Source: Candidatus Iainarchaeum sp.
GTDB taxonomy: Archaea > Iainarchaeota > Iainarchaeia > Iainarchaeales > JAFCCW01
NCBI GenBank assembly: GCA_017609985.1
Contig: JAFCCW010000013.1
Coordinates: 36,429 to 100,428 of the forward strand
Direction: 5' to 3'
DNA: 64,000 nucleotides
Part shown: one piece after another, positions 1-64,000 of the stretch
Numbering within the stretch: the first letter of the stretch is position 1
Layout of the letters: each line of letters begins with the position of its first letter
Program-made: the position numbers and the translations under genes
Notes under the pieces: generated by a model
Databases searched by the model: none
What the model saw: only the letters and a program-made list of their open reading frames with translations
Told to the model about the DNA's origin: nothing

Positions 1-323
1 GCCTCTTTCAGCCAGCCCCTTGTGACTTGGGTGTCATTGTTCAGCATGTAATAATAGTCTCCCTTCGCAATTTCAAATCCTTGATTGTTTGCAAAAGCAA
101 AACCCTTGTTCTCTTTGTTGTAAATAACTCTGTCAATCAAACCCTTTTTCTTAGCCTTCTTTATGTTTTCAACATCTTTTTTTTCACTGCCGTTGTCCAC
201 AAGGATTACTTCATATCTGCCATAAACTGTGTTCTTCTTAATGGACTTCAGGCAGTTGTTAAGAAAGCCCCATCCGTTCCAGTTCAGTACAATCACTGAA
301 ACCATTTTTTCTTTTTCTGCCAT
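1..323 (-). CDS. GT2-family glycosyltransferase (N-terminal part; runs off window)
   Basis: Hand translation, not in ORF track: MAEKEKMVSVIVLNWNG...YEVILVDNGS...NKGFAFANNQG...YYYMLNND, classic GT2 motifs. Confidence 0.88.
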   Translation of the reverse strand, partial: MAEKEKMVSVIVLNWNGWGFLNNCLKSIKKNTVYGRYEVILVDNGSEKKDVENIKKAKKKGLIDRVIYNKENKGFAFANNQGFEIAKGDYYYMLNNDTQVTRGWLKE

Positions 324-370
324 AAACATCACTTAACATCAACAAGTTTTAAAGATTTAACCAGCCCAGC

Positions 371-874
371 CTACAATCCTGCTTCAGTTTCTCTGAGAAA
401 TTTTTCAATCCTTTTCACAAGCCTTGTTCTGGTTGAACCATTCTTTGGCTTGAAAGTCAAAGCTTTGTCTAGTGTTTCCTCAAGCTCTCCGATTTCGTTC
501 ACAACCAAAATCTTGCCTTCTTGCTCCATTGCCTCTGCAATTTCTGACTGATGGTTGTTGGTGTGCTCTCCAAACTTTTTCTGGCGTGGCACAACCACTA
601 CTGGTTTTTCCAGCTTCAAAGCATGAATTATTGTGCCTGCGCCCCCGTGGCATACAACAACTTCAGCTTCCTTAAACATTTTCTCGTACTCTTCTCCAGA
701 CCAGTAGTTTTTCTGATTTGCGTTCTTCATCTTGTGGCTGGAGCAACCGCTTTGCACAGAAAAACTCCAGTTACTGGAAGAGGCAATTCTGTCAATTTCC
801 TTCAAAAGCCGGTTAAACTGCTGTGGGTGCGTGCCCACGGAAACAAAGATTTTTTTTTTATTTGCAGTCATCAA
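371..874 (-). CDS. Alg13/PssE-like glycosyltransferase C-terminal subunit (GT28_C)
   Basis: IFVSVGT, VCHGGAGTI, VVPRQKKFGEHTNNHQ motifs; overlaps Alg14-like gene. Confidence 0.88.
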   Translation of the reverse strand: MMTANKKKIFVSVGTHPQQFNRLLKEIDRIASSSNWSFSVQSGCSSHKMKNANQKNYWSGEEYEKMFKEAEVVVCHGGAGTIIHALKLEKPVVVVPRQKKFGEHTNNHQSEIAEAMEQEGKILVVNEIGELEETLDKALTFKPKNGSTRTRLVKRIEKFLRETEAGL

Positions 875-1317
875 AACACACTGCCAGCATACTCTGCTTT
901 TGGATAAAACTCAAGGTTTTCCTTCCACTGGACAAGAAAGAGGTCTGCCAGCCTGTACATTATTCTTCCGCTCAGGCTCTTTTCCCTGATTCTGCAAAAG
1001 CTTTCAATAAAGACTACTTTTTTTCCAAACAGTTTTGCAATCAGGCAGGTTGCAATCGCTGTGTCAGCTCCAGTGCTGATAACCAAGTCAGGTTTTTCTT
1101 TCACGAAAATCTTCATTGACTGCCACAGGTTCACTATCAGTTTCAATGGATTCCTTCGCGGGCACTCTATAAAAAAAACTTTTTCCCTGCCAGCCAACTC
1201 TTCCGAGTCAAGCCTCTTGTCTGTGAGAAAATAGTGCTCCCGGCCTTCAAATGTTTCACTTAACTGAAGCAGTTCTGTTAGATGACCTCCAGCGGAACTA
1301 GCACAGCAGATTTTCAT
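871..1317 (-). CDS. Alg14/PssD-like glycosyltransferase subunit
   Basis: SAGGHLTEL, KPDLVISTGA, VFIESFCR, LFLVQW motifs. Confidence 0.9.
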   Translation of the reverse strand: MKICCASSAGGHLTELLQLSETFEGREHYFLTDKRLDSEELAGREKVFFIECPRRNPLKLIVNLWQSMKIFVKEKPDLVISTGADTAIATCLIAKLFGKKVVFIESFCRIREKSLSGRIMYRLADLFLVQWKENLEFYPKAEYAGSVF

Positions 1318-1414
1318 GCAAACAATATGACAGTAAACGCTTTTATAGGCTTTTTTTCGATGAATGGATTAATTCAACAGACAAAATTAAATATTTCTTC
1401 TCCCTATTTTTTCA

Positions 1415-2162
1415 ATGCCAAAGCGTTTTGTGGAAAGAGTAAGGAGTTTGCAATCTCACCTTACAGGCAGAGGCTTTACTGAGTTTGCAACCTCTCAGGG
1501 AGACAGGCGTGTTTCAAGTCAGAGAATGTCTTCACTAAAACAAGCAGTCGGCGAAAAGCTTGAACAGCTTGAAAGAAATCCTTCAGACAAAGCATTGTTC
1601 GAACTCCATCGCGAGGTTGAGGCTTACCGGGCGCAGGGTGGGTTTGCTCTGCCTGAGGCGATGCTCTTACTTGAGGAAATAGAGCATAGAATAAAGCAGT
1701 CAAGGCCTGTTAAAAGGCTAGCTGAACAGCTCTCCGAGTTTGACCTGAATAATCTTTACATTTCTCCCAAGAACGCAGAATACCTAATGGAACAATCTGC
1801 TTTTCCAGAGCATCATAGAAACCTTGGCTACGAGGTTTCAGGAAGCGCAAAAATCGTGAAAACAGAAAAAGGTTTTGAAATAGTTCCCGTGACTCAGTCA
1901 ATTGAAGACCATGCTCCAAGCACTGTTGCAATAGACCTGCCTGCTTTTTTCAAGAGCGGTTCTCATCTTTTCTGGCACACGCATCCTGCTGGAAGCAGTC
2001 AGCAGAGAAATTCTTTGGGAGACAGGGGGCTCATCAGACAGGATTGGCATCCCGATTGTCATGGCAATGGATGCCAGGCAAATGTTTGACTTTTTAGGAG
2101 ATAAAAAGCCAGTTATTGAATTGCATTATGCTGGAAAACAGTATGGGGTGAATGTGAGATGA
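1415..2162 (+). pseudogene. JAB/MPN-like orphan protein with apparent frameshift at G5 run 2025-2029
   Basis: GYEVSG...FWHTHPAGSSQQRNSLGD resembles E..HxH..SxxD; ORF stops at 2089 but the +1 frame continues RIGIPIVMAMDARQMFDFLG... to TGA at 2160-2162. Confidence 0.5.
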
Positions 2163-2269
2163 GAATTAGAACTTTCAAAAAGATTGCTGGAAAAACAGTC
2201 CTTGATATTGGAGCCGGGGACTCTGACTGTGTAAAAATACTTAACGAAAAAGAAGCTTGCGGAAAATAA
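2159..2269 (+). pseudogene. Truncated class I SAM-dependent methyltransferase remnant (36 aa)
   Basis: MRIRTFKKIAGKTVLDIGAGDSDCVK...; motif I VLDIGAG; ATG overlaps upstream TGA. Confidence 0.55.
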
Positions 2270-2275
2270 TTTTAT

Positions 2276-3322
2276 TTAGTTTTTTTTTGTCTGCTTTGCT
2301 GAAATAAGTTTTTGCAAGAACATCAAATTGTAGTTGAAGAAAAAGACATCAATGGGAACAAAGATAATTGTTGCCACTAAAATCAGCACTAAGAATCCAA
2401 TGATAAGCAGTAGAATTGCTGGAATCAAAACCGCGGCTGACATTGACACAAGCGGAATCAAAACCAATGCTAAAAGCAGTCCAACTATGACAAATGGAAT
2501 TGCAATAACCAATACTCCAATAATCTGTATTATTGTTGCTACAAAGCTCAGAATTGTTTGCATTATAATCAGCAATACAACCTGCAAAATATTTTGTTTT
2601 GTGAGCGAAATACTTTTCTTTAAAGCCTCCCACGCCCGCAGTTCACTTAAGTACAGCCAGTAGGCAACAAACTGAATAACTAAATAATTAATAATCGCGA
2701 GCACGATGAATGCAATGATTGAAATAAGCACAAGAAGCCCCATTAATACAGTGTTTGAAGCAAGACCTGCGGCTGGTCCAAGAATAGCTGGATCTATTTT
2801 CAAAAAGAATAAAGCAAGTGAAATTCCTGCGAGAAGCATTATTAACATAAAAGGCAGTCCCAAAAGCGCTAGCGTGATTTCAAGAATCGAAAGCGAGAGA
2901 GCTTTTCTGTAAAACTTTTTCAGGTAAGATATAATGCTGACCTGATTTGTTGAAACACTTTCAAGAATAGCAAAAAAGCACATATTCTTTAACAGAGTGA
3001 AAATAATGCTGAAGACAAACAGGATTACTATGCCAATCAGAATCCAAAAAGCAAAAGCATTGATTGTTTGCTGGGGAATTGAAGCAAACCATGCTGGTAA
3101 TCCAGTTAAACCATCTTTTATTTTAGTAATATCCAAAGAATTCGAGTTGAAGTTGAAATTGCTTCCTCCGCCGCCTCCTGAAAACAGGGAGAAAACAAAG
3201 ACAAGCAATCCAATTTTTACCCATTTCCAGAACAGGCCGGGGCCGGAGAAAAACTTCTTTGTTTTGTCAATCGCGGGTTCGATTAAATCAATTGCATGCC
3301 AAGACATAATATTAACAAACAT
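2276..3322 (-). CDS. Multi-pass membrane protein of unknown function
   Basis: 348 aa, many hydrophobic helices, Gly-rich GGGGGSNFNFN loop. Confidence 0.75.
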   Translation of the reverse strand: MFVNIMSWHAIDLIEPAIDKTKKFFSGPGLFWKWVKIGLLVFVFSLFSGGGGGSNFNFNSNSLDITKIKDGLTGLPAWFASIPQQTINAFAFWILIGIVILFVFSIIFTLLKNMCFFAILESVSTNQVSIISYLKKFYRKALSLSILEITLALLGLPFMLIMLLAGISLALFFLKIDPAILGPAAGLASNTVLMGLLVLISIIAFIVLAIINYLVIQFVAYWLYLSELRAWEALKKSISLTKQNILQVVLLIIMQTILSFVATIIQIIGVLVIAIPFVIVGLLLALVLIPLVSMSAAVLIPAILLLIIGFLVLILVATIIFVPIDVFFFNYNLMFLQKLISAKQTKKN

Positions 3323-3383
3323 AACAGGCTGTATTTAATTGTTTCTGGTTGGTGTGAGTGCAGGATTTTGTTAGAAGTTGTGA

Positions 3384-4127
3384 TTATTCTTCAACACATT
3401 TCATTTCCCTGCATTCAAATCCTTCTTTGCAATCAAATATGAGAAAACATTCGATGCAGACTCTTGCGTTTGAATAACAGGAATATTTTCCGCTTTCGCA
3501 GTTCTCGCATTCTTGAATGCAGTCTTCATCTAAAGAACACTCATCAATTGTTTCTCCAGTTACAGTGATTGTTTTCTTTACTGTTTTAACAGGTTTCAAT
3601 TTTGTAAGGATTTCTTTTTTTTCCGAAGAAGACAAATTTGAAATAAATTCTTGATTATTGGTTAATCTATTTATTTCTTCAGCTTCAAAAACCTGTAGTT
3701 CCAGTGAATAGTTTCCTGCGGAAATGAAGAAAGGAAGCAATCCGCGAAAAGAATGGCTGGTTTCGCTTATTTCAAAGGCCTGTATTTCATTTGTGCTTGT
3801 GACTTTGGGATAAATCGTGCCAGAAACACAAAACTCTTTGGCACTAAATCCTTCTTTTTCACAAATCATTACAAAATAGTATTCCTTTGAAACATTCTTG
3901 AATGAATATTCCCCGCTAATAAGTTCCCTTGTTTTAAGTTTTGTTTTTGGAATAGAAAACTCAATTTCCAGAATACTCTCATTTGAATAATTCAGTTCTC
4001 CTGCGTTGCTGTCATCTTCAACTGTTTGTTCATTTGCTGAAGAATCTTCTTTTGTTACTGGGATTGAAACACACCCTGAAAAAACAAGCAACATAATCAA
4101 CAAAAAAGCATTTATTTTAAATTGCAT
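3384..4127 (-). CDS. Putative lipoprotein with Cys-rich C-terminus
   Basis: Signal peptide with lipobox LLVFSGC; C-terminal ECSLDEDC...C..C repeats. Confidence 0.7.
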   Translation of the reverse strand: MQFKINAFLLIMLLVFSGCVSIPVTKEDSSANEQTVEDDSNAGELNYSNESILEIEFSIPKTKLKTRELISGEYSFKNVSKEYYFVMICEKEGFSAKEFCVSGTIYPKVTSTNEIQAFEISETSHSFRGLLPFFISAGNYSLELQVFEAEEINRLTNNQEFISNLSSSEKKEILTKLKPVKTVKKTITVTGETIDECSLDEDCIQECENCESGKYSCYSNARVCIECFLIFDCKEGFECREMKCVEE

Positions 4128-4222
4128 GCTGAAATAAAGAAACCCCAACTATAAAAACCTTTTTTCACCGGAAATCTCGTGCTTCAAAGCTTTTTAATTG
4201 GTTTTCCTTCTCATTATCTCCT

Positions 4223-5410
4223 ATGCCAACTTATTCTCATTCTCGTCTGAACAAGTTTGAGAACTGTCCGCTCTCCTACTACTACAGTTATGTAGACAAA
4301 CCTTATGTTGAATACGTGCAGGGGATTGAGGGTTTTCTTGGAAACATAGTTCACAATACTCTTGAAAAACTTTACAAAGAACTTATGCTCACAAAATTCA
4401 ACTCCCTTAACTCCATTCTTCAATACTATGAAAAGCAGTGGAAAGAAAACTTCACTGAAGACATTGTCATTGTCAAAAAAGGACTGAAGGCAGAGCACTA
4501 TCATGACCTTGGCAGAAAATGCGTTGAAGACTATTACGCGCGTCATCAACCGTTTGATGAAGACAAAACAATCGCCTGCGAAAAACGCGTAACCATAAAG
4601 CTGGATTCGGGACACAGGCTGTGTGGTTATATTGACAGGCTGTCTGAACAAGAGGAAGGTCATTACGTGATACACGACTACAAGACATCCGGTCGCCTGC
4701 CCATACAAGACCAAGCAGACCAGGACAGACAGCTTGCGCTCTACCAGATTGGAGTCTTGCAGGAATTCAATGACGCGCTTGATGTAGACTTGTGCTGGCA
4801 TTATCTTGCTTTTGACAAGGACATCTGGAGCAAGCGAAGCGAGGAAGACCTTGACGAACTCAAAAAGAACATAATATCTCTTATTGGGGAAGTTGAAAAA
4901 GCAGAGAAGAAAGGAGAGTTTCCCTGCAAGGAAGGCCCTCTCTGCTCTTGGTGCATGTTCTCTCACATCTGCCCTGCAAAGGGTCACGAGGTACTAGTGG
5001 AAAACCTGCCTGTTCGGGAATTCAAAAAAGAAGCTGGTGTGAAAATCGTGAACCAGTATGTGAAGCTGAACAACGAGATAGCCGAACTAAGCGGGAAGTT
5101 GGAAGAGATAAAACAGGATGCGTTTTCTTATGCTGATCAGCATGAATTGGAGAAAATTGTCGGAAGCGATGCTGCTTTGAAAATTTATTCAGGGAAGAGT
5201 TTTTCACTGGCTGGGCTATCTGCTGAACAGAAGGAAGAGCTGGAAAAGCTGTTAAAAGACGAGAAGCTGTTGAAGCGATTCCAGTTGCTTGACACAAGAG
5301 CGCTGGGGAACGCGGTTGCGAAAGAGGAATTAGAGAAAGGCGCTGTGAAAAAAATCAAGAAGTTTGGAGAAGAAAAAGAAAACAAGAGTTTAAGGATTGT
5401 AAAGAAGTAA
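4223..5410 (+). CDS. PD-(D/E)XK nuclease, RecB/AddB/Cas4-like, stand-alone
   Basis: YSHSRL..FENCP, GNIVH, GYIDRL, IHDYKT, QLALY, C..C.....C (CSWCMFSHIC). Confidence 0.88.
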   Translation: MPTYSHSRLNKFENCPLSYYYSYVDKPYVEYVQGIEGFLGNIVHNTLEKLYKELMLTKFNSLNSILQYYEKQWKENFTEDIVIVKKGLKAEHYHDLGRKCVEDYYARHQPFDEDKTIACEKRVTIKLDSGHRLCGYIDRLSEQEEGHYVIHDYKTSGRLPIQDQADQDRQLALYQIGVLQEFNDALDVDLCWHYLAFDKDIWSKRSEEDLDELKKNIISLIGEVEKAEKKGEFPCKEGPLCSWCMFSHICPAKGHEVLVENLPVREFKKEAGVKIVNQYVKLNNEIAELSGKLEEIKQDAFSYADQHELEKIVGSDAALKIYSGKSFSLAGLSAEQKEELEKLLKDEKLLKRFQLLDTRALGNAVAKEELEKGAVKKIKKFGEEKENKSLRIVKK

Positions 5411-5628
5411 GATTTTGCTAAACCAGATCCGCTAATGACTTGAACTGGAATTTTCCTTTTTTAAATTGAAAATTAATAATTAATAATCCTTGCAATTACT
5501 TTGCTCTTTTTGGAACAATCCTGTCTTTAGAGTCCGCCGAAAACAGATATCACAAAATCAAAGGGTTTTTTTGGTTTAAATCCATTGATATGGCGAGAAG
5601 TTTTTGAAGATTAAAAATCTTTTCGTTT

Positions 5629-6657
5629 TTAGACAACCATCCACTTGAAGTAGACGAGTGAGAGAACAACCAGGCAGATTGCTGTCTGCATTCCAAGAAT
5701 AATCTGGGTAACTTGTTTTTCAGTGAACTTGCCTTGCCTCATTACCCAGTGGGTTAGTGAACCGCCGTTAGGGCTTGCTTTCAAAGTGCCGTCTTCCTGT
5801 GGCAAGCCAAAGCACTCTGACTTAAAGCCATGCCTTGCCTTGAACAATAACTCCACAAAGAAAAGAGAGAACAACAGAATACCAATCTTTTCCATGTCGC
5901 CGACAATCACTGCTGCAGCAGCAGCTGCACCGTAAAGAAGTGTAAGAGAATCGCCTCCGAAAATTTTTGCAGGAAACCAGTTAAATCTTAGAAATCCAAG
6001 CAGTCCGCCAAGAACAGCAGCAGAAATTACTGCACTCTCTGCAATTCCTAAATAAAGCGAGACAATCAAAATGCTTCCGTGAATTAATGCGCCTAAACCT
6101 GCTTCCAGTCCATTGAATCCAGCAAGCATATTAGCAGCATTGCTTGCTCCAGTAACACCAGCTGGAACAAAGAAAAGAGAATAAAACAAGCCAAATGAGA
6201 CATAGCCGAATACTGGAATCATTATTTCTGTTGGCAAAGGGCCAATGAAGGGAATATTCATTGCAGGATTGTTTATTTTCACAGCCATTAATGGAAGCGC
6301 AGCAAACACTGGCATTAACGCGTGCTGCCACTGCTTTATTCCAGACTTCCACCCAAGCAAGTCGTCAACAAAACCGATTACTGCTACAAGAGCTATTGTG
6401 CAAAAAGCAGCAAGTATTAAAGTAATGTTCAAATCAATAATGTGCAGATAAGAAAAAGCAAACAACGCTGCTACAAGACCCAGTGAAAATCCAAAGAAAA
6501 CAGACAATCCTCCGATTTCCGGAATGCGCGGATTTCCCACTTTATTCATGTCTTTTCCAAGCAAGTCTCTTGCCTTAATTCTTTCAATAAGTCTGGGTGT
6601 AATAAACAAGACAGTTGCAATGGAGAGAAAAAAACTGATAAATGCTGCTAAAAGCAT
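5629..6657 (-). CDS. UDP-GlcNAc:dolichyl-phosphate GlcNAc-1-phosphotransferase (AglH/Alg7/GPT-like, MraY family)
   Basis: GKDMNK, PEIGGL, GFVDD, NAANMLAGFNGLE, FNWFPAKIFGGD. Confidence 0.88.
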   Translation of the reverse strand: MLLAAFISFFLSIATVLFITPRLIERIKARDLLGKDMNKVGNPRIPEIGGLSVFFGFSLGLVAALFAFSYLHIIDLNITLILAAFCTIALVAVIGFVDDLLGWKSGIKQWQHALMPVFAALPLMAVKINNPAMNIPFIGPLPTEIMIPVFGYVSFGLFYSLFFVPAGVTGASNAANMLAGFNGLEAGLGALIHGSILIVSLYLGIAESAVISAAVLGGLLGFLRFNWFPAKIFGGDSLTLLYGAAAAAAVIVGDMEKIGILLFSLFFVELLFKARHGFKSECFGLPQEDGTLKASPNGGSLTHWVMRQGKFTEKQVTQIILGMQTAICLVVLSLVYFKWMVV

Positions 6658-6665
6658 TAAGCCAC

Positions 6666-8867
6666 CTACTTCACCTTGAAGATTTTAACGCCCTTAAAAC
6701 TGTAAACCTCTTCAAAATGCTTCATCATTTCTGGCTCGTGGAACCAGAGTTTTGCCATTGCTGACTCATTAGTATTCTTGGAGAGGAAGAAAATTTCAGA
6801 GTTGTCCTCTGCTCTGTAATACCACAGCAAGTCATTGTTCTGAGTAGTGGTTGGCATCTTCTGCCAGTCAGTTGAAATTGAAGACATCTGTCCGACAGGA
6901 ATAGTGTTTGCTCCGCATCTGTAAGCTGTGTCGTTTTCTATCAGATTGCAGTAGAAATTTATTCCCCCATAAGGCAGGGTTGGAACACCATAGTGCTGTA
7001 CTATTCGTGGATCTTGTGAATTTGTTGTCCAGTAAGCCCAGTAAGCAAGAGAAACCTGTTTTTGAAAATTATCAGAGTCAATAAGGATATAGTCTGGTTT
7101 ATATTTATCTACGATTGAAAACGCTTTGTTAATGTCTTTTGTAATAATGAATTCAGCCATTGCACTGGCAGCTTCCTGGTCAAGATTTCTGTTGTCAGTA
7201 AAAACTGGACGCTCCGCGAGGAATGAAATCCAGTGCCCTTCATCCCACCAGTTCATAATCGTTGAACCCTCTGGAGTACTTTCCTTAAGCCAGGCTGTTG
7301 CAGCCTTGTAATCCGGATTTGACTCAATCATTGGAACATGACCTTCAACAAAAATAGCTGAAGCAACAATTCCATTAATCATTAACAATCCAATAACTCC
7401 AAAAGCTCCTGCCTTGACAATAGTGTCCCCCTTGGAAGAGAAAAACATAGCCATTGCTGTAAGAAAAACTGCTGACAATAAGATGGAGAGCCATATGCCA
7501 ACAGGCAAAGCAACAATAAACAATATGAGAGCAATTGCTCCGGACAAAATCATCTTGTTGTGCCTTGAAAGATTGTTAAGATAGTAACTCATTTCTGCTA
7601 CGACAAATCCTGCTGAAGCAGCAATCGGAAGACCAAAGGTAAACGTGAACTTTAGCTTGTACCAAGCCATGAAAAAAGTAATCAAAATCCAGAAAAACAC
7701 TATTCCTGAAAGATGCTCTTTTGGTTCCCTGAACATTCTGAGCGGAATCAAGAGCAAAGCAATAATCGGCAAAGCAATCAATGCATTGTATTTTCTTCCA
7801 AAGGATTCCTTTCCAGTGCTTTCCTCTCCAACGCTTGATTCAATTAGTCCAGAGCCCCTAAAATCGTTGACTGTGAGCAGGGTTCCAACAAATGCGAGCA
7901 GAATCAAAAACATGAGTGCAAGGGAAACAAATGAAACCCATTTGCTGTTGTCCTTGCTTTCGTCTCCACCCATTACAAACATGATATAGGCAACTAATCC
8001 ACCGAACAAGACAAGTCCGCCGAGCAACAGAAGACCAATTCCCTCAGGCATTACTCCAAGCACGTAGCTGATTGACCTGTTAATCCACTTTCCGCCGTCA
8101 TTCACGGAAGCGATTAATGCAAATATTCCAAACGAGATTCCAAACAGTTTTGCAAGATTGAACAATTCCTGCTTGCTTCTCTTGTTGTAAACATTAATCA
8201 AAGCAAACACGAGATAGCCGACTAAAACCATTGGGATTAATAGGAACATTTCCCAGGTCAAAGCCATTATTCCAAAGAATACTCCTGAGGCAACAGCATA
8301 TCCTGCAGTTCTCTTGTTGAATTCTAGTTTTTTCAGGGACGCAGTCAAGAAACCAAGGCCTATTACCATCCAGAGAAACCCAAGAGAGTCCTCTTCAAAG
8401 AAACCAGACATTGTTCTGTAAACAAAGCTTGGAACAATTGCTGCAAAGAAAGCCATTGCAAAGCCAGCTCTCTTTCCATAAATATTTTTTCCGACAAAGT
8501 ATAGTCCGACAGCAGTCAAGGCTCCATAAATTGCAGGCAAAAACTTTACATGCTGAATCCAGAGCTCTTTGCTGTAAGCTGCTCCAAGAGTTGTAATCGA
8601 GTAAACAAGTGCGTTAAAAATCCAAAAAAACTGTCCTTGGTCTGGCAGGTCTGATCCTCCAGACTGCCAGTAAGCCATAAAGTCCTTGTCCGGCACTGCC
8701 CCGGTCTTAATTACTTCTCCAACAATCTTGGTGTGAAAATAAGAATCAAATCCAAAAAGCAAGTCATATTTTGACATGTGAGCTCTGACACCAAACGCCA
8801 GAACGAAAATCAGCAAGAGAATCAAGATTGTTTTCTTGTTTGCCTTAATCTTGTTAACCAAATCCAA
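6666..8867 (-). CDS. aglB: Oligosaccharyltransferase AglB (STT3 family)
   Basis: GFDSYFH, RTMSGFFEED, SVGEE, WWDEG motif; many TM helices; GGTGA SD before TTG start. Confidence 0.93.
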   Translation of the reverse strand: MDLVNKIKANKKTILILLLIFVLAFGVRAHMSKYDLLFGFDSYFHTKIVGEVIKTGAVPDKDFMAYWQSGGSDLPDQGQFFWIFNALVYSITTLGAAYSKELWIQHVKFLPAIYGALTAVGLYFVGKNIYGKRAGFAMAFFAAIVPSFVYRTMSGFFEEDSLGFLWMVIGLGFLTASLKKLEFNKRTAGYAVASGVFFGIMALTWEMFLLIPMVLVGYLVFALINVYNKRSKQELFNLAKLFGISFGIFALIASVNDGGKWINRSISYVLGVMPEGIGLLLLGGLVLFGGLVAYIMFVMGGDESKDNSKWVSFVSLALMFLILLAFVGTLLTVNDFRGSGLIESSVGEESTGKESFGRKYNALIALPIIALLLIPLRMFREPKEHLSGIVFFWILITFFMAWYKLKFTFTFGLPIAASAGFVVAEMSYYLNNLSRHNKMILSGAIALILFIVALPVGIWLSILLSAVFLTAMAMFFSSKGDTIVKAGAFGVIGLLMINGIVASAIFVEGHVPMIESNPDYKAATAWLKESTPEGSTIMNWWDEGHWISFLAERPVFTDNRNLDQEAASAMAEFIITKDINKAFSIVDKYKPDYILIDSDNFQKQVSLAYWAYWTTNSQDPRIVQHYGVPTLPYGGINFYCNLIENDTAYRCGANTIPVGQMSSISTDWQKMPTTTQNNDLLWYYRAEDNSEIFFLSKNTNESAMAKLWFHEPEMMKHFEEVYSFKGVKIFKVK

Positions 8868-8924
8868 AAAATCACCAAGCGTACAGAACCTAATAATTGG
8901 AACAATAAATTGTTTAAAAGGCTA

Positions 8925-8972
8925 TCTTGTAAATTAATTCACAAAAACTCTTGTAAATTAATTCACAAAAAC
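8925..8972. repeat. Perfect 2 x 24-bp tandem duplication between divergent aglB and membrane-protein genes
   Basis: tcttgtaaattaattcacaaaaac at 8925-8948 and 8949-8972; each contains near-palindrome TTGT-A-AATTAATT-C-ACAA. Confidence 0.95.
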
Positions 8973-9008
8973 ATTACTTTTTTATATAAAAAGATTATTT
9001 AAGTTATC

Positions 9009-9812
9009 ATGTTTGAGAGCTTTGGGCGAAGTTGGAATCTTATGAAACAGAGCTTTTCAGTTCTCAAGAAAGATAAAGAACTCATTGCTTTTCCTATTCT
9101 CTCCGGAGTCTTTGCAGCAATAGTTATTGTTTCTTTTTTGATTCCTATTTTTGTTGTTGAATCGCTTTTTGATTCTCCCATTATCTATGTTTTGCTCTTG
9201 CTCATGTACATTGTTTTGTACTTCTTTGTTGTATTTTTCAATGCAGCTCTTGTCGGAGCAGCAATGATTAGGATGGGCGGGCAGGACCCAACACTGGGAG
9301 ATGGTTTAAACATCGCGTTTTCAAACATCAAAAATATTTTTCTCTGGGCTGTTGTTGCAGGAACAGTCGGACTTGTCCTGCGTATGCTTGCAAGCCAAAG
9401 CAAGAAAAATTTCATCGCAAGCATATTGGTTTCAATTATTGGGGCTGCTTGGACTCTCTTAACTTACTTTGTTGTTCCGACAATTGTGGTTGAGGGAGTT
9501 GGTCCATTGAAGGCAATCAGGAAATCCAAGCAAATCATTTTTGAAAAATGGAGGGAAACAATCCTTGGAGGAATTGGATTTGGATGGATTCAGGCAATCT
9601 TCTCAATTATAGCAATCATCTTATTTTTTATAGTGTTTTTATTTCTCCCATTTTTAGCAATTCCGGCAGCAATTATTTTACTTCTTGCAGTTGTCTTTAT
9701 AGGTCTTGTTTTTTCAGCTCTTGCGGGAGTGTTCTCTGCAGCAGTCTACTATGCATCTGTAACTGGAGAAAATCCTGATGGAATTGATCTTTCGGTTCTA
9801 AAGAAAAGCTGA
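9009..9812 (+). CDS. Membrane protein, DUF6159-like
   Basis: SFSVLKKDKELIAFP, FFNAALV, YFVVPTIVVEG..AIRKS..KWRE pattern. Confidence 0.75.
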   Translation: MFESFGRSWNLMKQSFSVLKKDKELIAFPILSGVFAAIVIVSFLIPIFVVESLFDSPIIYVLLLLMYIVLYFFVVFFNAALVGAAMIRMGGQDPTLGDGLNIAFSNIKNIFLWAVVAGTVGLVLRMLASQSKKNFIASILVSIIGAAWTLLTYFVVPTIVVEGVGPLKAIRKSKQIIFEKWRETILGGIGFGWIQAIFSIIAIILFFIVFLFLPFLAIPAAIILLLAVVFIGLVFSALAGVFSAAVYYASVTGENPDGIDLSVLKKS

Positions 9813-9863
9813 TTATTAAAACAAGACTGATAACTTAAAGTAAAGTTTATTCACTTTATTTAC

Positions 9864-10427
9864 GTGGCTTCAGATGTTTTTTATCGGCAGATAACTGCTA
9901 ACGAAGTAAATGTGTCTCCTGAGTTGCGAGCAAAACTACTTGATTTAATGATTGAGTCATTCCTTGGCTGGAACTATTCTTCTGCGGGGGAAGAAGAGAT
10001 TGCAAAGCAAAAAGAAAAGCTTAGCCAATCTTATCAGGCCATGGCAAAGAAAAGATTGGATGCTTTACTTCACACAAACTCTATTTTTGTGGCAGAGCGA
10101 AACAATCAAGTAATTGGCTTTGCAGGGCTGACAAATATTGGTTCAGAGGACAAACCATTTTTTCAGCTTGCAGAAATTGCCTTTGAGAAAGGTGAAAGAT
10201 TTCCAAGGAGGGCAGACGGAAAGATAATTGTGGCACACAAGTCTCCTATGTCAAGAGTAAACTTTATGCGTTGGCTAAGAAATTATGCTTTTGAACGAGG
10301 CGGTTACTTTGCCTTCAATTCAGGCAGAAGACATGACTTGTTTGGAACAGGATCTAATGCAAGAAAGTCTGTTACAATAGTTCACGATTCTGCTGACTAT
10401 AGGTACAAAACAACAAAAAGGAAATAA
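9864..10427 (+). CDS. Divergent GNAT-like orphan protein
   Basis: IFVAERNNQVIGFAGL beta-hairpin typical of GNAT; basic C-terminus. Confidence 0.55.
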   Translation: MASDVFYRQITANEVNVSPELRAKLLDLMIESFLGWNYSSAGEEEIAKQKEKLSQSYQAMAKKRLDALLHTNSIFVAERNNQVIGFAGLTNIGSEDKPFFQLAEIAFEKGERFPRRADGKIIVAHKSPMSRVNFMRWLRNYAFERGGYFAFNSGRRHDLFGTGSNARKSVTIVHDSADYRYKTTKRK

Positions 10428-10488
10428 CAAAGAGAAAATCCTAAAGAAAAATAACAATAATTAATAATTTTAAAGTAGTTTTATTTAC

Positions 10489-10974
10489 GTGAAATCAAAA
10501 GTTTCTTTTAGAGAAATAACTTCTGAGGAAGCACTTGGAATCTATTTTGAAGAAATGGCAAGGCTTTACAAGATTTCTGTGTCTGGTTATGGGGCAAAAG
10601 AGCATCTTGGTCCTGAACCCCTGAAAAAGCTCGCATCTTTAAATCCAGAAGAATTGCGTTCTCGCATGCGAAAAAGTTTTGAAGGAAGAAAACTTTTTGT
10701 TCTTGAAGTGGGTGGAAAGATAGCTGGTTTTGCATCTTTGTCTTTGCATGAGGGAATCACGGGAAAAAGATTTTGGATTAGTCATGTTGCTGCTCTGCCC
10801 TTTGTCAGAAAAGGCAAGACTCTTGCAATGACTAGGTTCGTAGAACATTTGCGAAATTATGCTCATTCTCAGGAAGCAAGTTTTGAATATGGTAGACCCT
10901 TAAGACAAGAATTTTCTCACAAGCCCAAGCCAAAAAAACCAGAAAGAAAAAAAACCAAAATAATCTTGGTTTAA
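10489..10974 (+). CDS. Divergent GNAT-like orphan protein, paralog of upstream gene
   Basis: LFVLEVGGKIAGFASL; shares FREIT/YRQIT and LRNYA with 9864-10427. Confidence 0.55.
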   Translation: MKSKVSFREITSEEALGIYFEEMARLYKISVSGYGAKEHLGPEPLKKLASLNPEELRSRMRKSFEGRKLFVLEVGGKIAGFASLSLHEGITGKRFWISHVAALPFVRKGKTLAMTRFVEHLRNYAHSQEASFEYGRPLRQEFSHKPKPKKPERKKTKIILV

Positions 10975-11000
10975 AAAAGATTTTTGAAAGAGAAAAAAAG

Positions 11001-11062
11001 CTATTAGCACGCCGTTACGCCCGGCGTGTGCGTAACCTATACTCCTTTCAGTTGTATAGCTT
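11001..11062 (-). ncRNA. Putative structured small RNA, copy 1 (unknown family)
   Basis: AAGCUAUAC-AACUGAAAGGA-GUAUAGGUU-A-CGC-A-CACGCCG-GGCGUAA-CGGCGUG-CUAAUAG then C and U7; aligns with 27272-27332. Confidence 0.65.
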
Positions 11063-11082
11063 TGAGTAAGATAAAAAAAAGC

Positions 11083-11199
11083 GATTAGCAGCTTCTGGTA
11101 GGCTACACGTAAAACGCACTGCCAAGCCAATCCCTACAGGGCTTAACTTCCGGGTTCGGAATGGGACCGGGTGTTTCCCCTGCGGTATGACCGCTAATC
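11083..11199 (-). rRNA. rrf: 5S rRNA, unlinked from 16S/23S
   Basis: GAUUAGCGGUCAUACC...ACACCCGGUCCCAUUCCGAACCCGGAAGUUAAG...CUGCUAAUC; helix I pairs; followed by U8. Confidence 0.93.
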
Positions 11200-11370
11200 A
11201 GTACTAATTAGCACAGGGAGAGTTTAAAAAGCTTGCTGTTCAGCTTTAGAAAAACGAAGGAGCTGTCCCAAACAGGTCATTTATAAGTTTCAATAATGCA
11301 ATTACAACAATTGCAAATATTACCCCCTAAAAACATTTTTTTCCATGTTTATCCTATCATTTGTTAAAAA

Positions 11371-11988
11371 TCACTTCTTCTTGCCTGTTTTTGCAGCAAC
11401 TTTTTTCTTTGCAGTCTTCTTTGCTTTTGTTTTTTTCTTTTTCTTCTGCTTTGGAGCTGTCTTTTTGATTAGCTCTGCTGCCTTTTTCAGTCCCTTTCTC
11501 AATAAGTCTTCTCTCTTTGCACCTGCGCAAATCATTTTTCCGTTCTTGAACAAGAGCAGGGTAAGCTTTGGGTCTGCTATTCTCAGGATTGCTCCTGGAA
11601 ACTGTTCTGGCTCATACTCTACGTTGTCTAAGCTGAGTGCTGTCTGAAATAAGTCAAGTGTCATGTTAAGGTTTGCTGTTGCAACAAGATTCACTACGTT
11701 GTAGGAAACTTTTCTCTGCACTTTAACATCGGGTTGGATGTCGTGAATCAGCTTGCTTGCTTTTCTAATTCCTTGTTCTATTTCTTTTTCACTGCTTGCT
11801 CCGGAACAGATTACTTTTCCGTTCTTGAACAACAGCATTGAAACCTTTGGTTCCTTTAATTTCAGAATTGCTCCTGGAAACTGCTCTGGTTCATATTCGA
11901 TGGTTGGAATAGTAATAGCCAGATTATACAAATCAAGAGTAGCTTTTAAGTCAGCTGACGCAACTAGATTAACAATAGTATACTTCAT
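11371..11988 (-). CDS. tbp: TATA-box binding protein with Lys-rich C-terminal tail
   Basis: Two repeats of VNLVA...EYEPEQFPGAIL...LLFKNGK; start taken at MKYTIVN after a GGGGGT SD. Confidence 0.96.
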   Translation of the reverse strand: MKYTIVNLVASADLKATLDLYNLAITIPTIEYEPEQFPGAILKLKEPKVSMLLFKNGKVICSGASSEKEIEQGIRKASKLIHDIQPDVKVQRKVSYNVVNLVATANLNMTLDLFQTALSLDNVEYEPEQFPGAILRIADPKLTLLLFKNGKMICAGAKREDLLRKGLKKAAELIKKTAPKQKKKKKTKAKKTAKKKVAAKTGKKK

Positions 11989-12128
11989 AACATACCCCCT
12001 GTTTAAAAAGTGCTTTATAAATGATTTCACTTAAAAAGGTTTAAAAAGGGGCTGGTATTATAAGAGTTTTTAGCGATTTAAGCAATAATTCTGTGAGTCA
12101 CATTAATTAACTTTTCTTTGCATTATTT

Positions 12129-12263
12129 GTGCATGTCTTTGTCAAAAAACAGATTGTGGGAGTAGCTGTTTTGCTAGCACTTGCGCTGCTTTATGTGCCT
12201 ATTCCCTTCATCTCGGGAAAGTCAATTGCTTCGATTTTATTGCTTGCAATAGCAATATATTAG
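12129..12263 (+). CDS. Small two-helix membrane peptide (44 aa)
   Basis: Hand translation from GTG: ...KKQIVGVAVLLALALLYVPIPFISGKSIASILLLAIAIY*; below ORF-track cutoff. Confidence 0.4.
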   Translation: MHVFVKKQIVGVAVLLALALLYVPIPFISGKSIASILLLAIAIY

Positions 12264-12350
12264 CTGGCAATTGCTTAGCTAAATCCATTTAAAAACCTTT
12301 CCTAATCCAATCATATTGTTCTAAATTAAACTAGCCGTAAGGGTGTAAAA

Positions 12351-12626
12351 ATGACTAACAAGAAAGCAAAAGGAATTACTAGAAAGGGTCCAAAGGCGAC
12401 TATCAACAAAATTTTACAGGAATTTCATGAAGGCGACAAGATTCTCATAAAGATTGATTCTGGAGAACAGGGCGGAATGCCTGATCCAAGATATCATGGC
12501 TTTACAGGAATTGTCACAGGTCATCAGGGAAAGGTTGTAAAAATTGGGCTTAAAAATGGCGGGCTTGAAAAAGAGCTTTTAGTTAACCCTATTCATTTAA
12601 AGCAAGCGCAAAAGGAGGCTGCATAA
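12351..12626 (+). CDS. rpl21e: Ribosomal protein eL21
   Basis: GMPDPRYHGFTG, NPIHLK; conserved synteny with rpoF-DUF655-ksgA. Confidence 0.93.
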   Translation: MTNKKAKGITRKGPKATINKILQEFHEGDKILIKIDSGEQGGMPDPRYHGFTGIVTGHQGKVVKIGLKNGGLEKELLVNPIHLKQAQKEAA

Positions 12627-12627
12627 A

Positions 12628-12969
12628 ATGATTGGAGAAAAAGTCATTGAAAGTAAGCCGGTTTCGCTTTACGAAGTAAAGCAAACTCTTTCTGAGAGAA
12701 AAAAAGACAAAGAGCTCACTTACGAGCAAGATATCACACTAAAGTACGCTAAACAGTTTTCAAAGCTTACAAAAGCAAAATATGAAAAACTGTTGAAGGA
12801 ACTTGATGCAGTAGAGGGTCTTGACAAAGAACTAAAAGTTAAGTTGCTTGACATTGTTCCAGTTTCAAGAGAACAAGTAAAAGTACTGGTTCCAAAAAAC
12901 GTGGAACTCAGCGAAGAGTTAACTTCACAGCTTGCAGAAATCTGTGCAAAATATGCTCCAAAAAAATAG
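12628..12969 (+). CDS. rpoF: RNA polymerase subunit Rpo4 (F)
   Basis: ELTYEQ..TLKYAKQFSKL; synteny. Confidence 0.9.
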   Translation: MIGEKVIESKPVSLYEVKQTLSERKKDKELTYEQDITLKYAKQFSKLTKAKYEKLLKELDAVEGLDKELKVKLLDIVPVSREQVKVLVPKNVELSEELTSQLAEICAKYAPKK

Positions 12970-12977
12970 GTGATATC

Positions 12978-13532
12978 ATGCCAAATGAAGAAAACGCTTT
13001 AGTACTCGATTACTTACAGCATGGAAAGTCAACAGGCTACAAAGTTGAAATTATTGCACAGGTTATGGGCACTCAACACTTTACTCTCTTAGAGGTTGTT
13101 CCAAAAGAGCAATTGAAGATAATGGATTCTGTTTATGTTGGAAAGGATGAGCGAGACAAAATTGATTTTATTAAACGAAGAATTACCTATAAGGATTTGT
13201 CAAACACAGCTGTAGCAGAGCTTGATTCAGCAATTGAAAAAGTTGTAAAAGACGACGAAGAAAAGTTTGTAGAATTCTTTAATGAAGCTGGAGCAATCAG
13301 CATTAGACAGCATTCTCTTGAACTATTGCCTGGGCTTGGAAAAAAGCACATGCAGGAAATTCTAAACGAGAGAGAAAAAACTCCTTTCAAATCCTACAAA
13401 GATATTGAAGACAGAGTAAAACTAATGCCTGACCCAGTCAAGATTCTAGTGAAAAGAGTAAAGGAAGAACTTGAGGAAACAAACAAGTATTTTCTTTTTA
13501 CCCGACCTCCTGCAAAAAAAAGGCAGTTTTAG
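12978..13532 (+). CDS. DUF655 putative RNA-binding protein
   Basis: VLDYL, FTLLE, RQHSLELLPGLGKK, PFKSYKDIEDRV. Confidence 0.9.
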   Translation: MPNEENALVLDYLQHGKSTGYKVEIIAQVMGTQHFTLLEVVPKEQLKIMDSVYVGKDERDKIDFIKRRITYKDLSNTAVAELDSAIEKVVKDDEEKFVEFFNEAGAISIRQHSLELLPGLGKKHMQEILNEREKTPFKSYKDIEDRVKLMPDPVKILVKRVKEELEETNKYFLFTRPPAKKRQF

Positions 13533-13543
13533 AGCTGTTTTTT

Positions 13544-14365
13544 ATGGCACTTTTTGAAGAACTAAATACTCTGATGGTAAAGCACAGGTTTCGCCCAAAC
13601 AGAAAAATGGGACAAAATTTCATAGTTAACGAAGACATTGTCAAAGACTTGATTAATCTTGCAGACCTCAAGAAGTCGGACACAGTTCTTGAAATTGGAG
13701 CAGGAACTGGTTTTCTCACAAGAGAAATTCAGAAAAACTCCAAGACAATTGCAGTAGAGCTTGACAAAACCCTTTTCGAACTTCTTCAAAAAGAGCTTCC
13801 AAAAAAGAATCTGAAACTAGTGAATGAAAATTTTCTAAAAGCACAGCTTCCCAAATACAACAAGATTGTTTCTCTCCCCCCCTACACAATTTCTTCAAAA
13901 CTTATTCAGAAAGTTCTTGAAACCGGTTTTGAAAAAGCAGTGCTTGTTCTTCAGCGAGAATTTGCAGAAAAGCTTGTTGCAGAATCAGGTTTTCTAGAAT
14001 ACAATTATCTTTCAGTTCTCACTCAATACTATTCCACTCCTGAAATTGTAAAAAATGTTTCCCCAGATTCTTTTTTTCCAATTCCAAATTCTCTTTCCTC
14101 AATTGTTGTGCTGAATTATGGAAAAAGATTTGGAGTGGCAAAAGATGAAGTAAAGTTTAGGAATTTTTTAAAGTCTGTTTTCAGATACCAGAACAAAAAT
14201 CTTTCAAACTCGCTAAAATGTGCTTTTCCTTTCATAAAAAAAGAAGTTGGTCTCAAAAAAACTGAATTCAATGAAAAAATTTCTTTGCTTGACTTAAACG
14301 AATTCAAAACAAACCTTGTTTTTCCAGAAGAATTTGTAAAAGTTTTTAATTCACTTTATGTTTAG
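13544..14365 (+). CDS. ksgA: 16S rRNA dimethyladenosine transferase KsgA/Dim1
   Basis: GQNF, VLEIGAGTG, SLPPY, LQREFA, FFPIP. Confidence 0.92.
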   Translation: MALFEELNTLMVKHRFRPNRKMGQNFIVNEDIVKDLINLADLKKSDTVLEIGAGTGFLTREIQKNSKTIAVELDKTLFELLQKELPKKNLKLVNENFLKAQLPKYNKIVSLPPYTISSKLIQKVLETGFEKAVLVLQREFAEKLVAESGFLEYNYLSVLTQYYSTPEIVKNVSPDSFFPIPNSLSSIVVLNYGKRFGVAKDEVKFRNFLKSVFRYQNKNLSNSLKCAFPFIKKEVGLKKTEFNEKISLLDLNEFKTNLVFPEEFVKVFNSLYV

Positions 14366-14386
14366 AATTTATGCTATGTTTAGTGT

Positions 14387-15889
14387 TTAAACAAATTCTT
14401 CTAAGATAATTCTTTCCATTTGAACAACTTCAAGAGACTTTGCAATTTTTTCAGCTGCTTCAAGTTTTCTTTTGGTTGAAGAATAAATTGTGAAAAGAAC
14501 TTCCTTCTTTTTTACAGTGTCGCCTGCTTCAACTTCAAGCAGTAATCCAGCATAATGGTCTGCTGGAGCCCCGGCTGCTCTGGCAATGTCAATGCAGTTT
14601 CCAAGATTAACTGAGTGAATTTCTCCTGATTCTTTTGCCTTTATCTCTATCTTGTATTTTCCGTCTTTTATTTCAGTACTGGTTGTGGCCTTTGCGCCCT
14701 GTGCTTTAATGATTGCTTTCATTTTTTTAAGAGCCTGTTTGCTTTCAAGAATATTCTTTGCTTTGCTGTATCCTTTTCCCTTTTTTGTTTTTCCGCATAA
14801 TTCAAACAGCACTCCTGCTAGCTCGCAACTCTTTTGTGCAAGATTGTCAAAAACTTTTCCTTCAAGAATTTTCATTGCATGCTTTGCTTCAAGAGCTGGT
14901 CCAAAAGCAGGGCCTGAGGGTTCTTCTCCGTTTGTAATAACTGCATTAACCTTCATTCCAAGTGATTCTCCAACACTCAAAAACTTGAGTGCCATTTCTT
15001 CTGCCCGTTTTCTTGTCTTGATTTTTGCCTCGGGTCCAACAGGCAAATCAATTACAACATATTTTGCTCCAACGCTTGCTTTTTTTGCCATAACACTTGC
15101 AATAACTTGTCCGTCCGGGTCAAGGGAGAGAGGGTGTTCAACCTTTATTATCTTGTCGTCAACTGGAGCAAGGTCTAGTGAACCGCCCCAGACAATTACT
15201 CCGCCGTGCTTTTCAGTAATGTTTTTGATTTTGTTCAAGGGCAATCCAACTTTGGCAAGAACCTCCATTGCGTCAGCTGTTCCTGCGGGAGAAGTAATTG
15301 CTCGAGAAGAAGTTTTTGGAATAAACAGTCCTGCTGAGGCAACAATCGGAATCACAATCATTGTTGTTCTGCCGTTTGTTCCTCCAACCGAGTGCTTGTC
15401 AACAATAGGAGCTTTTGAAATTTTTAACTGCTTTCCATCATCTCTTAAAGCTTTTGTCATTGCAACTGTTTCCTCTAAATCATAACCGTTGATAAAAATA
15501 GCTGTCAAAAACGCACCTAATTCCACATCGCTTAGCTTGTTGTCGCCAATGTCTTTTACAATTGTTCTAAGCTCTTCTTCGGAAAGCTTTCCTTTGCGAA
15601 TCTTTTTTTGAATAAATTTTACGCTCTCTGGTCTCGGCACTGCAGAAACCCTTATTCTTGCGCTCTTTTTTGCCTTCAAAATCTTTTGAACATCTTCATA
15701 AATCCCAATCTGGTCTGGACCAACCATTGAATCAGTTGTGTCAACCACGGTTGTCATGCACTTTTTTGCAGAAGGATTTGTCAATTCAACTCTGTCAAGG
15801 GGAAACACTCCAAGCTCACCAGCATCTTTTTCATTCAAGAGACAGATGAGTTTTCCTGTTTCAATATCAAAAAGCTTTGCTTTCATCAT
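14387..15889 (-). CDS. AMP phosphorylase (thymidine phosphorylase family, archaeal type)
   Basis: DKHSVGG, PKTSSRAITSPAGTAD, WGGSLDLAPVDD, AGAP; N-terminal extra domain. Confidence 0.9.
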   Translation of the reverse strand: MMKAKLFDIETGKLICLLNEKDAGELGVFPLDRVELTNPSAKKCMTTVVDTTDSMVGPDQIGIYEDVQKILKAKKSARIRVSAVPRPESVKFIQKKIRKGKLSEEELRTIVKDIGDNKLSDVELGAFLTAIFINGYDLEETVAMTKALRDDGKQLKISKAPIVDKHSVGGTNGRTTMIVIPIVASAGLFIPKTSSRAITSPAGTADAMEVLAKVGLPLNKIKNITEKHGGVIVWGGSLDLAPVDDKIIKVEHPLSLDPDGQVIASVMAKKASVGAKYVVIDLPVGPEAKIKTRKRAEEMALKFLSVGESLGMKVNAVITNGEEPSGPAFGPALEAKHAMKILEGKVFDNLAQKSCELAGVLFELCGKTKKGKGYSKAKNILESKQALKKMKAIIKAQGAKATTSTEIKDGKYKIEIKAKESGEIHSVNLGNCIDIARAAGAPADHYAGLLLEVEAGDTVKKKEVLFTIYSSTKRKLEAAEKIAKSLEVVQMERIILEEFV

Positions 15890-15963
15890 CTGAGAGTAAC
15901 CAGATGAAATTTCACATTTTTCTCTAACCATTTTAATCCAATTAGAAAACGCTGTTTGTCTAT

Positions 15964-16611
15964 TTAAAGATTTCTTATAATTTCTTCAAGTTCTGAAAAG
16001 TTTTTTATTTCAAAATCCGGTTCTGTTTCCCGTAAGGATTCTCTACTTCCGAATCCATAACTTGCCCAGACAGAAACAACTCCTGCACTTAACCCTGCTC
16101 CGACATCGTAAATCATGTCTCCAACAAAAACAGTTTTTTCTTTGCTGACTCCAGTTCTCTTTATTGCCAGCTCCACTATGTCTGGTGCAGGCTTTGCTTT
16201 CTCAACCAAGTCTTCTCCAAGAATAACATCAAAATATTTTGCTATTCCAACACCCTCTGCGACAAGCTCAGCCATATAAGTCTTTTTAGTTGTTGCAATC
16301 GCAAGCTTGATTCCAAACTTTTTTAAGGTTTCAAGTGTTTCCATAACTCCTTGGTAAGTTGGGGAACCAGTTGGTCCAATTTCGCTATATTTTTTTCTAT
16401 AGCTTGCAGATGCTTCTTCAACCAAGTTCTTTTTTTTGTCAGGCAGAACGATTTCAAAAATTTCTTCAAGAGGCATTCCAGTGTACTGCAGAAGGTCTTC
16501 TTGTTCTTCAACTCCGACTTCTTTTAGTGCATGGTTAAAAGAAATATTCATTTCCCTCAAGGAGTCAATCAGAGTACCATCTAGGTCGCAAGCGAGAAGT
16601 TTTTTGTTCAC
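15964..16611 (-). CDS. HAD-superfamily phosphatase (Gph-like)
   Basis: DLDGTLIDS, AKPAPD, VGDMIYD. Confidence 0.9.
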   Translation of the reverse strand: MNKKLLACDLDGTLIDSLREMNISFNHALKEVGVEEQEDLLQYTGMPLEEIFEIVLPDKKKNLVEEASASYRKKYSEIGPTGSPTYQGVMETLETLKKFGIKLAIATTKKTYMAELVAEGVGIAKYFDVILGEDLVEKAKPAPDIVELAIKRTGVSKEKTVFVGDMIYDVGAGLSAGVVSVWASYGFGSRESLRETEPDFEIKNFSELEEIIRNL

Positions 16612-16619
16612 AAAAACAC

Positions 16620-17471
16620 CTAGAAGTCTATTTCCTTGTTGAGTTCTTTGATTGCCTTTACTGCTGCTCCGGCAAAGTCAGTGGTTCCTTCCTTTTCGTA
16701 AGCAAAGTTTATTCCACTGCTTGAATTGATTCTTTGAATTGCAATGTCCATGCCTGTTTTCTTGAGGATGCTTGTGACTTCTTCAGCTGAACCACCCTGT
16801 GCGCCCACGCCAGGAATAAGTAATGGCATTTTTGCTTTCTTTTCCACAAAGAATTTGCAAAGTTCCTCCATTTCAGCAGGCGAAGTTGCTCCAACAACTG
16901 CTCCCACGTTTCCCTCTGCATTGGAACCCCATTCCACAATTTTTTCTGCAACAATCTCGTAAAGTTTTCTTCCCTCTATTTCAAGGTTTTGTAATTCTTT
17001 TGCTCCCTCGTTGCTTGTTCTGTTCAGAATGTATGCTCCCTTTCCCTTTTCCTCACACCATTTAATGAACGGTCCAACAGAATCCTGTCCCATGTATGGG
17101 GCAAGAGTAACACAGTCTGCTCCCCAAAATCCAAAAACTTCTTCTGCATAGGCTGCGGAAGTCTTTCCAATGTCTCCTCTCTTTGCATCAAGAATAACTG
17201 GCAAGCCAACCTCTTTTGCTTTTGCAATAACCTTCTTCAAAGCTCTTAGTCCCTCAAAACCATACTGTGCATAGAAAGCAATGTTTGGCTTGATTGCTCC
17301 CGGGAGCGTGTTCTCTGAAGAAGCAGCCTCGAGAATTTGTTCGTAGAAACTTGAAATTTGTTCTTCTGGTCCGCCTTTAAGAGGGATTTTATCAAGAACA
17401 GGGTCTGCTCCCATGCAGACAATGCTCTTGTTTTTTTCAGTTGTTTCTCGCAGAAGGTCAGCGTAACCCAT
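16620..17471 (-). CDS. pyrF: Orotidine-5'-phosphate decarboxylase (subfamily 2)
   Basis: KPNIAFY, DAKRGDIG, GAVVGAT, LIPGVGAQGG; TAATG coupling to pyrE. Confidence 0.93.
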   Translation of the reverse strand: MGYADLLRETTEKNKSIVCMGADPVLDKIPLKGGPEEQISSFYEQILEAASSENTLPGAIKPNIAFYAQYGFEGLRALKKVIAKAKEVGLPVILDAKRGDIGKTSAAYAEEVFGFWGADCVTLAPYMGQDSVGPFIKWCEEKGKGAYILNRTSNEGAKELQNLEIEGRKLYEIVAEKIVEWGSNAEGNVGAVVGATSPAEMEELCKFFVEKKAKMPLLIPGVGAQGGSAEEVTSILKKTGMDIAIQRINSSSGINFAYEKEGTTDFAGAAVKAIKELNKEIDF

Positions 17472-18094
17472 TACTTTCCCTCCTCTGGTTTCCATTTTTC
17501 AGGATCCTTAATATATCCAAGAATACTTTTTTGTTGTTCTTCTGTTATCTTGTTGTGTTCTACAAGAGTCTGCAAAATTTCACTCATTGTGTAAACACTG
17601 TGCAAGTCATAACCTTTTGCTTTAAGGTCGTTTTTGCCTCCTTGTTCTCTGTCCACTAACACAACAATATCCTTTACCTTCAAGCCAACTGCTTCAAGCG
17701 GAGCAATTGCTTCAAACTTGCTCTCCCCAGTTGTAATCAGGTCGTCGTAAACAAGAATTCTTTCACCCTCTGTATAGACTCCCTCAATTTTCCTCTTTGT
17801 TCCATAACCCTTTTGCTCTTTTCTTGGGTAAATCATTGGAATATCGTTTTCAAGAGACACAGCTGTTGCAATTGAAATAGCTGCGTATGGAATACCAGCA
17901 ATTCTGTCAAACTGCAAACCCATTGTTTTCTTTCTTAGCTCTTCTGCAACCTCTTTGAGGATATTAGGGTAAGAAATCAAAACCCTCAAGTCAATGTATA
18001 TTGGACTCTTTAGTCCAGACTTTAGTGTAAACTCACCAAATTTTACTGCTCCAATCTTGAACAAATCAAGACACAATTTTTCCTTTGGATTCAA
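17471..18094 (-). CDS. pyrE: Orotate phosphoribosyltransferase
   Basis: FTLKSGLKSPIYIDLR, RKEQKGYG, VYDDLITTG. Confidence 0.95.
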   Translation of the reverse strand: MNPKEKLCLDLFKIGAVKFGEFTLKSGLKSPIYIDLRVLISYPNILKEVAEELRKKTMGLQFDRIAGIPYAAISIATAVSLENDIPMIYPRKEQKGYGTKRKIEGVYTEGERILVYDDLITTGESKFEAIAPLEAVGLKVKDIVVLVDREQGGKNDLKAKGYDLHSVYTMSEILQTLVEHNKITEEQQKSILGYIKDPEKWKPEEGK

Positions 18095-18534
18095 AGGCCC
18101 ACCTCCGTTGTAAGTAAATGTTTTAACTCCTTTAAATTCCTAACCGTGAAATCTGGTTCCCTTCTCTTCAATGGCATCTCATCTTCAAACTTTCCTTGCC
18201 TTACCCACACAGCTTTCATTCCAAGTTCTTTTCCAAGAGCAATCTCCTTGACTGCTCGATCGCCAACCATCAAGCAGTCTGTTGGATTCAAGCTTTCTTC
18301 TTTCAAAATCTTTCTCAGCCCTTCCAAATCCTTTTCTTCAACAAAAAACATTTTCTTAAACCATTTGCCCACAAGCTCTTCTGCTCGCTCCCGCCTGCCA
18401 GCAGGATTCTTGCTCAGAAGGGAAAGCCTTGTTTTTCCAAGTAACTCCTCCAAAAGCTCTTCTGTGCCATCAATGAGACTATCAGTATCTGGGTTGTACA
18501 GAGTTCTGCTGAAGTCAAAAAAGATAATTTTCAT
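18091..18534 (-). CDS. Small HAD-family hydrolase
   Basis: FFDFSRTL, MVGDRAVKEI. Confidence 0.75.
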   Translation of the reverse strand: MKIIFFDFSRTLYNPDTDSLIDGTEELLEELLGKTRLSLLSKNPAGRRERAEELVGKWFKKMFFVEEKDLEGLRKILKEESLNPTDCLMVGDRAVKEIALGKELGMKAVWVRQGKFEDEMPLKRREPDFTVRNLKELKHLLTTEVGL

Positions 18535-19679
18535 TTTGTTATCCTCCTTACAATCTTGACTATATCTCCAACAGGAAGATCAAATATTCTATTACTATTT
18601 TCCAAAATTCCTTGTTTTTCAGCTCTTTTTCCTATCTCTCCCAAAAGTTCCTTAGCTTCCCTGTGCACTCTTGTCCAAATTTGTCTGTTTTCACTTTCCC
18701 ATTTTGAGAGATCTCCTGCGAGTTCCGAAAGATATATTATTTCTTCTCTGTTACTTCCTTCTGGCAAAGCATAATATCCTCTTATTGCAGCGGCTCTTTT
18801 TCTGCCAGCTGCGTCTCTCGTCATTTTATTCATCCTTGCCTGAAATCCAGTATCTGTTTTTTCGGAAAGAATATTTTCAAGAACTTTTTCTCTTTGCTCT
18901 CTTGTTCCTGTAAAGTTGGTGAACCCTGTGTCAGCGAATTCAGCCATATAATCGTCAAGAAGCTTTGCAAGCTCAGGATTTTTTGAAGGCTCTCTGCCAT
19001 TTTCTGCAGCTTTCTTTATTTGCTCTCTTGCTATTCCCAGCCTCTGTTCCATTGTTTTCTTGTCTGAGACAAACATCCTTGTTGTTGAGTCTGGTGGTTG
19101 TTTTCCTCTTTTAAAGTCATCATCCAACATTTCTTCAACTGCAGTTGCCATAGTATCTGCAAAGAAAGAACTTTTTGTAAATTCAGTTCTTGTGGATAGG
19201 AATTCTGAAAATGCTTTTGAGATCTCTTGGTTGCTTGCGTTTGGATATTTTGATTTTTGCATTCTTTTAGCAAGATTTCTCATCTGTTCGTTTACTTGTT
19301 CCTTAGACTGTCTTATTTTTCTCACTGCTGCGGAAGAGCGAAGTTTTTTCTTCAGACCATTAACCACTCTTCTATACTCATCTTCATCTACAATAAATAT
19401 TCCGTTGAAGTTAGTCATTGTTGAGAATCGCATTCCAAATTCTTCTGGAGCGCGTTTTGCTCCGCGATAGATGAGAGTGCTATATAGGGATCCTCTTTCC
19501 CCCCAGTCTCTTATTACTATTGGTTTTGAAATCTTCTTTTGTTTACATCTTTTTCTCAATTGCTCTTGCTGTTCAGGTGATAGTTTTGTTTTTGAAATAA
19601 CCTGGGCTAAATGCGTTCTGCTAATCAGTTTTCTCCTTGGAATCACTAAATCCAACCTCTTTTCCTTTTGTTTACTCAA
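18531..19679 (-). CDS. Hypothetical helical protein, possibly related to the helical region of PEP-utilising enzymes
   Basis: 382 aa; basic N-terminus; C-terminal EIGKR...IFDLPVGDI resembles the pre-mobile-domain segment; no His mobile domain seen. Confidence 0.45.
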   Translation of the reverse strand: MSKQKEKRLDLVIPRRKLISRTHLAQVISKTKLSPEQQEQLRKRCKQKKISKPIVIRDWGERGSLYSTLIYRGAKRAPEEFGMRFSTMTNFNGIFIVDEDEYRRVVNGLKKKLRSSAAVRKIRQSKEQVNEQMRNLAKRMQKSKYPNASNQEISKAFSEFLSTRTEFTKSSFFADTMATAVEEMLDDDFKRGKQPPDSTTRMFVSDKKTMEQRLGIAREQIKKAAENGREPSKNPELAKLLDDYMAEFADTGFTNFTGTREQREKVLENILSEKTDTGFQARMNKMTRDAAGRKRAAAIRGYYALPEGSNREEIIYLSELAGDLSKWESENRQIWTRVHREAKELLGEIGKRAEKQGILENSNRIFDLPVGDIVKIVRRITK

Positions 19680-21019
19680 CTGTCAATATAGGTTCCGCCA
19701 CTGAATTCAACCTCTTTTCCTTTTGGTTCTCCAACTATTTTGCCGGAGTCAAACACTAGCTGTCCTCGAACAATTGTTTTTACAACTGCTCCCTGCAGTT
19801 GCATTCCGTTGAAGGGGGACCAGTTGCATTTTGTGAACAGGTTTCCGTTTCTTGCCTTGAATGTCTTGTTCATGTTGACTATTGCAAAGTCTGCGTCAAA
19901 GCCTTTTGCAATAGCTCCTTTTCCTCTGATTCCAAAAATGCCGGCAGGTCTTTCACAGCATAACTTAACCATTTTTGCAAGAGCAAGTTTTCCTTCGTTA
20001 ACTGCATTCAGCATCAAGGGCATCATTGTTTCAATCCCTGGAACCCCTGCTGGTGCATCCCAGTATGGCTTGTTTTTTTCAGCCACTGTGTGTGGTGCAT
20101 GATCTGTTGCAACAGAGTCAATAATGTTTGACTCAATTCCCTGCCATAAAGCCAGCTTGTCTTCCTTGCTTCTCAGAGGAGGATTCATTTTTCCAAAGTT
20201 CCCAAGCTTTCCAGCGTCCTTTGAAGTCAAAAATAAGTGGTGCGGTGTTGCCTCACAGCTAATCTTTTTTCCCTTTCTCTTCGCATCCCTCACGAGTTCC
20301 ATTCCCTTTTTTGTGGAAACATGCAAAAAATGCATGTCATTTCCTGACTTTTCCTGATTTTTTAAAGCATAGCTTATTGCTTCAATCTCTGCATTTGCTG
20401 GTCTGATGTCTGAATGAAACAATGCAGTGTCAAGTCCTTCATTCTTTGCTCTTGCTGCATTTCTCTGAATTATTTTTTCATCTTCTGCGTGCACTGTAAC
20501 AGGCCTGCCAATTCTTTTAGCACTAATGCATATTTTTCGCATTGCTTCCAAGTCATCAACAAGAAGGGAGCCAGTGCTTGAACCCATAAAAATTTTAATG
20601 CTTGCAATGTTTCTGGAATTTTCAATCTGTGACCTGTTAAACTTTGTTGCTCCAAAGTGAAATCCATAGTCCACAAAGCTCTGCCCTGAAACAATTTCTC
20701 TTTTTTCTTCAAGATGCTCTAGTGTTGTAAGTGCGGGATTTGTATTTGGCATGTCAAGAACTGTTGTCACACCGCCTGCAGCAGCTGCACTGCTTCCAGT
20801 TTCCCAATCTTCTTTGTAGTCTGCGCCAGGGACACGAAAATGCACGTGCCCGTCAATTGCCCCTGGCAAAACAATGCAGCCAGAACAATCAATTACCTGG
20901 CTTCCTTTGAGGAGAGACCCGCTGACTTCCACAATCTTTCCATCATTTACTCCAATAAATGAATTTAGTGGTTTTCCCCGAGAGAAAACCCGGCCACCTT
21001 TCAAAACTAAGTCAAACAT
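19676..21019 (-). CDS. pyrC: Dihydroorotase
   Basis: DGHVHFR, DMPNT, EATPHH, KMNPPLR, ATDHAPH; in pyr cluster. Confidence 0.92.
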   Translation of the reverse strand: MFDLVLKGGRVFSRGKPLNSFIGVNDGKIVEVSGSLLKGSQVIDCSGCIVLPGAIDGHVHFRVPGADYKEDWETGSSAAAAGGVTTVLDMPNTNPALTTLEHLEEKREIVSGQSFVDYGFHFGATKFNRSQIENSRNIASIKIFMGSSTGSLLVDDLEAMRKICISAKRIGRPVTVHAEDEKIIQRNAARAKNEGLDTALFHSDIRPANAEIEAISYALKNQEKSGNDMHFLHVSTKKGMELVRDAKRKGKKISCEATPHHLFLTSKDAGKLGNFGKMNPPLRSKEDKLALWQGIESNIIDSVATDHAPHTVAEKNKPYWDAPAGVPGIETMMPLMLNAVNEGKLALAKMVKLCCERPAGIFGIRGKGAIAKGFDADFAIVNMNKTFKARNGNLFTKCNWSPFNGMQLQGAVVKTIVRGQLVFDSGKIVGEPKGKEVEFSGGTYIDS

Positions 21020-21094
21020 TTCCCCACCTTTCCTTATTTTTATGTTTTTAATTTCTAATTTTATAATCTTAATTTACTTCAAGCTCTCAGCAAT

Positions 21095-21901
21095 TCAGCA
21101 CTTGTTTCCCTTAGAATATTCTCCCAAGTCAACAAGCTTTCCACTCTTTGTTCTTGCAAATTTTCCAAGCTCTGTCAGCTGTTCAAGATGCTTTTTGTCA
21201 AACACTGGCCCTTCAACGCAAACAAGCTTTCCGTTAATGCAGCATTCTCCGCACAAGCCAACAGCGCACTTCATAAAGCGTTCAAGAGAAAATTGGCATT
21301 CAATTCCTTTTTTCTTGCAAACCTCGAGAAGAGGAACCAGCATGACCTCTGGTCCGCAGGCAAATACGCAATCAAAACCTTCTTTCCCAAGAAGCTCTTC
21401 AACTTTTTGGGTTGTGAAACCCTTCTCTCCTTTGCTCCCATCATCCGTTGTTATGTATAAATCACTTATTTTTTCAAGTCTTTTTTCATAGGGTAACAGG
21501 TCAGCAGTTCTTGCTCCAAGAACATATGCTGGCTTCTTGCCGTGCTCTGCAAGCATTTCTGCAAGCGCGGTGAGGTTTGCATTGCCACAGCCTCCTCCAA
21601 CAAGCAATGGCTTTGTTGTCTTTCCAAAGTGAAATCCGTGCCCAAAAGGTCCTCTGACACCAAATTCGTCTCCTTCTTTTAGCTTATGCATTTTCTCTGT
21701 AAAAATTCCTCTTTTCTGAACACTTATTGCTGACTCGTTTCCAATTGAGGAGAGAGTAAATGGTTTTTCATCAATTCCCGGAAGCCAAACCATAACAAAC
21801 TGCCCTGGTGAAGCATTCAACTCTTGTTCGAACCAGAAAGTCTTAATATCACTACACTCTTGCTCGATTTTCTTTATCTTTACTATCACGTGATTATCCA
21901 T
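21095..21901 (-). CDS. pyrK: Dihydroorotate dehydrogenase electron transfer subunit
   Basis: PGQFVM, RGPFGHGF, ACGPEVM, ERFMKCAVGLCGEC..VCVEGPVF. Confidence 0.93.
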   Translation of the reverse strand: MDNHVIVKIKKIEQECSDIKTFWFEQELNASPGQFVMVWLPGIDEKPFTLSSIGNESAISVQKRGIFTEKMHKLKEGDEFGVRGPFGHGFHFGKTTKPLLVGGGCGNANLTALAEMLAEHGKKPAYVLGARTADLLPYEKRLEKISDLYITTDDGSKGEKGFTTQKVEELLGKEGFDCVFACGPEVMLVPLLEVCKKKGIECQFSLERFMKCAVGLCGECCINGKLVCVEGPVFDKKHLEQLTELGKFARTKSGKLVDLGEYSKGNKC

Positions 21902-21956
21902 GAGCAACACCCGCTAGTTCATTATATTTATAAACAGGTTCAACAAGCCTATTATT

Positions 21957-22040
21957 ATGGTTGAAGAAAAAACAGTTAAAGAGCTTTCCAAGATGGTTAA
22001 AGATAACCTTAAAGTCTATAAGGAACTTGCTAAGCATTAG
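21957..22040 (+). CDS. Putative minimal antitoxin peptide (27 aa)
   Basis: MVEEKTVKELSKMVKDNLKVYKELAKH*; TATA-like tatttataaa about 25 nt upstream; stop overlaps doc stop. Confidence 0.55.
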   Translation: MVEEKTVKELSKMVKDNLKVYKELAKH

Positions 22041-22423
22041 TTTATTCTTGTTTTCAGCCATTTCTTCACACCTCTAATTTTTACTTTTTTTGCACCGACT
22101 TTTTTGAGAAATTCAACATCTTCCATTTTCAGCTTAAGGTCTTTTCCATTGATCCTCAGGAATCTGTCAGTTATAGCGCTTGCTCCTCTTTTGTTTCCAT
22201 CCATAAAAGTGTGCTTTGTTGCTATCTCTCTTAAAAGAAATGCTGCTTTCATCAAAACACATTCTTTTTCTTCATTGTACAATTCCCTTACCCTCTGCAA
22301 TGAAAAATCAAGAGAAGCTATCTCTCTAAACATAGGCTTAGCTTTTGTTTGCAACATCACTTCATTGTAAACCATAAGCGCTTCCTCCAAAGAAAGATAT
22401 TTGACCTCATTTATGAGCAACAC
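22037..22423 (-). CDS. Doc-type (Fic/Doc family) toxin
   Basis: HTFMDGNKR (Doc variant with Lys), KYLSLEE, FLRING. Confidence 0.85.
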   Translation of the reverse strand: MLLINEVKYLSLEEALMVYNEVMLQTKAKPMFREIASLDFSLQRVRELYNEEKECVLMKAAFLLREIATKHTFMDGNKRGASAITDRFLRINGKDLKLKMEDVEFLKKVGAKKVKIRGVKKWLKTRIN

Positions 22424-23336
22424 CCACTACGTCTTTGAGGTTTTTTACTCCCTCTTGGTTCATCCATTTTTCTGTTTCTCCAAGCACGTCTCCAAAAACA
22501 TCTAAATCTCTCGTGTAATGGATTGCTGTGCCGATTCCATACATGCTTGCTCCTGCCATTGCATATTCTATCAGGTCTCGTCCATGGCTTATTCCGCCCA
22601 TTCCAAGAATTGGCACTTCTCCACCAGTTGCTTCATAAATATCGTAAACGCATCTTACTCCAATTGGTTTTATTGCCGGACCCGACAGCCCGCCTCTCTT
22701 GTTTGCAAGAACTGGTGCACGGGCTTCAATATTTATCAGCATTCCCGGACCGACTGTATTGATTGCACAGATTGCATCTGCTCCTGCGTCCACACAAGCC
22801 TTTGCTACTTCTCCTATGTCGTGCGCCTGCGGAGTCATCTTTGGCATTACGGGAATCTTTCCAACAGCATTTTTTACTTTCTCGGTCACCTTTGCAGCGT
22901 CCTCTGCTCTTAGCCCAAAAGCCTGCCCGTGTCCTTTTGCGTGGGGACAGCTGATGTTCGGCTCAATCAAAGCAGGCTTGTGAACTGCAACAGCTTTTGC
23001 AACCTCTTCAAAGTCTTCAAAGCTTCCGCCAAGAATGCTTGCAATAACCCTGTCCATTCTTCCGTTCAATCCTTGCCATTCATCATTAAGATTTTCAATT
23101 CCCGGGGTGGGCAATCCAACAGCATTTATTACTCCGTGCTCCCATGGAACAACAGTGGGATTAGGATTTCCTTCCCGTTCCACCAGGCCGATGCTCTTCA
23201 TTGTAACAGCTCCAGCGCCGCCCTCGTCAAGAACTCTGAGGAGAACTTCAGCATTTACTCCAAGAAATCCTGACGGAAGAACAGCAGGGTTTGGAAATTT
23301 CTTTCCGCAAAAAACAGTTTTGAACTCTAAACCCAT
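22407..23336 (-). CDS. pyrD: Dihydroorotate dehydrogenase family 1B catalytic subunit
   Basis: REGNPNP, INAVGL, NISCPH, AINT, GGLSGPAIKP, GMGGI. Confidence 0.93.
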   Translation of the reverse strand: MGLEFKTVFCGKKFPNPAVLPSGFLGVNAEVLLRVLDEGGAGAVTMKSIGLVEREGNPNPTVVPWEHGVINAVGLPTPGIENLNDEWQGLNGRMDRVIASILGGSFEDFEEVAKAVAVHKPALIEPNISCPHAKGHGQAFGLRAEDAAKVTEKVKNAVGKIPVMPKMTPQAHDIGEVAKACVDAGADAICAINTVGPGMLINIEARAPVLANKRGGLSGPAIKPIGVRCVYDIYEATGGEVPILGMGGISHGRDLIEYAMAGASMYGIGTAIHYTRDLDVFGDVLGETEKWMNQEGVKNLKDVVGVAHK

Positions 23337-23434
23337 CAAACCCGCTAAGTACAAGGTGCAGCAGTTTTTTTAAAGATATCTTGAACCACAAAATAAAATA
23401 CTCTGATTTAAATATTTCTAATGTCTAATAATAA

Positions 23435-24751
<1,317 letters not shown>

Positions 24752-24755
24752 AAAC

Positions 24756-25709
24756 TCACTCTTTTAGCATTTCAATAAGAGAAGTATAATCGCGTCTGTC
24801 AAGATGCAGGCGCTTGAACATCAGCATGGAAAACATTTGAGGGGTAAATACGCCGAATTCGCATACAATTCCCTCAATATATTCTCTTTCTGTGATATCA
24901 AAAGCAGGGTTCTCCACTTTCACATTTTTAATCTTTTTATCCCAGACTTCTTCAGACGGGCGTTGCTCTATTTTCTCTTCAACACCATAGTATGTCAGCG
25001 GGTCAAAGCCATAGCTGGAGGTTGCAACATAGTGCGGTGTTTCCATCTTCTGTGCTGCAAGGCTTATCATTCTTGTTCCAATCTTGTTCACTACATCTCC
25101 GTCTGCTAGAACAGCGTCTGCTCCTGTGAAAAAATAATCACAGTCTCGCAGATGATTCATGGCTGAACTGTCCACAACAAGCCTGACGGGAATTCCCTTC
25201 TTTGCTAAATTGCTTGCAGTAATTCTTCCCTGAAATCTTGGTCTTGTTTCAGTGCACACAACAGCCTTGATTTTTTTTTGCCGGTGTGCTTCTGAGATGA
25301 TTTCTTCAACCGTGCTTGAATGGCAGTGCGTAAAAACAGTGCTTTCTTTTCTAATAAGTGCAGAGCCGACTTTTGCAATTTTTTTCATGGCTTGTTCCCT
25401 GTTCTGTTCATAATCGTCAATTTTTCTGACAACACTGTTCTTTAATTCCTGATAAGTTTTCTGAGCCTGTGTTGTGTGCAGAACAACACGCATTGCAGTT
25501 CTTGTCTCTGGTTCGGTTGGTCTGGCAGTCACCAGCTTCCAAATGTTTCTCTTCAGCTCGTTCCTGAAAGCATCAGCAGTTTTTGCCTTGCTCTCTTGAA
25601 CAGATTCCCTTATTGCTTTGAGAACAGTCTTCCTTACATTGCTTGCGCCCTGAACCTTAAGGCTCTTGATTCTCTCAACTGCCTTTTTTACAACCTTGTC
25701 TGCAGACAT
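24756..25709 (-). CDS. Ribose-1,5-bisphosphate isomerase / eIF-2B family protein
   Basis: VQGA, RPTEP, THCHS, ETRP..QG, GAD, NKIGT, NPAFD; AMP phosphorylase nearby. Confidence 0.8.
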   Translation of the reverse strand: MSADKVVKKAVERIKSLKVQGASNVRKTVLKAIRESVQESKAKTADAFRNELKRNIWKLVTARPTEPETRTAMRVVLHTTQAQKTYQELKNSVVRKIDDYEQNREQAMKKIAKVGSALIRKESTVFTHCHSSTVEEIISEAHRQKKIKAVVCTETRPRFQGRITASNLAKKGIPVRLVVDSSAMNHLRDCDYFFTGADAVLADGDVVNKIGTRMISLAAQKMETPHYVATSSYGFDPLTYYGVEEKIEQRPSEEVWDKKIKNVKVENPAFDITEREYIEGIVCEFGVFTPQMFSMLMFKRLHLDRRDYTSLIEMLKE

Positions 25710-25869
25710 AATGCAAATAGAATGCTTTTTGTGTATAAAAGCTTTTTTCCAAACAGAACTTTTTTATTCCCGCAATATTTCTTTTCCGGTTTGTTTCCGC
25801 GAAACCCTTTTAAATCGTTTTAGTAGGGATTATTTACAGAACTTCTTTACGGGATAGGGGGATTAATTT

Positions 25870-27051
25870 ATGGATGATTTTGTCAAAAAAGCGCTTAAGA
25901 GGGCACAGGGTGCTGAAAAATCTGTTAAGGCAACACAGAAAAAGGAAAAGAAGATTTTAAAGACTTCAAAAAAGGTTCCAAAGGGAGACAAGGTTGTTTC
26001 TCTTAGAAGCGATGAAGATCTTGTAAAACTTCTTGAAACAAGCCAGGCAAAAATTCATGTTGTCGGAATCGGTGGAGGAGGTTGCAACACGCTTCAGAGA
26101 ATGACTGAAGTTGGCATAGCTGGAGCAGAAACTTTTGCAGTTAACACTGATGCTCAAGACCTTCTTTCAACAAATTCTGACAGAAAAATGCTTATTGGAA
26201 AAAAGCTAACGCGCGGACTTGGCTCCGGCTCTGACCCACAAGTTGGAGAAGCAGCAGCAAGAGAATCCATTGAAGACCTTAGAGAAGAATTAGAGGAAAG
26301 CGATTTAGTATTCATTACCTGCGGAATGGGTGGCGGAACAGGAACAGGTGCCTCACCAATGGTTGCAGAAATTGCAAAAGAATCCAAGGCTCTTACAATA
26401 GGAGTCGTAACTCTTCCCTTCACTGTAGAGGGAAAGAAGAGAATGGAGAACGCGCTTATGGGACTTCAGGCTCTGAGAAAGAATGCTGACACAGTAATTG
26501 TTATTCCAAACGACAAAATCCTTGAAATAGCTCCAGACTTGCCCGTTAACGCAGCTTTCAAAGTTGCAGACGAAGTTTTAACAAACGCAGTTAAGGGAAT
26601 CACTGAACTTGTTACAAAACCAGGTTTGATTAATCTTGATTTTGCTGACCTGAAAACAATCCTCAAGAGAGGCGGAGCAGCAATGATTGGGTTGGGAGAA
26701 AGCCATTCTTCAGAGGCAAGCGAAACACGTGCTCTTGAAGCTGTTGAAAACGCGCTTACATCCCCCCTCCTTGACGTTGACATAAGCAATGCAAGCCGTG
26801 CATTGGTCAATGTTGTGGGTGGAGCAGACATGACTCTCAGAGAAGCTGAGATGATTGTTGAAACTGTTGGAGCAAAAATCAATCCTGGTGCTCACATTAT
26901 TTGGGGTGCAATGGTTGATGAGAATATTCCAAAAAACCAGATTCAAGCAATGGTTGTTGTTGCTGGAGGAAAATTTCCTTATCTTGACGGCGAAAATCTT
27001 GATTTGGACAAAGAAGGGCCTATTGACCTCGGAATCGAGTTCACAGGTTAG
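25870..27051 (+). CDS. ftsZ: Cell division protein FtsZ
   Basis: GIGGGGCN, GMGGGTGTG, INLDFAD. Confidence 0.97.
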   Translation: MDDFVKKALKRAQGAEKSVKATQKKEKKILKTSKKVPKGDKVVSLRSDEDLVKLLETSQAKIHVVGIGGGGCNTLQRMTEVGIAGAETFAVNTDAQDLLSTNSDRKMLIGKKLTRGLGSGSDPQVGEAAARESIEDLREELEESDLVFITCGMGGGTGTGASPMVAEIAKESKALTIGVVTLPFTVEGKKRMENALMGLQALRKNADTVIVIPNDKILEIAPDLPVNAAFKVADEVLTNAVKGITELVTKPGLINLDFADLKTILKRGGAAMIGLGESHSSEASETRALEAVENALTSPLLDVDISNASRALVNVVGGADMTLREAEMIVETVGAKINPGAHIIWGAMVDENIPKNQIQAMVVVAGGKFPYLDGENLDLDKEGPIDLGIEFTG

Positions 27052-27079
27052 CTTTTTAAGCAATAGGGAATGATAGGTT

Positions 27080-27256
27080 ATGATGCTGGACATTGGAAAA
27101 TTTCTTTCTGACTCAAAGCGAGTACTCCTTATTGCTCGAAAACCAGGTTGGGATGAATTCAAGACAATGGCAAAAATAACAGGATTGGGAATAATTGTCA
27201 TTGGAGCAATTGGATTCTTTGTGCTTCTTTTCTTCACGCTGATTGGCTTGAAGTAG
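27080..27256 (+). CDS. secE: Protein translocase subunit SecE/Sec61-gamma (58 aa)
   Basis: Hand translation: RVLLIARKPGWDEFKTMAKITGLGIIVIGAIGFF; ftsZ-secE-spt5 synteny. Confidence 0.93.
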   Translation: MMLDIGKFLSDSKRVLLIARKPGWDEFKTMAKITGLGIIVIGAIGFFVLLFFTLIGLK

Positions 27257-27271
27257 TTTTTTTTCAGGAAC

Positions 27272-27332
27272 AGCCCATGCGACTGAAAGGAGTGTGGGCT
27301 ACTTGCCAGCCGAAAGCCACGGCTTAGGATAG
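27272..27332 (+). ncRNA. Putative structured small RNA, copy 2 (unknown family)
   Basis: AGCCCAUGC-GACUGAAAGGA-GUGUGGGCU-A-CUU-G-CCAGCCG-AAAGCCA-CGGCUUA-GGAUAG then U6. Confidence 0.65.
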
Positions 27333-27394
27333 TTTTTTAATGCTTTATGAAGTCAATTAGTTTACTAATTTCTCCTTTTTGGGGCTGAATTAAA

Positions 27395-27838
27395 ATGATT
27401 TTTCCGGTGAGAACAACAGTTGGGCAGGAAAGCCTTGTGGTAGATATAATTAGCAGTAAGATAAAGGCAGAAGGCCTTAACATTTACTCTATTGCTGTTA
27501 TTCCGGGTCTAAGGGGCTATATGCTCATTGAAGCAGACAATGAAATGACTGTAAGACGTGCAATGACTAATACTCCTCACATTAAGGGCAGGGGTGTTGT
27601 TGGCGGAGGCGAGGTTAAAATTTCCGAGCTTGATTCACTGCTTGAAGCAAAGCCTTTGATGAAGAGCATTAAAGAGGGTCAGAAAGTTCAGCTTATAAGC
27701 GGTCCTTTCAAGAACGAGAAAGCAAAGGTGCTGAGAATTAATGCGCCAAAAGAAGAAGTTACTGTTGAACTGCTTGAAGCAGCTGTAAAGATTCCTGTCA
27801 CTATAAAGGCAGAGCATATCAGGATTTTGAAGGAATAG
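27395..27838 (+). CDS. spt5: Transcription elongation factor Spt5/NusG
   Basis: VRTTVGQE, LRGYMLIE, KOW motif ISGPFK, IPVTI. Confidence 0.94.
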   Translation: MIFPVRTTVGQESLVVDIISSKIKAEGLNIYSIAVIPGLRGYMLIEADNEMTVRRAMTNTPHIKGRGVVGGGEVKISELDSLLEAKPLMKSIKEGQKVQLISGPFKNEKAKVLRINAPKEEVTVELLEAAVKIPVTIKAEHIRILKE

Positions 27839-27863
27839 GAGATAGGAATAAGGAGATGATTTA

Positions 27864-28721
27864 ATGCCTGAGATAAGCGTTTTGGTTGAAGGAGGCAAGG
27901 CTTCTGCTGGTGCTCCGCTTGGTCCAGCTCTTGGTCCTCTTGGAGTAAACATTGGAGAAATTGTCAATTCAATTAATGAAAAAACAAAGAATTACAATGG
28001 AATGAAGGTTCCAGTAAAAGTTATTGTTGACTCTGGAACAAAAGAGTTTGACATAAAGGTTGGTTCTCCCCCTGCTTCAGCACTTATTAAGCAAGAGTTA
28101 GGAATTGACAAAGCAGCTCAAAATCCAAAAACAGAGGTTGTTGGAAACTTGTCAATGGATCAGGTTGTGAAGATTGCTAAAATGAAAATGGATGACCTTG
28201 CATCCTCTGAAATAAGAAGTGCTGCAAGGGAAATCATTGGCGCCTGCAATAGCATGGGCGTTACAGTTGACGGAAAAAAAGCAAAAATTGTCCAGGGCTT
28301 AATTGTTGCTGGAAAATATGATTCTGTTCTCGGTGGACCTGTTGTTTCAGATTCTTCTCCTGTTCAGAATGCTATTGCAGAGCAAAAGGCAGAGGAAAAA
28401 GTGAAAGAAGAAGAAGTGAAAACAGAAGAAAAAGAGCAAAAAGAGCAAACCCCTGCTGTTGACACAGAAGCTGATGAAAAAGCAGAGGCTCTTGCGGAAG
28501 GGCCTGTTGAATCTTCAGAATCTAATATTGAACAGGAAGCAGAGGCTTTGATGGAAGAAAAATCTGCTGAACCTGCTGTTGTTGAAGAAGCAAAGCAGAA
28601 TATTGAACAGTTAAAAGAGATTGTTGAAGACAATAGTCAAGACAAATCTGAAGAACAGAAAGAGCAGACTAAAGCAGGAGAAAACAAGGCTAGTGAAGAG
28701 AAAAAGCCTAAACCCGAATAA
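27864..28721 (+). CDS. rpl11: Ribosomal protein uL11 with long acidic C-terminal extension
   Basis: GGKASAGAPLGPALGPLG, GMKVPV, IIGACNSMG; roughly 125 extra Glu-rich residues. Confidence 0.94.
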   Translation: MPEISVLVEGGKASAGAPLGPALGPLGVNIGEIVNSINEKTKNYNGMKVPVKVIVDSGTKEFDIKVGSPPASALIKQELGIDKAAQNPKTEVVGNLSMDQVVKIAKMKMDDLASSEIRSAAREIIGACNSMGVTVDGKKAKIVQGLIVAGKYDSVLGGPVVSDSSPVQNAIAEQKAEEKVKEEEVKTEEKEQKEQTPAVDTEADEKAEALAEGPVESSESNIEQEAEALMEEKSAEPAVVEEAKQNIEQLKEIVEDNSQDKSEEQKEQTKAGENKASEEKKPKPE

Positions 28722-28825
28722 TATTTAAAGGTTTCATTTGAAAACTATAATATAGAAGTGCTGTTTTTTAACAGCCGTTTACCACTCTCTCTTCCGATTA
28801 GGGATGGGCTGTGGGAGGCAATAAA

Positions 28826-29494
28826 ATGAATGAAAAAGATTTTGTAGATGCACTGAAGCAAATGCGTGATTCCTCAAGGGAGAGGAAGTTCGAGCAGAGC
28901 ATAGAGCTTATTGTAAACTTAAAAGGAATTGACTTTAAAAAGTCACAAAATCAGATTGATGAAAAGGTTTCTCTTCCTTTTTCAACAGGCAAGAGTTCAG
29001 GCAAGACAATTATTTTTGTTAAAGACAAAGAGTTTGCTTCCCAGCTTGAAGGCAAGACCGATAAGATAATGATGGAATCTGAAATTCCATCAATTTCAAA
29101 AAAAGATGCTCAGAATCTTGCAATAGAGTATGACCTGCTTTTAGCAGAAGGGCCTGTGATGGTTGCCGTTGGAAAGCATCTTGGACAGATTTTGGCTCCA
29201 AAGGGAAAAATGCCTAAACCTATTTCAAAAAATATTGACGAAGTTGAAAGAATGCTTAAGACTGCTGGAACAACCACAAGAATCACAAACAAGAAAGGAA
29301 AGTTTATGCCAATTATTCAGGTTGTTGTTGGAAAGGAATCAATGGCTGACGAGCAGATTGCAAAAAATGCTATTGCGATTTACAATTCTGTTCTTTCTGC
29401 AGTTCCTTCAAAGCACAACATCAAAAGTGTTATTGTGAAAACAACCATGGGTTCTCCTGTAAAATTGGGTGGAATAAAGGGTGAATCTAAATGA
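28826..29494 (+). CDS. rpl1: Ribosomal protein uL1
   Basis: RKFEQSIELIVNL, LGQILAPKGKMP, KTTMG. Confidence 0.94.
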   Translation: MNEKDFVDALKQMRDSSRERKFEQSIELIVNLKGIDFKKSQNQIDEKVSLPFSTGKSSGKTIIFVKDKEFASQLEGKTDKIMMESEIPSISKKDAQNLAIEYDLLLAEGPVMVAVGKHLGQILAPKGKMPKPISKNIDEVERMLKTAGTTTRITNKKGKFMPIIQVVVGKESMADEQIAKNAIAIYNSVLSAVPSKHNIKSVIVKTTMGSPVKLGGIKGESK

Positions 29495-30555
29495 CTTCAC
29501 ACAATTTTGAATGGAAAAAGAATCAGGTTGAAGAGTTAAAGGCTCTTGTTTCAAACCATGCTGTTGTTGCTGTTGCAGAGCTTGATAGATTTCCTGCTTC
29601 AATGTTTCAAATCCTGAGAAAAGCACTTAAGGGAAAAGCAGTAATGAAGGTTTCAAAAAATCGTGTAATAAAAAAGGCTTTTGAAGATCAGGGAATTGGA
29701 AGCGATTTTCTTGACAAAATATTGGGGAGTGTTGTAGTAATATTTACTGACATGAACCCGTTTGAACTTTATACTTTCATTAAAAAGAATGAAGGAAAAA
29801 CTTTTGCTTCGTCTGGAATGATTGCAGAAAATGACATAGTTGTTCCTGCTGGAGACTCTGGTTTGCCTCCTGGCCCTGCGTTGAGTGAATTAAAGGCAGC
29901 AGGAATTAAGACAAAACTAGAGGGTCCAACAATTCAGATTGCAAAAGATTGTGTTGTTACAAAAAAAGGAGAAGTTATTACTCCTGAGGTTGCGTCTGCT
30001 CTGCAAAAACTTGAAATAAAAACTGTTAATGTCAGACTTAACCTTACAAATGCTCTTGAAGGAAAAGATATTTTTGCAAGAGACATTCTTGACATCGATA
30101 CTGAGCAAGTTTTCAATGACTTTGTGTCTGCACACAATAAGGCATTTAATCTTGCATTCAACTCAGGCATTGTTATGCCACAGAATATTGAATTGTTTAT
30201 TGCCAAGGCTTTCACTAATTCAAAGGCCCTTGCTATTGAAGCAGGAATCATGAATAATGAAACAGTCAAGGATCTGCTTGGAAAAGCAAATATTCAGGCT
30301 TCTGCATTGAAGTCAATGGTAAAAGAACCAGTGTCTGCAAAGGAAGCAGGAGACGAGGCAAAAGAGGAAGTCAAAGCAGAAGAGAAAGAAGAGAACAAGG
30401 AAGAAGTCAAAGAGGAATCAAAAGAAGAAGCCAAGGACGAAGTTAAGGAAGAACCAAAAGAGGAAGCAGGAAAAGAGGAACCAAAGGAAGAGCCTAAACC
30501 TGATTCCGAGGAAGAGGCTTCTGAAATTCCTGAAAAAACAGAGGAGAAAGCTTAG
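29491..30555 (+). CDS. rpl10: Ribosomal protein uL10 (P0)
   Basis: WKKNQVEEL, VSKN, MNPFEL, PPGP; synteny. Confidence 0.93.
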   Translation: MTSHNFEWKKNQVEELKALVSNHAVVAVAELDRFPASMFQILRKALKGKAVMKVSKNRVIKKAFEDQGIGSDFLDKILGSVVVIFTDMNPFELYTFIKKNEGKTFASSGMIAENDIVVPAGDSGLPPGPALSELKAAGIKTKLEGPTIQIAKDCVVTKKGEVITPEVASALQKLEIKTVNVRLNLTNALEGKDIFARDILDIDTEQVFNDFVSAHNKAFNLAFNSGIVMPQNIELFIAKAFTNSKALAIEAGIMNNETVKDLLGKANIQASALKSMVKEPVSAKEAGDEAKEEVKAEEKEENKEEVKEESKEEAKDEVKEEPKEEAGKEEPKEEPKPDSEEEASEIPEKTEEKA

Positions 30556-30590
30556 CAGTTTATTAATTTGCTAAAACCGAGGTGAACGAA

Positions 30591-30905
30591 ATGGAATATG
30601 TATATAGCGCAATGCTTTTGCATTCTGCCAAAAAGGAAGTCACCGAGGAAGCTGTAACCAGTATACTCAAGTCAGCAGGTGTTGAAGTCGATGCTGCAAG
30701 AGTAAAGGCATTGGTTGCATCTCTCAAGGACGTCAACATTGACGAAGCAATTGAGAAAGCAGTTGTAGCAGCACCTGTTGCAGCAGCACCAGCAGCTTCT
30801 GGAGGCGCACCAGCAGAAGGCGGAGCAGCCGAAGAAAAAGAAGAGAAAGAAGAAGGAAAAACTGAAGAAGAGGCAGCAGAGGGACTTAGTTCACTATTCG
30901 GCTGA
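30591..30905 (+). CDS. rpl12: Ribosomal stalk protein P1/L12
   Basis: [11 protein letters not shown]...EGLSSLFG; GAGGTGA SD. Confidence 0.96.
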
Positions 30906-31002
30906 ATCCCAGCCTCATTTTTCTTATTTTTTTCCATAATTTTTAGCTTTCAGCTACTGCTTCTGAAGAAAGTCTTTTATTTTTAGAACCCCTATTTTTT
31001 TA

Positions 31003-31617
31003 ATGCTTCCAAAACCAAAGAATCATAGGCACAGGATTGTTCATCTTGGAAATATTGGGGTGTTTTCTCCTGGAAGCAGAGGGAGAGAAGTGCCCCTTCA
31101 AAGAAGCTTTGATGTTGCAAGGCGGCATCCTAATTGGAAAGTAATTGGCATTGATCATAAAGAAATAGGTGAACGGGAACAAGAAATTCCTGACACTTCT
31201 GGAAATGGAAAAATTCGGTTGAAAGATTTTCATGGAGACAATCTTCCTGAAAACTGGCAGCAAATTACTGCTGATTTTGAAGAAGGCCTGGCACAGCTTG
31301 AAGATTCTTCAATAACCCTTGTAAGTTCTGACATTGCATTAGGACACTATAGTGGCAGAAAAAATCCAAGCGAAGAAATTCAGAAATACACTGCTCGTGT
31401 TCTTAATCTGGCTCATGACAAATTAATGAAGGGCGGAAGGCTAACTGTTCTTGTTGGTAATTCTTCGCTTGAAATTATGGAAAGAGCTTTGTCAAATTCA
31501 AGCTTTAGAAAAAAGTACAAAATAATAAAAGCATCTCCTGCTGAAATAAAGCGTTCTTACTGGGCAAGGAGAATGTCTGATTCTCAAACAATTTGGAGAA
31601 TTACTGCAAAAAAATAA
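31003..31617 (+). CDS. Divergent class I SAM-methyltransferase-like orphan
   Basis: VIGID, ADF..L....DSSITLV, LMKGGRL; basic N-terminus MLPKPKNHRHR. Confidence 0.5.
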   Translation: MLPKPKNHRHRIVHLGNIGVFSPGSRGREVPLQRSFDVARRHPNWKVIGIDHKEIGEREQEIPDTSGNGKIRLKDFHGDNLPENWQQITADFEEGLAQLEDSSITLVSSDIALGHYSGRKNPSEEIQKYTARVLNLAHDKLMKGGRLTVLVGNSSLEIMERALSNSSFRKKYKIIKASPAEIKRSYWARRMSDSQTIWRITAKK

Positions 31618-31740
31618 TTTGTGATTTAAAAAAAATTGCCTGTTGCTCTTTTCAAATCAATTGTTTTTGGTTTTCAAGGTTTTTTTTTTCGTTCCAAAGC
31701 AATCTATTTAAACCCTGCTTCTGTTATATTAAAGATTCAA

Positions 31741-34038
31741 ATGGAGATTCATCTGAACCAGTATCTTGCTGTTTTAATTTTTATTCTTTTTTTTTCAGCT
31801 TCAGCTTTTTCTGTTCTTGAACAGGATTCAATGAAGGTTTTTGCAGTTACAACAAAGGGGAATGCAATGTCTGCTGATCTCTCTCTTGAACTTGTGGACG
31901 GGACAGGCAGGGTTTTTACAACTGTTGATCCTCTGGTTGGGACATCCACTCAGACAACCCAGCGCATTGCAGTAGATGTTGCAAAAAAATATTATCCTGT
32001 TGCAGCTAGCTATGACTACAAGTTCAGCATCCAAAGCACTGCTTCTCTTGTGGACGGCCCTTCTGCGGGTGGAGCAATGGGTTTGCTTGTTGTTTCAATG
32101 CTTGATGGAAGAGGTGTTCCGGAAAATGTTTCAATGACTGGAACAATTAACTCTGATGGTTCTATTGGAAGTGTTGCAGGAATTTTTGAAAAAACAAAAG
32201 AAGCAGCAAACCAAGGCATAGAACTTTTTATGATTCCATTCGGGGAAGCAAAGCAAACAGTAAAACTGTCCACCGGGATTGAGTCAATTGATCTTGTTGA
32301 ATATGCTTCGCGAGAATGGGGAATGAAGGTTGTTGAAGTCAATAACATAGATGATGTTTTAGAATATGCTTTTTCTGATATTGCATCGATTGATGTGAAC
32401 AGGCAGGAACCAATAATTCCTGATTTTGTTCCTTCTCCAATTTCTTTTTCAAAGTCTCTTAAACCTATGAAATTGCTCACTTTAAAATATGTTGAAGAAG
32501 CTCGTGCTTCCATTGATTCAGCTCACCAAAGTTTGCAGGGAACAATGCTTGACGAACACTCTGTTGTGGATTTAATGCTTGCATCGCTTGATGAGTCAGA
32601 AAAATTGTTAAAGAAAGCTGAAATTCTTTACGATACAAATCATCTTTATTCTGCTGCAAACTATGCGTTTCTTTCAAAAGTTTATTCAAGTCTTGTTATT
32701 GATATTTCTGACAACCCGTCTTTGATTTCCGTTGATTCAACAATTTTTGATTTAAAAGTAAATTCTCTTGCAAATGAAATAAATAGGCTCGAGCAGGAGC
32801 TTGAGCAATCCATTCCTGTCAACTGCATTGAATGGCATGCTTCAGCAAAACAAAGACTAAACTATGCTGATGTAACTGTTGCAGAACTCAGGTCAATAAG
32901 AACAATTATTGGGGCACAAGAAATAGAGCAGGCAGTTTCTGGTGTTCTAGACTATGAATATGCAGTAGCGTGGGTTCAGATTGCAGAGGACCTCTACAGT
33001 ATTACTCGGGAAGAACAATGTTCGCTTAGCACAGTGCATGATACTTCTTTTGCAAAAGAGCTTGCTGAAAAAGAGCTTGTTTCTCTTGAAAACCTAATTG
33101 AGATAAGCGAAGTTGATGAAGAAAGCGATATAATGAGACGTTTTCTTTCAGCAAAAGTTGCCCAGTCGAAAGGCTGGTTTATGGCTGCAGCTTTTGATGC
33201 TGTTTCTGCAAAAGCATTAATTGAAGCGGAAAGCAGTTATCTTGACAAAGACTATGTTTCTCTTGAACAAGAGCTAAGAAACGGAATTCAAAAAACTGAT
33301 TCAGAGATTGTTTCTTTTGATTCGGATTCTGTCTGGGCTTCACTCTATTTGGACCATGCTCGCTATTACTATGACTCGGCTCTCTTTTACAATGGCCATG
33401 GCCGTTTGTCTCTTGCACTTGACAATTTAAGGAGCGGAATGAGTCTGCTTTCTCTCGCGATTAATGTGAATTCTGTTTCGTCCAGTTTCAAGGAAACTAT
33501 TTCAAAAATCCCTGAAGAAGAACTTTTTGTCAGTTCCCCTGTTTCAGAACCATTTCGTGGAGAAGGAGACCAAGAAACTTCTGAAGAAATTAAATTTCTT
33601 ATAGGAATAATTGCAGTTCTTTTAGTTGTTCTTGCAATAACTATTTTAAAAGTGTTTAGCATTCCAAATCATCCTTCCAGAATTCAGCAGATCAGGTCTG
33701 TGAAAAAGCTTCAGAATGATTTAGAGGAAGCTTTTGCAAAAAAAAGAATTTCTGAAGAAAAATATCACGAGTTATACAATAAGTATTTCCATATTCTTAG
33801 TCGGCTGGAAAAAGAAGCATCTAAAAAAAGCATAAAAGTTTTGGAGCTAGATGCATTGAATGCAGAACTTTCCTCATCTCAACAGCTCTTAAGAGACCTT
33901 AAGAGAAGATACAATGAGGGAACTATCACAAAAGAGGACTATGAAAAAAGACTCTCTGCTTACACTCTTCTTGTTGAAAAAGTAAAGCACAGAATAGAGC
34001 TTGACAAAAAGCAAATAGAAAAAATTGACAGCAAGTAA
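31741..34038 (+). CDS. Membrane-anchored Lon-like (S16) serine protease without ATPase domain
   Basis: Signal peptide; VDGPSAG catalytic Ser, MTGTINSDG, GIFEK Lys; TM helix then cytoplasmic coiled/SHOCT-like tail. Confidence 0.82.
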   Translation: MEIHLNQYLAVLIFILFFSASAFSVLEQDSMKVFAVTTKGNAMSADLSLELVDGTGRVFTTVDPLVGTSTQTTQRIAVDVAKKYYPVAASYDYKFSIQSTASLVDGPSAGGAMGLLVVSMLDGRGVPENVSMTGTINSDGSIGSVAGIFEKTKEAANQGIELFMIPFGEAKQTVKLSTGIESIDLVEYASREWGMKVVEVNNIDDVLEYAFSDIASIDVNRQEPIIPDFVPSPISFSKSLKPMKLLTLKYVEEARASIDSAHQSLQGTMLDEHSVVDLMLASLDESEKLLKKAEILYDTNHLYSAANYAFLSKVYSSLVIDISDNPSLISVDSTIFDLKVNSLANEINRLEQELEQSIPVNCIEWHASAKQRLNYADVTVAELRSIRTIIGAQEIEQAVSGVLDYEYAVAWVQIAEDLYSITREEQCSLSTVHDTSFAKELAEKELVSLENLIEISEVDEESDIMRRFLSAKVAQSKGWFMAAAFDAVSAKALIEAESSYLDKDYVSLEQELRNGIQKTDSEIVSFDSDSVWASLYLDHARYYYDSALFYNGHGRLSLALDNLRSGMSLLSLAINVNSVSSSFKETISKIPEEELFVSSPVSEPFRGEGDQETSEEIKFLIGIIAVLLVVLAITILKVFSIPNHPSRIQQIRSVKKLQNDLEEAFAKKRISEEKYHELYNKYFHILSRLEKEASKKSIKVLELDALNAELSSSQQLLRDLKRRYNEGTITKEDYEKRLSAYTLLVEKVKHRIELDKKQIEKIDSK

Positions 34039-34104
34039 AAACTGTTGTAAAAAATAAACAGTGAACAAAAGAGAACAAAAAAGCAGAACGCTGAAAACAA
34101 CTGG

Positions 34105-37089
34105 TTAATTCGACTCTGTTTTTTCAAGCAAACTTTCTTTCAGTTTCAATCCAATTACTGAACTCTTTTCTTTGTTGAGCGCTACTCCAATTATCTGGTC
34201 AGCAGAATTAATCAAGTGGTCGTTGTGAGTTATTGCAATAAACTGGGAATCGGAAGACACTTTTTCAATTATTTCAATCATTTTTCTGCTGTTCTCTGCG
34301 TCAAGTGCAGCGTCTGCCTCGTCAAAGACATAGAATGGCGCAGGGTCATACAACTGTATCGCGAAAAGAAATGAGAGAGCAGTAAGGCTTTTTTCTCCGC
34401 CGCTCATGGAGTCAATATTTTGCAGGCTTTCCTTGTGTTTTGCTTGGATTATCAGGCCTGAGTCAAGAGGATTTTCTTCATCGCTTAATGAAAGCTGTCC
34501 AGAACCCTTGAAGAGTGACATAAACAAATCACTGAAATTTTTGTTGATTTCATTAAAGCAGTCAATGAAAACAGTTGTTCTTTTGACATCAATTTTTTCA
34601 ATCATATCAATAACAGCAGTTCTTTCTTCTTCAAGCTTTTTAACTTTTTCTTTAACATCATCTACTTCTTTTTTAAGGTCTGAAAAGCTTTCAACTGCCT
34701 TCATGTTGACTGCTCCAATTTCCTCAATTCTTTTTTCAATTTTTGGAATTCTCTCCCTTAGTTCTCCGACAGAGTATTCTTCAAGTATTTTTTCGCCGAC
34801 AAATTCTTTTGCTTCTTCTCCCAAGTCATCAATTCTGACCTGGTTTTTTCCAAGTTCAATGTTAATCTCGTTTTCTCTCTGGTCTGTTTTATGAATTTTC
34901 TCGCTCACAGACCCTATTTTTTGCTGAAGAGTCTCAATTGATGTCTCAAGTTCTTTCTTTCTTTCCACAAGCTTTTTGCCCTCGCTTTCCTGCTGTTCTT
35001 GTTTTTTTTCAAGACTGGTTATTTCTTCGACAAGACTTTTTTCCCGATTCTCCATTTCAGTTGTTTCTGATTCAATTTCTTTTGACTCTTCTTTAATGGA
35101 CTTTATTTCCGAGACATTTCTTTTTCTCTCAGCTGAAATTCTTGTTTCTCCTGAAATTTCCGAGTTCTTGAATTCTTGTTCGAGCAGTGCTTTTTCTTCC
35201 CTTAACTCTGAGAGCTCTGAATTAATTTTTTCAATGGAATCAAAACCAAGTTCTTCTCTTAGTTGTCTAGCGTTTGAAAAAAGTGTTTCTCTTTCACTCT
35301 TTAGCTCTGATATTTTTTCTTCCACTCTTTTTACTTCTATGGCTAAATTATCAAGTTCTTCGCTTTCCTGTTCGCCTTTAATTTTTTCAGCTTCGGATTC
35401 AAGTTCAGCAATTGACTCTCTGGTTTCCTTCAATGGTTCAATCTCAATTTCTAATCTTCTTTTTTCTTCAAGCATTTTTTTAAGGCTAGAGTGTGCTTCT
35501 TCAAGACTATTAAGCTCTTGTCTGGTGCTTTCAAGTTCTGTTTCTCTTTTTGTAATGTCTTCTTGTTTTTTGGCGAGCAGGCTTTCTTTTCTTTTTTGCT
35601 CAAGCTTGCTTTCACAAACAGGGCATTCTGCAACAGCCTTCTCCAGTTCTGCTTCTGCTTTTTTCATTGAAGCTATTTCTGCTTCAATATTTTTCAAATC
35701 AGACATTTTTTCCCCTGATTTTTCTTCAGATTCTAATATTTCTGTTTCAATTGAAGAGTGCTCTTTAATTATTTTTGTGAATCTGGCTTCTTTTTCTGAA
35801 AGAGTTTCTTCTCTGACTCTAAGCTTTCCAAGCTTTGCAGAAATCTGAACAAGCCTGTTTTTTCCTGTCTCAATTTTCTGATAAATAGTTGATATCTTTG
35901 CCTTATTTTCTAAAAGTTCTGATGAAAGCTTGGAAATTTTTGAATCAGCTTTTTCAGCATCTGCTCTCATGCTAGTTTCTTTGGCGAGAAGACCTGAATC
36001 CTTTTTCACAAGCTCGCTTTTCTTTTCAGCAAGCTCTTTTGTTTTCAGGTCAATTTCGGGAATTCTCTTCTCAATTTCATCTCTTCTTTCTGAGAGAGCC
36101 TGAATTTCTTCTTCGAGATTTTGGTTTCTCTGATTTAACAGTCTTAATCTTGAACTGTTTTTTGCAAGCAATTCCTGTTTTGCTCTTTTTTTTTCTTCAA
36201 GAACATTCTTTTCTGTTCTAGCTTGTTCAAGTTTTGTTCCGACTTCTTCGTACAATGATTGTCCTGAAGAAATTATCTCGGAATCAATTGCCTGCATTTT
36301 ACTTTTTTTCTCGCCTATTTTTCCCGAAATTTCTGAAATTCTTTTCTTAAGTTCATCTCTTCTTGAACCAAGTTCTTCAAGCTTTTTTTCAGACTCGTCA
36401 TTTTCTTTTCTTATTCTGCGGATTTCTTTTTCAAGAAGAGTTGCTTTGAATTCTCTTTTTTGCTTTTTAAGATTGTCATACTCCATTGCAGCATTCTTTT
36501 CCTTCTCAAGCTCTGAAAGATATGTTTCTCTTTCTGAGAGAACGATGTTTGCTTCCCTTGTTTTCTGTTCAACCTTTGAAAGTTCTTTGAGTGCTTCAGC
36601 TTTTTTTTCGTCAAACTCGCGTAATCCTGCAATCTCATCAATTACTTCTCTTCTTTGAACAGGATTCATTTCAATAACTCTGGTAATATCCCCTTGCACT
36701 ACTATGTTGTGGCCGTGCGGTTTTATTCCTAATTCTGTGAGAAGAGCAGACACTTCATTAAGTGTCTTCTTTGTTCCGTTCAGTCTGAACTGGCTTCTTC
36801 CCTGTTTGTCAATTGTCCTGCTTATCTCAAACTTGTTCTGCTTGTTTTTGAGATGCAATGCAACCTTTGCATAGTTTTCAACGCTCTTGCTGTTAACAAG
36901 GTCAGTTAGCTTTGAAGCTCTCAGCATTTTCAGGGAAGTAGCTCCCATGACAAACATTAGTGCGTCAAGGATATTGCTCTTTCCAGAACCATTGCTTCCT
37001 GCAATAACTGTGAATCCGTTTGAGAGTGGAATTTCTGCTTTGCGGAAGCTCTTGAAGTTTTTTATCTCAAGCTTCTTCAAGTCAACCAT
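34105..37089 (-). CDS. smc: SMC-family ATPase with canonical SMC heads and central CPVC zinc-hook instead of hinge
   Basis: GSNGSGKSN, VQGD Q-loop, GAVNMKA, MSGGEKS, PAPFYVFDEADAALD, ITH; CPVC at aa 489-492 of 994. Confidence 0.85.
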   Translation of the reverse strand: MVDLKKLEIKNFKSFRKAEIPLSNGFTVIAGSNGSGKSNILDALMFVMGATSLKMLRASKLTDLVNSKSVENYAKVALHLKNKQNKFEISRTIDKQGRSQFRLNGTKKTLNEVSALLTELGIKPHGHNIVVQGDITRVIEMNPVQRREVIDEIAGLREFDEKKAEALKELSKVEQKTREANIVLSERETYLSELEKEKNAAMEYDNLKKQKREFKATLLEKEIRRIRKENDESEKKLEELGSRRDELKKRISEISGKIGEKKSKMQAIDSEIISSGQSLYEEVGTKLEQARTEKNVLEEKKRAKQELLAKNSSRLRLLNQRNQNLEEEIQALSERRDEIEKRIPEIDLKTKELAEKKSELVKKDSGLLAKETSMRADAEKADSKISKLSSELLENKAKISTIYQKIETGKNRLVQISAKLGKLRVREETLSEKEARFTKIIKEHSSIETEILESEEKSGEKMSDLKNIEAEIASMKKAEAELEKAVAECPVCESKLEQKRKESLLAKKQEDITKRETELESTRQELNSLEEAHSSLKKMLEEKRRLEIEIEPLKETRESIAELESEAEKIKGEQESEELDNLAIEVKRVEEKISELKSERETLFSNARQLREELGFDSIEKINSELSELREEKALLEQEFKNSEISGETRISAERKRNVSEIKSIKEESKEIESETTEMENREKSLVEEITSLEKKQEQQESEGKKLVERKKELETSIETLQQKIGSVSEKIHKTDQRENEINIELGKNQVRIDDLGEEAKEFVGEKILEEYSVGELRERIPKIEKRIEEIGAVNMKAVESFSDLKKEVDDVKEKVKKLEEERTAVIDMIEKIDVKRTTVFIDCFNEINKNFSDLFMSLFKGSGQLSLSDEENPLDSGLIIQAKHKESLQNIDSMSGGEKSLTALSFLFAIQLYDPAPFYVFDEADAALDAENSRKMIEIIEKVSSDSQFIAITHNDHLINSADQIIGVALNKEKSSVIGLKLKESLLEKTESN

Positions 37090-37221
37090 TAGTACACACG
37101 CTTCTTAATCATTAGTACACTTTCATTCTCACTTGTAAACTTATTCTCAATTAACAGTAGTTAAATAATCTTCAAACAGGTATTAAAAGTTATGTTGCAT
37201 TGAGTTTGATTTAGTTTGATG

Positions 37222-37312
37222 CAAAAATTCTGTCAAAAATTCTGTCCGTGTTTTGTCAGTATTCTGCTAGTATTCTGCTAGTATTCTCTTAGTATTCTGT
37301 TAGCATTCTGTT
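37222..37312. repeat. Short tandem repeats upstream of smc
   Basis: caaaaattctgt x2 (37222-37245) and about 5 degenerate 11-bp agtattctgct units (37258-37312). Confidence 0.85.
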
Positions 37313-37321
37313 TGGGTTTGG

Positions 37322-38005
37322 TTAGTTTTTTTCTTTCAAATGCGCCTTTATTATGTATAAGACTCCTGTGTTTGCCTTTGCTTCTTTTTTGCTTTCATCT
37401 ATTTCTATTTTCTTTTTGAAGAAAGGAGCATCAAGAACTGTTGTTTCAATTTCCCCTCCTTCTCCTGACGAGCTTAACCCATATTTTTCTTCAATTTCTG
37501 CAAGCTCTTTAATTGAATCAGGGTTGAGGTCTCTTCCAAGCCAGTTTTCTTCAAGTGGATAGCCTGCAATCCCGGTAATCAATACTCTGAATTTTTTTTC
37601 AACAAGTTCTCTTAACAACTGGTTTGCTTCAATTCCCCAAAGAGGGTTAATGCATTCAATTCCGATGTCTTTGCAAATCTTTTCAATTCTGTCTGCCTGA
37701 TATTTTGAAGCAATTGCTCCCGTAACCAGTCCCTCTATTTTGTGCAGTTCAACTGCTTTTCTTATGCTGTTTTCAAGGTCAGCAAGCTCTTTTTCTTTTT
37801 CTCCCTTTGTTGTTCCAATAACAATTGGCTTTTCCATTGCCTCTGCCTGCATTTCAACTAAGTGAATATTTGGAACGTGAAACATGTAGCTTTCCTTGTT
37901 TTCGGAAAAAACAGAAATAAGGCAGGTTATTTCATGCTCTTCCATTGCCTTATAAAGAGCATAATTTGAGTCTTTTCCTCCAGAATACAATACAGCTAGT
38001 TTCAT
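37322..38005 (-). CDS. dph6: Diphthine--ammonia ligase
   Basis: LYSGGKDS, SYMFH, GAIASKYQ, PLW, GEGGEIET. Confidence 0.9.
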   Translation of the reverse strand: MKLAVLYSGGKDSNYALYKAMEEHEITCLISVFSENKESYMFHVPNIHLVEMQAEAMEKPIVIGTTKGEKEKELADLENSIRKAVELHKIEGLVTGAIASKYQADRIEKICKDIGIECINPLWGIEANQLLRELVEKKFRVLITGIAGYPLEENWLGRDLNPDSIKELAEIEEKYGLSSSGEGGEIETTVLDAPFFKKKIEIDESKKEAKANTGVLYIIKAHLKEKN

Positions 38006-38040
38006 TAATCTATTGGGGGGCACAGGTTTTTTTAAATCAA

Positions 38041-38832
38041 TTAGGGTTCTTCAGAGCCATAATATTCTGCAAGCATTAGTCCTGCAAGAGCTCCTGAAAG
38101 AATATTTGAAAAGAAATAGTAAACAGCTGTTACCTGAAAGTCGTCTGCCAATGGAGTCATAATAATGCTTCCGATTGTGGAAAGCAATAGATACACAACA
38201 GTAATGAGTAACAGAACATACAATGTTCCAAAAAGTTTTTTAGTAGTAAAATCCCAGCTTGCTTGAAAACAATGCTTGATATTTTGCCCGTCAAAACCAA
38301 TTGCTGTAAACACCATCACAAGCTTTAATGCAATATAACCCATGAACAAAACATATGCAAGAGCTACAAAGTCCATTAACGGGATTCTGGCAAGCACTAG
38401 CAATAAAATAAACCAGAATCCGAACAAGAGAATAATTGAGATGAGTGCAAAAACAGCCAGTGCTCCAATTATTGTTCCAATGTGAGACAAAGCATAAGAA
38501 AAAGCGCTCTTGATTGAGGGTTTTCCACTCTGCTTCATTTTAACAAATCTTGCATAAAAAATCAAGAGTCCTGCTGTAATAACTAAATTTGTTACAAGAC
38601 CTATTGCCACAATATTCATATCCCAAAAGTTCAGGGAATAGAATGCAAGAGGCATTTCTGTAAGGGAATAGTTTGGAAGTCCAAACTCAATTATTTCCGC
38701 AACAATATTTGCTCCAGCCTCAAAAGAGAAAAGCATGACAAAATAGTTTGCAAGAGCAGCAAGTAACACTGGAATAAGTATGAGTGGTCTGCCAAGAATA
38801 TTTATTCCAGCCTTTACTAATATCTTTACCAT
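38041..38832 (-). CDS. Multi-pass membrane protein
   Basis: 263 aa hydrophobic ORF. Confidence 0.7.
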   Translation of the reverse strand: MVKILVKAGINILGRPLILIPVLLAALANYFVMLFSFEAGANIVAEIIEFGLPNYSLTEMPLAFYSLNFWDMNIVAIGLVTNLVITAGLLIFYARFVKMKQSGKPSIKSAFSYALSHIGTIIGALAVFALISIILLFGFWFILLLVLARIPLMDFVALAYVLFMGYIALKLVMVFTAIGFDGQNIKHCFQASWDFTTKKLFGTLYVLLLITVVYLLLSTIGSIIMTPLADDFQVTAVYYFFSNILSGALAGLMLAEYYGSEEP

Positions 38833-38881
38833 AAAATCACGCTATTTATAACTGCAAAGCGATATTTATTTCTTACGCTAT

Positions 38882-39571
38882 TTAAAAAGCTCTTGCAAGA
38901 ATTATTGCTGCAAGGCTTAGCATAAAACCGAGAAAAAAATGCTTCGAACTTCCTTCCTGTTTACTTGGAAGCATGTCTCTTGAAACAATGTAAAGAACAG
39001 CTCCCACCACAAACGAGAAAAGACCATGGTGGGCCACAGGCGATAAAGGAGCAATGGATGCAATAAGTGTTCCCGCAAGCGGAGCAGCTGACAAAACAAT
39101 CATCAACAACTTGTTCATTCCAAGAAATTCATCAATGTGCGTGAGAGAGATTGAAGAAGAAAAGATATGCGTCAAAAGCAGTGCAAAAGTAAACCATCCA
39201 ACCCCATCAATTCCTGTGCTAAATGAAAGAAACAAAAGAATTCCAATAACCAGATGATATATAAAAAATCCAGATATGTGAATAACTGCAAGCTCGTTCA
39301 GCATATGCTTTTTGTGCCTGATGTGCTGGTACACATATTTTTCGCTTAAGTGAAACAAGACAAATCCACTCAGGATAATAATGTAAACCTTGTCTCCAAT
39401 TACACTCAATCCATTAAGTGCCTGCGGAAGAAGTTCTATGAAAATAAATGTGATAAACAAGCCTGCAGAAAAAGAGACAAATCCTGTATGAAATCTCTCA
39501 AATTTGTAAGAATATGCTTCTGACAGAAAGTTCACGATGCTTAGAATCATTGCTAAAACGAAAACAATCAT
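38882..39571 (-). CDS. ZIP-like metal transporter membrane protein
   Basis: SFSAGLFITFIFIELLP, GAVLYIVSRDMLP; His residues in TM segments; start moved to MIVFVLA. Confidence 0.6.
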   Translation of the reverse strand: MIVFVLAMILSIVNFLSEAYSYKFERFHTGFVSFSAGLFITFIFIELLPQALNGLSVIGDKVYIIILSGFVLFHLSEKYVYQHIRHKKHMLNELAVIHISGFFIYHLVIGILLFLSFSTGIDGVGWFTFALLLTHIFSSSISLTHIDEFLGMNKLLMIVLSAAPLAGTLIASIAPLSPVAHHGLFSFVVGAVLYIVSRDMLPSKQEGSSKHFFLGFMLSLAAIILARAF

Positions 39572-39622
39572 GGGATTAAAAGGAACTTGTTCTTTAAATC
39601 TTTTTCCCATTATTTTATCTTT

Positions 39623-40660
39623 ATGAAAACAGTTACAATTGACCTTCACACTCATCTTTTGGAAAAGAAAGTGTCGCCTGTGAAGTACTGGCGAAAAGCT
39701 CTTGAACGAAGACTTGATGCAGTTGCAATAACAGAGCACGCAGAACTTAATCCAAAAAAAGCTTTCAGTCTTGTCTCTGCAAAAAAACCTGCTTCCATTG
39801 TTCTTATTCCTGGAGCCGAACTTTTCACAGACATAGGTCATGCAGTAATCCTTGCAGACTCTGAAGCAGTTTTTGAAGAAAAAGAGATTTTTGAAAAAAG
39901 AGTTTCATTAAAGAAAGTAAAAAAGATTGCAAACTCTAACAACTGGCTTTTGAGCATTGCTCACCCCTGGGGTTTTTCAGGAGACAGTGCTGCATTTATT
40001 GCAGGTGAAAAAAAACTTGAAAGAATTGTTCAAAGAGGCGGAATTGGAGTTGAATCATACAATGGAATGATTGGAAACATTAATTCTCTTGTTTATGACA
40101 CTAACTGGATTAAACGGCCTTTCAATTTCTTTGAATTTTTGGAACACAACCGAGTTTCGAGAAGAATAATGCTTGACAGAGTTGGAAGAAAAATGAGGTC
40201 TGAACTTGAAGAAAGAATCAAAGAAGTTCTGGAGCGAAGCGAAAAAGCTCTTGAGCTTGGTCTTAAAGCAGACTTTATTACTGCCGGGAGTGATGCGCAT
40301 TCAGCAAATCGTGTAGGAGAAGGAATCGTGAAACTCAAACTCGCAGGCAAACCAACTGCAAGAAACATTCTTGACTCTCTTCGTGAAAAAAAACATGTTG
40401 AGTGGGCGGGCCCATTTGTAAAAGAAGTTGGAGTGGACAGATACGAATTATTAGATGAGCCTGTCAAAAAGAAAGAAATATTTCAGGGAATGAAATATGC
40501 TACAAAGAGAGTTATTTCCAGAAAGGGAAAACTCAAAAAATTGAAAGAAAAGATTTCCGGCGGAAACGAAACAGACGAAGAAAATAATCTGGAAAAACCA
40601 AATAGTCAGAGCAAGGAAATCAAACCAGAAAAAGAAAAAAACTTTGGTGAAGAAAAGTGA
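39623..40660 (+). CDS. PHP-domain metal-dependent phosphoesterase
   Basis: DLHTH, AITEH, IPGAE, AHP, GSDAH. Confidence 0.85.
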   Translation: MKTVTIDLHTHLLEKKVSPVKYWRKALERRLDAVAITEHAELNPKKAFSLVSAKKPASIVLIPGAELFTDIGHAVILADSEAVFEEKEIFEKRVSLKKVKKIANSNNWLLSIAHPWGFSGDSAAFIAGEKKLERIVQRGGIGVESYNGMIGNINSLVYDTNWIKRPFNFFEFLEHNRVSRRIMLDRVGRKMRSELEERIKEVLERSEKALELGLKADFITAGSDAHSANRVGEGIVKLKLAGKPTARNILDSLREKKHVEWAGPFVKEVGVDRYELLDEPVKKKEIFQGMKYATKRVISRKGKLKKLKEKISGGNETDEENNLEKPNSQSKEIKPEKEKNFGEEK

Positions 40661-41070
40661 AACAATCTGTTTATGATGCAACGCCTATTTCAGCAATTCC
40701 AAAGGAAACAACCCAGCTTCATTTTGTTCGGCCAGTAAAGTCTTCCAAGGTTGAAAAAATAATTTCTGTTCTCCCAATGCTTTCAAAAATTTCAATGAGC
40801 AAGTCCTGTCTTGAACGCCTTGCTCCTAAAACAAAGAAAATTATTAAATCAAGCGGAATTCCAATAAATGTGTCTTCAGAGCGTGGCAGAGCAATTGAGA
40901 TTCCCTTTAACAAGCTTCTTCACGTAATTGAAATGTCAAAAGACGAGAGGCCTCTAAGGGAAATAGAGGAAACAACCGGTGTGCCGAAAAGCACTGTTCA
41001 CTATCTTGTCAAATATGCTTCAAGAACAAAGATAAAGAATGGAAAAAAAACAGTTTATCTTGATGGCTAG
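40657..41070 (+). CDS. DUF1699-like protein with C-terminal HTH
   Basis: LHFVRP; LREIEETTGVPKSTVHY. Confidence 0.6.
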   Translation: MKQSVYDATPISAIPKETTQLHFVRPVKSSKVEKIISVLPMLSKISMSKSCLERLAPKTKKIIKSSGIPINVSSERGRAIEIPFNKLLHVIEMSKDERPLREIEETTGVPKSTVHYLVKYASRTKIKNGKKTVYLDG

Positions 41071-41109
41071 ACAATCAAAACTTTTTTATAGCATGAAAGT
41101 CTATTTTTA

Positions 41110-41451
41110 TTGATTACAATGACTGAAGAAGAAACTCATTTTGATGCCCGTGTTTTGGAACTTGTCAGGAAGGGAGACGAAGAAAAAGTTAGCCTGCTTA
41201 AAAATCTTAACAAAAAAATTCTTCCGTCTCAACTTGTGCGCATCCAGAAAAACGACAAGACAGTTCTTTCCGAATTGTTTCTTCCAAAATGGGTTAAGTG
41301 GAGCCTGTTGCAGTCTTGGGCTTCCAAGTACAAGCTCGCAGGCAAGGGAAACGAGTGCGTGCTCTGCTCTGAAAAAAACGAGTTAGGCATTGACTTCAAC
41401 AATAACTTCATTTGTGAAAACTGCTTTGTGAGATTAAAGAATCTGAAATAA
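41110..41451 (+). CDS. Hypothetical protein with C-terminal zinc-binding motif
   Basis: CVLC...ICENC. Confidence 0.65.
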   Translation: MITMTEEETHFDARVLELVRKGDEEKVSLLKNLNKKILPSQLVRIQKNDKTVLSELFLPKWVKWSLLQSWASKYKLAGKGNECVLCSEKNELGIDFNNNFICENCFVRLKNLK

Positions 41452-41452
41452 T

Positions 41453-42136
41453 CTATCTAGTTTCGAACATAACCCTTCCAAGCCTTATTTCTGTGCTTCC
41501 TTCTTCTACTGCAACTTCAAAGTCGTTGGACATCCCCATTGAGAGTTCTTTGAATTCTTCTCCAAAAAATGGTTTCAATTCGTTTAAAAGTTTCTGCATT
41601 TTCTTGAAAAAAGGTCTTGTCTGCTCTGCGTCCACAAACGGAGCAGAGCACATTAATCCAGTGAAGTTAATGTTTTCAAAGCCAGTGCACACTTTTGCGA
41701 ACTCTTTTAGTTCTTCAAGCTTAACGCCGTGTTTTTGTTTTTCTCCACCAATGTTCACTTCAATCAAGCACTTTTGTTTAATGCCTTGTTCTCTTGCTGC
41801 ACAATTAATTTTTTCAGAGATTTTTTTCCTGTCAAGGCTTTCAATTACATCAAAGAGTTCAACAGTTTTCTTTACCTTGTTGCTTTGCAGTCCGCCTATG
41901 AAGTGCCAGTCGAGTCCTGTCTCTTTCAAGGCATCTATTTTTTTTTCTGCTTCTTGAAGATAGTTTTCTCCGCAAAGTCTGATTTCTGTTTGGGGAAAAG
42001 TTGCTGTTCTAATTTCTTCAATGCTTCTTCCCTTTGTTGCGGCAAGAATTTTTACATCCTCAGGGTTTCTTTGCGCTTTCTTGCAAGCATTCTTTACTCT
42101 CTCAAGAACCAAGAGATATTTCTTTTCCGAAAACAA
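41453..42136 (-). CDS. yggS: PLP-binding homeostasis protein YggS/PLPBP
   Basis: LAATK, GENYLQE, WHFIGGLQSNK, LSMGMSND, IRLG. Confidence 0.93.
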   Translation of the reverse strand: MFSEKKYLLVLERVKNACKKAQRNPEDVKILAATKGRSIEEIRTATFPQTEIRLCGENYLQEAEKKIDALKETGLDWHFIGGLQSNKVKKTVELFDVIESLDRKKISEKINCAAREQGIKQKCLIEVNIGGEKQKHGVKLEELKEFAKVCTGFENINFTGLMCSAPFVDAEQTRPFFKKMQKLLNELKPFFGEEFKELSMGMSNDFEVAVEEGSTEIRLGRVMFETR

Positions 42137-42138
42137 GT

Positions 42139-42276
42139 TTACATCTCCGGTTTCTCAATTTTTCCCTGTACTCTGGAGTGGCATGCAGGACATTCATATT
42201 CAGCAATAGCAGTTCCTGAACTAATGCTTCCGATTCCAACTCGCATCATTTCAATTCCGCATTTAGTGCATTTCAT
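42139..42276 (-). CDS. Small zinc-finger protein (45 aa)
   Basis: MKCTKCG...YECPACH; C-terminal part of track ORF 42139-42594. Confidence 0.6.
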   Translation of the reverse strand: MKCTKCGIEMMRVGIGSISSGTAIAEYECPACHSRVQGKIEKPEM

Positions 42277-42328
42277 TAACCAATTGGCTCTGCAAGATTT
42301 TTTAAAAACATCCACTGCTAATATTTTC

Positions 42329-43000
42329 ATGTTCAAAGCAGTCTTGTTCGATCTTGACAACACCTTAATCGACTTTATGAAAATGAAGCGCTCTTGTTCT
42401 GAGTCAGCTGTTTCTGCAATGGTTAATGCTGGTCTTGAAACAACGGAAAAAAAAGCTCTTGAAATCTTGTTTGAAATGTACGAAGAGCACGGCATGGAAA
42501 ACCAGAGCATTTTTGAAAAATTCTTAAAGCAGGTTTCCGGAAAAGTTGACCCAAAAATTCTTGCTTCCGGAATCGTGGCATACAGGCGGGTCAAGTCAGG
42601 TCACCTTGTTCCATATCCCCATGTTCAACACACTTTGATTAAACTCAAGGAAAAGGGAATAAAGCTTGGGATAGTAACTGATGCTCCAAGAAAACAAGCC
42701 TGGCTCAGGCTCGCAGAGCTCAATCTCACAGAATTCTTTGATGTAGTGGTTACTCTTGAAGACACTGGCAGACTAAAGCCCAGCAAGATGCCGTTTAAAC
42801 AAGCAATAAATCATCTCTTTCTTAAACCAGAGGAGATTCTTTTTGTAGGTGACAATCCTAGGCGAGACATTGCTGGTGCAAAAAAGGTTGGGATGAAAAC
42901 AGCTCTTGCAGAATATGGCTTGCTTGCAAAATCGAAGAAAACCGTAAAGTCAGATTTTTATCTCAAAGATATTTCTGATTTGATAAAAATTGTTGCATAA
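42329..43000 (+). CDS. HAD-family hydrolase (archaeal TIGR02253-like)
   Basis: FDLDNTL, VTDAP, KP, VGDN..RDI; start moved to MFKAVL. Confidence 0.9.
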   Translation: MFKAVLFDLDNTLIDFMKMKRSCSESAVSAMVNAGLETTEKKALEILFEMYEEHGMENQSIFEKFLKQVSGKVDPKILASGIVAYRRVKSGHLVPYPHVQHTLIKLKEKGIKLGIVTDAPRKQAWLRLAELNLTEFFDVVVTLEDTGRLKPSKMPFKQAINHLFLKPEEILFVGDNPRRDIAGAKKVGMKTALAEYGLLAKSKKTVKSDFYLKDISDLIKIVA

Positions 43001-43140
43001 CAGTTTTGTCAGTGCAATATTTTTGTTTCTGGTTGATTTTGTTTGTGAGCTGTTTTGTTTCTGATTAACCTGTTTTGTCCAAGAAAGACTTTTTAAATCA
43101 TTAAAACATATAATAAACACTGAAAAGCTGTTTTGGTGTT

Positions 43141-43410
43141 TTGATGGGCTTTCTAAGATTTGTTGAAAAATATTCAATTATTCTTTTCATGACACTGCTT
43201 ATTGGTCTAGCTCTATTTTTCTTCGGAGACTTTGCCGGAGGCATGCGGTCTTATTGGATGCTTTTATCCCGCGGTCAATGGTGGAATCCATTGTGGTGGC
43301 TTTTTGGAGACGGACAAAATGCTTTTCTCTTAACAATCTTTGTTTTTCTAATAGGGTATATTCTGAAAAAACTTCTTTACTGGGAGATACGAATTCAAAA
43401 CAGGTTTTAG
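43141..43410 (+). CDS. Small membrane protein
   Basis: Two hydrophobic helices, Trp-rich loop. Confidence 0.6.
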   Translation: MMGFLRFVEKYSIILFMTLLIGLALFFFGDFAGGMRSYWMLLSRGQWWNPLWWLFGDGQNAFLLTIFVFLIGYILKKLLYWEIRIQNRF

Positions 43411-43463
43411 ATTGCTTGTTTAAAATTTGACTGAAACTTGGATTCTTGAAACAAATCAGAATT

Positions 43464-44456
43464 TCAAGTATACTCTTTAACTTGCTTTCCAAGCTTCTTT
43501 GAAGCTAATTCAACACATTTTTCAAGGCATTCAGAGATACTGCCTTTTCCATTAAAGGCACCTGCTCCAGGGTGTCCGCCTCCGCTTCCATTGAACTGAT
43601 TTCCAAGTTTGCTAAAGACGTCTCTTGCAAGATCTATTTCTAATCTGTTAACAATGTGGCTGCTTGCTCTCCCTGAAACAATAATTTTTCCCTTGTCCGA
43701 GTCACCCACAAAAGCAATGTCTGCACCGATTCTAATAAGTGCATTTGCTGAATCTGCTTCAAATGCTCCTACTTTGGATGTAACAATAATATGTTTTCCT
43801 GTGCTGAAAATTCGCGCGCGCTTTGCTGCCTTTATTCTGGCAATTTTTTCTCCAGCAGTTTTTTCAACATTAAAAAGCGAAACAATTTCTGAAAAAGTCT
43901 TTCCAGAAGCATTTATTGCTTCTGCCATAAAGGAAAATGTTTCAGAGTTTGCAACATGAAAAAAGTTTGAATCAGTAATTATTCCTGCTGCAATCAAAAT
44001 GCCCTGTTCTTTTTCAATTTTTTGATTATTCTTTTTAATAAGGCTCATCACAAGTTCTGTGCTAGAAACAGCATTGCTTTTTACAAAGGAATTACTCTTT
44101 GAAACAATTGTTGTTTCAGAAGCAGAGTGATGGTCTATTGCAAAAAGCTTCTTTTTGAAGTTTTTTATTTCCTGTTCCATAGCTCCAGCCATTTCAAAAG
44201 AATTAAAATCAACAAGCACAGCTGAATCAAATTCATCCAGAGACTTGTTTACTTCAAAAGAGTTCCCAATTTTTTCTGCAAGAGCTTTTGCTGAAAGATT
44301 TGCATGGTCTGGAACAATTACCTGCACAAAAGCTTTTTCTTTAAGGAGAGCTTTTTCGAGTACAAATGCGGTAGCAACAGCGTCAACATCTGCACCCGTA
44401 TGAGTAATCAAAGCGACTTTTTTTCCCTTAAATTGTGAAAAAGAAGGGAAAACCAT
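43464..44456 (-). CDS. DHH-family phosphoesterase (NrnA/RecJ-like)
   Basis: HTGADVD, VD, IDHH, GGGH. Confidence 0.88.
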   Translation of the reverse strand: MVFPSFSQFKGKKVALITHTGADVDAVATAFVLEKALLKEKAFVQVIVPDHANLSAKALAEKIGNSFEVNKSLDEFDSAVLVDFNSFEMAGAMEQEIKNFKKKLFAIDHHSASETTIVSKSNSFVKSNAVSSTELVMSLIKKNNQKIEKEQGILIAAGIITDSNFFHVANSETFSFMAEAINASGKTFSEIVSLFNVEKTAGEKIARIKAAKRARIFSTGKHIIVTSKVGAFEADSANALIRIGADIAFVGDSDKGKIIVSGRASSHIVNRLEIDLARDVFSKLGNQFNGSGGGHPGAGAFNGKGSISECLEKCVELASKKLGKQVKEYT

Positions 44457-44460
44457 CTAA

Positions 44461-44829
44461 TCACTTCTCTTTTTTCTCTTCCTCTTTTTCTGCTTTGCCT
44501 GCAGAACCCTCTAGTTCACTCTTTATCTTGTTCAGCTTTTTTACAAGAGTGTCTTCCTGTTTTTGAAGAGTTTTTACTCTTAAATCAGCTGACTCAATAT
44601 TTTCTTTGAGTTCTTTTTTCATTTCTGCGACATCTTTCTGGATAAGAATATTTCCAACTGCCTTGAAAACCTTTTTTTCCTTGCTGTTTTCAATTTCTTC
44701 TTTTGCTGCCTTGAGAGCTCTTGACTGGGCCTGCAACTGTTGTTTTTGTGCAGAAATCCCCATTAACTGATTTCTGTTTTTATCAAATTCTGCCAGCATT
44801 TGCGGGTCAATATTGTTTCCATTCGTCAT
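44461..44829 (-). CDS. pfdB: Prefoldin beta subunit
   Basis: VFKAVGNILI flanked by coiled coils; synteny. Confidence 0.92.
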   Translation of the reverse strand: MTNGNNIDPQMLAEFDKNRNQLMGISAQKQQLQAQSRALKAAKEEIENSKEKKVFKAVGNILIQKDVAEMKKELKENIESADLRVKTLQKQEDTLVKKLNKIKSELEGSAGKAEKEEEKKEK

Positions 44830-45071
44830 TCAAACAACCTCCTTAACTTCTCTGATAAAACAATTGATTTTAGATAAGAATTAACTGAAGCGCGCAATGC
44901 TGCTCTATCCTTTGCTTCAATTGAGATAACAATATTTTTCTTATCTGTATTTATTTCAACTCTTGAACGCTTTTCATGCCTTGAATCTAGGTCTGGAGAA
45001 ACGCTTTTTTTTACAAGCCTAGATTCTTTTTCTCCCAGTGAAAGGCTTGTGCTGAAACTATACTCAGCCAT
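44826..45071 (-). CDS. pcc1: KEOPS subunit Pcc1
   Basis: RSRV...IEAKDRAALRASVNSYL. Confidence 0.88.
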   Translation of the reverse strand: MAEYSFSTSLSLGEKESRLVKKSVSPDLDSRHEKRSRVEINTDKKNIVISIEAKDRAALRASVNSYLKSIVLSEKLRRLFE

Positions 45072-45075
45072 TTAA

Positions 45076-45207
45076 CTATCTCCCTTTCACTTCTTTTGTA
45101 ATTGGGATTCTTTCCTTGTAAAGCACTTTATAGGCGCAAACAGGACACCTAATTACTCCGTCTGAAAGACTTTCAAATCTTTCTCCACATTTTCCACACC
45201 TGTACAT
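45076..45207 (-). CDS. rpoP: RNA polymerase subunit Rpo12 (P), 43 aa
   Basis: Hand translation: MYRCGKCG...IRCPVCAYKVLYKER; synteny. Confidence 0.92.
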   Translation of the reverse strand: MYRCGKCGERFESLSDGVIRCPVCAYKVLYKERIPITKEVKGR

Positions 45208-45214
45208 GAAACCA

Positions 45215-45751
45215 CTACTCCTTTTTTTTCTCTATTTTTTCTTCTTTCATGTTTTCTTCAATGGCTTCTTTTTCAGAAACTTTTTTTGGTTTCTTTTTTT
45301 CTGAATCACTGTCTTCTAAACTTTCTTTATTTTCTTCTTTTGTTTTCTTTGACTTTTTTTCCTGTTCTTTTTTTTCTTTTTCTTTGACAGTTTTTTCTTC
45401 AGAAACTTCTTCAAGGATTTCTTTCTCGCTTTCCTCTCCTTCTTTACCAGCTTCTTCTTTTGAACTGATTAGTTCTGAAAGATTTGAAAGAAATTTCTTT
45501 TGAGAAACCATTTTTCCAACGATTCTTCCAGTCATAGTAGTTGGAGTATATGAACCGCCTGCAAAAGTTTCATCGCATTTCTTGCATTTAAAGATGCCTG
45601 GTGAAACCCGGATAACTGTTGGTTTTCCGCATTTTGGACAAGTCTGCTTTTTTTTCTGTATTTTTTCAACTTTTAGCAGTCTCTTCCTTATCCCTACTCC
45701 ATATCTGGGGCCATATCTTCCTGTGCTTTTTACTTTCTTTGTTTCTCCCAT
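45215..45751 (-). CDS. rpl37ae: Ribosomal protein eL43 (L37Ae) with Lys/Glu-rich extension
   Basis: GRYGPRYG, CPKC..CKKC, AGGSY. Confidence 0.93.
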   Translation of the reverse strand: MGETKKVKSTGRYGPRYGVGIRKRLLKVEKIQKKKQTCPKCGKPTVIRVSPGIFKCKKCDETFAGGSYTPTTMTGRIVGKMVSQKKFLSNLSELISSKEEAGKEGEESEKEILEEVSEEKTVKEKEKKEQEKKSKKTKEENKESLEDSDSEKKKPKKVSEKEAIEENMKEEKIEKKKE

Positions 45752-45764
45752 TGTAATACACCTT

Positions 45765-46547
45765 TTAGATCTTTTTTCTTACATCCTTTGCTTTTTTCAC
45801 GGCTGTTTCAATGCACCATTCAATTTCTTTTGCATTAAATGTTCCCTGGCCACCTTTTTGGAACGCTGTGAGAATGTTGTCCTCTGTGGAAGCAATTGAA
45901 ACTCGCGCATCTGCTGCTTTTTGTTCTCCAAGATTTGCGTCAAGCACAATTGTATTGCCAATCTTGTAAAAAGTGGTTAACAGAGGGGTTTTTTCAACTG
46001 CTAAATCTCCACTAAATCCTTTTTTTACAATCTTGTCGTCTTTGTCTAGTTTTGGAATTTTTGTTTTGTGCAATGCTGCAATGCAAGCGATTGCCGTTGC
46101 ATCAAACAGGTTTCCATCATCGTTCACTGCATAACAGTCAATGAATGCAATCCAGACAAGTTCCCCCTTTCTAATGCAGAGCTTTTTGAAATCAATTGTT
46201 TTGCTTTCTCTTATTCCCCTGTCAACAACTCTTGCAAGCTCTATTGCAGCCTCTCTTGGAGGGCCTGCTTCAAATTCAGGAGATGCAAGCGGAAGAAGTT
46301 CTGCTCCAATAGAGATTGTTCCCTCATCAGGAGAATCTGGATATGGTTCTCCAGTAATTAATTTTACTCCTGCGATAACCTCTGTTTTGCCAAGCTTTAC
46401 TCTGGCACTGCCCTCTGCATTTTCACTTATTCCAGTTTCAATAGTTAATTCACGGAATTCGTCAACCGCTCTTCCGTCCTGTCTTTTTCCGTTTTTAAGG
46501 TCTTCTTTGACCTGTTTTGCTTTTACCTGCCATAATATATCTTCCAT
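45765..46547 (-). CDS. rrp42: Exosome subunit Rrp42
   Basis: RQDGR, AEGSA, ELARVVDRGIRES, DGNLFD. Confidence 0.94.
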   Translation of the reverse strand: MEDILWQVKAKQVKEDLKNGKRQDGRAVDEFRELTIETGISENAEGSARVKLGKTEVIAGVKLITGEPYPDSPDEGTISIGAELLPLASPEFEAGPPREAAIELARVVDRGIRESKTIDFKKLCIRKGELVWIAFIDCYAVNDDGNLFDATAIACIAALHKTKIPKLDKDDKIVKKGFSGDLAVEKTPLLTTFYKIGNTIVLDANLGEQKAADARVSIASTEDNILTAFQKGGQGTFNAKEIEWCIETAVKKAKDVRKKI

Positions 46548-46557
46548 CAAATCACCA

Positions 46558-47301
46558 TCACTTGCTTTCCTTTCCAACATTTGCATATTTTTTCTTCAAT
46601 GCATCCTGCTGGATTTTGTATACTTCATTACATCCCTTCACTCCGAGAGCATAGGCTTTCTTCCACTCCTCTTTTGTGAGCAAGCCGTCCATTTGAAGCA
46701 GAGTAATTTCCTCTGTTCTGGGCATAATTGCCAGCGGGATATCAACTGCATCAGGAGCGTCTTCTTCATCCTTGTTCAAATCAAGGATAATTTCCCCTCC
46801 AGCTTTTCCAACACCAACTGCTGAAACAAGATCTCTCATTGGAATTCCAGCATCAACCAGTGCAACGCTTGCAGCTGCAAGAGCAGCAACTCTTGTTCCA
46901 GCATTACTGTCAAGAATTTCAACAAAAATATCTATTGCTGCATTTGGGTACTTTTCCAGGAAAATTGCTCCTGCAAGAGCTTCGCTGCAGACTTTTGAAA
47001 TTTCTATTTCTCTTCTTCCGGGAGCAGGTCTTTTTCTGTCCGGAACAGAGAATGTTGCCATTCTATAACTAAAGTTTACAAGAGCCTTTTCAGGATCCTG
47101 CTTGTGCTTAGGCAGAGCCTCTTTTGGGCCGTGCACTCCAACAAGCACCTTGTTCTGTCCCCATTCAAGATAAGCAGAACCGTCAGCTGAATCAATCACG
47201 CCAACATCAATTTTAATAGGTCTTAACTCGTCAACCTTTCTTCCGTCGAGTCTTTTTCCCTTTTTTACATATTCGATTTTTTCATTTTTTACTTTAGTCA
47301 A
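46558..47301 (-). CDS. rrp41: Exosome subunit Rrp41
   Basis: RLDGR, YRMATFS, RREIEISK, AGTR, LLQMDG; TTG start after GGTGA. Confidence 0.94.
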   Translation of the reverse strand: MTKVKNEKIEYVKKGKRLDGRKVDELRPIKIDVGVIDSADGSAYLEWGQNKVLVGVHGPKEALPKHKQDPEKALVNFSYRMATFSVPDRKRPAPGRREIEISKVCSEALAGAIFLEKYPNAAIDIFVEILDSNAGTRVAALAAASVALVDAGIPMRDLVSAVGVGKAGGEIILDLNKDEEDAPDAVDIPLAIMPRTEEITLLQMDGLLTKEEWKKAYALGVKGCNEVYKIQQDALKKKYANVGKESK

Positions 47302-47302
47302 A

Positions 47303-47950
47303 TTAATCACCTTTTCCTTTTTTTCCCTCTTTTTCAAGGAATTCTTTCACGGAGTTTGTCAGATTGCTTAAATGAGCCTCGTCCTGAATCTTGCAGACTG
47401 CTTTTTTCAACAACTGAATATTTCCTCCCTTGACCCAGGCTCTTCCATTTCTTCCAACAAGAATATTAGCGCCTGTTCCGTCTTTCAAAACCTGAAGCAT
47501 TGAACCATTCTTGCCGATAAGCCTTGGAACCTGCACTGGATTCACATTCATAACTTCTCCGCCATAAAAAACGCGAACGCTTTCAAGGTCTGCTTCATTT
47601 ATTTCATTAACCTTTGAAACTTTTGCGGAAATCACTGTTCCTCTCCCCACTCTGTCCCTTATTTCGTCCTTTGAAACATATGATTCATAGATTGAATTAA
47701 TGTCAACTGTGTAACCTGAATATTTTTCGTCAGAAATAATTCCAAGTATAAGGTCGTTTTGCTGAGGTACATATCTTCCCTTCAATGGAACAACTGACGC
47801 TGTGTCTCCAGAATCAGAATAAATTCCCATTCTGGTCGAAATTATTTTTCCATTTTCCACATAAACGTGGCTGCCAGGTCTTTTTCTCTCTTCACTAACT
47901 ATTTCTCCTGGCACAACAATCTTTTTGTCATTTTTCACCATTTTTTTCAC
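47303..47950 (-). CDS. rrp4: Exosome RNA-binding subunit Rrp4
   Basis: IVVPGE, YVP, VPRLIGKNGSM, VGRNGR. Confidence 0.93.
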   Translation of the reverse strand: MKKMVKNDKKIVVPGEIVSEERKRPGSHVYVENGKIISTRMGIYSDSGDTASVVPLKGRYVPQQNDLILGIISDEKYSGYTVDINSIYESYVSKDEIRDRVGRGTVISAKVSKVNEINEADLESVRVFYGGEVMNVNPVQVPRLIGKNGSMLQVLKDGTGANILVGRNGRAWVKGGNIQLLKKAVCKIQDEAHLSNLTNSVKEFLEKEGKKGKGD

Positions 47951-48642
47951 TTCTCCAAAATTTTTGTTTCAATATTACCGTGTGTTATGCTATTGAGCTC
48001 GTTAAAAAGCTCTCCCTTTAATCCTGCAGGAATTTCTACAACCGCAATCAGCGAACCATCATTCTGCCATTCCTCTTTTTTCAAATTATAGGAACGAAGA
48101 GAGTTTGCTGCTTTTCCAGAGTGTTCAGCAGGAATTTTTATTGCAATTGAAAGCTTTTCAAACGAAATCGGAATAATTTTTTTGATTTCATCAAGGATTT
48201 CAGGAATCTGCTCTTCCGCACTCTTTTCAGCCTGAATATTTATTCCAGCTTCATTTAATGCGTTTTCAACCCGTTTAGGGGGGTGAGGTGCATTGGTTTG
48301 CGGATTAACAGCATTTTTTGCAATAATATCAATTACTTCCTTTCTTCTGTCCTCCTTCATTTTCTTTCTTTGCTCGGTTGTGAGCTGAACACTTCCTTCC
48401 TTTAAAATCTTTTTAACAATTTCTTCAACATTATTTGAATTGAAAACTTCCTGCAATGCCCCGTCTCCTGCTTCCTCCCCCTTTGCAGAATCCTTGAAAA
48501 CAGTATCAATTGCAAGCATCTCATCAAAGTTTACTTGCTCACCCTTTTTGAAATTCATTGCGAGATCAGGGTCAACCAAAACTTCAAATTTGTGACCATG
48601 GCTTTCAAGCCGTGCAATCACGGCATCGTCCAATTTAACCAT
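47947..48642 (-). CDS. Ribosome maturation protein SBDS/SDO1
   Basis: HKFEVLVDP, QLTTEQR, PHPPKR, EEWQNDGS. Confidence 0.94.
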   Translation of the reverse strand: MVKLDDAVIARLESHGHKFEVLVDPDLAMNFKKGEQVNFDEMLAIDTVFKDSAKGEEAGDGALQEVFNSNNVEEIVKKILKEGSVQLTTEQRKKMKEDRRKEVIDIIAKNAVNPQTNAPHPPKRVENALNEAGINIQAEKSAEEQIPEILDEIKKIIPISFEKLSIAIKIPAEHSGKAANSLRSYNLKKEEWQNDGSLIAVVEIPAGLKGELFNELNSITHGNIETKILEK

Positions 48643-48661
48643 TGCAAATTACCTTTGCTGA

Positions 48662-49393
48662 CTATTCAGCTTTTTTCCCTAAAATAGATTTCAACTCATT
48701 TTTTGAAATCCTTTCAAACTTCTTTCCTTTTTCAATAAACGCAAAATCAAGCCTGTTTACATCAGCTTTTTCTTTTTCAAGACCTTTCTCGATTGCATTC
48801 ACAATCAAATTGACTCCGTTTTCAAACGAGATATTGTCTTTGTAATTTTTCTCAAAGTGCGTCATTGCATTTTTTCTGCCTTTTCCAATTGCAATCGCCT
48901 TGTATTCTGCAAGAGCTCCAGAAGGCTCTGTTTCAAAGAGTCTTGCTCCGTTATCGTCATAACCGCCAATTATCAGAGAAATTCCAAAAGGTCGCATTCC
49001 TGCATACTGGGTAAACAACTGCTTTGTTCCAGCAACCTTTTTTACAAGAGTTTCTACTCCTATTTTTTCCTCATAATACATCTTGTTTTCCTGAGCTTCC
49101 TTTCTTGCAAACTGAATAATTCTTCTTGCATCGCCAACAAGACCGGAGGAGATTGCTCCAAGATGGCTGTCAATTTTGAAAAGCTTCTCAATGCTGTCCG
49201 GAATAATCATTTTGCTGACAACTTTCTTGTCTGCTCCAAAAATTACTCCATTGCTGTAAACAAGACCTGCTCCCAGAGTGCCCTGCTCCACGATTTTTGA
49301 AGCATATTCTACCTGATAGAGTCTCCCGTCTGGGGAAAACATTGTCGCAACCCTGTCATAAGCATTACTTTTTTTGTTAGCCATTGGATACAA
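48662..49393 (-). CDS. psmA: Proteasome alpha subunit
   Basis: YDRVATMFSPDGRLYQVEYA, RPFG, EPSG. Confidence 0.96.
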   Translation of the reverse strand: MYPMANKKSNAYDRVATMFSPDGRLYQVEYASKIVEQGTLGAGLVYSNGVIFGADKKVVSKMIIPDSIEKLFKIDSHLGAISSGLVGDARRIIQFARKEAQENKMYYEEKIGVETLVKKVAGTKQLFTQYAGMRPFGISLIIGGYDDNGARLFETEPSGALAEYKAIAIGKGRKNAMTHFEKNYKDNISFENGVNLIVNAIEKGLEKEKADVNRLDFAFIEKGKKFERISKNELKSILGKKAE

Positions 49394-49502
49394 AATATCA
49401 CCTAAAAAAGCTTTTTTTTCGTCTCTCTTTGACTAACAATATAGATAACATAAGCTTTTTAAAGGAAACTAAGCCTGAGATTTTCAAAGACAAAACAGGC
49501 TT

Positions 49503-50579
49503 CTAACCAGAATACAAAGCAAGAATTTCAGCTTCAGATAAAGCTCTGTCCCAGACCTTGAGCTCGTCAATCTTGCCGTCCCAGTAATCACTGGTGTTGG
49601 CAATTGATCCAATATACATATAGTTAGCGTGAGAAGAGACATAAACCTGTGCTGTTCCTGTTTGTTCTACTCCATTAACATACAGGTAACGACTACCATC
49701 AGCTACTACTCCGACAACATGATACCACTGGCCATATCCGCCTAATTCAGTGATTGGGTCTGAAGATTTTGATCTCCAGCTTCCATCATAGTAACCAAAC
49801 TTTATCTTATCGTCTTCCTCAATGTTCATTCCAACCCTGTCTGCAGTCCCGTGTGAATTCTGGAAGATAACCATCTGCCCGGGGCTTGGAGAGTCATCCG
49901 GGTAAACCCAGACAGACACAGTGAAATTTCTGTCAACAGCAATTTCTGGCAGGTTTGTTGCCCTAGCCCAGTCGTCTTCTCCGTCAAACTCTAGTGCGTT
50001 TCCGCTTTTTCCTGTTGTCCAATTTGCGTCAAATATTGTTCCACTGTTTCCACCACAGCCCTCACTTATTGTTGTTCCTGTTCCTTCGTTGAAGTTGTAG
50101 CAGGCTGTTGCTGAGGTTGAGAGGATTGTTCCGGTTGTGGTGTTTGCTGTTCCGTTTCCTGTGATTTTTGCTTTTACTGGTAGGCCGCCGGTTGTTGTGT
50201 AGCTTATTTCGATGTAGGCGTCTGTTAGGGTTGGTGTGTTTGAGTCTAGGTTGGTTATTGTGAAGGTTTGTCCGTTTTCTGCTGTGGTTGGTGTTGCTGT
50301 TGCGTCTCCTGCTTGGTCCATTATTCCGTTTCCGTAGTCTGTGACTGTGATGTTGGTTATTGTTCCGCCTGTCATGTTTTGTAGTGTGAGGCCGATTGTG
50401 TTTGTTCCTGTTGTGTAGGTTGATTCTTTGACTAGGAGTCCTGAGTTGTTGCTTATGAAGGTTGCTCCTCCTGTGAAGTCGCCCATTACGTAGATTGCTA
50501 CTCCGACTACGATGGCAATCATCATTAAGACCCACCCATAAGTCATCAAATATTCCAACGCAGCCTGACCTTTGCCCAT
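49503..50579 (-). CDS. Type IV pilin-like protein (class III signal) with C-terminal LamG domain
   Basis: MGKGQAALEYLMTYGW class III signal; ALEFDG, FTVSVWV, WYHVVG, LYVNG, GKIDELKVWDRALS. Confidence 0.88.
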   Translation of the reverse strand: MGKGQAALEYLMTYGWVLMMIAIVVGVAIYVMGDFTGGATFISNNSGLLVKESTYTTGTNTIGLTLQNMTGGTITNITVTDYGNGIMDQAGDATATPTTAENGQTFTITNLDSNTPTLTDAYIEISYTTTGGLPVKAKITGNGTANTTTGTILSTSATACYNFNEGTGTTISEGCGGNSGTIFDANWTTGKSGNALEFDGEDDWARATNLPEIAVDRNFTVSVWVYPDDSPSPGQMVIFQNSHGTADRVGMNIEEDDKIKFGYYDGSWRSKSSDPITELGGYGQWYHVVGVVADGSRYLYVNGVEQTGTAQVYVSSHANYMYIGSIANTSDYWDGKIDELKVWDRALSEAEILALYSG

Positions 50580-50618
50580 CTATTATCTAAATCCTTTTCC
50601 AAATAAAAGGTTTTTGGT

Positions 50619-51377
50619 TTACCCTGAAAGAAGCATAATCCCGGCAAAAATCAAGGGCTGATGTAAAAAGTAAATAATCAGAGAATGCCTTCCAAGAAAA
50701 GAAAGCAGATTGAATGGAATTATCGTGCCATAGTCTGGAAAACCAAAGCTTCTTTCCCCGTCCTTGTAAATTCTTTCCCCGCACCATAACCCAAACAATA
50801 CAAGTCCAGCCCAGGGAAGCAAGGGAGTGTAATCAAAGGAAGAAAATCCAGTTGGAACAAGCCCTAGCCACAAGAGCCAGGGAAAAGAAAACCTTAAATT
50901 ATGTATAAGAAAACCTGTTCCTAGTGCTCCCAAACCAAGAACTCCACTCCAGCTCTTTTTGTAGAAAGCAGGAGAAACCATTATTGTTAATCCAATGAGG
51001 TGAAGTATTCCAAAGAAAATTGTATTCGCTGGAAAAATCAGTTCTGTAAATAAGGTGATAATCAAACCCAGTGAGAAAATTCTTGCTCCTCTTTTCAAAT
51101 ACTTTCTCCAGAATATGTTTTCTGAATTTTTTTCTGAATTTTTTTTCAGGCTTTTTTCTGTTCTCTGCATTGAAATTGCAAGAGAAATTCCAACTAAAAA
51201 AACAAATATTCCTGCAGTCAGTCTTGCAAAATAAAGCCAGAATCCTGATGAAACTTCAAAATTCCAGCCAGCAAAATACTGCAGGTCAAAAATTGTGTGA
51301 AATGAAACCATCATCAGGATGGCTATTCCTCTTAGGCCATCAATTTCCCAGAATCTTTTTGTGCCTGTGCCCGCCAT
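50619..51377 (-). CDS. DUF1624 / HGSNAT-like membrane protein
   Basis: EIDGLRGIAILMM, FGILHLIG, DYTPLLPW, GRHSLIIYFLHQP. Confidence 0.88.
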   Translation of the reverse strand: MAGTGTKRFWEIDGLRGIAILMMVSFHTIFDLQYFAGWNFEVSSGFWLYFARLTAGIFVFLVGISLAISMQRTEKSLKKNSEKNSENIFWRKYLKRGARIFSLGLIITLFTELIFPANTIFFGILHLIGLTIMVSPAFYKKSWSGVLGLGALGTGFLIHNLRFSFPWLLWLGLVPTGFSSFDYTPLLPWAGLVLFGLWCGERIYKDGERSFGFPDYGTIIPFNLLSFLGRHSLIIYFLHQPLIFAGIMLLSG

Positions 51378-51741
51378 ATCCTCTCAGCTTTTTAAGAGTC
51401 CCTGATGTTTTAATTGTTTTAATCTTTACTTTTTTGTCTTCAACTTCATTTATTTTTGGAAGAATCTTTCTCAAGTCCTCTGCTTTTTCAAGAGCACATC
51501 TGACAATTCCCTTTCCCTGCTTAAATTCAATAACTTTTATGAAAAACTTTTTTGCCTCACTTACTCCTGCTTCCTGAACAAGCCCAAGCCATAGCAGGTT
51601 TTGAAGCTTGTCCTTTGACGAAATCTCTGCTCCACTCAATGAAAACTTGATGTATCTCTTCTTAGGGCGTTGGCTTGGCTTCAGCTTTCTGATTTCCTTG
51701 CTTTTCTTTTCCTGCTTGCTTTGTTTTTTCATTTCAATCAA
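51340..51741 (-). CDS. RNase P protein Pop5/Rpp14
   Basis: PSQRPKKRYI, GIVRC, TSGTLKK. Confidence 0.85.
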   Translation of the reverse strand: MIEMKKQSKQEKKSKEIRKLKPSQRPKKRYIKFSLSGAEISSKDKLQNLLWLGLVQEAGVSEAKKFFIKVIEFKQGKGIVRCALEKAEDLRKILPKINEVEDKKVKIKTIKTSGTLKKLRGYGGHRHKKILGN

Positions 51742-52297
51742 GTTCCTGCTTTGCCAAGCTCATAATTTCTTTTTCTGTTTCCTTTCCCGTGATTGAAAAA
51801 ATTTCTTTCTCTATTTTTTTTGCGGGAACAAGACAGCTTTTGATTTTGATGGCTTTTTCTTTATCATTGCCTGCGTATCTTTCAACAAGCTTTTGAAATC
51901 TTTTCTCAAGCGAAACAATTTTGTCATGGTCCACTCTCTTGTCTGCATACCAGACAATCTTTTCTTCCCAGCTTGCAACCAAGTTCTCTTTCAGCACTGC
52001 AAACAGCATGTGCTTTTCTGCAATCTCTGCAACTTCTTCAAAACCCTCTTCCCTTAACACCCTGCTTGCTTCCAGTCCATGGTCTTCCCCTGTTTCAAGA
52101 GTCCTGATTTTTGCAATATCGTGAAGCAATGCGCCAGATTCAATCTGCTCAATATTAATTTCTTCTCCTTTTCCATTCAGCTTTTCTGCAAGAAAAACCG
52201 CGACATCTCGCACTCTCAGAGAATGCCTTATCACATTCTCTGGCACGCCGTGCTTTTCAAGGAGCTCAAGGCATTTTGTTTCCAGTTCCATTCTCAT
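51734..52297 (-). CDS. HD-domain (HDIG-like) hydrolase
   Basis: RHS..V, ALLHDIAK, EEKIVWYADKR. Confidence 0.88.
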   Translation of the reverse strand: MRMELETKCLELLEKHGVPENVIRHSLRVRDVAVFLAEKLNGKGEEINIEQIESGALLHDIAKIRTLETGEDHGLEASRVLREEGFEEVAEIAEKHMLFAVLKENLVASWEEKIVWYADKRVDHDKIVSLEKRFQKLVERYAGNDKEKAIKIKSCLVPAKKIEKEIFSITGKETEKEIMSLAKQELD

Positions 52298-52773
52298 TCA
52301 ACCACGTCTGCTTCTTCAAATTCAATTGCTTTCAAAACTTCAACCAGCTCTGCTTCTATTTCAACATCATGCTTTCCTGAAGCAAAACTTATCTTATCCA
52401 ACTTAATTATTCTTTTATCTATATATAGGGGAATGTCCAGCACTACTGGATTTATTGCTCCAATTTTTAATCCAACAACCTCAAAAACCTCGTCTGGAGA
52501 AGCAAGCTTTGACTTGCTTTCCCTAATTCTGCTGACTTTTCCAAAGTCAATTCTGTCCCCGCCCCTGAGACAGACTGCAAAAAACTTTCCTGCCTTGTCT
52601 CTGAGCACCATTGTCTTGACAATGCTTTCCCTCTGTACTCTTCCTTGGCTGTATTTGACAACATCGTCCACTGTAAAAGCAGGCTTTTCCAACTGAATTC
52701 TTTCAAACCTGATTCCTTTCTTTTTCAAAATCTTTGCAGCTGGTTCTTCCATTGCACTCTCTCCTGAATTCAT
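52294..52773 (-). CDS. YbaK/EbsC aminoacyl-tRNA deacylase
   Basis: IVKTMV, GLKIGAINP, FASG. Confidence 0.82.
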   Translation of the reverse strand: MNSGESAMEEPAAKILKKKGIRFERIQLEKPAFTVDDVVKYSQGRVQRESIVKTMVLRDKAGKFFAVCLRGGDRIDFGKVSRIRESKSKLASPDEVFEVVGLKIGAINPVVLDIPLYIDKRIIKLDKISFASGKHDVEIEAELVEVLKAIEFEEADVVE

Positions 52774-52838
52774 TCAAGCAGAAATCCTTTTTAAGGATGA
52801 AGCATTTATATATTCGGGTTTTTGGGAGCTGATGGGAA

Positions 52839-55275
52839 GTGCTTAGCAGAGCAAAAAAATTATTTTTACTTACTCTTACAGCAATTTTCATTTTGTCCTC
52901 TGTTTCTTCCCTGACAATTGATTCCTCCAACTGTGTTTCAAGCGGTTCAGGAATATGTGTCTGGAGTGATTTCTATACTCTTGGAGAAACAATCTCTGAC
53001 GACGTAATCATTGACGGAGCTTTTGTAATCGCAGACATTAACATATCTCGTATTTTAACATATCTCGTATTTTAACATATCTCGTATTTTAACATATCTC
53101 ATATTATCACTGGTGATTTCAATCTTATAAACAATTCCGTGCTTGACACAAACACTCCCTGGATTTCAATGGATCTCAATGTAGGAGGAATGTTTTACAT
53201 TTCTTCCGGAAGCGGAATAGACTTTAATGGTGCTGGATATACTGCAACCTATGGCAATGAAACTGGGCCAGGAGGAGGATATGATGGGGGCAGCACTGGA
53301 GACGGTGGAGGAGCAGGACACGGTGGCAGGGGAGGCACAGGAGATGGTGGAGAGGCAAAACCTGGAGAATCAAATGATTCCATAACAAACCCTGTTTTGC
53401 CAGGTTCTGCTGGTGGCGCAGCAGCATCCACAATTGGTTCAAACGGCGGTGGACTTGTGCATATTATTGCGACAAACATAATTCTTGTTGATGGAAATAT
53501 TACTGTTAATGCCGAGGATGGAAGAGATGGGTTTCTTTATGATTCTGGAGGCGGTGGAACTGGCGGAACAGCAACCTGTGTTCAAAGAGGAGGGGTAATC
53601 TGTGAAGAAAATTATGCTTGTTCAACAGGAAACTTTATTCACTCACAAGATTCTTCAAACTGCTGTCTTGGAGAATGCATTTTGATAAACAAAGAATTAT
53701 GCGGAAACAATTTGGATGACGATGGAGACGGGTGCATTGACGAGGGCTGTGAAGAAATAAAATGTGAACCGGAAACTTCCCTGCTTTCAGTGGATGCAGG
53801 AGGAGAAGCTTCAATAAAAATTAATGTTGTTTCAAAAAACACCTGTGGAGAATATGAAATAGAGTTAGGCAATCCCTCTGGTAGCACACCCTCTTTTGTT
53901 TCTGTTCCGGATTCTGTTGAAACCTGTTCCAGTCCAGTTGAGCAAATTCTCTCAGGAGAAGTTCTTGAATCTTATCGAAACGGAGGAGCAATATTTAAGG
54001 GAGTTATTGAAGATGGAGAAATATTTTTTGCAGAGTCTGACGGGCAGGAAGCAATACTTTGGGAAATGGGTTGTCAGCGGACCGTGTTTTGTTAACAATG
54101 AAAAATTAAGCAAAACAACAGTATCAGTGCAGGGTACATGCACAGTGGTTGCACAATTTGTTAAATCACAATATTCTGTGGGAATTTTTGCAGTACCTGA
54201 GTGGGGTGGAAAAGCAACTGTTTCAGAGGTTTCTCCAAAGTACAATGAATTAATTGAAATAGGTGCAGTTCCAAGCCCTGGTTTTGAATTCAAGGAATGG
54301 CTTGTTGAAGGAAACTGCGAAATTGTAAATGATTCTTTGGCAAGAGTTTTGGACGACTGCAATTTGTCCGCAGTTTTTGTTTCAGGAAATCCTTTGGAAG
54401 AATGCCCAATTTCCTGTGAAGCAGACGGGGAATGCAATTATTCTTGTGCTTCGGACCCAGCCTGTTCTTTTGATTCTGATTGTGGAGGCTGCAATCTGAA
54501 TTGTGCAGAAAATGGATACTGTGAAACAGGCTGTGAAGAATCTTCCCTCTGTTCTCCAGACCCTGATTGTGAAGAATGCGGAAACAGTTTTTATTCAACA
54601 AGCTTTGATGTTTCAGCAAAAAATGCGTTTACTATTTCAGGGCAGAACAGGTGGAATGATTTATCAGTAACTCTTAAGTCTGGTGGAGAAAAAGTTGCAG
54701 AATGCTCTTTCGATCTTTATGTAAATGCAGAGCAGGGGGAAGAAAATCCAAACATTGTTTTAGTCGATGGAAAAGCAGTGATTGGTGAAGAAGATAATGT
54801 ATTTGCAGTAGTTGACATTACAATCAGAACCGAAGACTATGAAGGACTTGTTGATATTGAATTGAGAGACAACAAGAACCAGAAAGGCAAGACGAAAAAG
54901 AAAGACAACAAACTTCTTGATTCAAAAACAATTTATTTTGACAACGAAGAAAGAACAATTGGTTTTCAGATTCCTGTGTCCAACGGAGAAACAAAGATTG
55001 ATGTTGTTGCAATTGTTGATCCTTTAAACAAAATTGAAGAAGAAGATGAAGAAGACAACGAGAAGAGAGTAAAAGCGCATTTGATGCAGGCAAATGATTT
55101 AATGGTTGAAAGACTGTTGCCTGAAAAGAAATGTTATTATCCTTCGGAGCGAACAGTTGTTACTGCTTGGATACTTAATGAAGGCGGAAAATCAAAAGAA
55201 TTTGATACTCTTCTTTCAAGAATCAGCCCAGACCCGCCAGAAGAGCTTGCGGAAATCAGAACAAGCACGGGTTAA
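52839..55275 (+). pseudogene. Fragmented secreted surface protein (Gly-rich, Cys-rich, InlB-B-like and CARDB-like modules)
   Basis: Signal peptide ORF 52839-53075 is in frame with 53139-54095 but stopped by a repeat-borne TAA; frame change near 54050-54095 into 53896-55275; ends mid-domain. Confidence 0.7.
53040..53100. repeat. 17-bp tandem repeat, 3 full copies plus partial
   Basis: aacatatctcgtatttt at 53040, 53057, 53074, then aacatatctc. Confidence 0.97.
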
Positions 55276-55346
55276 AAAAGGCAAGCATTTTTAAAGCTTT
55301 TTTAGAACAATTAGTTCATTGAAAAGCTATTTTTTAGGTGCTTTTG

Positions 55347-55631
55347 ATGAATGTTCCAAAAGAAATCAAGGATTATTGTGTGAAATGCAATGCGCACACC
55401 CAGCATAAGCTAAAACATTTTAAACCAGGTTCTCCCAGAGCTCTTGCAGAAGGTCAGAGAAAGAATGTAAGAAAAAAAAAGGGATACAAGGGAAAATACC
55501 AGTTTACTGCAACAATCAAGAAGCAGAACAAAAAGCCTACTTTTATTGCAGAATGCTCTGATTGCGGAGCAAAGCACTATTTTGTTATTCCAAAAAGAAT
55601 GAAGAAAACAGAATTGAAAGACACATCCTGA
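55347..55631 (+). CDS. rpl44e: Ribosomal protein eL42 (L44e)
   Basis: MNVPKEIKDYCVKCNAHTQH...ECSDCG. Confidence 0.88.
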   Translation: MNVPKEIKDYCVKCNAHTQHKLKHFKPGSPRALAEGQRKNVRKKKGYKGKYQFTATIKKQNKKPTFIAECSDCGAKHYFVIPKRMKKTELKDTS

Positions 55632-55722
55632 CTTTAGCTGTTCTCAATTTCTATTTTGGTTTTCTCAATTTTTGCTTAACATTCTCCTTATTTAAGCTTT
55701 TTCGTTAATTGGTTTTATTTGA

Positions 55723-56526
55723 ATGACTACCCGAAATTCAATCCTGTTAATCATTAAACAGAACCAGGGAATTGAATACAATTTTCTTCTAAACAAGATT
55801 GCCGGAAATTATGGTTCACTCAATAGTGCAAGAGCTGCTCTTTCCCGCGCAGTAAAAGATCTTTCTGCTCTTGGAATGATTCGGAAAAAAGAAAACAGTA
55901 TTTTCATAACTGACAAGGGAACTGCTTCAATTTCCGGAGAAATGAAGGGAAAGCTTTTAGTGGAGTTGAACAAGCTTGTTTCCTCTCCAAAAAATTATGA
56001 AAACATTGATGCAATAGTCAGCGATTTAGCCACTCTGATTCAGAGAAGCAAGGAGGATTCTGATTTGCTCAAAGCAGCAAAAAGTTCAGCAGATTTTTCT
56101 GTTTCAGACCTTAGGAAAATGCAGAAAAGCATTGAATCTCACCTTGTGCATCTGTCCTATTTGCAAAAGATTTTTGAGAGCCAGGTTGAACAGATTGAGA
56201 AAATGAACTTTAGTGATTCCCGGGTTCTGACTTTGAACAAAGAAGGAATACAAAAGCTTTCGCTTCTTTCAGACTCTGCTGGCTATGAAACAATAACTGT
56301 TGAAGCTGGACAGGAAGAAATTAATGAGCTAAAAAAACATTTTCCAGACTCGATTTCGAGACAGAATTCCTTGCCCCTGAAATCAGCAAAGCTTGAAAAA
56401 CTTCTTGAAATTGCAACAGAAAAAAACCTTGATTTAGATATTTATGCAGGACAAATTAAGATGTCTAAAAGAGGACACACTGCAAGACTAACAGGCCCGT
56501 TCAGGGCAGTCGAAAAACTATTCTAG
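55723..56526 (+). CDS. Hypothetical protein with N-terminal winged-helix domain
   Basis: AALSRAVKDLSALGMIRK...FITDKG. Confidence 0.65.
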   Translation: MTTRNSILLIIKQNQGIEYNFLLNKIAGNYGSLNSARAALSRAVKDLSALGMIRKKENSIFITDKGTASISGEMKGKLLVELNKLVSSPKNYENIDAIVSDLATLIQRSKEDSDLLKAAKSSADFSVSDLRKMQKSIESHLVHLSYLQKIFESQVEQIEKMNFSDSRVLTLNKEGIQKLSLLSDSAGYETITVEAGQEEINELKKHFPDSISRQNSLPLKSAKLEKLLEIATEKNLDLDIYAGQIKMSKRGHTARLTGPFRAVEKLF

Positions 56527-57128
56527 CCTCGGAGTCTCATTCTTCTCTTCTCTGCTTTCCAAAGTGCTTTGCTTGGTTTTCCAATCAGGTGCGGGCCGAG
56601 TTTTTTTCTGATTTCAATTCCGTTTGCTCTATAGAAAGCCCTTGCTTTGGCTTGCCTTTCTTTGTCTGCAAGAAGTATTTTTGGAGAATATTTTCCCCCC
56701 ACAATAGTTATTGGTGTCTGCGGAAAGAACTTTTTCAGTTGCTCCACTGACTTCGAAACACAAACATCTTGGTAGATTCCAACACAAATGAATTTTGTTG
56801 GCTGAATCTTCATTTTTCCAAGAGCAATTTTTGCCTTGCTCTTGTTGGAAATAAAAATTGGCTGTTTAACTCCTGCTTCTCTTACTAATTCTTTAGCATC
56901 TTCAACTAAAAATTCTCTTTCATATACTACTGGAAGCCCATGTTTTTCTGCAAATTTTAGTACTCTGGCAATAGCTTTTTCATGGGTTTCACTTAATCTA
57001 TTGTACTGTTCGGTTTCCTTTTGAGGAAAAGGGGAATTTGGGGTTTGGTCTTCGTTGTAGGTTATTTTTGGCATAGGAGAATGTGTTATGTATACTACGG
57101 GCCCGGTGTAGGGTTTTTGTTCAGTCAT
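56523..57128 (-). CDS. Divergent isochorismatase/cysteine-hydrolase-like orphan
   Basis: FICVGIYQDVCV resembles G..TD.CV; basic C-terminus. Confidence 0.45.
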   Translation of the reverse strand: MTEQKPYTGPVVYITHSPMPKITYNEDQTPNSPFPQKETEQYNRLSETHEKAIARVLKFAEKHGLPVVYEREFLVEDAKELVREAGVKQPIFISNKSKAKIALGKMKIQPTKFICVGIYQDVCVSKSVEQLKKFFPQTPITIVGGKYSPKILLADKERQAKARAFYRANGIEIRKKLGPHLIGKPSKALWKAEKRRMRLRG

Positions 57129-57287
57129 TAAACCAACTTTTTTGTGATATTTTTTTTTGCTAACTTTTTTTCCAAATTTTTTTTTGCCGTCTTTTTTTCC
57201 GAAAAAAGGTGCATGCAACTGCTGTGCCTTTTTACAAAAGGCAGCAAAATGTAGGATTGCCCTTTTTCGCTTTGCTCAACAGGGTTA

Positions 57288-57360
57288 TGCGACTGCCGGG
57301 ATTCGAACCCGGACCAGAAGCTTGGGAAGCTCCGGTGCTAGCCATTAACACCACAATCGC
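57288..57360 (-). tRNA. tRNA-Gly(CCC), no intron, CCA not encoded
   Basis: GCGATTG acceptor stem, anticodon arm GGAGC-TTCCCAA-GCTTC, GGTTCGAATCC T-arm, discriminator A. Confidence 0.96.
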
Positions 57361-57693
57361 ATTCATTATTTCTTATGTTGAAATTGTTTTAAACTCTTCT
57401 AAATTTCTATAATCTATGTCCCTGTGTCTGGGAACTTTTCCCTCTTGCTTGTATTTTTTGTATTTGTATATGTGTTTGGATTGTTTGGTTTTATTATTTC
57501 AAAGAAAATAAGGTTTAATTATTTTAATAAATTTTGTAAGAGAGACCGGAGTTCCGGTGAAATCTGCTTTACTATTTTTTCCGGCAAATTATCTTACAGA
57601 AAGTTTTATTGTGATGTTCCATTCTTTTGCTAAATCTTTTTCCAGAATTGCACCACTAACTTAATATAGGCTTTCAAGCCATATAAATGCTCT

Positions 57694-59049
57694 ATGAGAA
57701 AGCTTTTTGGAACTGATGGAATTAGAGGAAAGGCTAATATTCCGCCGATGACTCCCGAGGTCGCGCTCAAGGTTGGCAAGGCTGTTGCGCAGGTTTTTAT
57801 GAAAAAAGAACCAGGCGAACAGCACAGAATAATCATTGGAAAAGACACTCGCTTGTCAGGATACATGTTTGAGAACGCGCTTTCCTCTGGACTTCTTTCA
57901 ATGGGTGCAGACGTCATATTTGTCGGGCCAATGCCTACGCCAGCAATAGCTCATTTATCCCGCTCAATGCAGTGTGCTGCTGGAATAATGCTTTCCGCTT
58001 CTCACAATCCTGCTGAAGACAACGGGATAAAAATTTTTTCAGAAAAAGGGCTGAAGTTAAGCGATGAAGTAGAGCAGGAAATAGAAGAAATAATGGCTAA
58101 CGATAAAACAGGCAATCAAGCAGTGACTGGTGAAAAAATAGGGAAAGCAATTCGAGTAGAGGATGCAAAAGGCAGATACATTGAGTTCCTGAAAAACACA
58201 ATTAACAATAATTCTCTTGAAGGTCTGAAAATAGTTCTTGACTGTGCAAATGGTTCTTCTTACAAAATCGCACCCCCTGTTTTTTCAGAGCTTGGAGCAG
58301 ATGTTGTTCCACTTCATTGCTCTCCAAATGGAATGAACATAAACGAGAATTGCGGAGCAACTCATCCTGAAGTAATCAGTGAAAGTGTTGAAATTCATGG
58401 GGGAGACATTGGATTTTCTTTTGACGGAGACGGTGACAGAGTAATCCTTGCAGATGAACGAGGAAATCTTGTGGAAGGAAGCAAGGTTATCGCAATAGCT
58501 GCACTTGACCTTAAGGAAAAAGGAAAGCTGAAAAACAATACCGTGGTAATAAACAAGATGGCAAACACTGCTTTTCTAAAGTTTATGGACAAACAGGGAA
58601 TTCAGGTTGTGCAAACTCCTGTTGGCGATAGATATGTAACTGAAGGAATTACTCAGGCAGGAGCATCTTTAGGTGGTGAACCAAATGGACACATACTTTT
58701 TTCAAAATATTCTACAACTGATGATGGAATTATCGCTGCACTTCAGATAGCAAATATTCTCAAACAGAGCGACAAGCGAATGAGTGAGATTTCAAAACTT
58801 TACAATCTCTATCCGGAAATTTTGCTAAACATCAAAGTAAAAAAGAGAAAACAGTTTTCAAAAATGAAAAAAGTTACTGAAAGAATTGAAAGCGCTAAAA
58901 AAGAAATTAATGGAGACGGAAAAGTTTTTGTCAGATATTCCGGAACTGAAAAAATTGCTCGTGTACTTGTTGAAGGAAAAAACGAGAAAAGAATCAAGCA
59001 GTTAGCTGGAACGATTGCCAGAGAAATCAAAAAAGAAGTTGGTGAATAA
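57694..59049 (+). CDS. glmM: Phosphoglucosamine mutase
   Basis: LFGTDGIRG, GKDTRLSG, SASHNP, DGDGDR, VRYSGTE. Confidence 0.92.
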   Translation: MRKLFGTDGIRGKANIPPMTPEVALKVGKAVAQVFMKKEPGEQHRIIIGKDTRLSGYMFENALSSGLLSMGADVIFVGPMPTPAIAHLSRSMQCAAGIMLSASHNPAEDNGIKIFSEKGLKLSDEVEQEIEEIMANDKTGNQAVTGEKIGKAIRVEDAKGRYIEFLKNTINNNSLEGLKIVLDCANGSSYKIAPPVFSELGADVVPLHCSPNGMNINENCGATHPEVISESVEIHGGDIGFSFDGDGDRVILADERGNLVEGSKVIAIAALDLKEKGKLKNNTVVINKMANTAFLKFMDKQGIQVVQTPVGDRYVTEGITQAGASLGGEPNGHILFSKYSTTDDGIIAALQIANILKQSDKRMSEISKLYNLYPEILLNIKVKKRKQFSKMKKVTERIESAKKEINGDGKVFVRYSGTEKIARVLVEGKNEKRIKQLAGTIAREIKKEVGE

Positions 59050-59060
59050 AGTGGAGCTGG

Positions 59061-59702
59061 GTGAATAAATTGAAACAGAATCCTAAAAGTCTTTTGAAAG
59101 AAGTAAGTTCTGATTTAAGCACTGGCAAGGAATTCAGTTTTTGGAAGCATTTAAACAAGCTTGAAAAAATTGCTCCTCATTTTTCGGAAAAAGTTAATGG
59201 AGTAATTGAAGAAAACGTAACAGTAAAGGGCAGGTTATTTCTTGGAAAGGGGTCTATAATTAAGTCTGGAACCTATATTGAAGGAAATGTTTTCATTGAC
59301 AAAAACTGTGAAATAGGACCTTTTGCATTTATAAAAAAACAAGCCTTGATTGGAAATGGCAGCAAGATTGGCAGAGCAGATATTTCAAATTCTATTTTTC
59401 TTGAAAAAGCATATGCAAAACATTTTTCATATGTTGGAGATTCAATTCTTGGAAAAAATACAAATCTTGGGGCTGGAACAAAACTTGCAAACTATCGTTT
59501 TGATGAAGCAACAATTTCTTCAAAAATTTCCGGAAAAAAAATTGATTCCGGAAGAAAAAAACTCGGGTGTGTTCTTGGAAACAATTCAAAAACAGGAATC
59601 AATGTTTCAATAAACTGCGGGGTTCAAATTGGAAAAAATTGTTTAATCAGCCCCGGGGCTTATGTAAAAAACAATTTGTCCAACAGGCAAAAATTTCCTT
59701 AA
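59061..59702 (+). CDS. GlmU-like left-handed beta-helix acetyltransferase domain only
   Basis: Hexapeptide repeats, HFSYVGDS, GAGT, SGRKKLG; no nucleotidyltransferase domain. Confidence 0.82.
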   Translation: MNKLKQNPKSLLKEVSSDLSTGKEFSFWKHLNKLEKIAPHFSEKVNGVIEENVTVKGRLFLGKGSIIKSGTYIEGNVFIDKNCEIGPFAFIKKQALIGNGSKIGRADISNSIFLEKAYAKHFSYVGDSILGKNTNLGAGTKLANYRFDEATISSKISGKKIDSGRKKLGCVLGNNSKTGINVSINCGVQIGKNCLISPGAYVKNNLSNRQKFP

Positions 59703-59706
59703 TAAA

Positions 59707-62700
59707 TCAGGAACCTAGTTCTTCGCCAGTAATTGCATTAATATATTTTCTTCTTTCAATGCCGTCTTTTCTCTTAAGAATTGCTTCATAGATTGGCATG
59801 TAAACAGTTGAAATACTTTTAACAGAAACATTTTTCCAGAGCTTTTTCAGCATCTTAGGAATATCTTTTTCGCTGACTTTTTCAATCTCAATATTCAAGG
59901 CTTCCTGTTCAGAAACTGGCAGAGAATTCATTGAAGAAAGCATTGGGTGAAGAGGGTTAACAGGCAAATCCATGTTTCCCTTCAGGCAATAAATATACTG
60001 ATTTTTTTCTCGGATTCTCTCAACAATTTCCTTTTGTGCAAGAGCGTCAAGAACCTTTACTGCCTTCATTTCTTCAAGCCCTGTTTCCGCAGTGATTTCG
60101 TTTAGAGTTTTTTTCTGAGCAGACAGCGCGTGAATTATATCAATATCACTTGAGTTAAGTTCTTTAAGTTTTGAAAGTCCACTGCTTTCAATAATTTTTT
60201 CCTTAAAGTGAACAAATTCTCCTGAAACTGCATTGATGAACGCAGAGCCTTCTCTAAAAGTATTTTTTGCACTAAAAATATGATATTTTACTTTGTAAAC
60301 AGGAGCATACTTCAGGAAAATATCATCAATTATTTCATCTTCCCCAAACAATCCAAGAAGTTTCTTTTTTCTCATCTTGCTGAAAATTTTTCTTGCACTC
60401 TCAAGAGAAACTCGTTCAGGAAATGTATGCAAAGCTGTACCCTCTGCAATCTCAAGTTGTGTCTCTGTTTTTGCAGTTGCTTTTTCTTCTTCAAATTCCC
60501 TTTCGCTTTCCTCCGCAAGCTCTTCAGCAATTGTTTCCTCGCTTTCAATTCCTGGAATCGCAATCGTTCCAGTTTTGTTGTTAAGCACTGCTCCTTTTTT
60601 CACAAGGCTTTGAACAACTTCTTTTGTGCTGACACTTACCTTGTATTTTGCATTAAGTGTTCTGATTGTTGCCTCAACTTTTTCAGCATCAAGCGAACCA
60701 GCTCTTTCAAGACTTGCAAAAACCATTCCGATTGCCAGAGTCTTAACCTGTTCCGGGTTAAGGTCTCTCTGCAGTTCAGTTGTCACTGCTTCTCTTCCCT
60801 CGTGTTGGCTCATTCTTGGCCTGATGTTCATAATGAATGCTCTGCTTGTTTCCTCTCTTCGGTCACCAGTCAATGCAGTTCCAACTGGAAGTGTCTTGAT
60901 AAAAGATGCAGCCTTGTAACTGTGCGGAACAATTGTTGGAGTTCTCTTGAAAACAGCTTTTACATCGTCATCAAAAACAAGCTTGTGAGACATGATTATG
61001 TCAAGCTGGCTTAACACTTTTGAATCAATTGCGGAAGGCTGCTGTGTTGCAAAAACAAGAGAACAGCCTGGCTGTCTTCCCTGCTTTACATACTCTACTA
61101 GCGCATTTGAAGCAGGAGTTTTAGTGTTTCCGCCAGGAATAAGAGTGTGAGCCTCATCAATAAAAAGCCAGGTTGGCGGAATTTCAACCTCTAGCATTTC
61201 ATCAAGGTCAACTTCCTTGAATCTCTGAGTTGCCTCTCGTCTGGTTGACTTTTTTCTTGCAGCAAGAATTCTCCTTGCAAGAATCCCGATGACCAAAGCA
61301 GAAACATTGTCGTCAAGAAAAGAAGTGTCAATAATTGAAAGTTGCCCCTCTCTTGAAACCTCTCCCAACGGAGTTCCCCTTGAAGAAAAAATTCCCCAGC
61401 TCTTTGCAGCATCAAATCTGCTGACCAAAGCACGAATCGAATCAGGCTTGTAACCTCTATCGCTTGAATTAAGTTCCGAGTCATGCTCAAGACATTGAAT
61501 AACATCTTCAAGACCATATTTGCCTGCTTTTCCTTTTACAAATTTTTCATCCTTTGTCTTGTAACCATCCCTTGTTTTCACAAGACCTTTTTCAAGCAAC
61601 AAACCACTTGGAGAAAATCTTTCAATTCCAAAAGTCAGACACCAGTCATCTGCTGTTAGCAATGCTGGCGGAATCGCAAAAGTATTGTCATAAGTTTCCT
61701 TTGGAACCTCTCCCTTCAATCCCTCTGGAATAAACACAGTTATATTCTCAAGCCCCTCTGGTTCAAGACCCCACTTGCCTAAAATTTCCAGTTCCCTCTC
61801 TTCCTTGTTTGGAAAACGCATACTCCAGAAAACACCAATCGGGTCAATCACAAGAATTCCAACATTCTTGTTCTTTTTTGCAAGCTCTTCAGCAATAACT
61901 CCAAGGACGTAACTCTTTCCCGAACCACGGGCACCGCAAACAAAAACAACGTGTGGATTTAATGCATCAAGAAAAACATCAGATTCATTGAATGCATCCT
62001 CACTCACTCTGCCGACATGAAGCGCGGCATCATAACCATATTTTTTGAAAACAGTTGACTTTCTTCCAATGAACACATTGTTCTGGTCGTTAAGAAAAGA
62101 AAGTTCTGGTTTAATGATTGGTTTATTTATCTTTAGCGCTGCTGCCTTTGAAGCAAGCTCTTTAACACCCTCTTCCCTCACACCCACCTCAACCTCTTCG
62201 TCAAAGGGCTCTAATCGCTCCACAGATGCCTTTGCTGCCTTGTCAAGAATTATGTCTTTAATCATTTGCTTTTTTAACTCGTTTTCCCTTGGAAGCTTTT
62301 TGCCTGATTTATTTGCTCTGTCTTTTTTTTCAGAAAGATTTTTTCCTTTTTCTTTGTCTTCGTTCAAATCAACTTCTTCTTCATCCTCTTCTTCAAGTTC
62401 ACTCTCTTCCTCTAAATCATCTTCGTCTTCATCCAAGTTTTCTTCGTCATCTTCTTCAAGTTCTTCAACATCAGTTTCTTCCTTCAAATCAGTTTCCTGA
62501 CTCTCAGATTCTTTCTCAGCAATAGTTGCTTCCAGTGAAGCTTTTTCTTCATCTGCTTTTCGCTTAGCTTCCTCTTTTTCCATCTGATTTTTCAGCTCCG
62601 CAGCTTTTTCCTTCAGTCTCTTTTTTGCAAGTTTTTCCTCTTCATCCTCTTCAAACGTGTCTCCAAACAGTTCATCCTCACTGTCATCAATGCCATGTTC

Positions 62701-62805
62701 AACCCTGTTTCCGAGAGACCTTGCCTTTAGGGGCTCTTCTGAGTCCAAAACAGGCTCTTTTGCTTCATTTTCCACAGAGCTAACGCTCTTTTTCTCTTCA
62801 GCCAT
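59707..62805 (-). CDS. HerA/FtsK-like (DUF87) ATPase with acidic N-terminus and C-terminal winged-helix-like region
   Basis: GARGSGKS, VIDP, LFIDEAH, GRQPG, ATQQP. Confidence 0.85.
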   Translation of the reverse strand: MAEEKKSVSSVENEAKEPVLDSEEPLKARSLGNRVEHGIDDSEDELFGDTFEEDEEEKLAKKRLKEKAAELKNQMEKEEAKRKADEEKASLEATIAEKESESQETDLKEETDVEELEEDDEENLDEDEDDLEEESELEEEDEEEVDLNEDKEKGKNLSEKKDRANKSGKKLPRENELKKQMIKDIILDKAAKASVERLEPFDEEVEVGVREEGVKELASKAAALKINKPIIKPELSFLNDQNNVFIGRKSTVFKKYGYDAALHVGRVSEDAFNESDVFLDALNPHVVFVCGARGSGKSYVLGVIAEELAKKNKNVGILVIDPIGVFWSMRFPNKEERELEILGKWGLEPEGLENITVFIPEGLKGEVPKETYDNTFAIPPALLTADDWCLTFGIERFSPSGLLLEKGLVKTRDGYKTKDEKFVKGKAGKYGLEDVIQCLEHDSELNSSDRGYKPDSIRALVSRFDAAKSWGIFSSRGTPLGEVSREGQLSIIDTSFLDDNVSALVIGILARRILAARKKSTRREATQRFKEVDLDEMLEVEIPPTWLFIDEAHTLIPGGNTKTPASNALVEYVKQGRQPGCSLVFATQQPSAIDSKVLSQLDIIMSHKLVFDDDVKAVFKRTPTIVPHSYKAASFIKTLPVGTALTGDRREETSRAFIMNIRPRMSQHEGREAVTTELQRDLNPEQVKTLAIGMVFASLERAGSLDAEKVEATIRTLNAKYKVSVSTKEVVQSLVKKGAVLNNKTGTIAIPGIESEETIAEELAEESEREFEEEKATAKTETQLEIAEGTALHTFPERVSLESARKIFSKMRKKKLLGLFGEDEIIDDIFLKYAPVYKVKYHIFSAKNTFREGSAFINAVSGEFVHFKEKIIESSGLSKLKELNSSDIDIIHALSAQKKTLNEITAETGLEEMKAVKVLDALAQKEIVERIREKNQYIYCLKGNMDLPVNPLHPMLSSMNSLPVSEQEALNIEIEKVSEKDIPKMLKKLWKNVSVKSISTVYMPIYEAILKRKDGIERRKYINAITGEELGS

Positions 62806-62976
62806 TCAATAACAATATTCCATTTAGATATATTAAGGTTTTGCTTTGAATCTGTTCTTGCTTTGAAAAAGTGTAATAAAAATTTTTTTTGTTTTATTGT
62901 CTTGATTCTTGAGAAAAGCCTTTTTAAGGATAAAGTTTTTATATATAACAAATTTTAACTGGTTGGGGATTGGGAA

Positions 62977-64000
62977 GTGTTTTATAAAAAAGCTTTAAGT
63001 ATAGCATTAGGTCTAATAGTTATAGTCTTATTTCTCGTGCCTGCTTTTTCTCTTGATTTAAATCTTGTAAGCCCTTCTGGAAACAGTTTTCTGAACAAAT
63101 GGCAAACGATTGACTTCAATTCGAGTGGGGGAATTTTTGACCTGAATATTGGTTTGTCAGACAATGCAGGCGACTTCAATTATTTTGTGGGCTATGACTT
63201 GAATTTGTCCACCCAAAAAAACCTGCCACTTTACTACGAGACGTTTGAATCATATGCTGCTGTCAGAAAAAATAATGGCTCGATTAACGGCTCGCCAGAA
63301 ATTGTTTCCGGGCACAATGAAAATGGGTTTCTTTTCAATGGTTCAACCGACTACATAGCGTTGGCAGATAGCTTTACTCAAGACCTGTTAAGCAATTATA
63401 CTTTGTCAGTATGGTTTAAGGCAGATTCTACAAGTGGATTAAGTGGAATTTTTGCAAAAGATGGGGGTGCTGGTAAAGATGTGTATCAACTAAGAATAAA
63501 CAATGGTTCACTTGAAGCTTACATTCGAGATGGAAGTAGTTCTGATGCTACTCTCTCCTATGCAATTTCTACAGGAGAATGGTATAATGCAGTTATAACA
63601 AATGATGGTTCAAAGATTTCGCTTTATGTAAATGGAAATTTTAAAGATTCTTCAACAAACTCCCTAGGAGCAATTACTCCCAATGAGTCATTTTATATTG
63701 GTGACATAATAAGTCCACCCAATTATTCATTTGAAGGAGTTATTGATGATATAGCAATCTACAACTACGCAAAATCCAGCGAAGAAATCGCCTACGACTA
63801 TAATGAGAGTGTTCTCAAATATTATCCTTATCCTTTGGATGCAAAGTCTGGTTCTGACACAAACTCGTGGAGATTCAACTGGAATTCCAGGCAGGCATTG
63901 ATGGACGACGGAGTTTTATTATATCTTCCGTTTGACAACATTGGCGACTGGAACTCGCAGCTTGGAGCAGTTGATGCAAACCTTGTCAAAGATTTTTCCA
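62977..64000 (+). CDS. Secreted LamG-domain protein (runs off window)
   Basis: Hand translation from GTG: signal peptide; FNGSTDYI, YTLSVWFK, WYNAVIT, LYVNG, FEGVIDDIAIYN. Confidence 0.85.
   Translation, partial: MFYKKALSIALGLIVIVLFLVPAFSLDLNLVSPSGNSFLNKWQTIDFNSSGGIFDLNIGLSDNAGDFNYFVGYDLNLSTQKNLPLYYETFESYAAVRKNNGSINGSPEIVSGHNENGFLFNGSTDYIALADSFTQDLLSNYTLSVWFKADSTSGLSGIFAKDGGAGKDVYQLRINNGSLEAYIRDGSSSDATLSYAISTGEWYNAVITNDGSKISLYVNGNFKDSSTNSLGAITPNESFYIGDIISPPNYSFEGVIDDIAIYNYAKSSEEIAYDYNESVLKYYPYPLDAKSGSDTNSWRFNWNSRQALMDDGVLLYLPFDNIGDWNSQLGAVDANLVKDFS

What the first reader, a model, noticed from the sequence alone, without database searches (positions are those of the whole stretch)
11001..11062. 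Candidate new ncRNA motif, copy 1 (behind 5S rRNA): hairpin plus covarying pseudoknot
Seen: this minus-strand element aligns without gaps over about 50 nt to 27272-27332. Both have a 9-position stem with different sequence but retained pairing (one G-G mismatch in this copy), closed by the loop RACUGAAAGGA. Then come A, a triplet, a purine, a stem ending GCCG/CGGC with a 7-nt loop, AUAG and a U tract. The triplet pairs with loop positions 2-4 in both copies with compensatory changes: CGC/GCG here, CUU/AAG in copy 2. Established: C-UGAAA-G is T-loop-like, and GA/GA pairs occur in L7Ae-binding K-loops. Inference: a conserved folded RNA (ribozyme, guide, processing or stability element) that I cannot match from memory to a known family.
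Basis: partly seen in the sequence, partly recalled or inferred. Interest (0 to 1): 0.88.

Follow-up and report, generated by a model that had tools for sequence, protein, structure and literature searches.

The report
Small structured insertion element in Iainarchaeales
The hairpin-plus-pseudoknot motif is real and unknown to RNA databases, but it behaves as a small repeated insertion element of one group of tiny archaea, which lands at the ends of busy genes here and against tRNA exon borders in relatives.

Summary
Window 11062-11008 (-) and 27272-27328 (+) share a 9-bp hairpin and a compact H-type pseudoknot, and a third copy follows the thermosome gene on another contig. Rfam has no match.

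A covariance model finds the family in 37 of 151 sampled genomes of the phylum. All 37 are in one order, whose named members are labelled Candidatus Iainarchaeum, with 1 to 30 copies each. Both stems and the pseudoknot covary.

The family behaves like an insertion element, not a fixed gene:
- A congener has an empty, single-copy site.
- Position is not conserved (1 of 29 loci).
- Copies lie in both orientations.
- In relatives, the pseudoknot end abuts tRNA exon borders in 17 of 66 copies, six of them inside tRNA introns.

Y1 transposase, reverse transcriptase and IS1634 do not track copy number. The way it moves is unknown, and no RNA data exist.

The parts
11083..11198 (-). 5S rRNA gene, the target of insertion copy 1
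   Evidence: Rfam RF00001, 78.4 bits.
11068..11090 (-). Target copy A of copy 1: the last 8 nt of 5S rRNA, two further nt, T8 and 5 more nt
   Evidence: Read. Matches 10988-11009 at 17 nt with 1 mismatch; about 21 of 23 by eye.
11010..11067 (-). Inserted element, copy 1 (58 nt, short form without the upstream hairpin H0)
   Evidence: R1 match at 83.6 bits. Bounded by the two target copies.
11034..11062 (-). Hairpin 1 of copy 1: 9 positions with one G-G mismatch and an 11-nt loop
   Evidence: These columns covary across the family.
11008..11032 (-). Pseudoknot module of copy 1. Triplet 11032-11030 pairs with loop bases 11020-11018. Stem 11028-11022 pairs with 11014-11008; its last two bases lie in target copy B.
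10988..11009 (-).
27080..27256 (+). secE gene, whose stop codon and following T8 are the target of copy 2
   Evidence: Pfam PF00584, 24.5 bits.
27254..27264 (+). Target copy A of copy 2 (stop codon TAG plus T8). May extend back to 27245.
   Evidence: A 9-nt exact repeat with 27330-27338. The 18-nt version has 4 purine transitions by eye.
27265..27329 (+). Inserted element, copy 2 (short form). Hairpin 1 is 27272-27300, the triplet 27302-27304, the stem 27306-27312 with 27320-27328, and the loop 27313-27319.
   Evidence: R1 match at 80.7 bits. The 3' limit is uncertain by about 9 nt.
27330..27338 (+). Target copy B of copy 2 (TAG plus T6). With the following AA it resembles the T-rich box seen after secE in relatives.
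27395..27838 (+). spt5 gene downstream of copy 2
   Evidence: Pfam Spt5-NGN and KOW.

Best explanation
The two window copies, and a third behind the thermosome gene, belong to a family of small (about 58-110 nt) non-coding insertion elements confined, as far as searched, to one order of DPANN archaea. Named members of that order are labelled Candidatus Iainarchaeum.

Anatomy:
- An optional 5' hairpin H0, framed by UGCGAG and CGAGC.
- Hairpin 1.
- A 3'-terminal H-type pseudoknot: a 3-bp stem between a CGY triplet and the loop, and a 5-bp GCCG/CGGC stem.

Shown:
- The fold is under selection.
- Copies are gained and lost at orthologous sites.
- Recent copies are flanked by a duplicated stretch of target, 9 to about 48 nt long.
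- The 3' end is constant.
- The 5' end is variable.
- The 3' joint overlaps the target by 1-4 GC-rich bases.

Inferred: a new copy is made from the pseudoknot end towards the 5' end and joined to the target by short homology. The copying would be by target-primed or template-switch synthesis. It would use either an RNA copy and an enzyme not identified here, or another DNA copy and the host replication machinery. The target stretch between the two joints becomes duplicated.

In this genome all three copies sit in sense just behind highly expressed genes (5S rRNA, secE, thermosome). The duplicated target puts a second T tract, or a second gene end, behind them. They would therefore be transcribed as 3' trailers, where the compact fold may also cap the RNA end. 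That last step is inferred and untested.
For: **Family and fold**
- Three copies in the genome.
- 21 of 61 genomes of the order match with model R1. 37 of 151 of the phylum sample match with R2, with 1 to 30 copies each and a patchy spread by family: for example 8 of 13, 6 of 7, 0 of 15, 0 of 17.
- Covariation in all helices, 0 of 500 shuffles reaching the observed value.

**Target duplications**
- All 3 of 3 own copies have flanking direct repeats at the element borders: 17, 15 and 9 nt by script, longer by eye.
- Across 66 distinct hits, 8 have repeats of 17 nt or more. Six remain after I dropped L047 (a tandem unit) and L052 (two paralogous tRNA genes).
- Only 3 of 400 random control sites have such repeats.

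**Gain and loss**
- The G094 copy (L077) has an approximately 48-nt duplicated gene end.
- In congener G137, 52 nt of single-copy sequence align to both repeats and the element is absent.
- G041 and G093 lack the element but keep part of the second repeat.

**Position not conserved**: 1 of 29 spt5 loci.

**Both orientations**: 9 sense and 8 antisense at tRNA borders.

**Ends, by eye on 10 repeat-flanked copies**
- The 3' limit always falls right after the CGGC strand.
- The 5' limit is at UGCGAG in 3 copies, just before hairpin 1 in 3, and further upstream in 4.

**Overlap at the 3' joint**: the modelled end overlaps the exon by 1-4 nt in 15 of 17 tRNA-border copies.
Against: - No mobilising enzyme was found. 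Y1 transposase, RVT_1 reverse transcriptase and IS1634 transposase are not found in most copy-rich genomes: G015, with 25-30 copies and 97% complete, has none of the three. The own genome has only one IS5-family transposase with unrelated ends.
- Most copies (about 54 of 66) show no flanking repeat.
- One congener comparison (G051 against G003) showed a remnant, not an empty site. Another was too diverged to read.
- G041 keeps the duplication without the element, so duplication and insertion may be separable events.
- The variable 5' end rests on 10 copies judged by eye.
- Strong, long-lasting covariation and G-U pairs (25 in hairpin 1) would also fit a cellular RNA function.
- The exact abutment on tRNA exon borders is not explained by random insertion plus selection alone.
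- There are no expression data.
Confidence: 0.6

Rival explanations
1. It is a tRNA-processing module. The pseudoknot hairpins sit flush on both sides of tRNA exons in leaders, trailers and introns. Sense and antisense copies pair with each other to zip exon ends together next to the splice or cleavage sites. The copies in this window would be strays.
For: - 17 of 66 distinct copies have an exon border within -4 to +5 nt of the pseudoknot end, and 6 of these are inside 90-194-nt introns. By my arithmetic, random placement would give about 0.1.
- Three tRNAs carry a sense copy upstream and an antisense pseudoknot downstream: L005 Ser, L052 Pro, L009 Ala. One intron (L011) has both ends.
- Co-folds of such pairs beat the sum of single folds: -70.9 against -58.4, -57.2 against -45.8, and -54.4 against -36.0 kcal/mol.
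- In L011 the paired intron ends extend the outer helix of a bulge-helix-bulge that can be drawn by eye.
- T/A-rich boxes lie upstream of leader copies.
Against: - None of the three copies in this genome is near a tRNA, and none of its 45 predicted tRNAs carries one.
- In G015, by my comparison of coordinates, about 8 of some 27 listed copies touch a tRNA, against 35 Rfam tRNA matches.
- Most intron copies have no partner.
- Many genomes of the order have none.
- RNase P RNA is present here.
Confidence: 0.12
2. It is a cellular non-coding RNA or a cis-acting RNA element: for example a 3'-end stabiliser, protein-binding site, ribozyme or guide. It would be kept at these loci for the host's benefit.
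For: - Covariation in three helices, including a pseudoknot that only a single strand can form.
- G-U pairs are tolerated on the called strand: 25 in hairpin 1, against about 1-2 A-C positions by eye.
- All three own copies are in sense behind highly expressed genes and are followed by T tracts or a terminator-like hairpin.
- In G015, about 8 of 11 non-tRNA copies are in sense with the flanking genes, by my reading.
Against: - The position is not conserved (1 of 29).
- Antisense copies are common (8 of 17 at tRNAs; about 3 of 11).
- Sense copies lie inside tRNA introns, which excludes a terminator role there.
- There are target duplications and an empty site.
- The K-loop and T-loop-like features are not conserved.
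- The distribution is patchy.
Confidence: 0.15
3. It is an end or miniature derivative of an IS200/IS605-type transposon (PATE, REP-like, or a TnpB guide-RNA scaffold).
For: It has a sub-terminal GC-rich hairpin with a short 5' guide-like triplet, it is intergenic, and it is multi-copy. This resemblance is recalled from knowledge of the family, not shown by a call.
Against: - Y1 transposase is found in 18 of 61 genomes but not in G000, G015, G011, G018 or G031. G001 has 5 Y1 matches and no element.
- The TnpB-type domain gives only 4 matches below cut-off in the own genome.
- Long target duplications are not a feature of that family (recalled).
- The triplet pairs with the hairpin loop, not with a flanking cleavage site.
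Confidence: 0.03

Closest known systems
REP / REPIN elements of bacteria
   Same: Short GC-rich palindromic repeats in intergenic DNA, often just behind genes, in both orientations, in tens of copies. They are thought to stabilise the upstream RNA (recalled).
   Different: - No RAYT or Y1 transposase tracks it.
- It has a covarying pseudoknot and a second hairpin.
- It carries long target duplications.
- It is archaeal.
- It abuts tRNA exon borders.
SINE-like / target-primed retroposons
   Same: - Constant structured 3' end and variable 5' end.
- Target duplications of variable length (9 to about 48 nt).
- Short overlap at the 3' joint.
- Non-coding.
   Different: - Reverse transcriptase is found in only 8 of 61 genomes and in none of the copy-richest except G018.
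- It has no A-rich tail and no known internal promoter.
- No such element is known in archaea (recalled; my paper searches found none).
Related tRNA introns spread among tRNA genes of Thermoproteales (Fujishima et al. 2010, as described in a passage of PMC4090602)
   Same: One sequence family occurs in the introns of different tRNA genes. The mechanism of spread is unknown and is thought to act at the DNA level.
   Different: - Only 6 of 66 copies here are in introns. The rest are in leaders, trailers, operon spacers and gene ends.
- Copies occur in both orientations.
- It is a different phylum.
IS1549 / IS1634 insertion sequences
   Same: They make long direct repeats of variable length, 8-514 bp, by a mechanism not yet modelled (passage of PMC2266710).
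   Different: - Those are 1.5-2 kb elements with a transposase and inverted ends.
- The IS1634 transposase is over cut-off in only 2 of 61 genomes here (G001, G031) and does not track the element.
- This element has no terminal inverted repeat.
MITEs
   Same: Small, non-autonomous, multi-copy, and flanked by target duplication.
   Different: It has no terminal inverted repeats, unlike ends, and a duplication length that is not fixed.

Membership tests
Any Rfam 15 family | Covariance-model score at or above the family's gathering score | tested here: not met
   No match overlaps hairpin 1 or the pseudoknot of copies 1-3 or of a full-length relative at E up to 10. The only overlapping rows are chance-level: frnS at E 6.4, TCL6_3 at E 8.1 and mir-268 at E 7.2, each far below its gathering score.
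H-type pseudoknot | Two stems in which a loop of one hairpin pairs with a flanking strand, supported by covariation | tested here: met
   - Stem 1 pairs: C-G in 48 rows; G-C in 45 and U-A in 2; U-A in 21, C-G in 17 and other in 11.
- Stem 2 inner pair: A-U in 22, C-G in 18, U-A in 5, G-C in 2.
- Whole structure: 0 of 500 shuffles reach the observed value.
- Two copies extend stem 1 to 4 bp by a double change.
K-turn / K-loop (L7Ae site) | Tandem sheared G-A pairs beside a 3-nt bulge or loop, kept across the family | tested here: not met
   - GA/GA frame in copies 2 and 3, AA/GA in copy 1, and no 3-nt bulge.
- The inner loop positions covary as Watson-Crick pairs.
- The frame is present in 15 of 52 rows.
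- L7Ae binding was not testable.
T-loop | A five-base UGAAA-type loop motif kept across the family | tested here: not met
   UGAAA occurs in 22 of 52 distinct rows. Other rows have GAA, UUCA, GGA and similar loops. The three-dimensional fold was not testable.
IS200/IS605 derivatives (PATE, REP, TnpB guide-RNA scaffold) | A co-resident Y1 transposase or TnpB, and no long target duplication | tested here: not met
   enzymes; duplications.
MITE | Terminal inverted repeats and a target duplication of fixed short length | tested here: not met
   The 5' end (UGCGAG...) and the 3' end (...CGGC) are not complementary. The duplications range from 9 to about 48 nt.
Target-primed retroposon (SINE-like) | Constant 3' end, 5' truncation, and target duplication of variable length | tested here: met
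   Ten repeat-flanked copies read by eye; control for the repeats.
Target-primed retroposon (SINE-like) | A reverse transcriptase available in the cell | tested here: not met
   RVT_1 is found in 8 of 61 genomes. It is not found in G000, G015, G011, G034, G041 or G031. Divergent enzymes, or enzymes supplied by a host cell, are not excluded.
Archaeal bulge-helix-bulge tRNA intron | Lies between tRNA exons, with a bulge-helix-bulge at the junctions | tested here: inconclusive
   Six of 66 copies lie in ARAGORN-predicted introns at or near position 37/38. A bulge-helix-bulge could be drawn by eye for L011, L048 and L010, and only in part for L034. Most copies are not in introns.

The most novel reading that the evidence does not exclude
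This is a copy-and-paste element of a kind not described in archaea. A structured RNA (or single-stranded DNA) is copied from its pseudoknot 3' end and joined to nucleic-acid ends or GC-rich stem feet by a few bases of homology. It therefore lands at transcript ends and exactly at tRNA 5' ends, 3' ends and splice borders. In that way it creates long tRNA introns, structured leaders and trailers. It would be a live source of tRNA gene interruption in DPANN archaea, working without any known transposase.
Probability: 0.2. Interest if true: 0.9.

Novelty: new variant of a known kind. Interest (0 to 1): 0.7.

Why it matters
How archaeal tRNA genes acquire introns, and how related introns spread between tRNA genes, is an open question. 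The review passage seen says the mechanism is unknown.

Here one recognisable sequence family is found inside tRNA introns, flush against tRNA ends, and as fresh insertions with target duplications behind ordinary genes. That links intron content to a mobile element, and insertion polymorphism in it can be followed in metagenomes.

It also adds:
- a compact, well-supported pseudoknot fold to the short list of structured RNAs known from DPANN archaea;
- an example of long target duplications of variable length without a matching transposase.

For genome annotation, it warns that these hairpins are not terminators or sRNA genes by default.

Tried and rejected
**Searches that gave nothing or nothing usable**
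- Rfam at gathering and at E up to 10 on all three copies and on a full-length relative: nothing.
- Metagenome scan with a neighbouring protein, meant to find closer relatives and empty sites: 80 pattern hits, none confirmed.
- Metagenome scan with a 22-nt stretch of the 5S rRNA end: 0 matches.
- Sequencing runs: no RNA holder listed. One DNA study holds a small share, 0.10 of the words.
- Laying contigs of two of that study's runs at 80% likeness: contigs, mostly 90-96% alike, reach into copy 2. No joint skipping either element was listed, and one loose end at 10990 leads to unrelated sequence. This says nothing on empty sites.
- Viral contigs: one exact pattern match, pseudoknot part only, in a high-GC contig. 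Its triplet does not pair with the loop, so I take it as chance.
- Exact pattern scan of species genomes: 68 stretches. 27 carry archaeal labels and 6 lie in two MAGs labelled Chloroflexi/Chloroflexota. The other 35 are singles in bacterial records, which I take as chance from the pattern's GC content (my arithmetic, not a control).

**Candidate mobilising enzymes**
- Y1 transposase, reverse transcriptase and IS1634: no tracking with copy number.
- The own genome's single IS5-family transposase has unrelated ends.
- A 7.9-kb stretch between two G041 copies holds ordinary genes only.

**Other comparisons**
- Leader-trailer bulge-helix-bulge at tRNA ends: I could not draw one for L005 by eye.
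- Second and third congener comparisons: a remnant, not an empty site; too diverged to read.
- Split tRNA halves next to solitary G015 copies: no T-arm-like sequence in their flanks by eye.
- Supplementary files of papers were not opened.

Full report
**What is in the window**

On the minus strand, the 5S rRNA gene (11083-11198; Rfam, 78.4 bits) is followed by a T8 run. After it comes a hairpin of nine positions with one G-G mismatch and an 11-nt loop (11062-11034). Next are one A, the triplet CGC, one A, and a GC-rich stem with a 7-nt loop whose positions 2-4 are GCG.

On the plus strand the same architecture sits between secE (27080-27256) and spt5 (27395-27838). It has a different stem sequence and the pair CUU/AAG. 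A motif search of the whole 1.16-Mb assembly found a third copy directly behind the stop codon of the thermosome gene on contig C27.

A covariance model built on the three copies finds exactly these three in the genome, as does a loose regular expression. The three fold better than shuffles, with z-scores of -3.45, -2.18 and -3.82.

**Not a known RNA family**

Rfam 15 gives only the 5S rRNA and one tRNA in the window. No match overlaps hairpin 1 or the pseudoknot at E up to 10, for the three copies or for a full-length relative. The few overlapping rows are chance-level and far below their gathering scores.

**Relatives**

Model R1 matches 21 of 61 genomes of the same order at E up to 1. Copy numbers are high in some: G015 has 25, G011 has 13, G034 has 10, G018 has 9.

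A second model, built from 54 matches, finds the family in 37 of 151 genomes sampled over the phylum. All 37 are in the same order. The spread by family is patchy: 8 of 13, 6 of 7, 5 of 25, 0 of 15, 0 of 12 and 0 of 17, and 0 of 11 in the five families numbered f33-f37.

An exact scan of one genome per species for the pseudoknot consensus returned 68 stretches:
- 27 are in records labelled archaeon. Ten of these are labelled Candidatus Iainarchaeum and one Thaumarchaeota.
- Six are in two MAGs labelled Chloroflexi/Chloroflexota.
- The other 35 are singles in bacterial records, which I take as chance.

Candidatus Iainarchaeum belongs to Iainarchaeales, Iainarchaeota. That this group is counted among the DPANN archaea is my recall.

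**The fold is under selection**

The figures come from 52 distinct homologs:
- 86.1% of cells form standard pairs, against 67.3% in shuffles. None of 500 shuffles reaches any of the five measures. Sliding the partners gives at most 48.9% paired.
- Hairpin 1 has double changes at eight of its nine modelled pairs.
- The second stem is really five pairs, and its outermost variable pair reads A-U 22, C-G 18, U-A 5, G-C 2.
- The pseudoknot was not modelled as pairs, so the alignment is not fitted to it. Its three pairs read C-G 48; G-C 45 and U-A 2; U-A 21, C-G 17 and other 11.

Most of the 'other' rows are a variant in which UCG pairs with CGA one step over. Two copies turn the flanking A and G into G and C, which gives a fourth pair.

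The geometry is that of a classical compact H-type pseudoknot: a 3-bp stem, a 1-3-nt first loop, a 5-bp stem and a 2-3-nt last loop. This is inferred from the lengths.

The rows are related to one another, and many come from the same genome. The shuffle counts are therefore not probabilities.

- UGAAA occurs in 22 of 52 rows and the GA frame in 15 of 52.
- Elsewhere plain pairs or short loops take their place.

Many relatives carry a further small hairpin upstream (H0), framed by UGCGAG and CGAGC. Only copy 3 keeps a trace of it here.

**Insertion signatures in this genome**

Re-reading the flanks shows that each copy lies between two imperfect copies of host sequence.
- Copy 1: the last bases of the 5S rRNA, the T run and five more bases (11090-11068) recur at 11009-10988. 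The script finds 17 nt with one mismatch; by eye it is about 21 of 23.
- Copy 3: the last 15 nt of the thermosome reading frame, including the stop, recur behind the element with one mismatch.
- Copy 2: the secE stop codon plus T run recurs as TAG plus T6. This is 9 nt exact. An 18-nt version has four purine transitions and is less sure, because part of it also serves as the 3' strand of the second stem.

At 400 random control sites in the same loci, repeats of 14 nt or more occur in 17, and repeats of 17 nt or more in 3, with none above 18.

**Insertion signatures in relatives**

Among 66 distinct hits, 8 have flanking repeats of 17 nt or more at the element borders. Six remain after I dropped a tandem duplication of the whole unit (L047) and a pair of paralogous tRNA genes (L052).

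Read by eye, the repeats cover gene ends:
- about 48 nt of a reading frame with its stop (L077);
- 23 nt of the 3' end of tRNA-Gly (L019);
- a T-tract region of 25 nt (L015);
- a stop codon region of 23 nt (L007).

In these ten repeat-flanked copies:
- The 3' limit of the insert is always just after the CGGC strand.
- The 5' limit is at UGCGAG in three, a few bases before hairpin 1 in three (including window copies 1 and 2), and further upstream in four.

**Gain and loss between congeners**

The flanks of L077 (genome G094) were searched in three genomes of the same genus.
- In G137, 52 nt of single-copy sequence align to both repeats of G094, and the element is missing.
- G041 and G093 also lack the element but retain part of the second repeat.

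G137 may be the state before insertion, or a clean loss by recombination between the repeats. The other two look like loss of the element alone. Either way, the site is polymorphic within a genus.

Two further comparisons were not clean. G003 keeps a remnant of the 5' half, and the third was too diverged to read.

At the orthologous secE-spt5 spacer, only 1 of 29 relatives' loci has a credible element. The spacers there typically start with a T-rich box directly after secE, which the second target copy recreates in this genome.

**tRNA exon borders**

ARAGORN, with introns allowed, was set against the model matches. In 17 of 66 distinct copies a tRNA exon border lies within -4 to +5 nt of the modelled pseudoknot end. 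In 15 of these the last one to four modelled bases are the first bases of the exon.
- Nine are in sense. Six lie directly upstream of the tRNA 5' end. Three lie inside long introns, butting on the 3' exon.
- Eight are antisense. Five butt on the tRNA 3' end and three on the end of the 5' exon inside introns.

The geometry is always the same: the element lies outside the exon, with its pseudoknot end pointing at it.

With roughly a hundred exon borders per megabase, random placement would give about 0.1 such case in 66. This is my arithmetic.

ARAGORN's naming of long-intron tRNAs is unstable: L010 was called Thr and Asp.

Three tRNAs have modules on both sides and one intron has them at both ends. 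Such pairs co-fold better than they fold alone.

In G015, by my comparison of coordinates, about 8 of some 27 listed copies touch a tRNA, against 35 Rfam tRNA matches. The rest lie in short spacers: between the two genes upstream of the L2-like ORF and that ORF, or behind genes. About eight are in sense and three antisense, by my reading.

One G034 copy lies between TBP and the 5S rRNA, on the other side of the 5S gene from the copy here.

**What moves it**

No candidate emerged.
- Y1 transposase (18 of 61 genomes), reverse transcriptase (8 of 61) and IS1634 transposase (4 of 61, two over cut-off) do not follow copy number. G015 has none of the three.
- This genome has no TnpB-type domain over cut-off. 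It has one IS5-family transposase with unrelated ends next to the RNase P RNA gene, and three integrases.
- The genes between two neighbouring G041 copies are ordinary.

**Reading**

The best-supported account is a small non-autonomous insertion element whose conserved hairpin-pseudoknot is its functional end.

Five features together are what target-primed or template-switch copying from the 3' end produces:
- the constant 3' end;
- the variable 5' end;
- the variable-length duplications;
- the short GC overlap at the 3' joint;
- both orientations.

GC-rich feet of tRNA stems in an AT-rich genome (38.8% GC) would be the best short matches for the GC-rich 3' end. All of this is inference. The missing enzyme, the duplication without an element in G041, and the precision at splice borders remain unexplained.

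A cellular role is not excluded and may coexist with the insertion account, either in pre-tRNA handling in relatives or in capping 3' trailers here. No RNA data could be found.

**Literature**

Four full-text searches found no description of this motif or of such an element in this phylum. They combined DPANN or Iainarchaeota terms with tRNA intron, bulge-helix-bulge, MITE, target site duplication and transposition. I saw listings and abstract starts only.

I read passages of two papers:
- PMC4090602, on related introns in different tRNA genes of Thermoproteales and the unknown mechanism of their spread.
- PMC2266710, on IS1549 and IS1634 making direct repeats of 8-514 bp.

Supplements were not seen.

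Noticed in passing
L010, L011, L005, L017, L037, L048 and others (loci of relatives): tRNA genes of several genomes of the order carry very long predicted introns (71-194 nt) at or near position 37/38. ARAGORN without the intron option missed them.
   Followed up: partly
L024-type flanks: L034, L042, L043, L005, L010, L048, L077, L117 upstream of hairpin 1: There is an extra upstream hairpin H0 framed by UGCGAG and CGAGC. Read as tandem G-A pairs, the frame repeats the theme of the hairpin-1 loop. It marks the 5' end of full-length units.
   Followed up: partly
L199 about 2070-2250 (G041) and L201 about 1730-1960 (G093): At the site that is filled in G094, these congeners keep part of the second target copy without the element. 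This is a possible excision footprint.
   Followed up: partly
G000:C37:7476-8843 and 9254-9673 (L165, L053): A single IS5-family transposase gene (455 aa; NF033579 at 138.3 bits against a cut-off of 140) lies about 400 nt from the RNase P RNA gene.
   Followed up: partly
window 11239-11375: One contig of a related organism in a public DNA run replaces 135 nt of the spacer between TBP and the 5S rRNA with 17 other letters (tables 5 and 5c).
   Followed up: no
G023:C20, G042:C16, G043:C46, G058:C109 (rows): In four genomes the spt5 match comes in two pieces, about residues 1-76 and 64-147, separated by 12-45 nt within one open frame of 164-169 aa. This suggests a short insertion in the gene.
   Followed up: no
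L047 1001-1165 (G018:C5): Two identical units 107 nt apart, each with its own upstream hairpin and the same 24-nt flank. This is a tandem duplication of the whole unit, next to a tRNA-Pro gene.
   Followed up: no
window 27864-28721: The L11 protein (285 aa) carries a long acidic, Glu/Lys-rich C-terminal extension of about 150 residues beyond the two L11 domains.
   Followed up: no

What the first reader, a model, noticed from the sequence alone, without database searches (positions are those of the whole stretch)
27272..27332. Candidate new ncRNA motif, copy 2 (between secE and spt5)
Seen: a GC-rich island interrupting the conserved secE-spt5 junction, with the same architecture as 11001-11062. 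Like copy 1, it begins shortly after a T8 tract that ends the upstream gene (7 nt here, 10 nt in copy 1) and finishes with AUAG before another T tract; I see no clear TATA box of its own. Inference: both copies are made by read-through from well-expressed loci and processed, or act as 3' elements. Stem divergence with retained pairing argues for selection on structure rather than recent duplication.
Basis: partly seen in the sequence, partly recalled or inferred. Interest (0 to 1): 0.85.

Follow-up and report, generated by a model that had tools for sequence, protein, structure and literature searches.

The report
Mobile hairpin-pseudoknot repeat of Iainarchaeales
The GC-rich island between secE and spt5 is one copy of a previously undescribed small folded repeat (a hairpin followed by a pseudoknot) that has inserted itself, duplicating its target, at gene ends and beside tRNA genes in one order of tiny DPANN archaea.

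Summary
Window 27272-27332 (+) and 11001-11063 (-) share a hairpin (P1) plus an H-type pseudoknot, and the genome holds a third copy (contig C27). A covariance model found the motif in 39 of 151 genomes of the order (Iainarchaeales), with 63 copies in one near-complete genome. It found none in 11 genomes of other orders of the phylum, and Rfam 15 has no match. It is not a conserved part of the secE-spt5 junction: 0 of 31 related junctions carry it. It is an insertion. All three copies in this genome are flanked by direct repeats of the target, and two family members show filled versus empty sites in sister genomes with 19- and 27-bp target duplications. The element's 3' end is fixed at the last pseudoknot pair, while its 5' end varies. 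Copies are strongly enriched beside tRNA genes, with the 3' end facing the tRNA. The high-copy genomes checked do not consistently encode reverse transcriptase, Y1 transposase, TnpB or Cas1. Best reading: a new non-autonomous mobile structured element. How it moves, and whether it has an RNA function, is not known. No expression data exist.

The parts
27254..27264 (+). secE stop codon plus T8. The left copy (X1) of the duplicated target, TAGTTTTTT, is 27254-27262.
27265..27271 (+). 5' spacer of the insert (CAGGAAC). The P0 leader hairpin seen in fuller family members is missing here.
27272..27300 (+). P1 hairpin: 27272-27280 paired with 27292-27300. The apical part is GA / CUGAAAG / GA.
27302..27316 (+). 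Pseudoknot helix: CUU 27302-27304 pairs with AAG 27314-27316, which lies in the S2 loop.
27308..27324 (+). S2 hairpin: AGCCG 27308-27312, a 7-nt loop, CGGCU 27320-27324. In most copies flanked by direct repeats the element ends at the last pair of S2.
27325..27338 (+). Tail TAGGA, then the right copy (X2) of the target, TAGTTTTTT (27330-27338).
27080..27256 (+). secE (Pfam SecE), the gene upstream of the insertion.
27395..27838 (+). spt5 (Pfam Spt5-NGN + KOW), the gene downstream of the insertion.
11010..11072 (-). Copy 1 of the element: spacer, P1 11054-11062 / 11034-11042, pseudoknot, S2.
11073..11090 (-). Copy 1, left target copy X1 (TGCTAATCGC + T8). It includes the last 8 nt of the 5S rRNA and its terminator.
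10993..11009 (-). Copy 1, right target copy X2. It matches X1 at 16 of 17 positions.
11083..11198 (-). 5S rRNA gene, whose 3' end was the target of copy 1.

Best explanation
The island is one copy of a small (about 60-150 nt), GC-rich, non-coding mobile repeat family found, in what was searched, only in the order Iainarchaeales (DPANN archaea).

The conserved core is a hairpin (P1) stacked on an H-type pseudoknot. The pseudoknot has a 3-4 bp helix plus a 5-bp, 7-nt-loop hairpin (S2). Fuller copies also carry a 5' hairpin, P0, with tandem G.A pairs.

The element was inserted between the secE terminator and the spt5 promoter region, and the target (TAG + T run) was duplicated. The end at the last pseudoknot pair is the defined 3' end that is joined to the target. 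The 5' side is variable or truncated. The duplications are long and variable (about 15-31 bp).

What is shown: the fold, its covariation, the multi-copy and patchy distribution, insertion with target duplication (filled and empty sites), the fixed 3' end, and the tRNA-end preference.

What is inferred:
- The conserved fold is what the (unknown, probably trans-acting) mobilising machinery recognises, as RNA or as single-stranded DNA.
- The copy at secE|spt5 is a passenger with no dedicated role in secE/spt5 expression.
For: Family and structure:
- 3 copies in the genome.
- 39 of 151 order genomes have a match at E<=0.01, with up to 28 matches per genome under strict filters.
- 63 matches at E<=0.1 in the whole of G015.
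- All three helices covary.
- G.U pairs outnumber A.C pairs 22:3 in P1 and S2 and 27:10 over all 18 pairs. This marks the given strand as the functional one.

Insertion:
- 0 of 31 related secE-spt5 junctions carry the motif.
- 14 of 75 copies have flanking direct repeats scoring above the best shuffled control (8). Of these, 13 are genuine and 1 is two paralogous tRNA-Pro genes. All three copies of this genome are among the 13.
- L22|S3 junction: G110 has X-E-X-E-X with X = 19 bp. G068, G150, G022 and G116 have a single X and no E.
- eIF6|L18Ae junction: G099 is filled with a 27-bp duplication. G062 and G032 are empty.

Fixed 3' end: the right repeat starts 0 nt after S2 in 10 of the 13 and 5-6 nt after it in 3.

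tRNA preference in G015: 16 of 63 copies lie within 10 nt of a tRNA and 21 of 63 within 150 nt. Random placement gives a mean of 1.05 and a maximum of 5 in 1000 trials. All 14 abutting copies have their 3' end towards the tRNA (read from the table).
Against: - No autonomous partner was found. RVT_1 occurs in 19 of 151 order genomes, but only 3 of those have the motif, and it is absent from G000 and G015.
- Y1_Tnp is absent from G015, G018 and G011. TnpB is absent or marginal in G015, G034 and G018. Cas1 is absent from G000, G015, G034 and G011. G000 has no multi-copy transposase-like ORF.
- 61 of 75 copies show no detectable flanking repeat.
- In G015 no second copy of the tRNA end lies beyond the element.
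- A related strain keeps the copy at this junction with one compensatory pair change and two C-to-U changes that keep G.U pairs (one contig, and the list of differences was cut). This would also fit a function in place.
- Copies that sit 1-2 nt upstream of tRNA +1 must be co-transcribed with the tRNA, so an RNA role is not excluded.
Confidence: 0.62

Rival explanations
1. A host-useful RNA module, for example a processing, stability or boundary element for tRNA, 5S and mRNA transcripts. It would be released by RNase P or tRNase Z, or would block exonucleases. It has been copied around the genome and is kept by selection where it sits.
For: - In G015, 15 of 46 tRNA genes have a copy within 10 nt, always with the 3' end facing the tRNA. 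Six copies sit directly upstream on the same strand, so they must be in the pre-tRNA leader (junctions read).
- The nucleotide between S2 and tRNA +1 is U in 4 copies I read.
- The structure is conserved by covariation.
- A related strain retains the secE|spt5 copy with pairing kept.
Against: - The motif is absent from 112 of 151 order genomes at E<=0.01 and from 0 of 31 related secE-spt5 junctions.
- It is polymorphic within genera.
- Copies 1 and 2 lie after T8 terminators.
- Eight G015 copies are antisense to the neighbouring tRNA, and three or more lie antisense inside tRNA introns.
- There are no expression data.
Confidence: 0.2
2. A small self-cleaving or otherwise catalytic RNA. The fixed 3' end at the pseudoknot would then be an RNA end made by cleavage, as with ribozymes carried by other repeats.
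For: - A compact hairpin plus pseudoknot with highly conserved unpaired nucleotides (consensus).
- A precise 3' boundary.
- Multi-copy, repeat-like spread.
Against: - No match to any Rfam ribozyme family, even at E<=5 to 10.
- No conserved nucleotide at the boundary itself.
- Nothing tested biochemically.
Confidence: 0.08
3. Scars or mini-versions of integrase-driven integrative elements that use tRNA genes as attachment sites. The flanking repeats would then be att sites, not target duplications.
For: In four tRNA cases (L008, L037, L027, L168) the repeat runs from T54 of the T-loop to about nt 73. This is the classic identity block of tRNA att sites; that point is recalled, not tested.
Against: - Repeats of 15-31 bp flank copies at unrelated protein-gene ends, with single-copy empty sites in sister genomes. 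An element would need a different attP for each target.
- The DNA between the repeats is only about 70-150 bp and encodes no integrase.
Confidence: 0.07
4. A cis-regulatory RNA specific to the secE-spt5-L11 cluster, such as a leader or attenuator for spt5.
For: - Its position upstream of spt5.
- One other genome (G015) also has copies in this spacer.
Against: - 0 of 31 related junctions have it.
- The other two copies in this genome follow a 5S rRNA gene and a thermosome gene.
- The G015 spacer holds two copies in opposite orientation.
Confidence: 0.03

Closest known systems
MITEs, including the MITE-like C/D-box sRNA elements of Pyrobaculum calidifontis (PMC6009581; I read the abstract, the found passages and section 22)
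   Same: Small, non-coding, multi-copy, non-autonomous repeats in archaeal intergenic DNA. Some coincide with structured small RNAs.
   Different: - No terminal inverted repeats at the ends defined by the flanking repeats (read by eye).
- Target duplications are long and variable (about 15-31 bp) rather than short and fixed.
- One fixed end and one variable end.
- No C/D boxes.
SINEs and retroposed small RNAs of eukaryotes (recalled)
   Same: - Built on a folded small-RNA-like core.
- A defined 3' end and variable or truncated 5' ends.
- Variable-length target duplications.
- A preference for tRNA-gene neighbourhoods in some hosts.
   Different: - No A-rich tail.
- Reverse transcriptase is absent from most genomes that carry the element.
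- The host is an archaeon.
REP/REPIN elements with RAYT, and IS200/IS605 derivatives (recalled; PMC3184786 seen only in a search listing)
   Same: Structured extragenic repeats, strand-specific folding, often at gene ends, sometimes in inverted pairs.
   Different: - Those make no target duplication and depend on a Y1 (HUH) transposase, which is absent from G015, G018 and G011.
- The present fold includes a pseudoknot.
tRNA-targeting integrative elements (att site from the T-loop to the 3' end; recalled)
   Same: In four tRNA cases the repeat runs from T54 to about nt 73.
   Different: - No integrase in the element.
- The same kind of repeat flanks insertions at unrelated protein-gene ends.
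Casposons (recalled)
   Same: Archaeal elements with unusually long target duplications and insertion at tRNA or gene 3' ends.
   Different: - Cas1 is absent from G000, G015, G034 and G011.
- No inverted terminal repeats.
- The element is about 100 bp, not kilobases.

Membership tests
Any Rfam 15 family (riboswitches, ribozymes, sRNAs, C/D and H/ACA RNAs) | A match to the family's covariance model | tested here: not met
   The gathering scan of the window found only the 5S rRNA and one tRNA. At E<=10 on 27200-27400 there was only a 9-nt partial SAM-SAH hit outside the motif. At E<=5 on 8 loci no family fell on the motif.
MITE | Terminal inverted repeats at both element ends | tested here: not met
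   I compared by eye the element ends defined by the flanking repeats in 10 copies. There is no shared or inverted termini, and the 5' ends differ between copies.
MITE | Short target duplication of a fixed length | tested here: not met
   The repeats measure 9, 15, 15, 17, 19, 19, 19, 21, 23, 30, 31, 56 (a tandem unit) and 79 nt.
SINE-like retroposon | Reverse transcriptase available in the host | tested here: not met
   RVT_1 was not found in G000, G015, G034 or G011. It is in 19 of 151 order genomes, and only 3 of the 19 carry the motif. An RT on unbinned viruses or plasmids cannot be excluded.
SINE-like retroposon | Defined 3' end, variable 5' end, variable target duplications | tested here: met
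REP/REPIN or IS200/IS605-derived repeat | A cognate Y1 (HUH) transposase or RAYT in the genome | tested here: not met
   Y1_Tnp is present in 2 of 5 high-copy genomes and absent from G015 (97% complete). TnpB Zn-ribbon hits over the curated cut-off occur in G011 and, when summed with neighbouring hits, in G094.
Casposon derivative | Cas1 casposase in the genome | tested here: not met
   Found in 1 of 5 genomes (G018 only, next to an RT).
Integrase-driven tRNA-att element | Flanking repeat equal to a tRNA segment from the T-loop to the 3' end | tested here: inconclusive
   Met in L008, L037, L027 and L168. Not met for the 9 non-tRNA or 5'-leader targets.
Archaeal C/D box sRNA | C (RUGAUGA) and D (CUGA) boxes at the ends forming a k-turn | tested here: not met
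   There is no C box in the three copies of this genome and no Rfam match. The box consensus is recalled.

The most novel reading that the evidence does not exclude
The element is a copy-and-paste repeat whose folded 3' end is joined first, and at positions that coincide with the ends of stable RNAs. These are tRNA +1, tRNA nt 73, T54, the 5S 3' end, and terminator U-tracts. It does this in genomes that encode no reverse transcriptase, transposase or Cas1.

That would make it an RNA-end- or R-loop-directed, SINE-like mobile element in Archaea, driven by host enzymes or by its own catalytic fold. It would also be a source of tRNA-gene flank remodelling, and possibly of tRNA-gene duplication.
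Probability: 0.15. Interest if true: 0.9.

Novelty: new variant of a known kind. Interest (0 to 1): 0.7.

Why it matters
DPANN archaea have tiny genomes thought to hold few mobile elements, and very few structured non-coding RNAs are known from them. Here a covariation-supported hairpin-pseudoknot fold is spread in up to about 60 copies per 1.25-Mb genome. It is inserted with unusually long duplications exactly at gene boundaries, and it abuts a third of all tRNA genes in one genome. The genomes carrying it encode none of the usual mobilising enzymes. Three things follow:
- It gives a concrete, testable case of how small structured repeats move in archaea.
- It offers a marker of recent genome change in Iainarchaeales.
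- It is a warning for annotation: GC-rich islands at gene junctions in these genomes are insertions, not conserved regulators.

Tried and rejected
- Known RNA families: none matched.
- Viral origin: one degenerate 22-nt pattern of the pseudoknot in IMG/VR gave 2 contigs. Both have only a partial, high-GC match and lack P1, and no tRNA lies nearby. I rejected both as chance.
- Expression: no RNA holder was listed. Only contigs of two DNA runs could be laid.
- Empty-site search for the G094 copy L020: the sister genomes were too diverged in that spacer to read.
- Protein partner: RVT_1, Y1_Tnp, the TnpB Zn ribbon, Cas1 and multi-copy ORFs of G000 were tried. None tracks the element. Other transposase and integrase families were not tested.
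- Replication-strand bias: in G015 the orientation of the 63 copies against cumulative GC skew is roughly 35 concordant to 26 discordant by my reading. I treat this as no signal.
- Microhomology: I checked by eye whether the target upstream of the repeat resembles the element's last 8-9 nt. About 27 of 74 positions matched, close to chance, so I dropped the idea.
- Intergenic preference: a crude count of ORFs of 100 aa or more overlapping the copies gave 32 of 66. It is dominated by spurious ORFs in GC-rich DNA and over tRNA genes, so it is unusable.
- Second copies of tRNA ends beyond the element in G015: none above shuffled controls, apart from one 16 of 20 match near tRNA-Arg(tct).
- Literature: four full-text searches found no description of this motif or of such an element in Iainarchaeota or other DPANN. 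Apart from PMC6009581 I saw only listings and abstract starts. For PMC6009581 I read the abstract, the found passages and section 22. Its supplementary tables (S6, S7) were not seen and could bear on the comparison with its MITE-like elements.

Full report
**What is there.** The window lies in a 1.16-Mb, 37-contig, 38.75% GC archaeal genome. Relatives found through Spt5 are deposited as Candidatus Iainarchaeum or Diapherotrites. Pfam confirms FtsZ, SecE, Spt5 (NGN + KOW) and L11 around the finding.

Downstream of the secE stop codon (TAG, 27254-27256) the sequence runs as follows:
- T8, then a 7-nt spacer.
- A 9-bp hairpin, P1 (27272-27280 / 27292-27300), whose apical part reads GA-CUGAAAG-GA.
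- CUU (27302-27304).
- A 5-bp hairpin, S2 (27308-27312 / 27320-27324), whose 7-nt loop contains AAG (27314-27316).
- TAGGA, then TAG and T6.

The claimed copy 1 has the same layout but on the minus strand (11001-11063), 3' of a 5S rRNA gene at 11083-11198 (-). The plus strand of copy 2 folds far better than shuffles (z = -3.71) and its complement does not (z = 0.06).

**It is a family.** A model built from the two copies found a third copy in the genome, at C27:26223-26285 (-). That copy lies about 20 nt after the stop codon of a thermosome gene.

A second model, built from 18 sequences, gave these results:
- 39 of 151 genomes of the order matched at E<=0.01, with up to 28 matches per genome under strict filters.
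- 30 of 151 genomes of a phylum-wide sample matched at E<=0.001. All 30 are in the same order. The 11 genomes of families f33-f37 had none.
- The whole of G015 (two contigs, 1.25 Mb, 97% complete) holds 63 matches at E<=0.1.
- Rfam 15 has nothing on the motif, even at E<=5 to 10.

**Structure.** I used 66 aligned members (64 distinct rows) and a structure that adds the pseudoknot, which the search model did not contain. The results:
- 94.1% of pair cells are standard pairs, against 71.5% in shuffles and 26-48% with slid partners.
- 16 of 18 pairs change on both sides.
- 0 of 500 shuffles reach any measure.
- The pseudoknot pairs covary. Columns 68-79 read U-A 30, C-G 16, G-C 2. Columns 67-80 read G-C 59, A-U 2, U-A 1. 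Columns 65-83 read U-A 17, A-U 7, G-C 7.

G.U pairs outnumber A.C pairs 22 to 3 in P1 and S2, and 27 to 10 over all 18 pairs. The strand given is therefore the one that folds, as RNA or as single-stranded DNA.

About 26 of 66 copies also have a hairpin, P0, directly 5' of P1. It reads GCGAGC-loop-GCGAGC, with tandem G.A pairs, or a fully paired GCGCGC form. Longer versions extend the stem by compensatory pairs. Window copies 1 and 2 lack P0, and copy 3 keeps half of it.

**It is an insertion, not a conserved junction element.** None of 31 Iainarchaeales secE-spt5 loci carries the motif. Their spacers are 60-130 nt of AT-rich DNA. G015 is the one other genome with copies there: two, in opposite orientation.

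All three copies of the window genome are flanked by direct repeats of the target:
- Copy 1: TGCTAATCGC + T run against TGCTAATAGC + T run (16 of 17 positions). This covers the last 8 nt of the 5S rRNA and its terminator.
- Copy 2: TAGTTTTTT twice, covering the secE stop and terminator.
- Copy 3: GCCGGGAATGATGTA against GCCAGGAATGATGTA, covering the last thermosome codons.

A mismatch-tolerant scan found 14 of 75 copies with a repeat scoring above the best shuffled control (8). One of the 14 is simply two paralogous tRNA-Pro genes. The other 61 copies show none.

Two loci give clean filled and empty comparisons:
- At the L22|S3 junction, G110 reads X-E-X-E-X with X = ATGGAGGCCAAATAATGAT. G068 (same genus, 88-89% identical flanks), G150, G022 and G116 have one X and no element.
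- At the eIF6|L18Ae junction, G099 carries a 153-nt insert between two copies of a 27-nt target that includes the L18Ae start codon. G062 and G032 have the single target.

In each case the duplication keeps both neighbouring genes intact.

**Anatomy of the insert.** The right-hand repeat begins 0 nt after the last S2 pair in 10 of the 13 genuine cases, and 5-6 nt after it in 3, copy 2 among them. The left boundary lies from 0 to about 90 nt upstream of P1 and shares no terminal sequence. I saw no terminal inverted repeats. Repeat lengths are 9-31 nt, plus one of 79 and tandem units.

**tRNA association.** In G015, 16 of 63 copies lie within 10 nt of one of 46 predicted tRNA genes, and 21 lie within 150 nt. 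Random placement gives a mean of 1.05 and a maximum of 5 in 1000 trials.

Of the 16:
- 2 lie inside canonical-position introns, antisense to the tRNA.
- 14 abut a tRNA, always with the element's 3' end towards it.
- Of those 14, 6 are directly upstream on the same strand. In four junctions that I read in G015 and other genomes, S2, one or two nt (mostly U) and tRNA +1 follow each other.
- The other 8 are convergent. In the six junctions I read, again in G015 and other genomes, S2 abuts the discriminator nt 73.

In other genomes four copies lie downstream of a tRNA on the same strand and are followed by a copy of the tRNA from T54 to about nt 73 (L008, L037, L027, L168). One copy (L167) is flanked by an 18-19-nt repeat that ends at position -1 of tRNA-Trp. 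The joints thus tend to fall at tRNA +1, T54 and nt 73. I cannot explain this; see the novel case.

**What moves it is unknown.**
- RVT_1 is in 19 of 151 order genomes, only 3 of which have the motif. The motif-rich families f20 and f23 have 0 of 16 each.
- Y1 transposase, TnpB and Cas1 are absent from several high-copy genomes, including G015.
- G000 has no multi-copy transposase-like ORF.
- IMG/VR gave only two partial chance matches.
- Orientation shows no clear relation to GC skew.

**Function in place.** There are no RNA data. One DNA contig from a related strain spans 27189-27404 with the element present. Its differences include C27280T with G27292A, a compensatory pair, and C27275T and C27276T, which both keep a G.U pair. 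This is a single contig and the list of differences was cut, so it is only a hint.

Copies immediately upstream of tRNAs must be transcribed as leaders. Copies 1 and 2 of the window follow T8 terminators and would be made only by read-through.

**Verdict.** The observation, including the pseudoknot, is right. The interpretation as a dedicated secE/spt5 or read-through ncRNA is not supported. The best-supported reading is a new family of small, structured, non-autonomous mobile repeats of Iainarchaeales with a fixed folded 3' end, long variable target duplications and a preference for tRNA-gene ends. A host-useful RNA role for some copies remains possible. The closest described things are MITEs, including the MITE-like sRNA elements of Pyrobaculum (PMC6009581), SINE-like retroposed small RNAs, REP elements, tRNA-att integrative elements and casposons. 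Each fails at least one defining feature tested here.

Noticed in passing
window 11083-11198 (-) and 57287-57361 (-): A stand-alone 5S rRNA gene with a T8 terminator, and a tRNA-Gly(CCC). They are the only Rfam and ARAGORN RNA genes in the 64-kb window.
   Followed up: partly
L050:1130-1290 (G015 secE-spt5 spacer): Three tandem AT-rich units of about 60 nt (poly-A, GCTTTTTGCGTTTCGC, T-run), like duplicated promoter or terminator pieces. They lie between the element and spt5.
   Followed up: no
L051, L052, L009, L045, L050 (G015): A second GC-rich repeated module (GCAGGGG...CCCCTTGCAAACCCC, with further hairpins) sits next to several element copies. L051 and L052 share a 166-nt composite unit at 98.8% identity.
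   Followed up: partly
L167:5900-6300 (G011) and L005 (G018): Two tRNA-Pro genes lie side by side with an element between or beside them. The flanks form a 66-nt repeat at about 80% identity. This may mean that very long target duplications can duplicate a whole tRNA gene.
   Followed up: no
L009, L010, L036, L167 and G015 generally: Many tRNA genes of these genomes have long canonical-position introns (up to 169 nt by ARAGORN). Some introns hold an element copy, antisense in three or more cases and sense in a divergent form in tRNA-Trp of G011.
   Followed up: partly
G018:C8:11836-13358: A reverse transcriptase ORF lies directly upstream of a Cas1 ORF (an RT-Cas1 pair) in one Iainarchaeales genome.
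   Followed up: no
L078, L089 (record titles): Contigs whose Spt5 is 76% identical to the window's are deposited under the names 'Candidatus Falkowbacteria bacterium' and 'Thaumarchaeota archaeon'. They are probably mis-binned or mislabelled.
   Followed up: no
G016:C1:1074781-1215894: All four matches in this single-contig genome lie on the minus strand within the last 12% of the contig. One (L006) has an atypically long S2 hairpin.
   Followed up: no

What the first reader, a model, noticed from the sequence alone, without database searches (positions are those of the whole stretch)
34105..37089. SMC with canonical heads but a Rad50-type zinc hook in place of the hinge
Seen: both head halves carry condensin-type SMC motifs (RREVIDEIAG, GAVNMKA, MSGGEKSL, PAPFYVFDE). 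The 994-aa chain is coiled-coil-like between the heads with no Gly-rich globular hinge, and has AECPVCES at aa 489-492 (35614-35625), almost the midpoint. No scpA/scpB or mre11 is adjacent. Established: canonical SMCs are about 1150-1200 aa and dimerise via a hinge, Rad50/SbcC use a CxxC hook, and hinge-less SMC-like proteins exist in some archaea. Inference: a hinge-to-hook swap in a condensin-like SMC, which would bear on whether the hinge is needed for DNA loading or loop extrusion.
Basis: partly seen in the sequence, partly recalled or inferred. Interest (0 to 1): 0.8.

Follow-up and report, generated by a model that had tools for sequence, protein, structure and literature searches.

The report
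Natural SMC with a zinc hook
This small archaeon's only chromosome-organising SMC protein has no hinge and instead carries the short two-cysteine zinc hook typical of the repair protein Rad50, a natural version of a swap that was known in print only as an engineered protein.

Summary
Window 34105-37089 (-) encodes a 994-aa protein with complete SMC ATPase motifs, two roughly 300-residue helical arms and CPVC at residues 489-492. No hinge is detectable by profile or by predicted fold.

The heads are SMC, not Rad50. NCBIfam SMC scores 570 bits against 140 for Rad50, and the head tree splits the two at 100/100.

The genome (86.6% complete) has no SMC hinge anywhere. It does have ScpA, ScpB, a separate short Rad50 and an Mre11-like gene.

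The architecture spans a whole DPANN order; named relatives are Candidatus Iainarchaeum. The hinge was found in 0 of 140 sampled same-order genomes, and the hook lies inside the SMC gene in at least 105 of them. Sister orders keep hinged SMCs.

The 74-residue apex matches the lineage's Rad50 hooks even with the cysteines masked. I read it as the cell's Smc-ScpAB condensin, dimerised by a Rad50-type zinc hook (confidence 0.85). Zinc binding and dimerisation are inferred; the complex predictor was unavailable.

My literature searches found only engineered hinge/hook chimeras. Earlier notes of this scan report the same architecture on other DNA, in at least 17 genomes.

Some families later lost the hook as well.

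The parts
34105..37089 (-). smc gene, 994 codons plus stop; hinge-less, hook-bearing SMC
   Evidence: ORF list and translation. SMC_N 147 bits. TIGR02169 569.8 bits.
36580..37089 (-). N-terminal half of the ATPase head (aa 1-170), including Walker A at aa 31-38 (36976-36999), R57 and the Q-loop Q132
   Evidence: Sequence. G31, G36, K37, R57 and Q132 are invariant in 66 sequences. The model is alpha/beta with pLDDT 85-94.
35626..36579 (-). N-terminal arm strand (aa 171-488, 318 residues)
   Evidence: Helical in the model, with breaks at 223-233, 362-368 and 444-446. Composition is E 18.6%, K 15.7%, P 0.3%. The length equals that of hinged SMC arms.
35509..35730 (-). Rad50-type hook module (aa 454-527): CPVC plus about 35 residues of flank on each side
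   Evidence: hhalign of 53 SMC hooks against 28 Rad50 hooks of the same order scores 73.0; with the CPxC masked it scores 39.9; eight arm controls score at most 12.3. An HMM of this module scores 71 bits here and 44.5 bits on the genome's own Rad50 hook.
35614..35625 (-). CPVC, aa 489-492: the two presumed zinc ligands at the tip of the arm
   Evidence: C489, P490 and C492 are invariant in 66 sequences. They lie in the only non-helical stretch of the centre, 485-497.
34717..35613 (-). C-terminal arm strand (aa 493-791, 299 residues)
   Evidence: Helical in the model, with breaks at 551, 575-576, 613-615 and 760-773. Composition is E 25.8%, P 0.7%.
34108..34716 (-). C-terminal half of the ATPase head (aa 792-994): signature motif S896-K900 (34390-34404), Walker B with catalytic E924 (aa 919-924, 34318-34335), D-loop 926-930 and H-loop H955
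   Evidence: Sequence. S896, G898, E899, D923, E924, D926, D930 and H955 are invariant.

Best explanation
The gene encodes this archaeon's only SMC protein, the ATPase subunit of an Smc-ScpA-ScpB condensin-type complex. Its roughly 160-residue hinge has been replaced by a Rad50-type zinc hook.

Shown here:
- The heads are SMC heads with every catalytic motif intact.
- The arms have full SMC length, not Rad50 length.
- The apex is a 13-residue loop carrying an invariant CPxC, flanked by helices that resemble the lineage's Rad50 hooks.
- The kleisin ScpA and ScpB are retained wherever the architecture occurs.
- The architecture is fixed across an order, while sister orders keep the hinge.

Inferred:
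- Two chains each give two cysteines to one zinc ion. This joins the arm tips permanently, as the hinge does elsewhere.
- The arms zip into a rod, ScpA bridges the two heads, and ATP-driven head engagement loads and moves the ring on DNA.

On this reading the hinge fold itself is not needed for loading or translocation in these cells. The engineered Bacillus subtilis Smc-hook chimera suggested the same.
For: SMC identity:
- TIGR02169 scores 569.8 bits, against Rad50 139.6 and ASRP 124.3.
- The best solved relatives are Pyrococcus Smc heads: 5xei at 333.5 bits and 4i99 at 261 bits. The best Rad50 is at 68.8 bits.
- Foldseek on the model gives 4i99_A with target TM 0.88 and 5xns_A with 0.81.
- In the careful IQ-TREE of head columns (72 rows x 390 columns), Rad50 separates from all SMC at 100/100. 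The query lies in a 38-row clade (98/88) among hinged SMCs.

No hinge:
- Pfam finds none in the protein or in the genome (where the same search rings in 10 of 14 control genomes).
- The model has helices 447-484 and 498-550 around a 13-residue loop.

Hook:
- C489, P490 and C492 are invariant in 66 sequences.
- A mid-chain CPxC occurs in 116 of 121 sequences, and a CxxC in 77 of 78 loci from named genomes.
- The SMC-hook profile against the Rad50-hook profile scores 73.0 (E 2.6e-16). It scores 39.9 with the cysteines masked, and eight arm controls score at most 12.3.
- All 53 SMC hooks match an HMM of in-order Rad50 hooks at a median of 35.8 bits. True Rad50 hooks from sister orders match it equally well (10 sequences, median 35.65).

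Arms: 318 and 299 residues, against medians of 322 and 280 in 106 hinged SMCs and 175 and 137 in the lineage's Rad50.

Partners in this genome: ScpA at 58.2 bits, ScpB at 105 bits, a separate Rad50 whose hook scores 37.1 bits, and an Mre11-like gene.

Spread in a sample of 151 genomes of the phylum:
- Hinge found in 0 of 140 same-order genomes and in 10 of 11 sister-order genomes.
- A homologue of the protein in 144 of 151.
- ScpA in 145 of 151 and ScpB in 139 of 151, each in 55 of 55 high-quality genomes.
- The hook lies inside the SMC ORF in at least 105 of 140 same-order genomes (hand count).

Precedent: in B. subtilis, Smc with the Pyrococcus Rad50 hook in place of the hinge supported normal growth on rich medium (PMC5344682, passages read).
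Against:
- The protein scores below the curated cut-offs of TIGR02169 (569.8 against 729.4) and of Pfam Rad50_zn_hook (17.2 and 23.0 against 24.3).
- The genome is 86.6% complete, so a second hinged SMC cannot be excluded from this assembly alone.
- Families f4, f6, f16, f22, f23 and f25 of the same order have SMCs with neither hinge nor CxxC, yet mostly keep ScpA and ScpB. A hook is therefore not strictly required there, which weakens the argument that it is the essential dimerisation site.
- ScpA and ScpB score below or at their NCBIfam cut-offs (59 against 234; 88.9 against 89.2).
Confidence: 0.85

Rival explanations
1. The CPxC tip is conserved for some reason other than zinc-mediated homodimerisation, for example a redox or disulphide site or another metal site. 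The two chains would then be held together only by arm-arm contacts, the heads and ScpA.
For: Several families nested among the hook-bearers lack any CxxC and any hinge and still keep ScpA and ScpB. The model of one such protein, P0125, shows only a short low-confidence helical tip.
Against: The CPxC is invariant in 66 sequences. With only two apex cysteines per chain, four-ligand coordination needs a second chain. The flanks match Rad50 hooks in register even with the cysteines masked.
Confidence: 0.07
2. The hook joins SMC to something other than a second copy within the same complex. It could tether separate SMC complexes, or form mixed zinc hooks with the cell's Rad50, whose hook is very similar.
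For: The SMC-hook HMM also finds the Rad50 hook of the same genomes (44.5 bits in this genome). The residue after the second cysteine is acidic in 46 of 53 SMC hooks and basic in 21 of 25 Rad50 hooks from families with hook-bearing SMCs.
Against: No structural or binding test was possible. The charge pattern could equally keep the two hooks apart. The arms differ about two-fold in length. There are few independent evolutionary contrasts.
Confidence: 0.05
3. This is an accessory SMC-like paralogue (defence type, ASRP type or other), and the true hinged SMC is missing from the incomplete assembly.
For: The assembly is 86.6% complete. PADLOC models give partial matches: mad3 at 172 bits and LmuB at 93.6 bits.
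Against: The hinge was found in 0 of 140 same-order genomes, including single-contig genomes of 94-99% completeness. There is one SMC-type gene per genome. SMC scores 570 bits against 94 for LmuB and 124 for ASRP. The catalytic E924 is intact, unlike the glutamine described for LmuB (PMC10586767, passage read).
Confidence: 0.02
4. It is a long-armed Rad50 paralogue whose heads have converged on SMC.
For: It has a CxxC hook, and the Rad50_zn_hook model aligns over its whole length.
Against: The head tree splits at 100/100 with a branch of 4.64 substitutions per column on each side. A separate Rad50 is present in 60 of 61 genomes of the class. The scores show the reciprocal pattern: the genome's own Rad50 scores 196.8 on a Rad50 model and 64.5 on SMC.
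Confidence: 0.01

Closest known systems
Prokaryotic/archaeal Smc of Smc-ScpAB (TIGR02169; Pyrococcus Smc heads 5xei, 5xns, 4i99)
   Same: The heads carry all ATPase motifs. The arms are about 300 residues per strand, with breaks placed like a joint and an elbow. ScpA and ScpB are in the genome. The head phylogeny places it among these proteins.
   Different: It has no hinge domain; a CPxC hook sits at the apex instead. It therefore scores below the equivalog cut-off (569.8 against 729.4).
Engineered B. subtilis Smc(Zh): Smc with the Pyrococcus furiosus Rad50 zinc hook in place of the hinge (Burmann et al. 2017, PMC5344682)
   Same: The design is the same: SMC heads and arms with a Rad50-type hook. 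The chimera supported normal growth on rich medium (passages read).
   Different: That protein was made in the laboratory. This one is natural, fixed across an archaeal order, and co-exists with the cell's own hook-bearing Rad50.
Rad50/SbcC zinc hook (Pfam PF04423)
   Same: CPxC lies at the tip of an antiparallel coiled coil, with conserved Leu at +4, Lys at +9 and Leu at +12 after the second cysteine. The profiles match at 73.0.
   Different: The heads, the arm length and the partners are those of SMC. The residue after the second cysteine is acidic, not the glycine of classic CPxCG hooks.
Archaea-specific SMC-related proteins (ASRP: ClsN, Sph1/2; Yoshinaga et al. 2022, PMC9389158)
   Same: These are SMC-superfamily proteins of archaea that carry a zinc-hook motif (passages read).
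   Different: The ASRP profile has 593 positions (NF045487). This protein scores only 124.3 bits against its cut-off of 300, and its heads are canonical SMC.
'Hinge-less' SMC of marine Actinomycetes (Sussfeld et al. 2025, PMC12153180)
   Same: It is an SMC lineage that has lost the hinge (passages read).
   Different: Those proteins are bacterial, and the authors state that they lack the CXXC motif. They resemble the hookless variants seen here in some families rather than this protein.

Membership tests
Prokaryotic SMC (Smc-ScpAB) | ABC-type head with Walker A, Q-loop, signature motif, Walker B with catalytic Glu, D-loop and H-loop | tested here: met
   All are present and invariant in 66 relatives.
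Prokaryotic SMC (Smc-ScpAB) | Heads group with SMC rather than with Rad50 or ASRP | tested here: met
   The tree splits at 100/100. SMC scores 569.8 bits against Rad50 139.6 and ASRP 124.3. No ASRP sequences were available for the tree.
Prokaryotic SMC (Smc-ScpAB) | Score above the curated cut-off of the equivalog model TIGR02169 | tested here: not met
   569.8 against 729.4. The model's hinge portion has nothing to align to.
Prokaryotic SMC (Smc-ScpAB) | Central SMC hinge domain (PF06470) | tested here: not met
   No match in the protein or the genome. The model shows a 13-residue loop between helices.
Prokaryotic SMC (Smc-ScpAB) | Long antiparallel coiled-coil arms of about 300 residues per strand | tested here: met
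   318 and 299 residues, against medians of 322 and 280 in 106 hinged SMCs. The arms are helical in the model.
Prokaryotic SMC (Smc-ScpAB) | Kleisin ScpA and ScpB encoded in the genome | tested here: met
   ScpA 58.2 bits and ScpB 105 bits, both over the Pfam cut-offs. They are found in 145 and 139 of 151 sampled genomes.
Prokaryotic SMC (Smc-ScpAB) | Physical binding of ScpA to the SMC neck and cap | not testable with these tools
Rad50/SbcC | CxxC zinc hook at the coiled-coil apex | tested here: met
   CPVC at 489-492. All 53 SMC hooks match a lineage Rad50-hook HMM. The Pfam model is below its cut-off for this protein (17.2 and 23.0 against 24.3) and above it for relative P0160 (30.7).
Rad50/SbcC | Rad50-type ATPase heads | tested here: not met
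Rad50/SbcC | Mre11/SbcD nuclease as partner | tested here: inconclusive
   None is adjacent. An Mre11-like gene and a separate Rad50 lie on other contigs. Binding was not tested.
Rad50/SbcC | Zinc coordinated by four cysteines from two chains | not testable with these tools
   This needs metal analysis or a dimer structure.
ASRP (ClsN/Sph) | Match to NF045487 above its cut-off | tested here: not met
   124.3 against 300. The protein has 994 residues, against a profile of 593 positions.
Lamassu LmuB / defence SMC-like | Best match to defence models; Walker B Glu replaced by Gln (as described in PMC10586767) | tested here: not met
   LmuB scores 93.6 bits against 570 for SMC. E924 is intact.

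The most novel reading that the evidence does not exclude
In this archaeal order the apex of the SMC arm is an exchangeable part. A hinge was replaced by a hook taken from or modelled on Rad50. In several families the hook was later lost altogether while ScpA and ScpB stayed, so no dedicated apex dimerisation domain would be needed for Smc-ScpAB to work.

Where SMC and Rad50 both carry hooks in one cell, the residue after the second cysteine has diverged to opposite charges. It is acidic in SMC and basic in Rad50, against glycine in sister orders with hinged SMC. This may be a specificity code that controls whether the two hooks can pair.
Probability: 0.25. Interest if true: 0.85.

Novelty: new variant of a known kind. 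Interest (0 to 1): 0.68.

Why it matters
It is still debated what the SMC hinge does beyond holding two arms together, for example binding DNA, acting as an entry gate or talking to the heads. Engineering showed that a Rad50 hook can stand in for the hinge in one bacterium on rich medium.

Here evolution has made the same swap and kept it across an order, together with the kleisin and ScpB and with arms of unchanged length. Neighbouring families have stripped the apex further. This gives a set of natural proteins with a hinge, a hook or neither on closely related heads. With them the role of the apex in loading and loop extrusion can be tested directly.

It also raises a new question: how does one cell keep two hook-bearing machines, SMC and Rad50, apart?

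Tried and rejected
- The Atlas did not hold the query. The stored homologue P0011 gave only leads: hinge-less SMC_N clusters labelled Nanobdellota, Spirochaetota and Minisyncoccota.
- A search with the arm region alone (residues 300-700) found just one protein, because the arms are too low in complexity for the word index.
- I looked for a remnant hinge in the variants that have neither hinge nor hook. hhalign against a hinge profile scored at most 19.6, against 286.7 for a hinged control, so that idea is rejected for now.
- I asked whether Rad50 hooks of family f6 look like the donor of the SMC hook. Their scores against the SMC-hook HMM (31-44 bits) fall in the same range as other Rad50 hooks, so no donor can be named.
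- I asked whether the hook arose once. Holding all hook-bearers and the variants nested among them as one clade costs 6.08 log-likelihood units (AU p = 0.283). A single origin is therefore not rejected, but the group was defined after seeing the tree.
- ASRP sequences could not be fetched for the tree, so that comparison rests on profile scores only.
- Only the first 300,000 characters of PMC7203096 are held. Its two mentions of 'hinge' lie beyond that and were not read.
- Supplementary files of papers were not consulted.
Full report
**The gene.** Window 34105-37089 on the minus strand is a single 994-codon ORF with an ATG start. Its neighbours are an 800-aa protein with a Lon protease domain, which converges on it, and a diphthamide synthase upstream on the same strand. 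No scpA, scpB or mre11 lies nearby. The window is archaeal: it encodes FtsZ, Spt5, L11/L1/L10, prefoldin and L37ae and a 5S rRNA.

CPVC occupies residues 489-492 (35614-35625). The protein has only three cysteines: 489, 492 and 844.

**Family assignment.**
- Pfam finds SMC_N (147 bits, from residue 4 to 975) and no SMC_hinge. The Rad50_zn_hook model aligns end to end at 468-518 but scores 17.2 bits, under its cut-off of 24.3.
- NCBIfam ranks archaeal-type SMC first (TIGR02169, 569.8 bits). Rad50 models (139.6 bits at best), ASRP (124.3) and arcadin-4 (86.8) are far behind. The SMC score is under the curated cut-off of 729.4, as expected when the hinge part of the model has nothing to align to.
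- Among solved structures the best sequence matches are Pyrococcus Smc heads (5xei 333.5 bits, 5xns 284.9, 4i99 261.1). The best Rad50 head scores 68.8 bits.
- PADLOC defence models score far lower than SMC: mad3 172 bits over the C-terminal part, LmuB 93.6 bits.

**Rest of the genome.** The assembly is 1.16 Mb in 37 contigs, 86.6% complete with 3.0% contamination.
- It has no SMC hinge (the same search rings in 10 of 14 control genomes).
- It has ScpA (58.2 bits) and ScpB (105 bits) about 2 kb apart on another contig.
- It has a second SMC_N protein of 688 aa with a hook scoring 37.1 bits. That protein is a Rad50 by NCBIfam: 196.8 bits on a Rad50 model against 64.5 on SMC.
- An Mre11-like protein lies on a third contig. 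Its best family is Mre11 at 88 bits, under the cut-off.

The cell therefore has one SMC with a hook, its kleisin and ScpB, and a separate Rad50.

**Relatives.**
- A word-index search returned 4138 proteins with E <= 0.001 among 7999 candidates scored. The best 120 are 804-1025 aa, none carries PF06470 in the precomputed domains, and four carry PF04423.
- A mid-chain CPxC is present in 116 of 121 sequences, counting the query and those 120 hits. The five without it are 924-939 aa.
- An exhaustive phmmer search of 1.8 billion representatives shows about 40 clusters that align to the query end to end in one stretch. After them come canonical hinged SMCs of 1100-1200 aa that align in two stretches.
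- In an alignment of 66 hook-bearing members, C489, P490 and C492 are the only invariant columns between L170 and G792.

**Spread in genomes.** I used a sample of 151 genomes of the phylum: G000, 139 of the same order and 11 of sister orders in the same class.
- The hinge was found in 0 of 140 same-order genomes and in 10 of 11 sister-order genomes.
- A homologue of the query (E <= 1e-30) was found in 144 of 151.
- ScpA was found in 145 of 151 and ScpB in 139 of 151. Each was found in 55 of 55 genomes that are at least 90% complete.
- Rad50 was found in 60 of 61 genomes of the class.
- An HMM of the 74-residue hook module (alignment A2) matches 144 of 151 genomes, often twice per genome, once in SMC and once in Rad50.
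- I cross-checked the 150 listed rows by hand against the SMC places. The match lies inside the SMC ORF in at least 105 of 140 same-order genomes. Another 71 matches were not listed, so this is a lower bound.
- In families f4, f6, f16, f22, f23 and f25, and in the sister orders, only the Rad50 match was found.
- Among 78 loci from named public genomes, 77 carry a mid-chain CxxC: 76 have CPxC and one has CLVC. They include Candidatus Iainarchaeum andersonii and the complete genome of archaeon GW2011_AR10.

**Head phylogeny.** I cut the first 175 and last 215 residues of 189 sequences and aligned them.
- Rows dropped before this step: proteins over 1300 aa (they contain inteins) or under 760 aa, and two N-terminally truncated proteins, P0152 and P0164.
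- I classed the apex with a local hinge HMM built from 14 hinge segments placed by Pfam: 106 hinge, 53 hook, 19 neither, 11 Rad50.
- A FastTree of 124 rows kept every third hinged metagenome protein.
- A careful IQ-TREE used a 72-row subset (LG+C20+F+G4 by PMSF, 390 columns). It separates Rad50 from all SMC at 100/100, with a branch of 4.64 on each side.
- The query lies in a core clade of 30 rows (22 hook, 8 neither; 97/91). This sits inside a 38-row clade (98/88) that corresponds to the order.
- The nearest outside row is a hinged SMC of sister-order family f28 (86/83).
- One unnamed hinged protein, P0148, falls inside the 38-row clade (89/77).
- The hook label needs six changes on the tree, of which three are forced by well-supported branches. 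Holding all hook-bearers and the forms nested among them as one clade is not rejected (AU p = 0.283). That group was defined after the tree was seen.

**Arms.** I measured from the column of L170 to the apex and from the apex to the column of G792.
- The query has 318 and 299 residues. The 53 hook SMCs have medians of 316 and 298.
- The 106 hinged SMCs have medians of 322 and 280, plus a hinge envelope of 158.
- The lineage's Rad50 has 175 and 137.
- The hinge has therefore been excised and the arm length kept: 994 + about 160 gives the canonical length.
- Seven of the 53 hook SMCs form a short-arm class of about 190-215 residues.

**Predicted structure.** AlphaFold2 was run on the 66-sequence alignment and gave mean pLDDT 79.2 and pTM 0.43.
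- The model has alpha/beta heads and unbroken helix elsewhere, apart from short breaks.
- The centre is helix 447-484, a 13-residue loop at 485-497 holding the CPVC, then helix 498-550. There is no globular domain.
- Breaks at 223-233 with 760-773, and at 362-368 with 613-615, lie at matching distances from the tip. I read these as joint-like and elbow-like discontinuities; that is inference.
- Foldseek against the PDB ranks SMC proteins first: 6yvu_B at E 2e-37, 5xei, 5xns_A (target TM 0.81) and 4i99_A (target TM 0.88). The first Rad50 complex is at rank 9.

**Is it a Rad50-type hook?** I took 35 residues on each side of the CxxC from the 53 SMC hooks and from 28 Rad50 proteins of the same order. 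Of 30 Rad50 loci, one had no CxxC in range and one had an ORF under 600 aa; both were dropped.
- Both sets share a small residue two before the first cysteine, CPxC, Leu at +4, Lys or Arg at +9 and Leu at +12.
- hhalign gives a score of 73.0 (probability 98.7, E 2.6e-16). With the four CPxC columns masked it is still 39.9 (E 1.4e-8) in the same register. The N flank alone gives 19.2 and the C flank alone 22.7.
- Eight control windows shifted 80 or 120 residues along either protein's arms give at most 12.3.
- Against an HMM of in-order Rad50 hooks, all 53 SMC hooks score (median 35.8 bits, range 26.1-48.2). Ten true Rad50 hooks from sister orders score equally well (median 35.65, range 22.6-44.2).
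- One relative, P0160, passes Pfam's own cut-off at 30.7 bits.
- The apex is thus as Rad50-hook-like as a real Rad50 hook from a neighbouring order. Whether it was copied from Rad50 or converged on it cannot be decided, and no donor stands out.

**Mechanism.** Shown: identity, architecture, conservation, partners and spread. Inferred: two chains share one zinc through four cysteines, the arms align, ScpA closes the ring at the heads, and the complex loads and translocates as Smc-ScpAB does.

The inference leans on two published experiments. In B. subtilis, Smc with the Pyrococcus Rad50 hook in place of the hinge supported normal growth on rich medium, and its function still depended on arm length (PMC5344682, passages read). 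Yeast Rad50 carrying a MukB hinge in place of its hook works in repair (PMC6969161, abstract read).

**Literature.** Nine searches found no description of a natural SMC with a zinc hook: zinc hook + SMC + hinge + archaea; SMC + DPANN + zinc hook; SMC + hinge + Diapherotrites; Smc + zinc hook + ScpA; SMC + hinge domain + DPANN; hinge-less + SMC; hingeless + SMC; CXXC + SMC + hinge + archaea; Iainarchaeum + SMC.
- The closest are ASRPs, which are SMC-related proteins with hooks (PMC9389158, passages read).
- Also close are the 'hinge-less' SMCs of marine Actinomycetes, which the authors state lack the CXXC (PMC12153180, passages read).
- A 2023 review still defines SMC by the hinge and Rad50 by the hook (PMC10586767, passages read).
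- Papers outside the held library, the unread later part of PMC7203096 and supplementary files may hold something I could not see.

**Earlier notes of this scan.** By words, 17 earlier findings in at least 17 genomes report the same architecture. They include Iainarchaeia, Nanoarchaeota, Pacearchaeota and a candidate-phylum bacterium. These are unchecked AI notes. I confirmed the Iainarchaeia case here and did not test the others.

**Variation at the apex within the order.** Families f4, f25 and f22 and several metagenome clusters (about 905-950 aa) have neither hinge nor CxxC.
- The f4, f25 and related forms are nested among hook-bearers in the tree, which suggests that the hook was lost later.
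- A model of one of them, P0125 (15-sequence alignment, pLDDT 74.6), shows only a short low-confidence helical tip.
- Families f6 and f23 have a longer centre with a short stretch that does not look like coiled coil. It matches neither the hinge nor the hook profile.

**Verdict.** This is a new variant of a known kind: a canonical Smc-ScpAB SMC whose dimerisation module is a Rad50-type zinc hook.

Noticed in passing
Relatives: loci L041, L053, L054, L057; proteins P0103, P0104, P0115, P0117, P0118, P0124, P0125, P0129, P0133, P0138, P0140, P0141, P0144, P0150: SMCs of about 905-950 aa in the same order (families f4, f22, f25 and unnamed clusters) have neither a hinge nor any CxxC. Most are nested among hook-bearers in the head tree, and their genomes keep ScpA and ScpB. 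The model of P0125 shows only a short, low-confidence helical tip.
   Followed up: partly
L058 (G006, family f6), P0225, L051 and L059 (family f23): These SMCs (933-1084 aa) have a central stretch that does not look like coiled coil. It matches neither the hinge profile (at most 19.6) nor the hook profile (at most 15.9). It may be a small unknown apex domain or a hinge remnant.
   Followed up: partly
Hook modules: window 35509-35730 (-), L060 (own Rad50), L062-L091, L094-L118, L120: The residue right after the second hook cysteine is acidic in 46 of 53 SMC hooks, and in 74 of 76 named-genome loci. In Rad50 it is Lys or Arg in 21 of 25 genomes from families whose SMC has a hook. It is basic in only 3 of 19 genomes from in-order families whose SMC lacks one (f6: 0 of 11). 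In 10 sister-order Rad50s, which sit beside hinged SMCs, it is Gly in 8 and Glu in 2. There are few independent contrasts, and the meaning is unknown.
   Followed up: partly
P0132, P0151; L197 (archaeon GW2011_AR10, ORF of 1541 aa); L179: Several SMC genes of the lineage, and one hinged relative, carry an intein with a LAGLIDADG homing endonuclease inserted at the P-loop.
   Followed up: partly
L042, L052, L055, L056; P0137, P0139, P0149: A distinct short-arm class of hook SMCs (772-831 aa, arms of about 190-215 residues) sits beside the main class of about 300-315 residues, with few intermediates.
   Followed up: partly
L126 and L186: Two contigs whose records are titled Chloroflexota bacterium and Candidatus Falkowbacteria bacterium carry a hook SMC 43% identical to the query. 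These are probably archaeal contigs binned into bacterial genomes.
   Followed up: no
G000 contig C18 (L060:299-2365) and contig C29 (L092:1501-2742): The genome's Rad50 is short (688 aa, arms of about 175 and 137 residues). It is not next to the Mre11-like gene, which lies on another contig.
   Followed up: partly
window 59707-62805 (-) and 31636-34038 (+): One ORF of 1032 aa combines HerA/DUF87 ATPase domains with a weak TrmB-like C-terminal match. Another ORF of 800 aa has a Lon protease C-terminal domain and a SHOCT motif. Neither was studied further.
   Followed up: no
window 27864-28721 (+) and 29491-30555 (+): The L11 ORF (285 aa, with domains only in residues 4-135) and the L10 ORF (354 aa) look longer than the matched domains. 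They may have extensions or mis-set ends.
   Followed up: no
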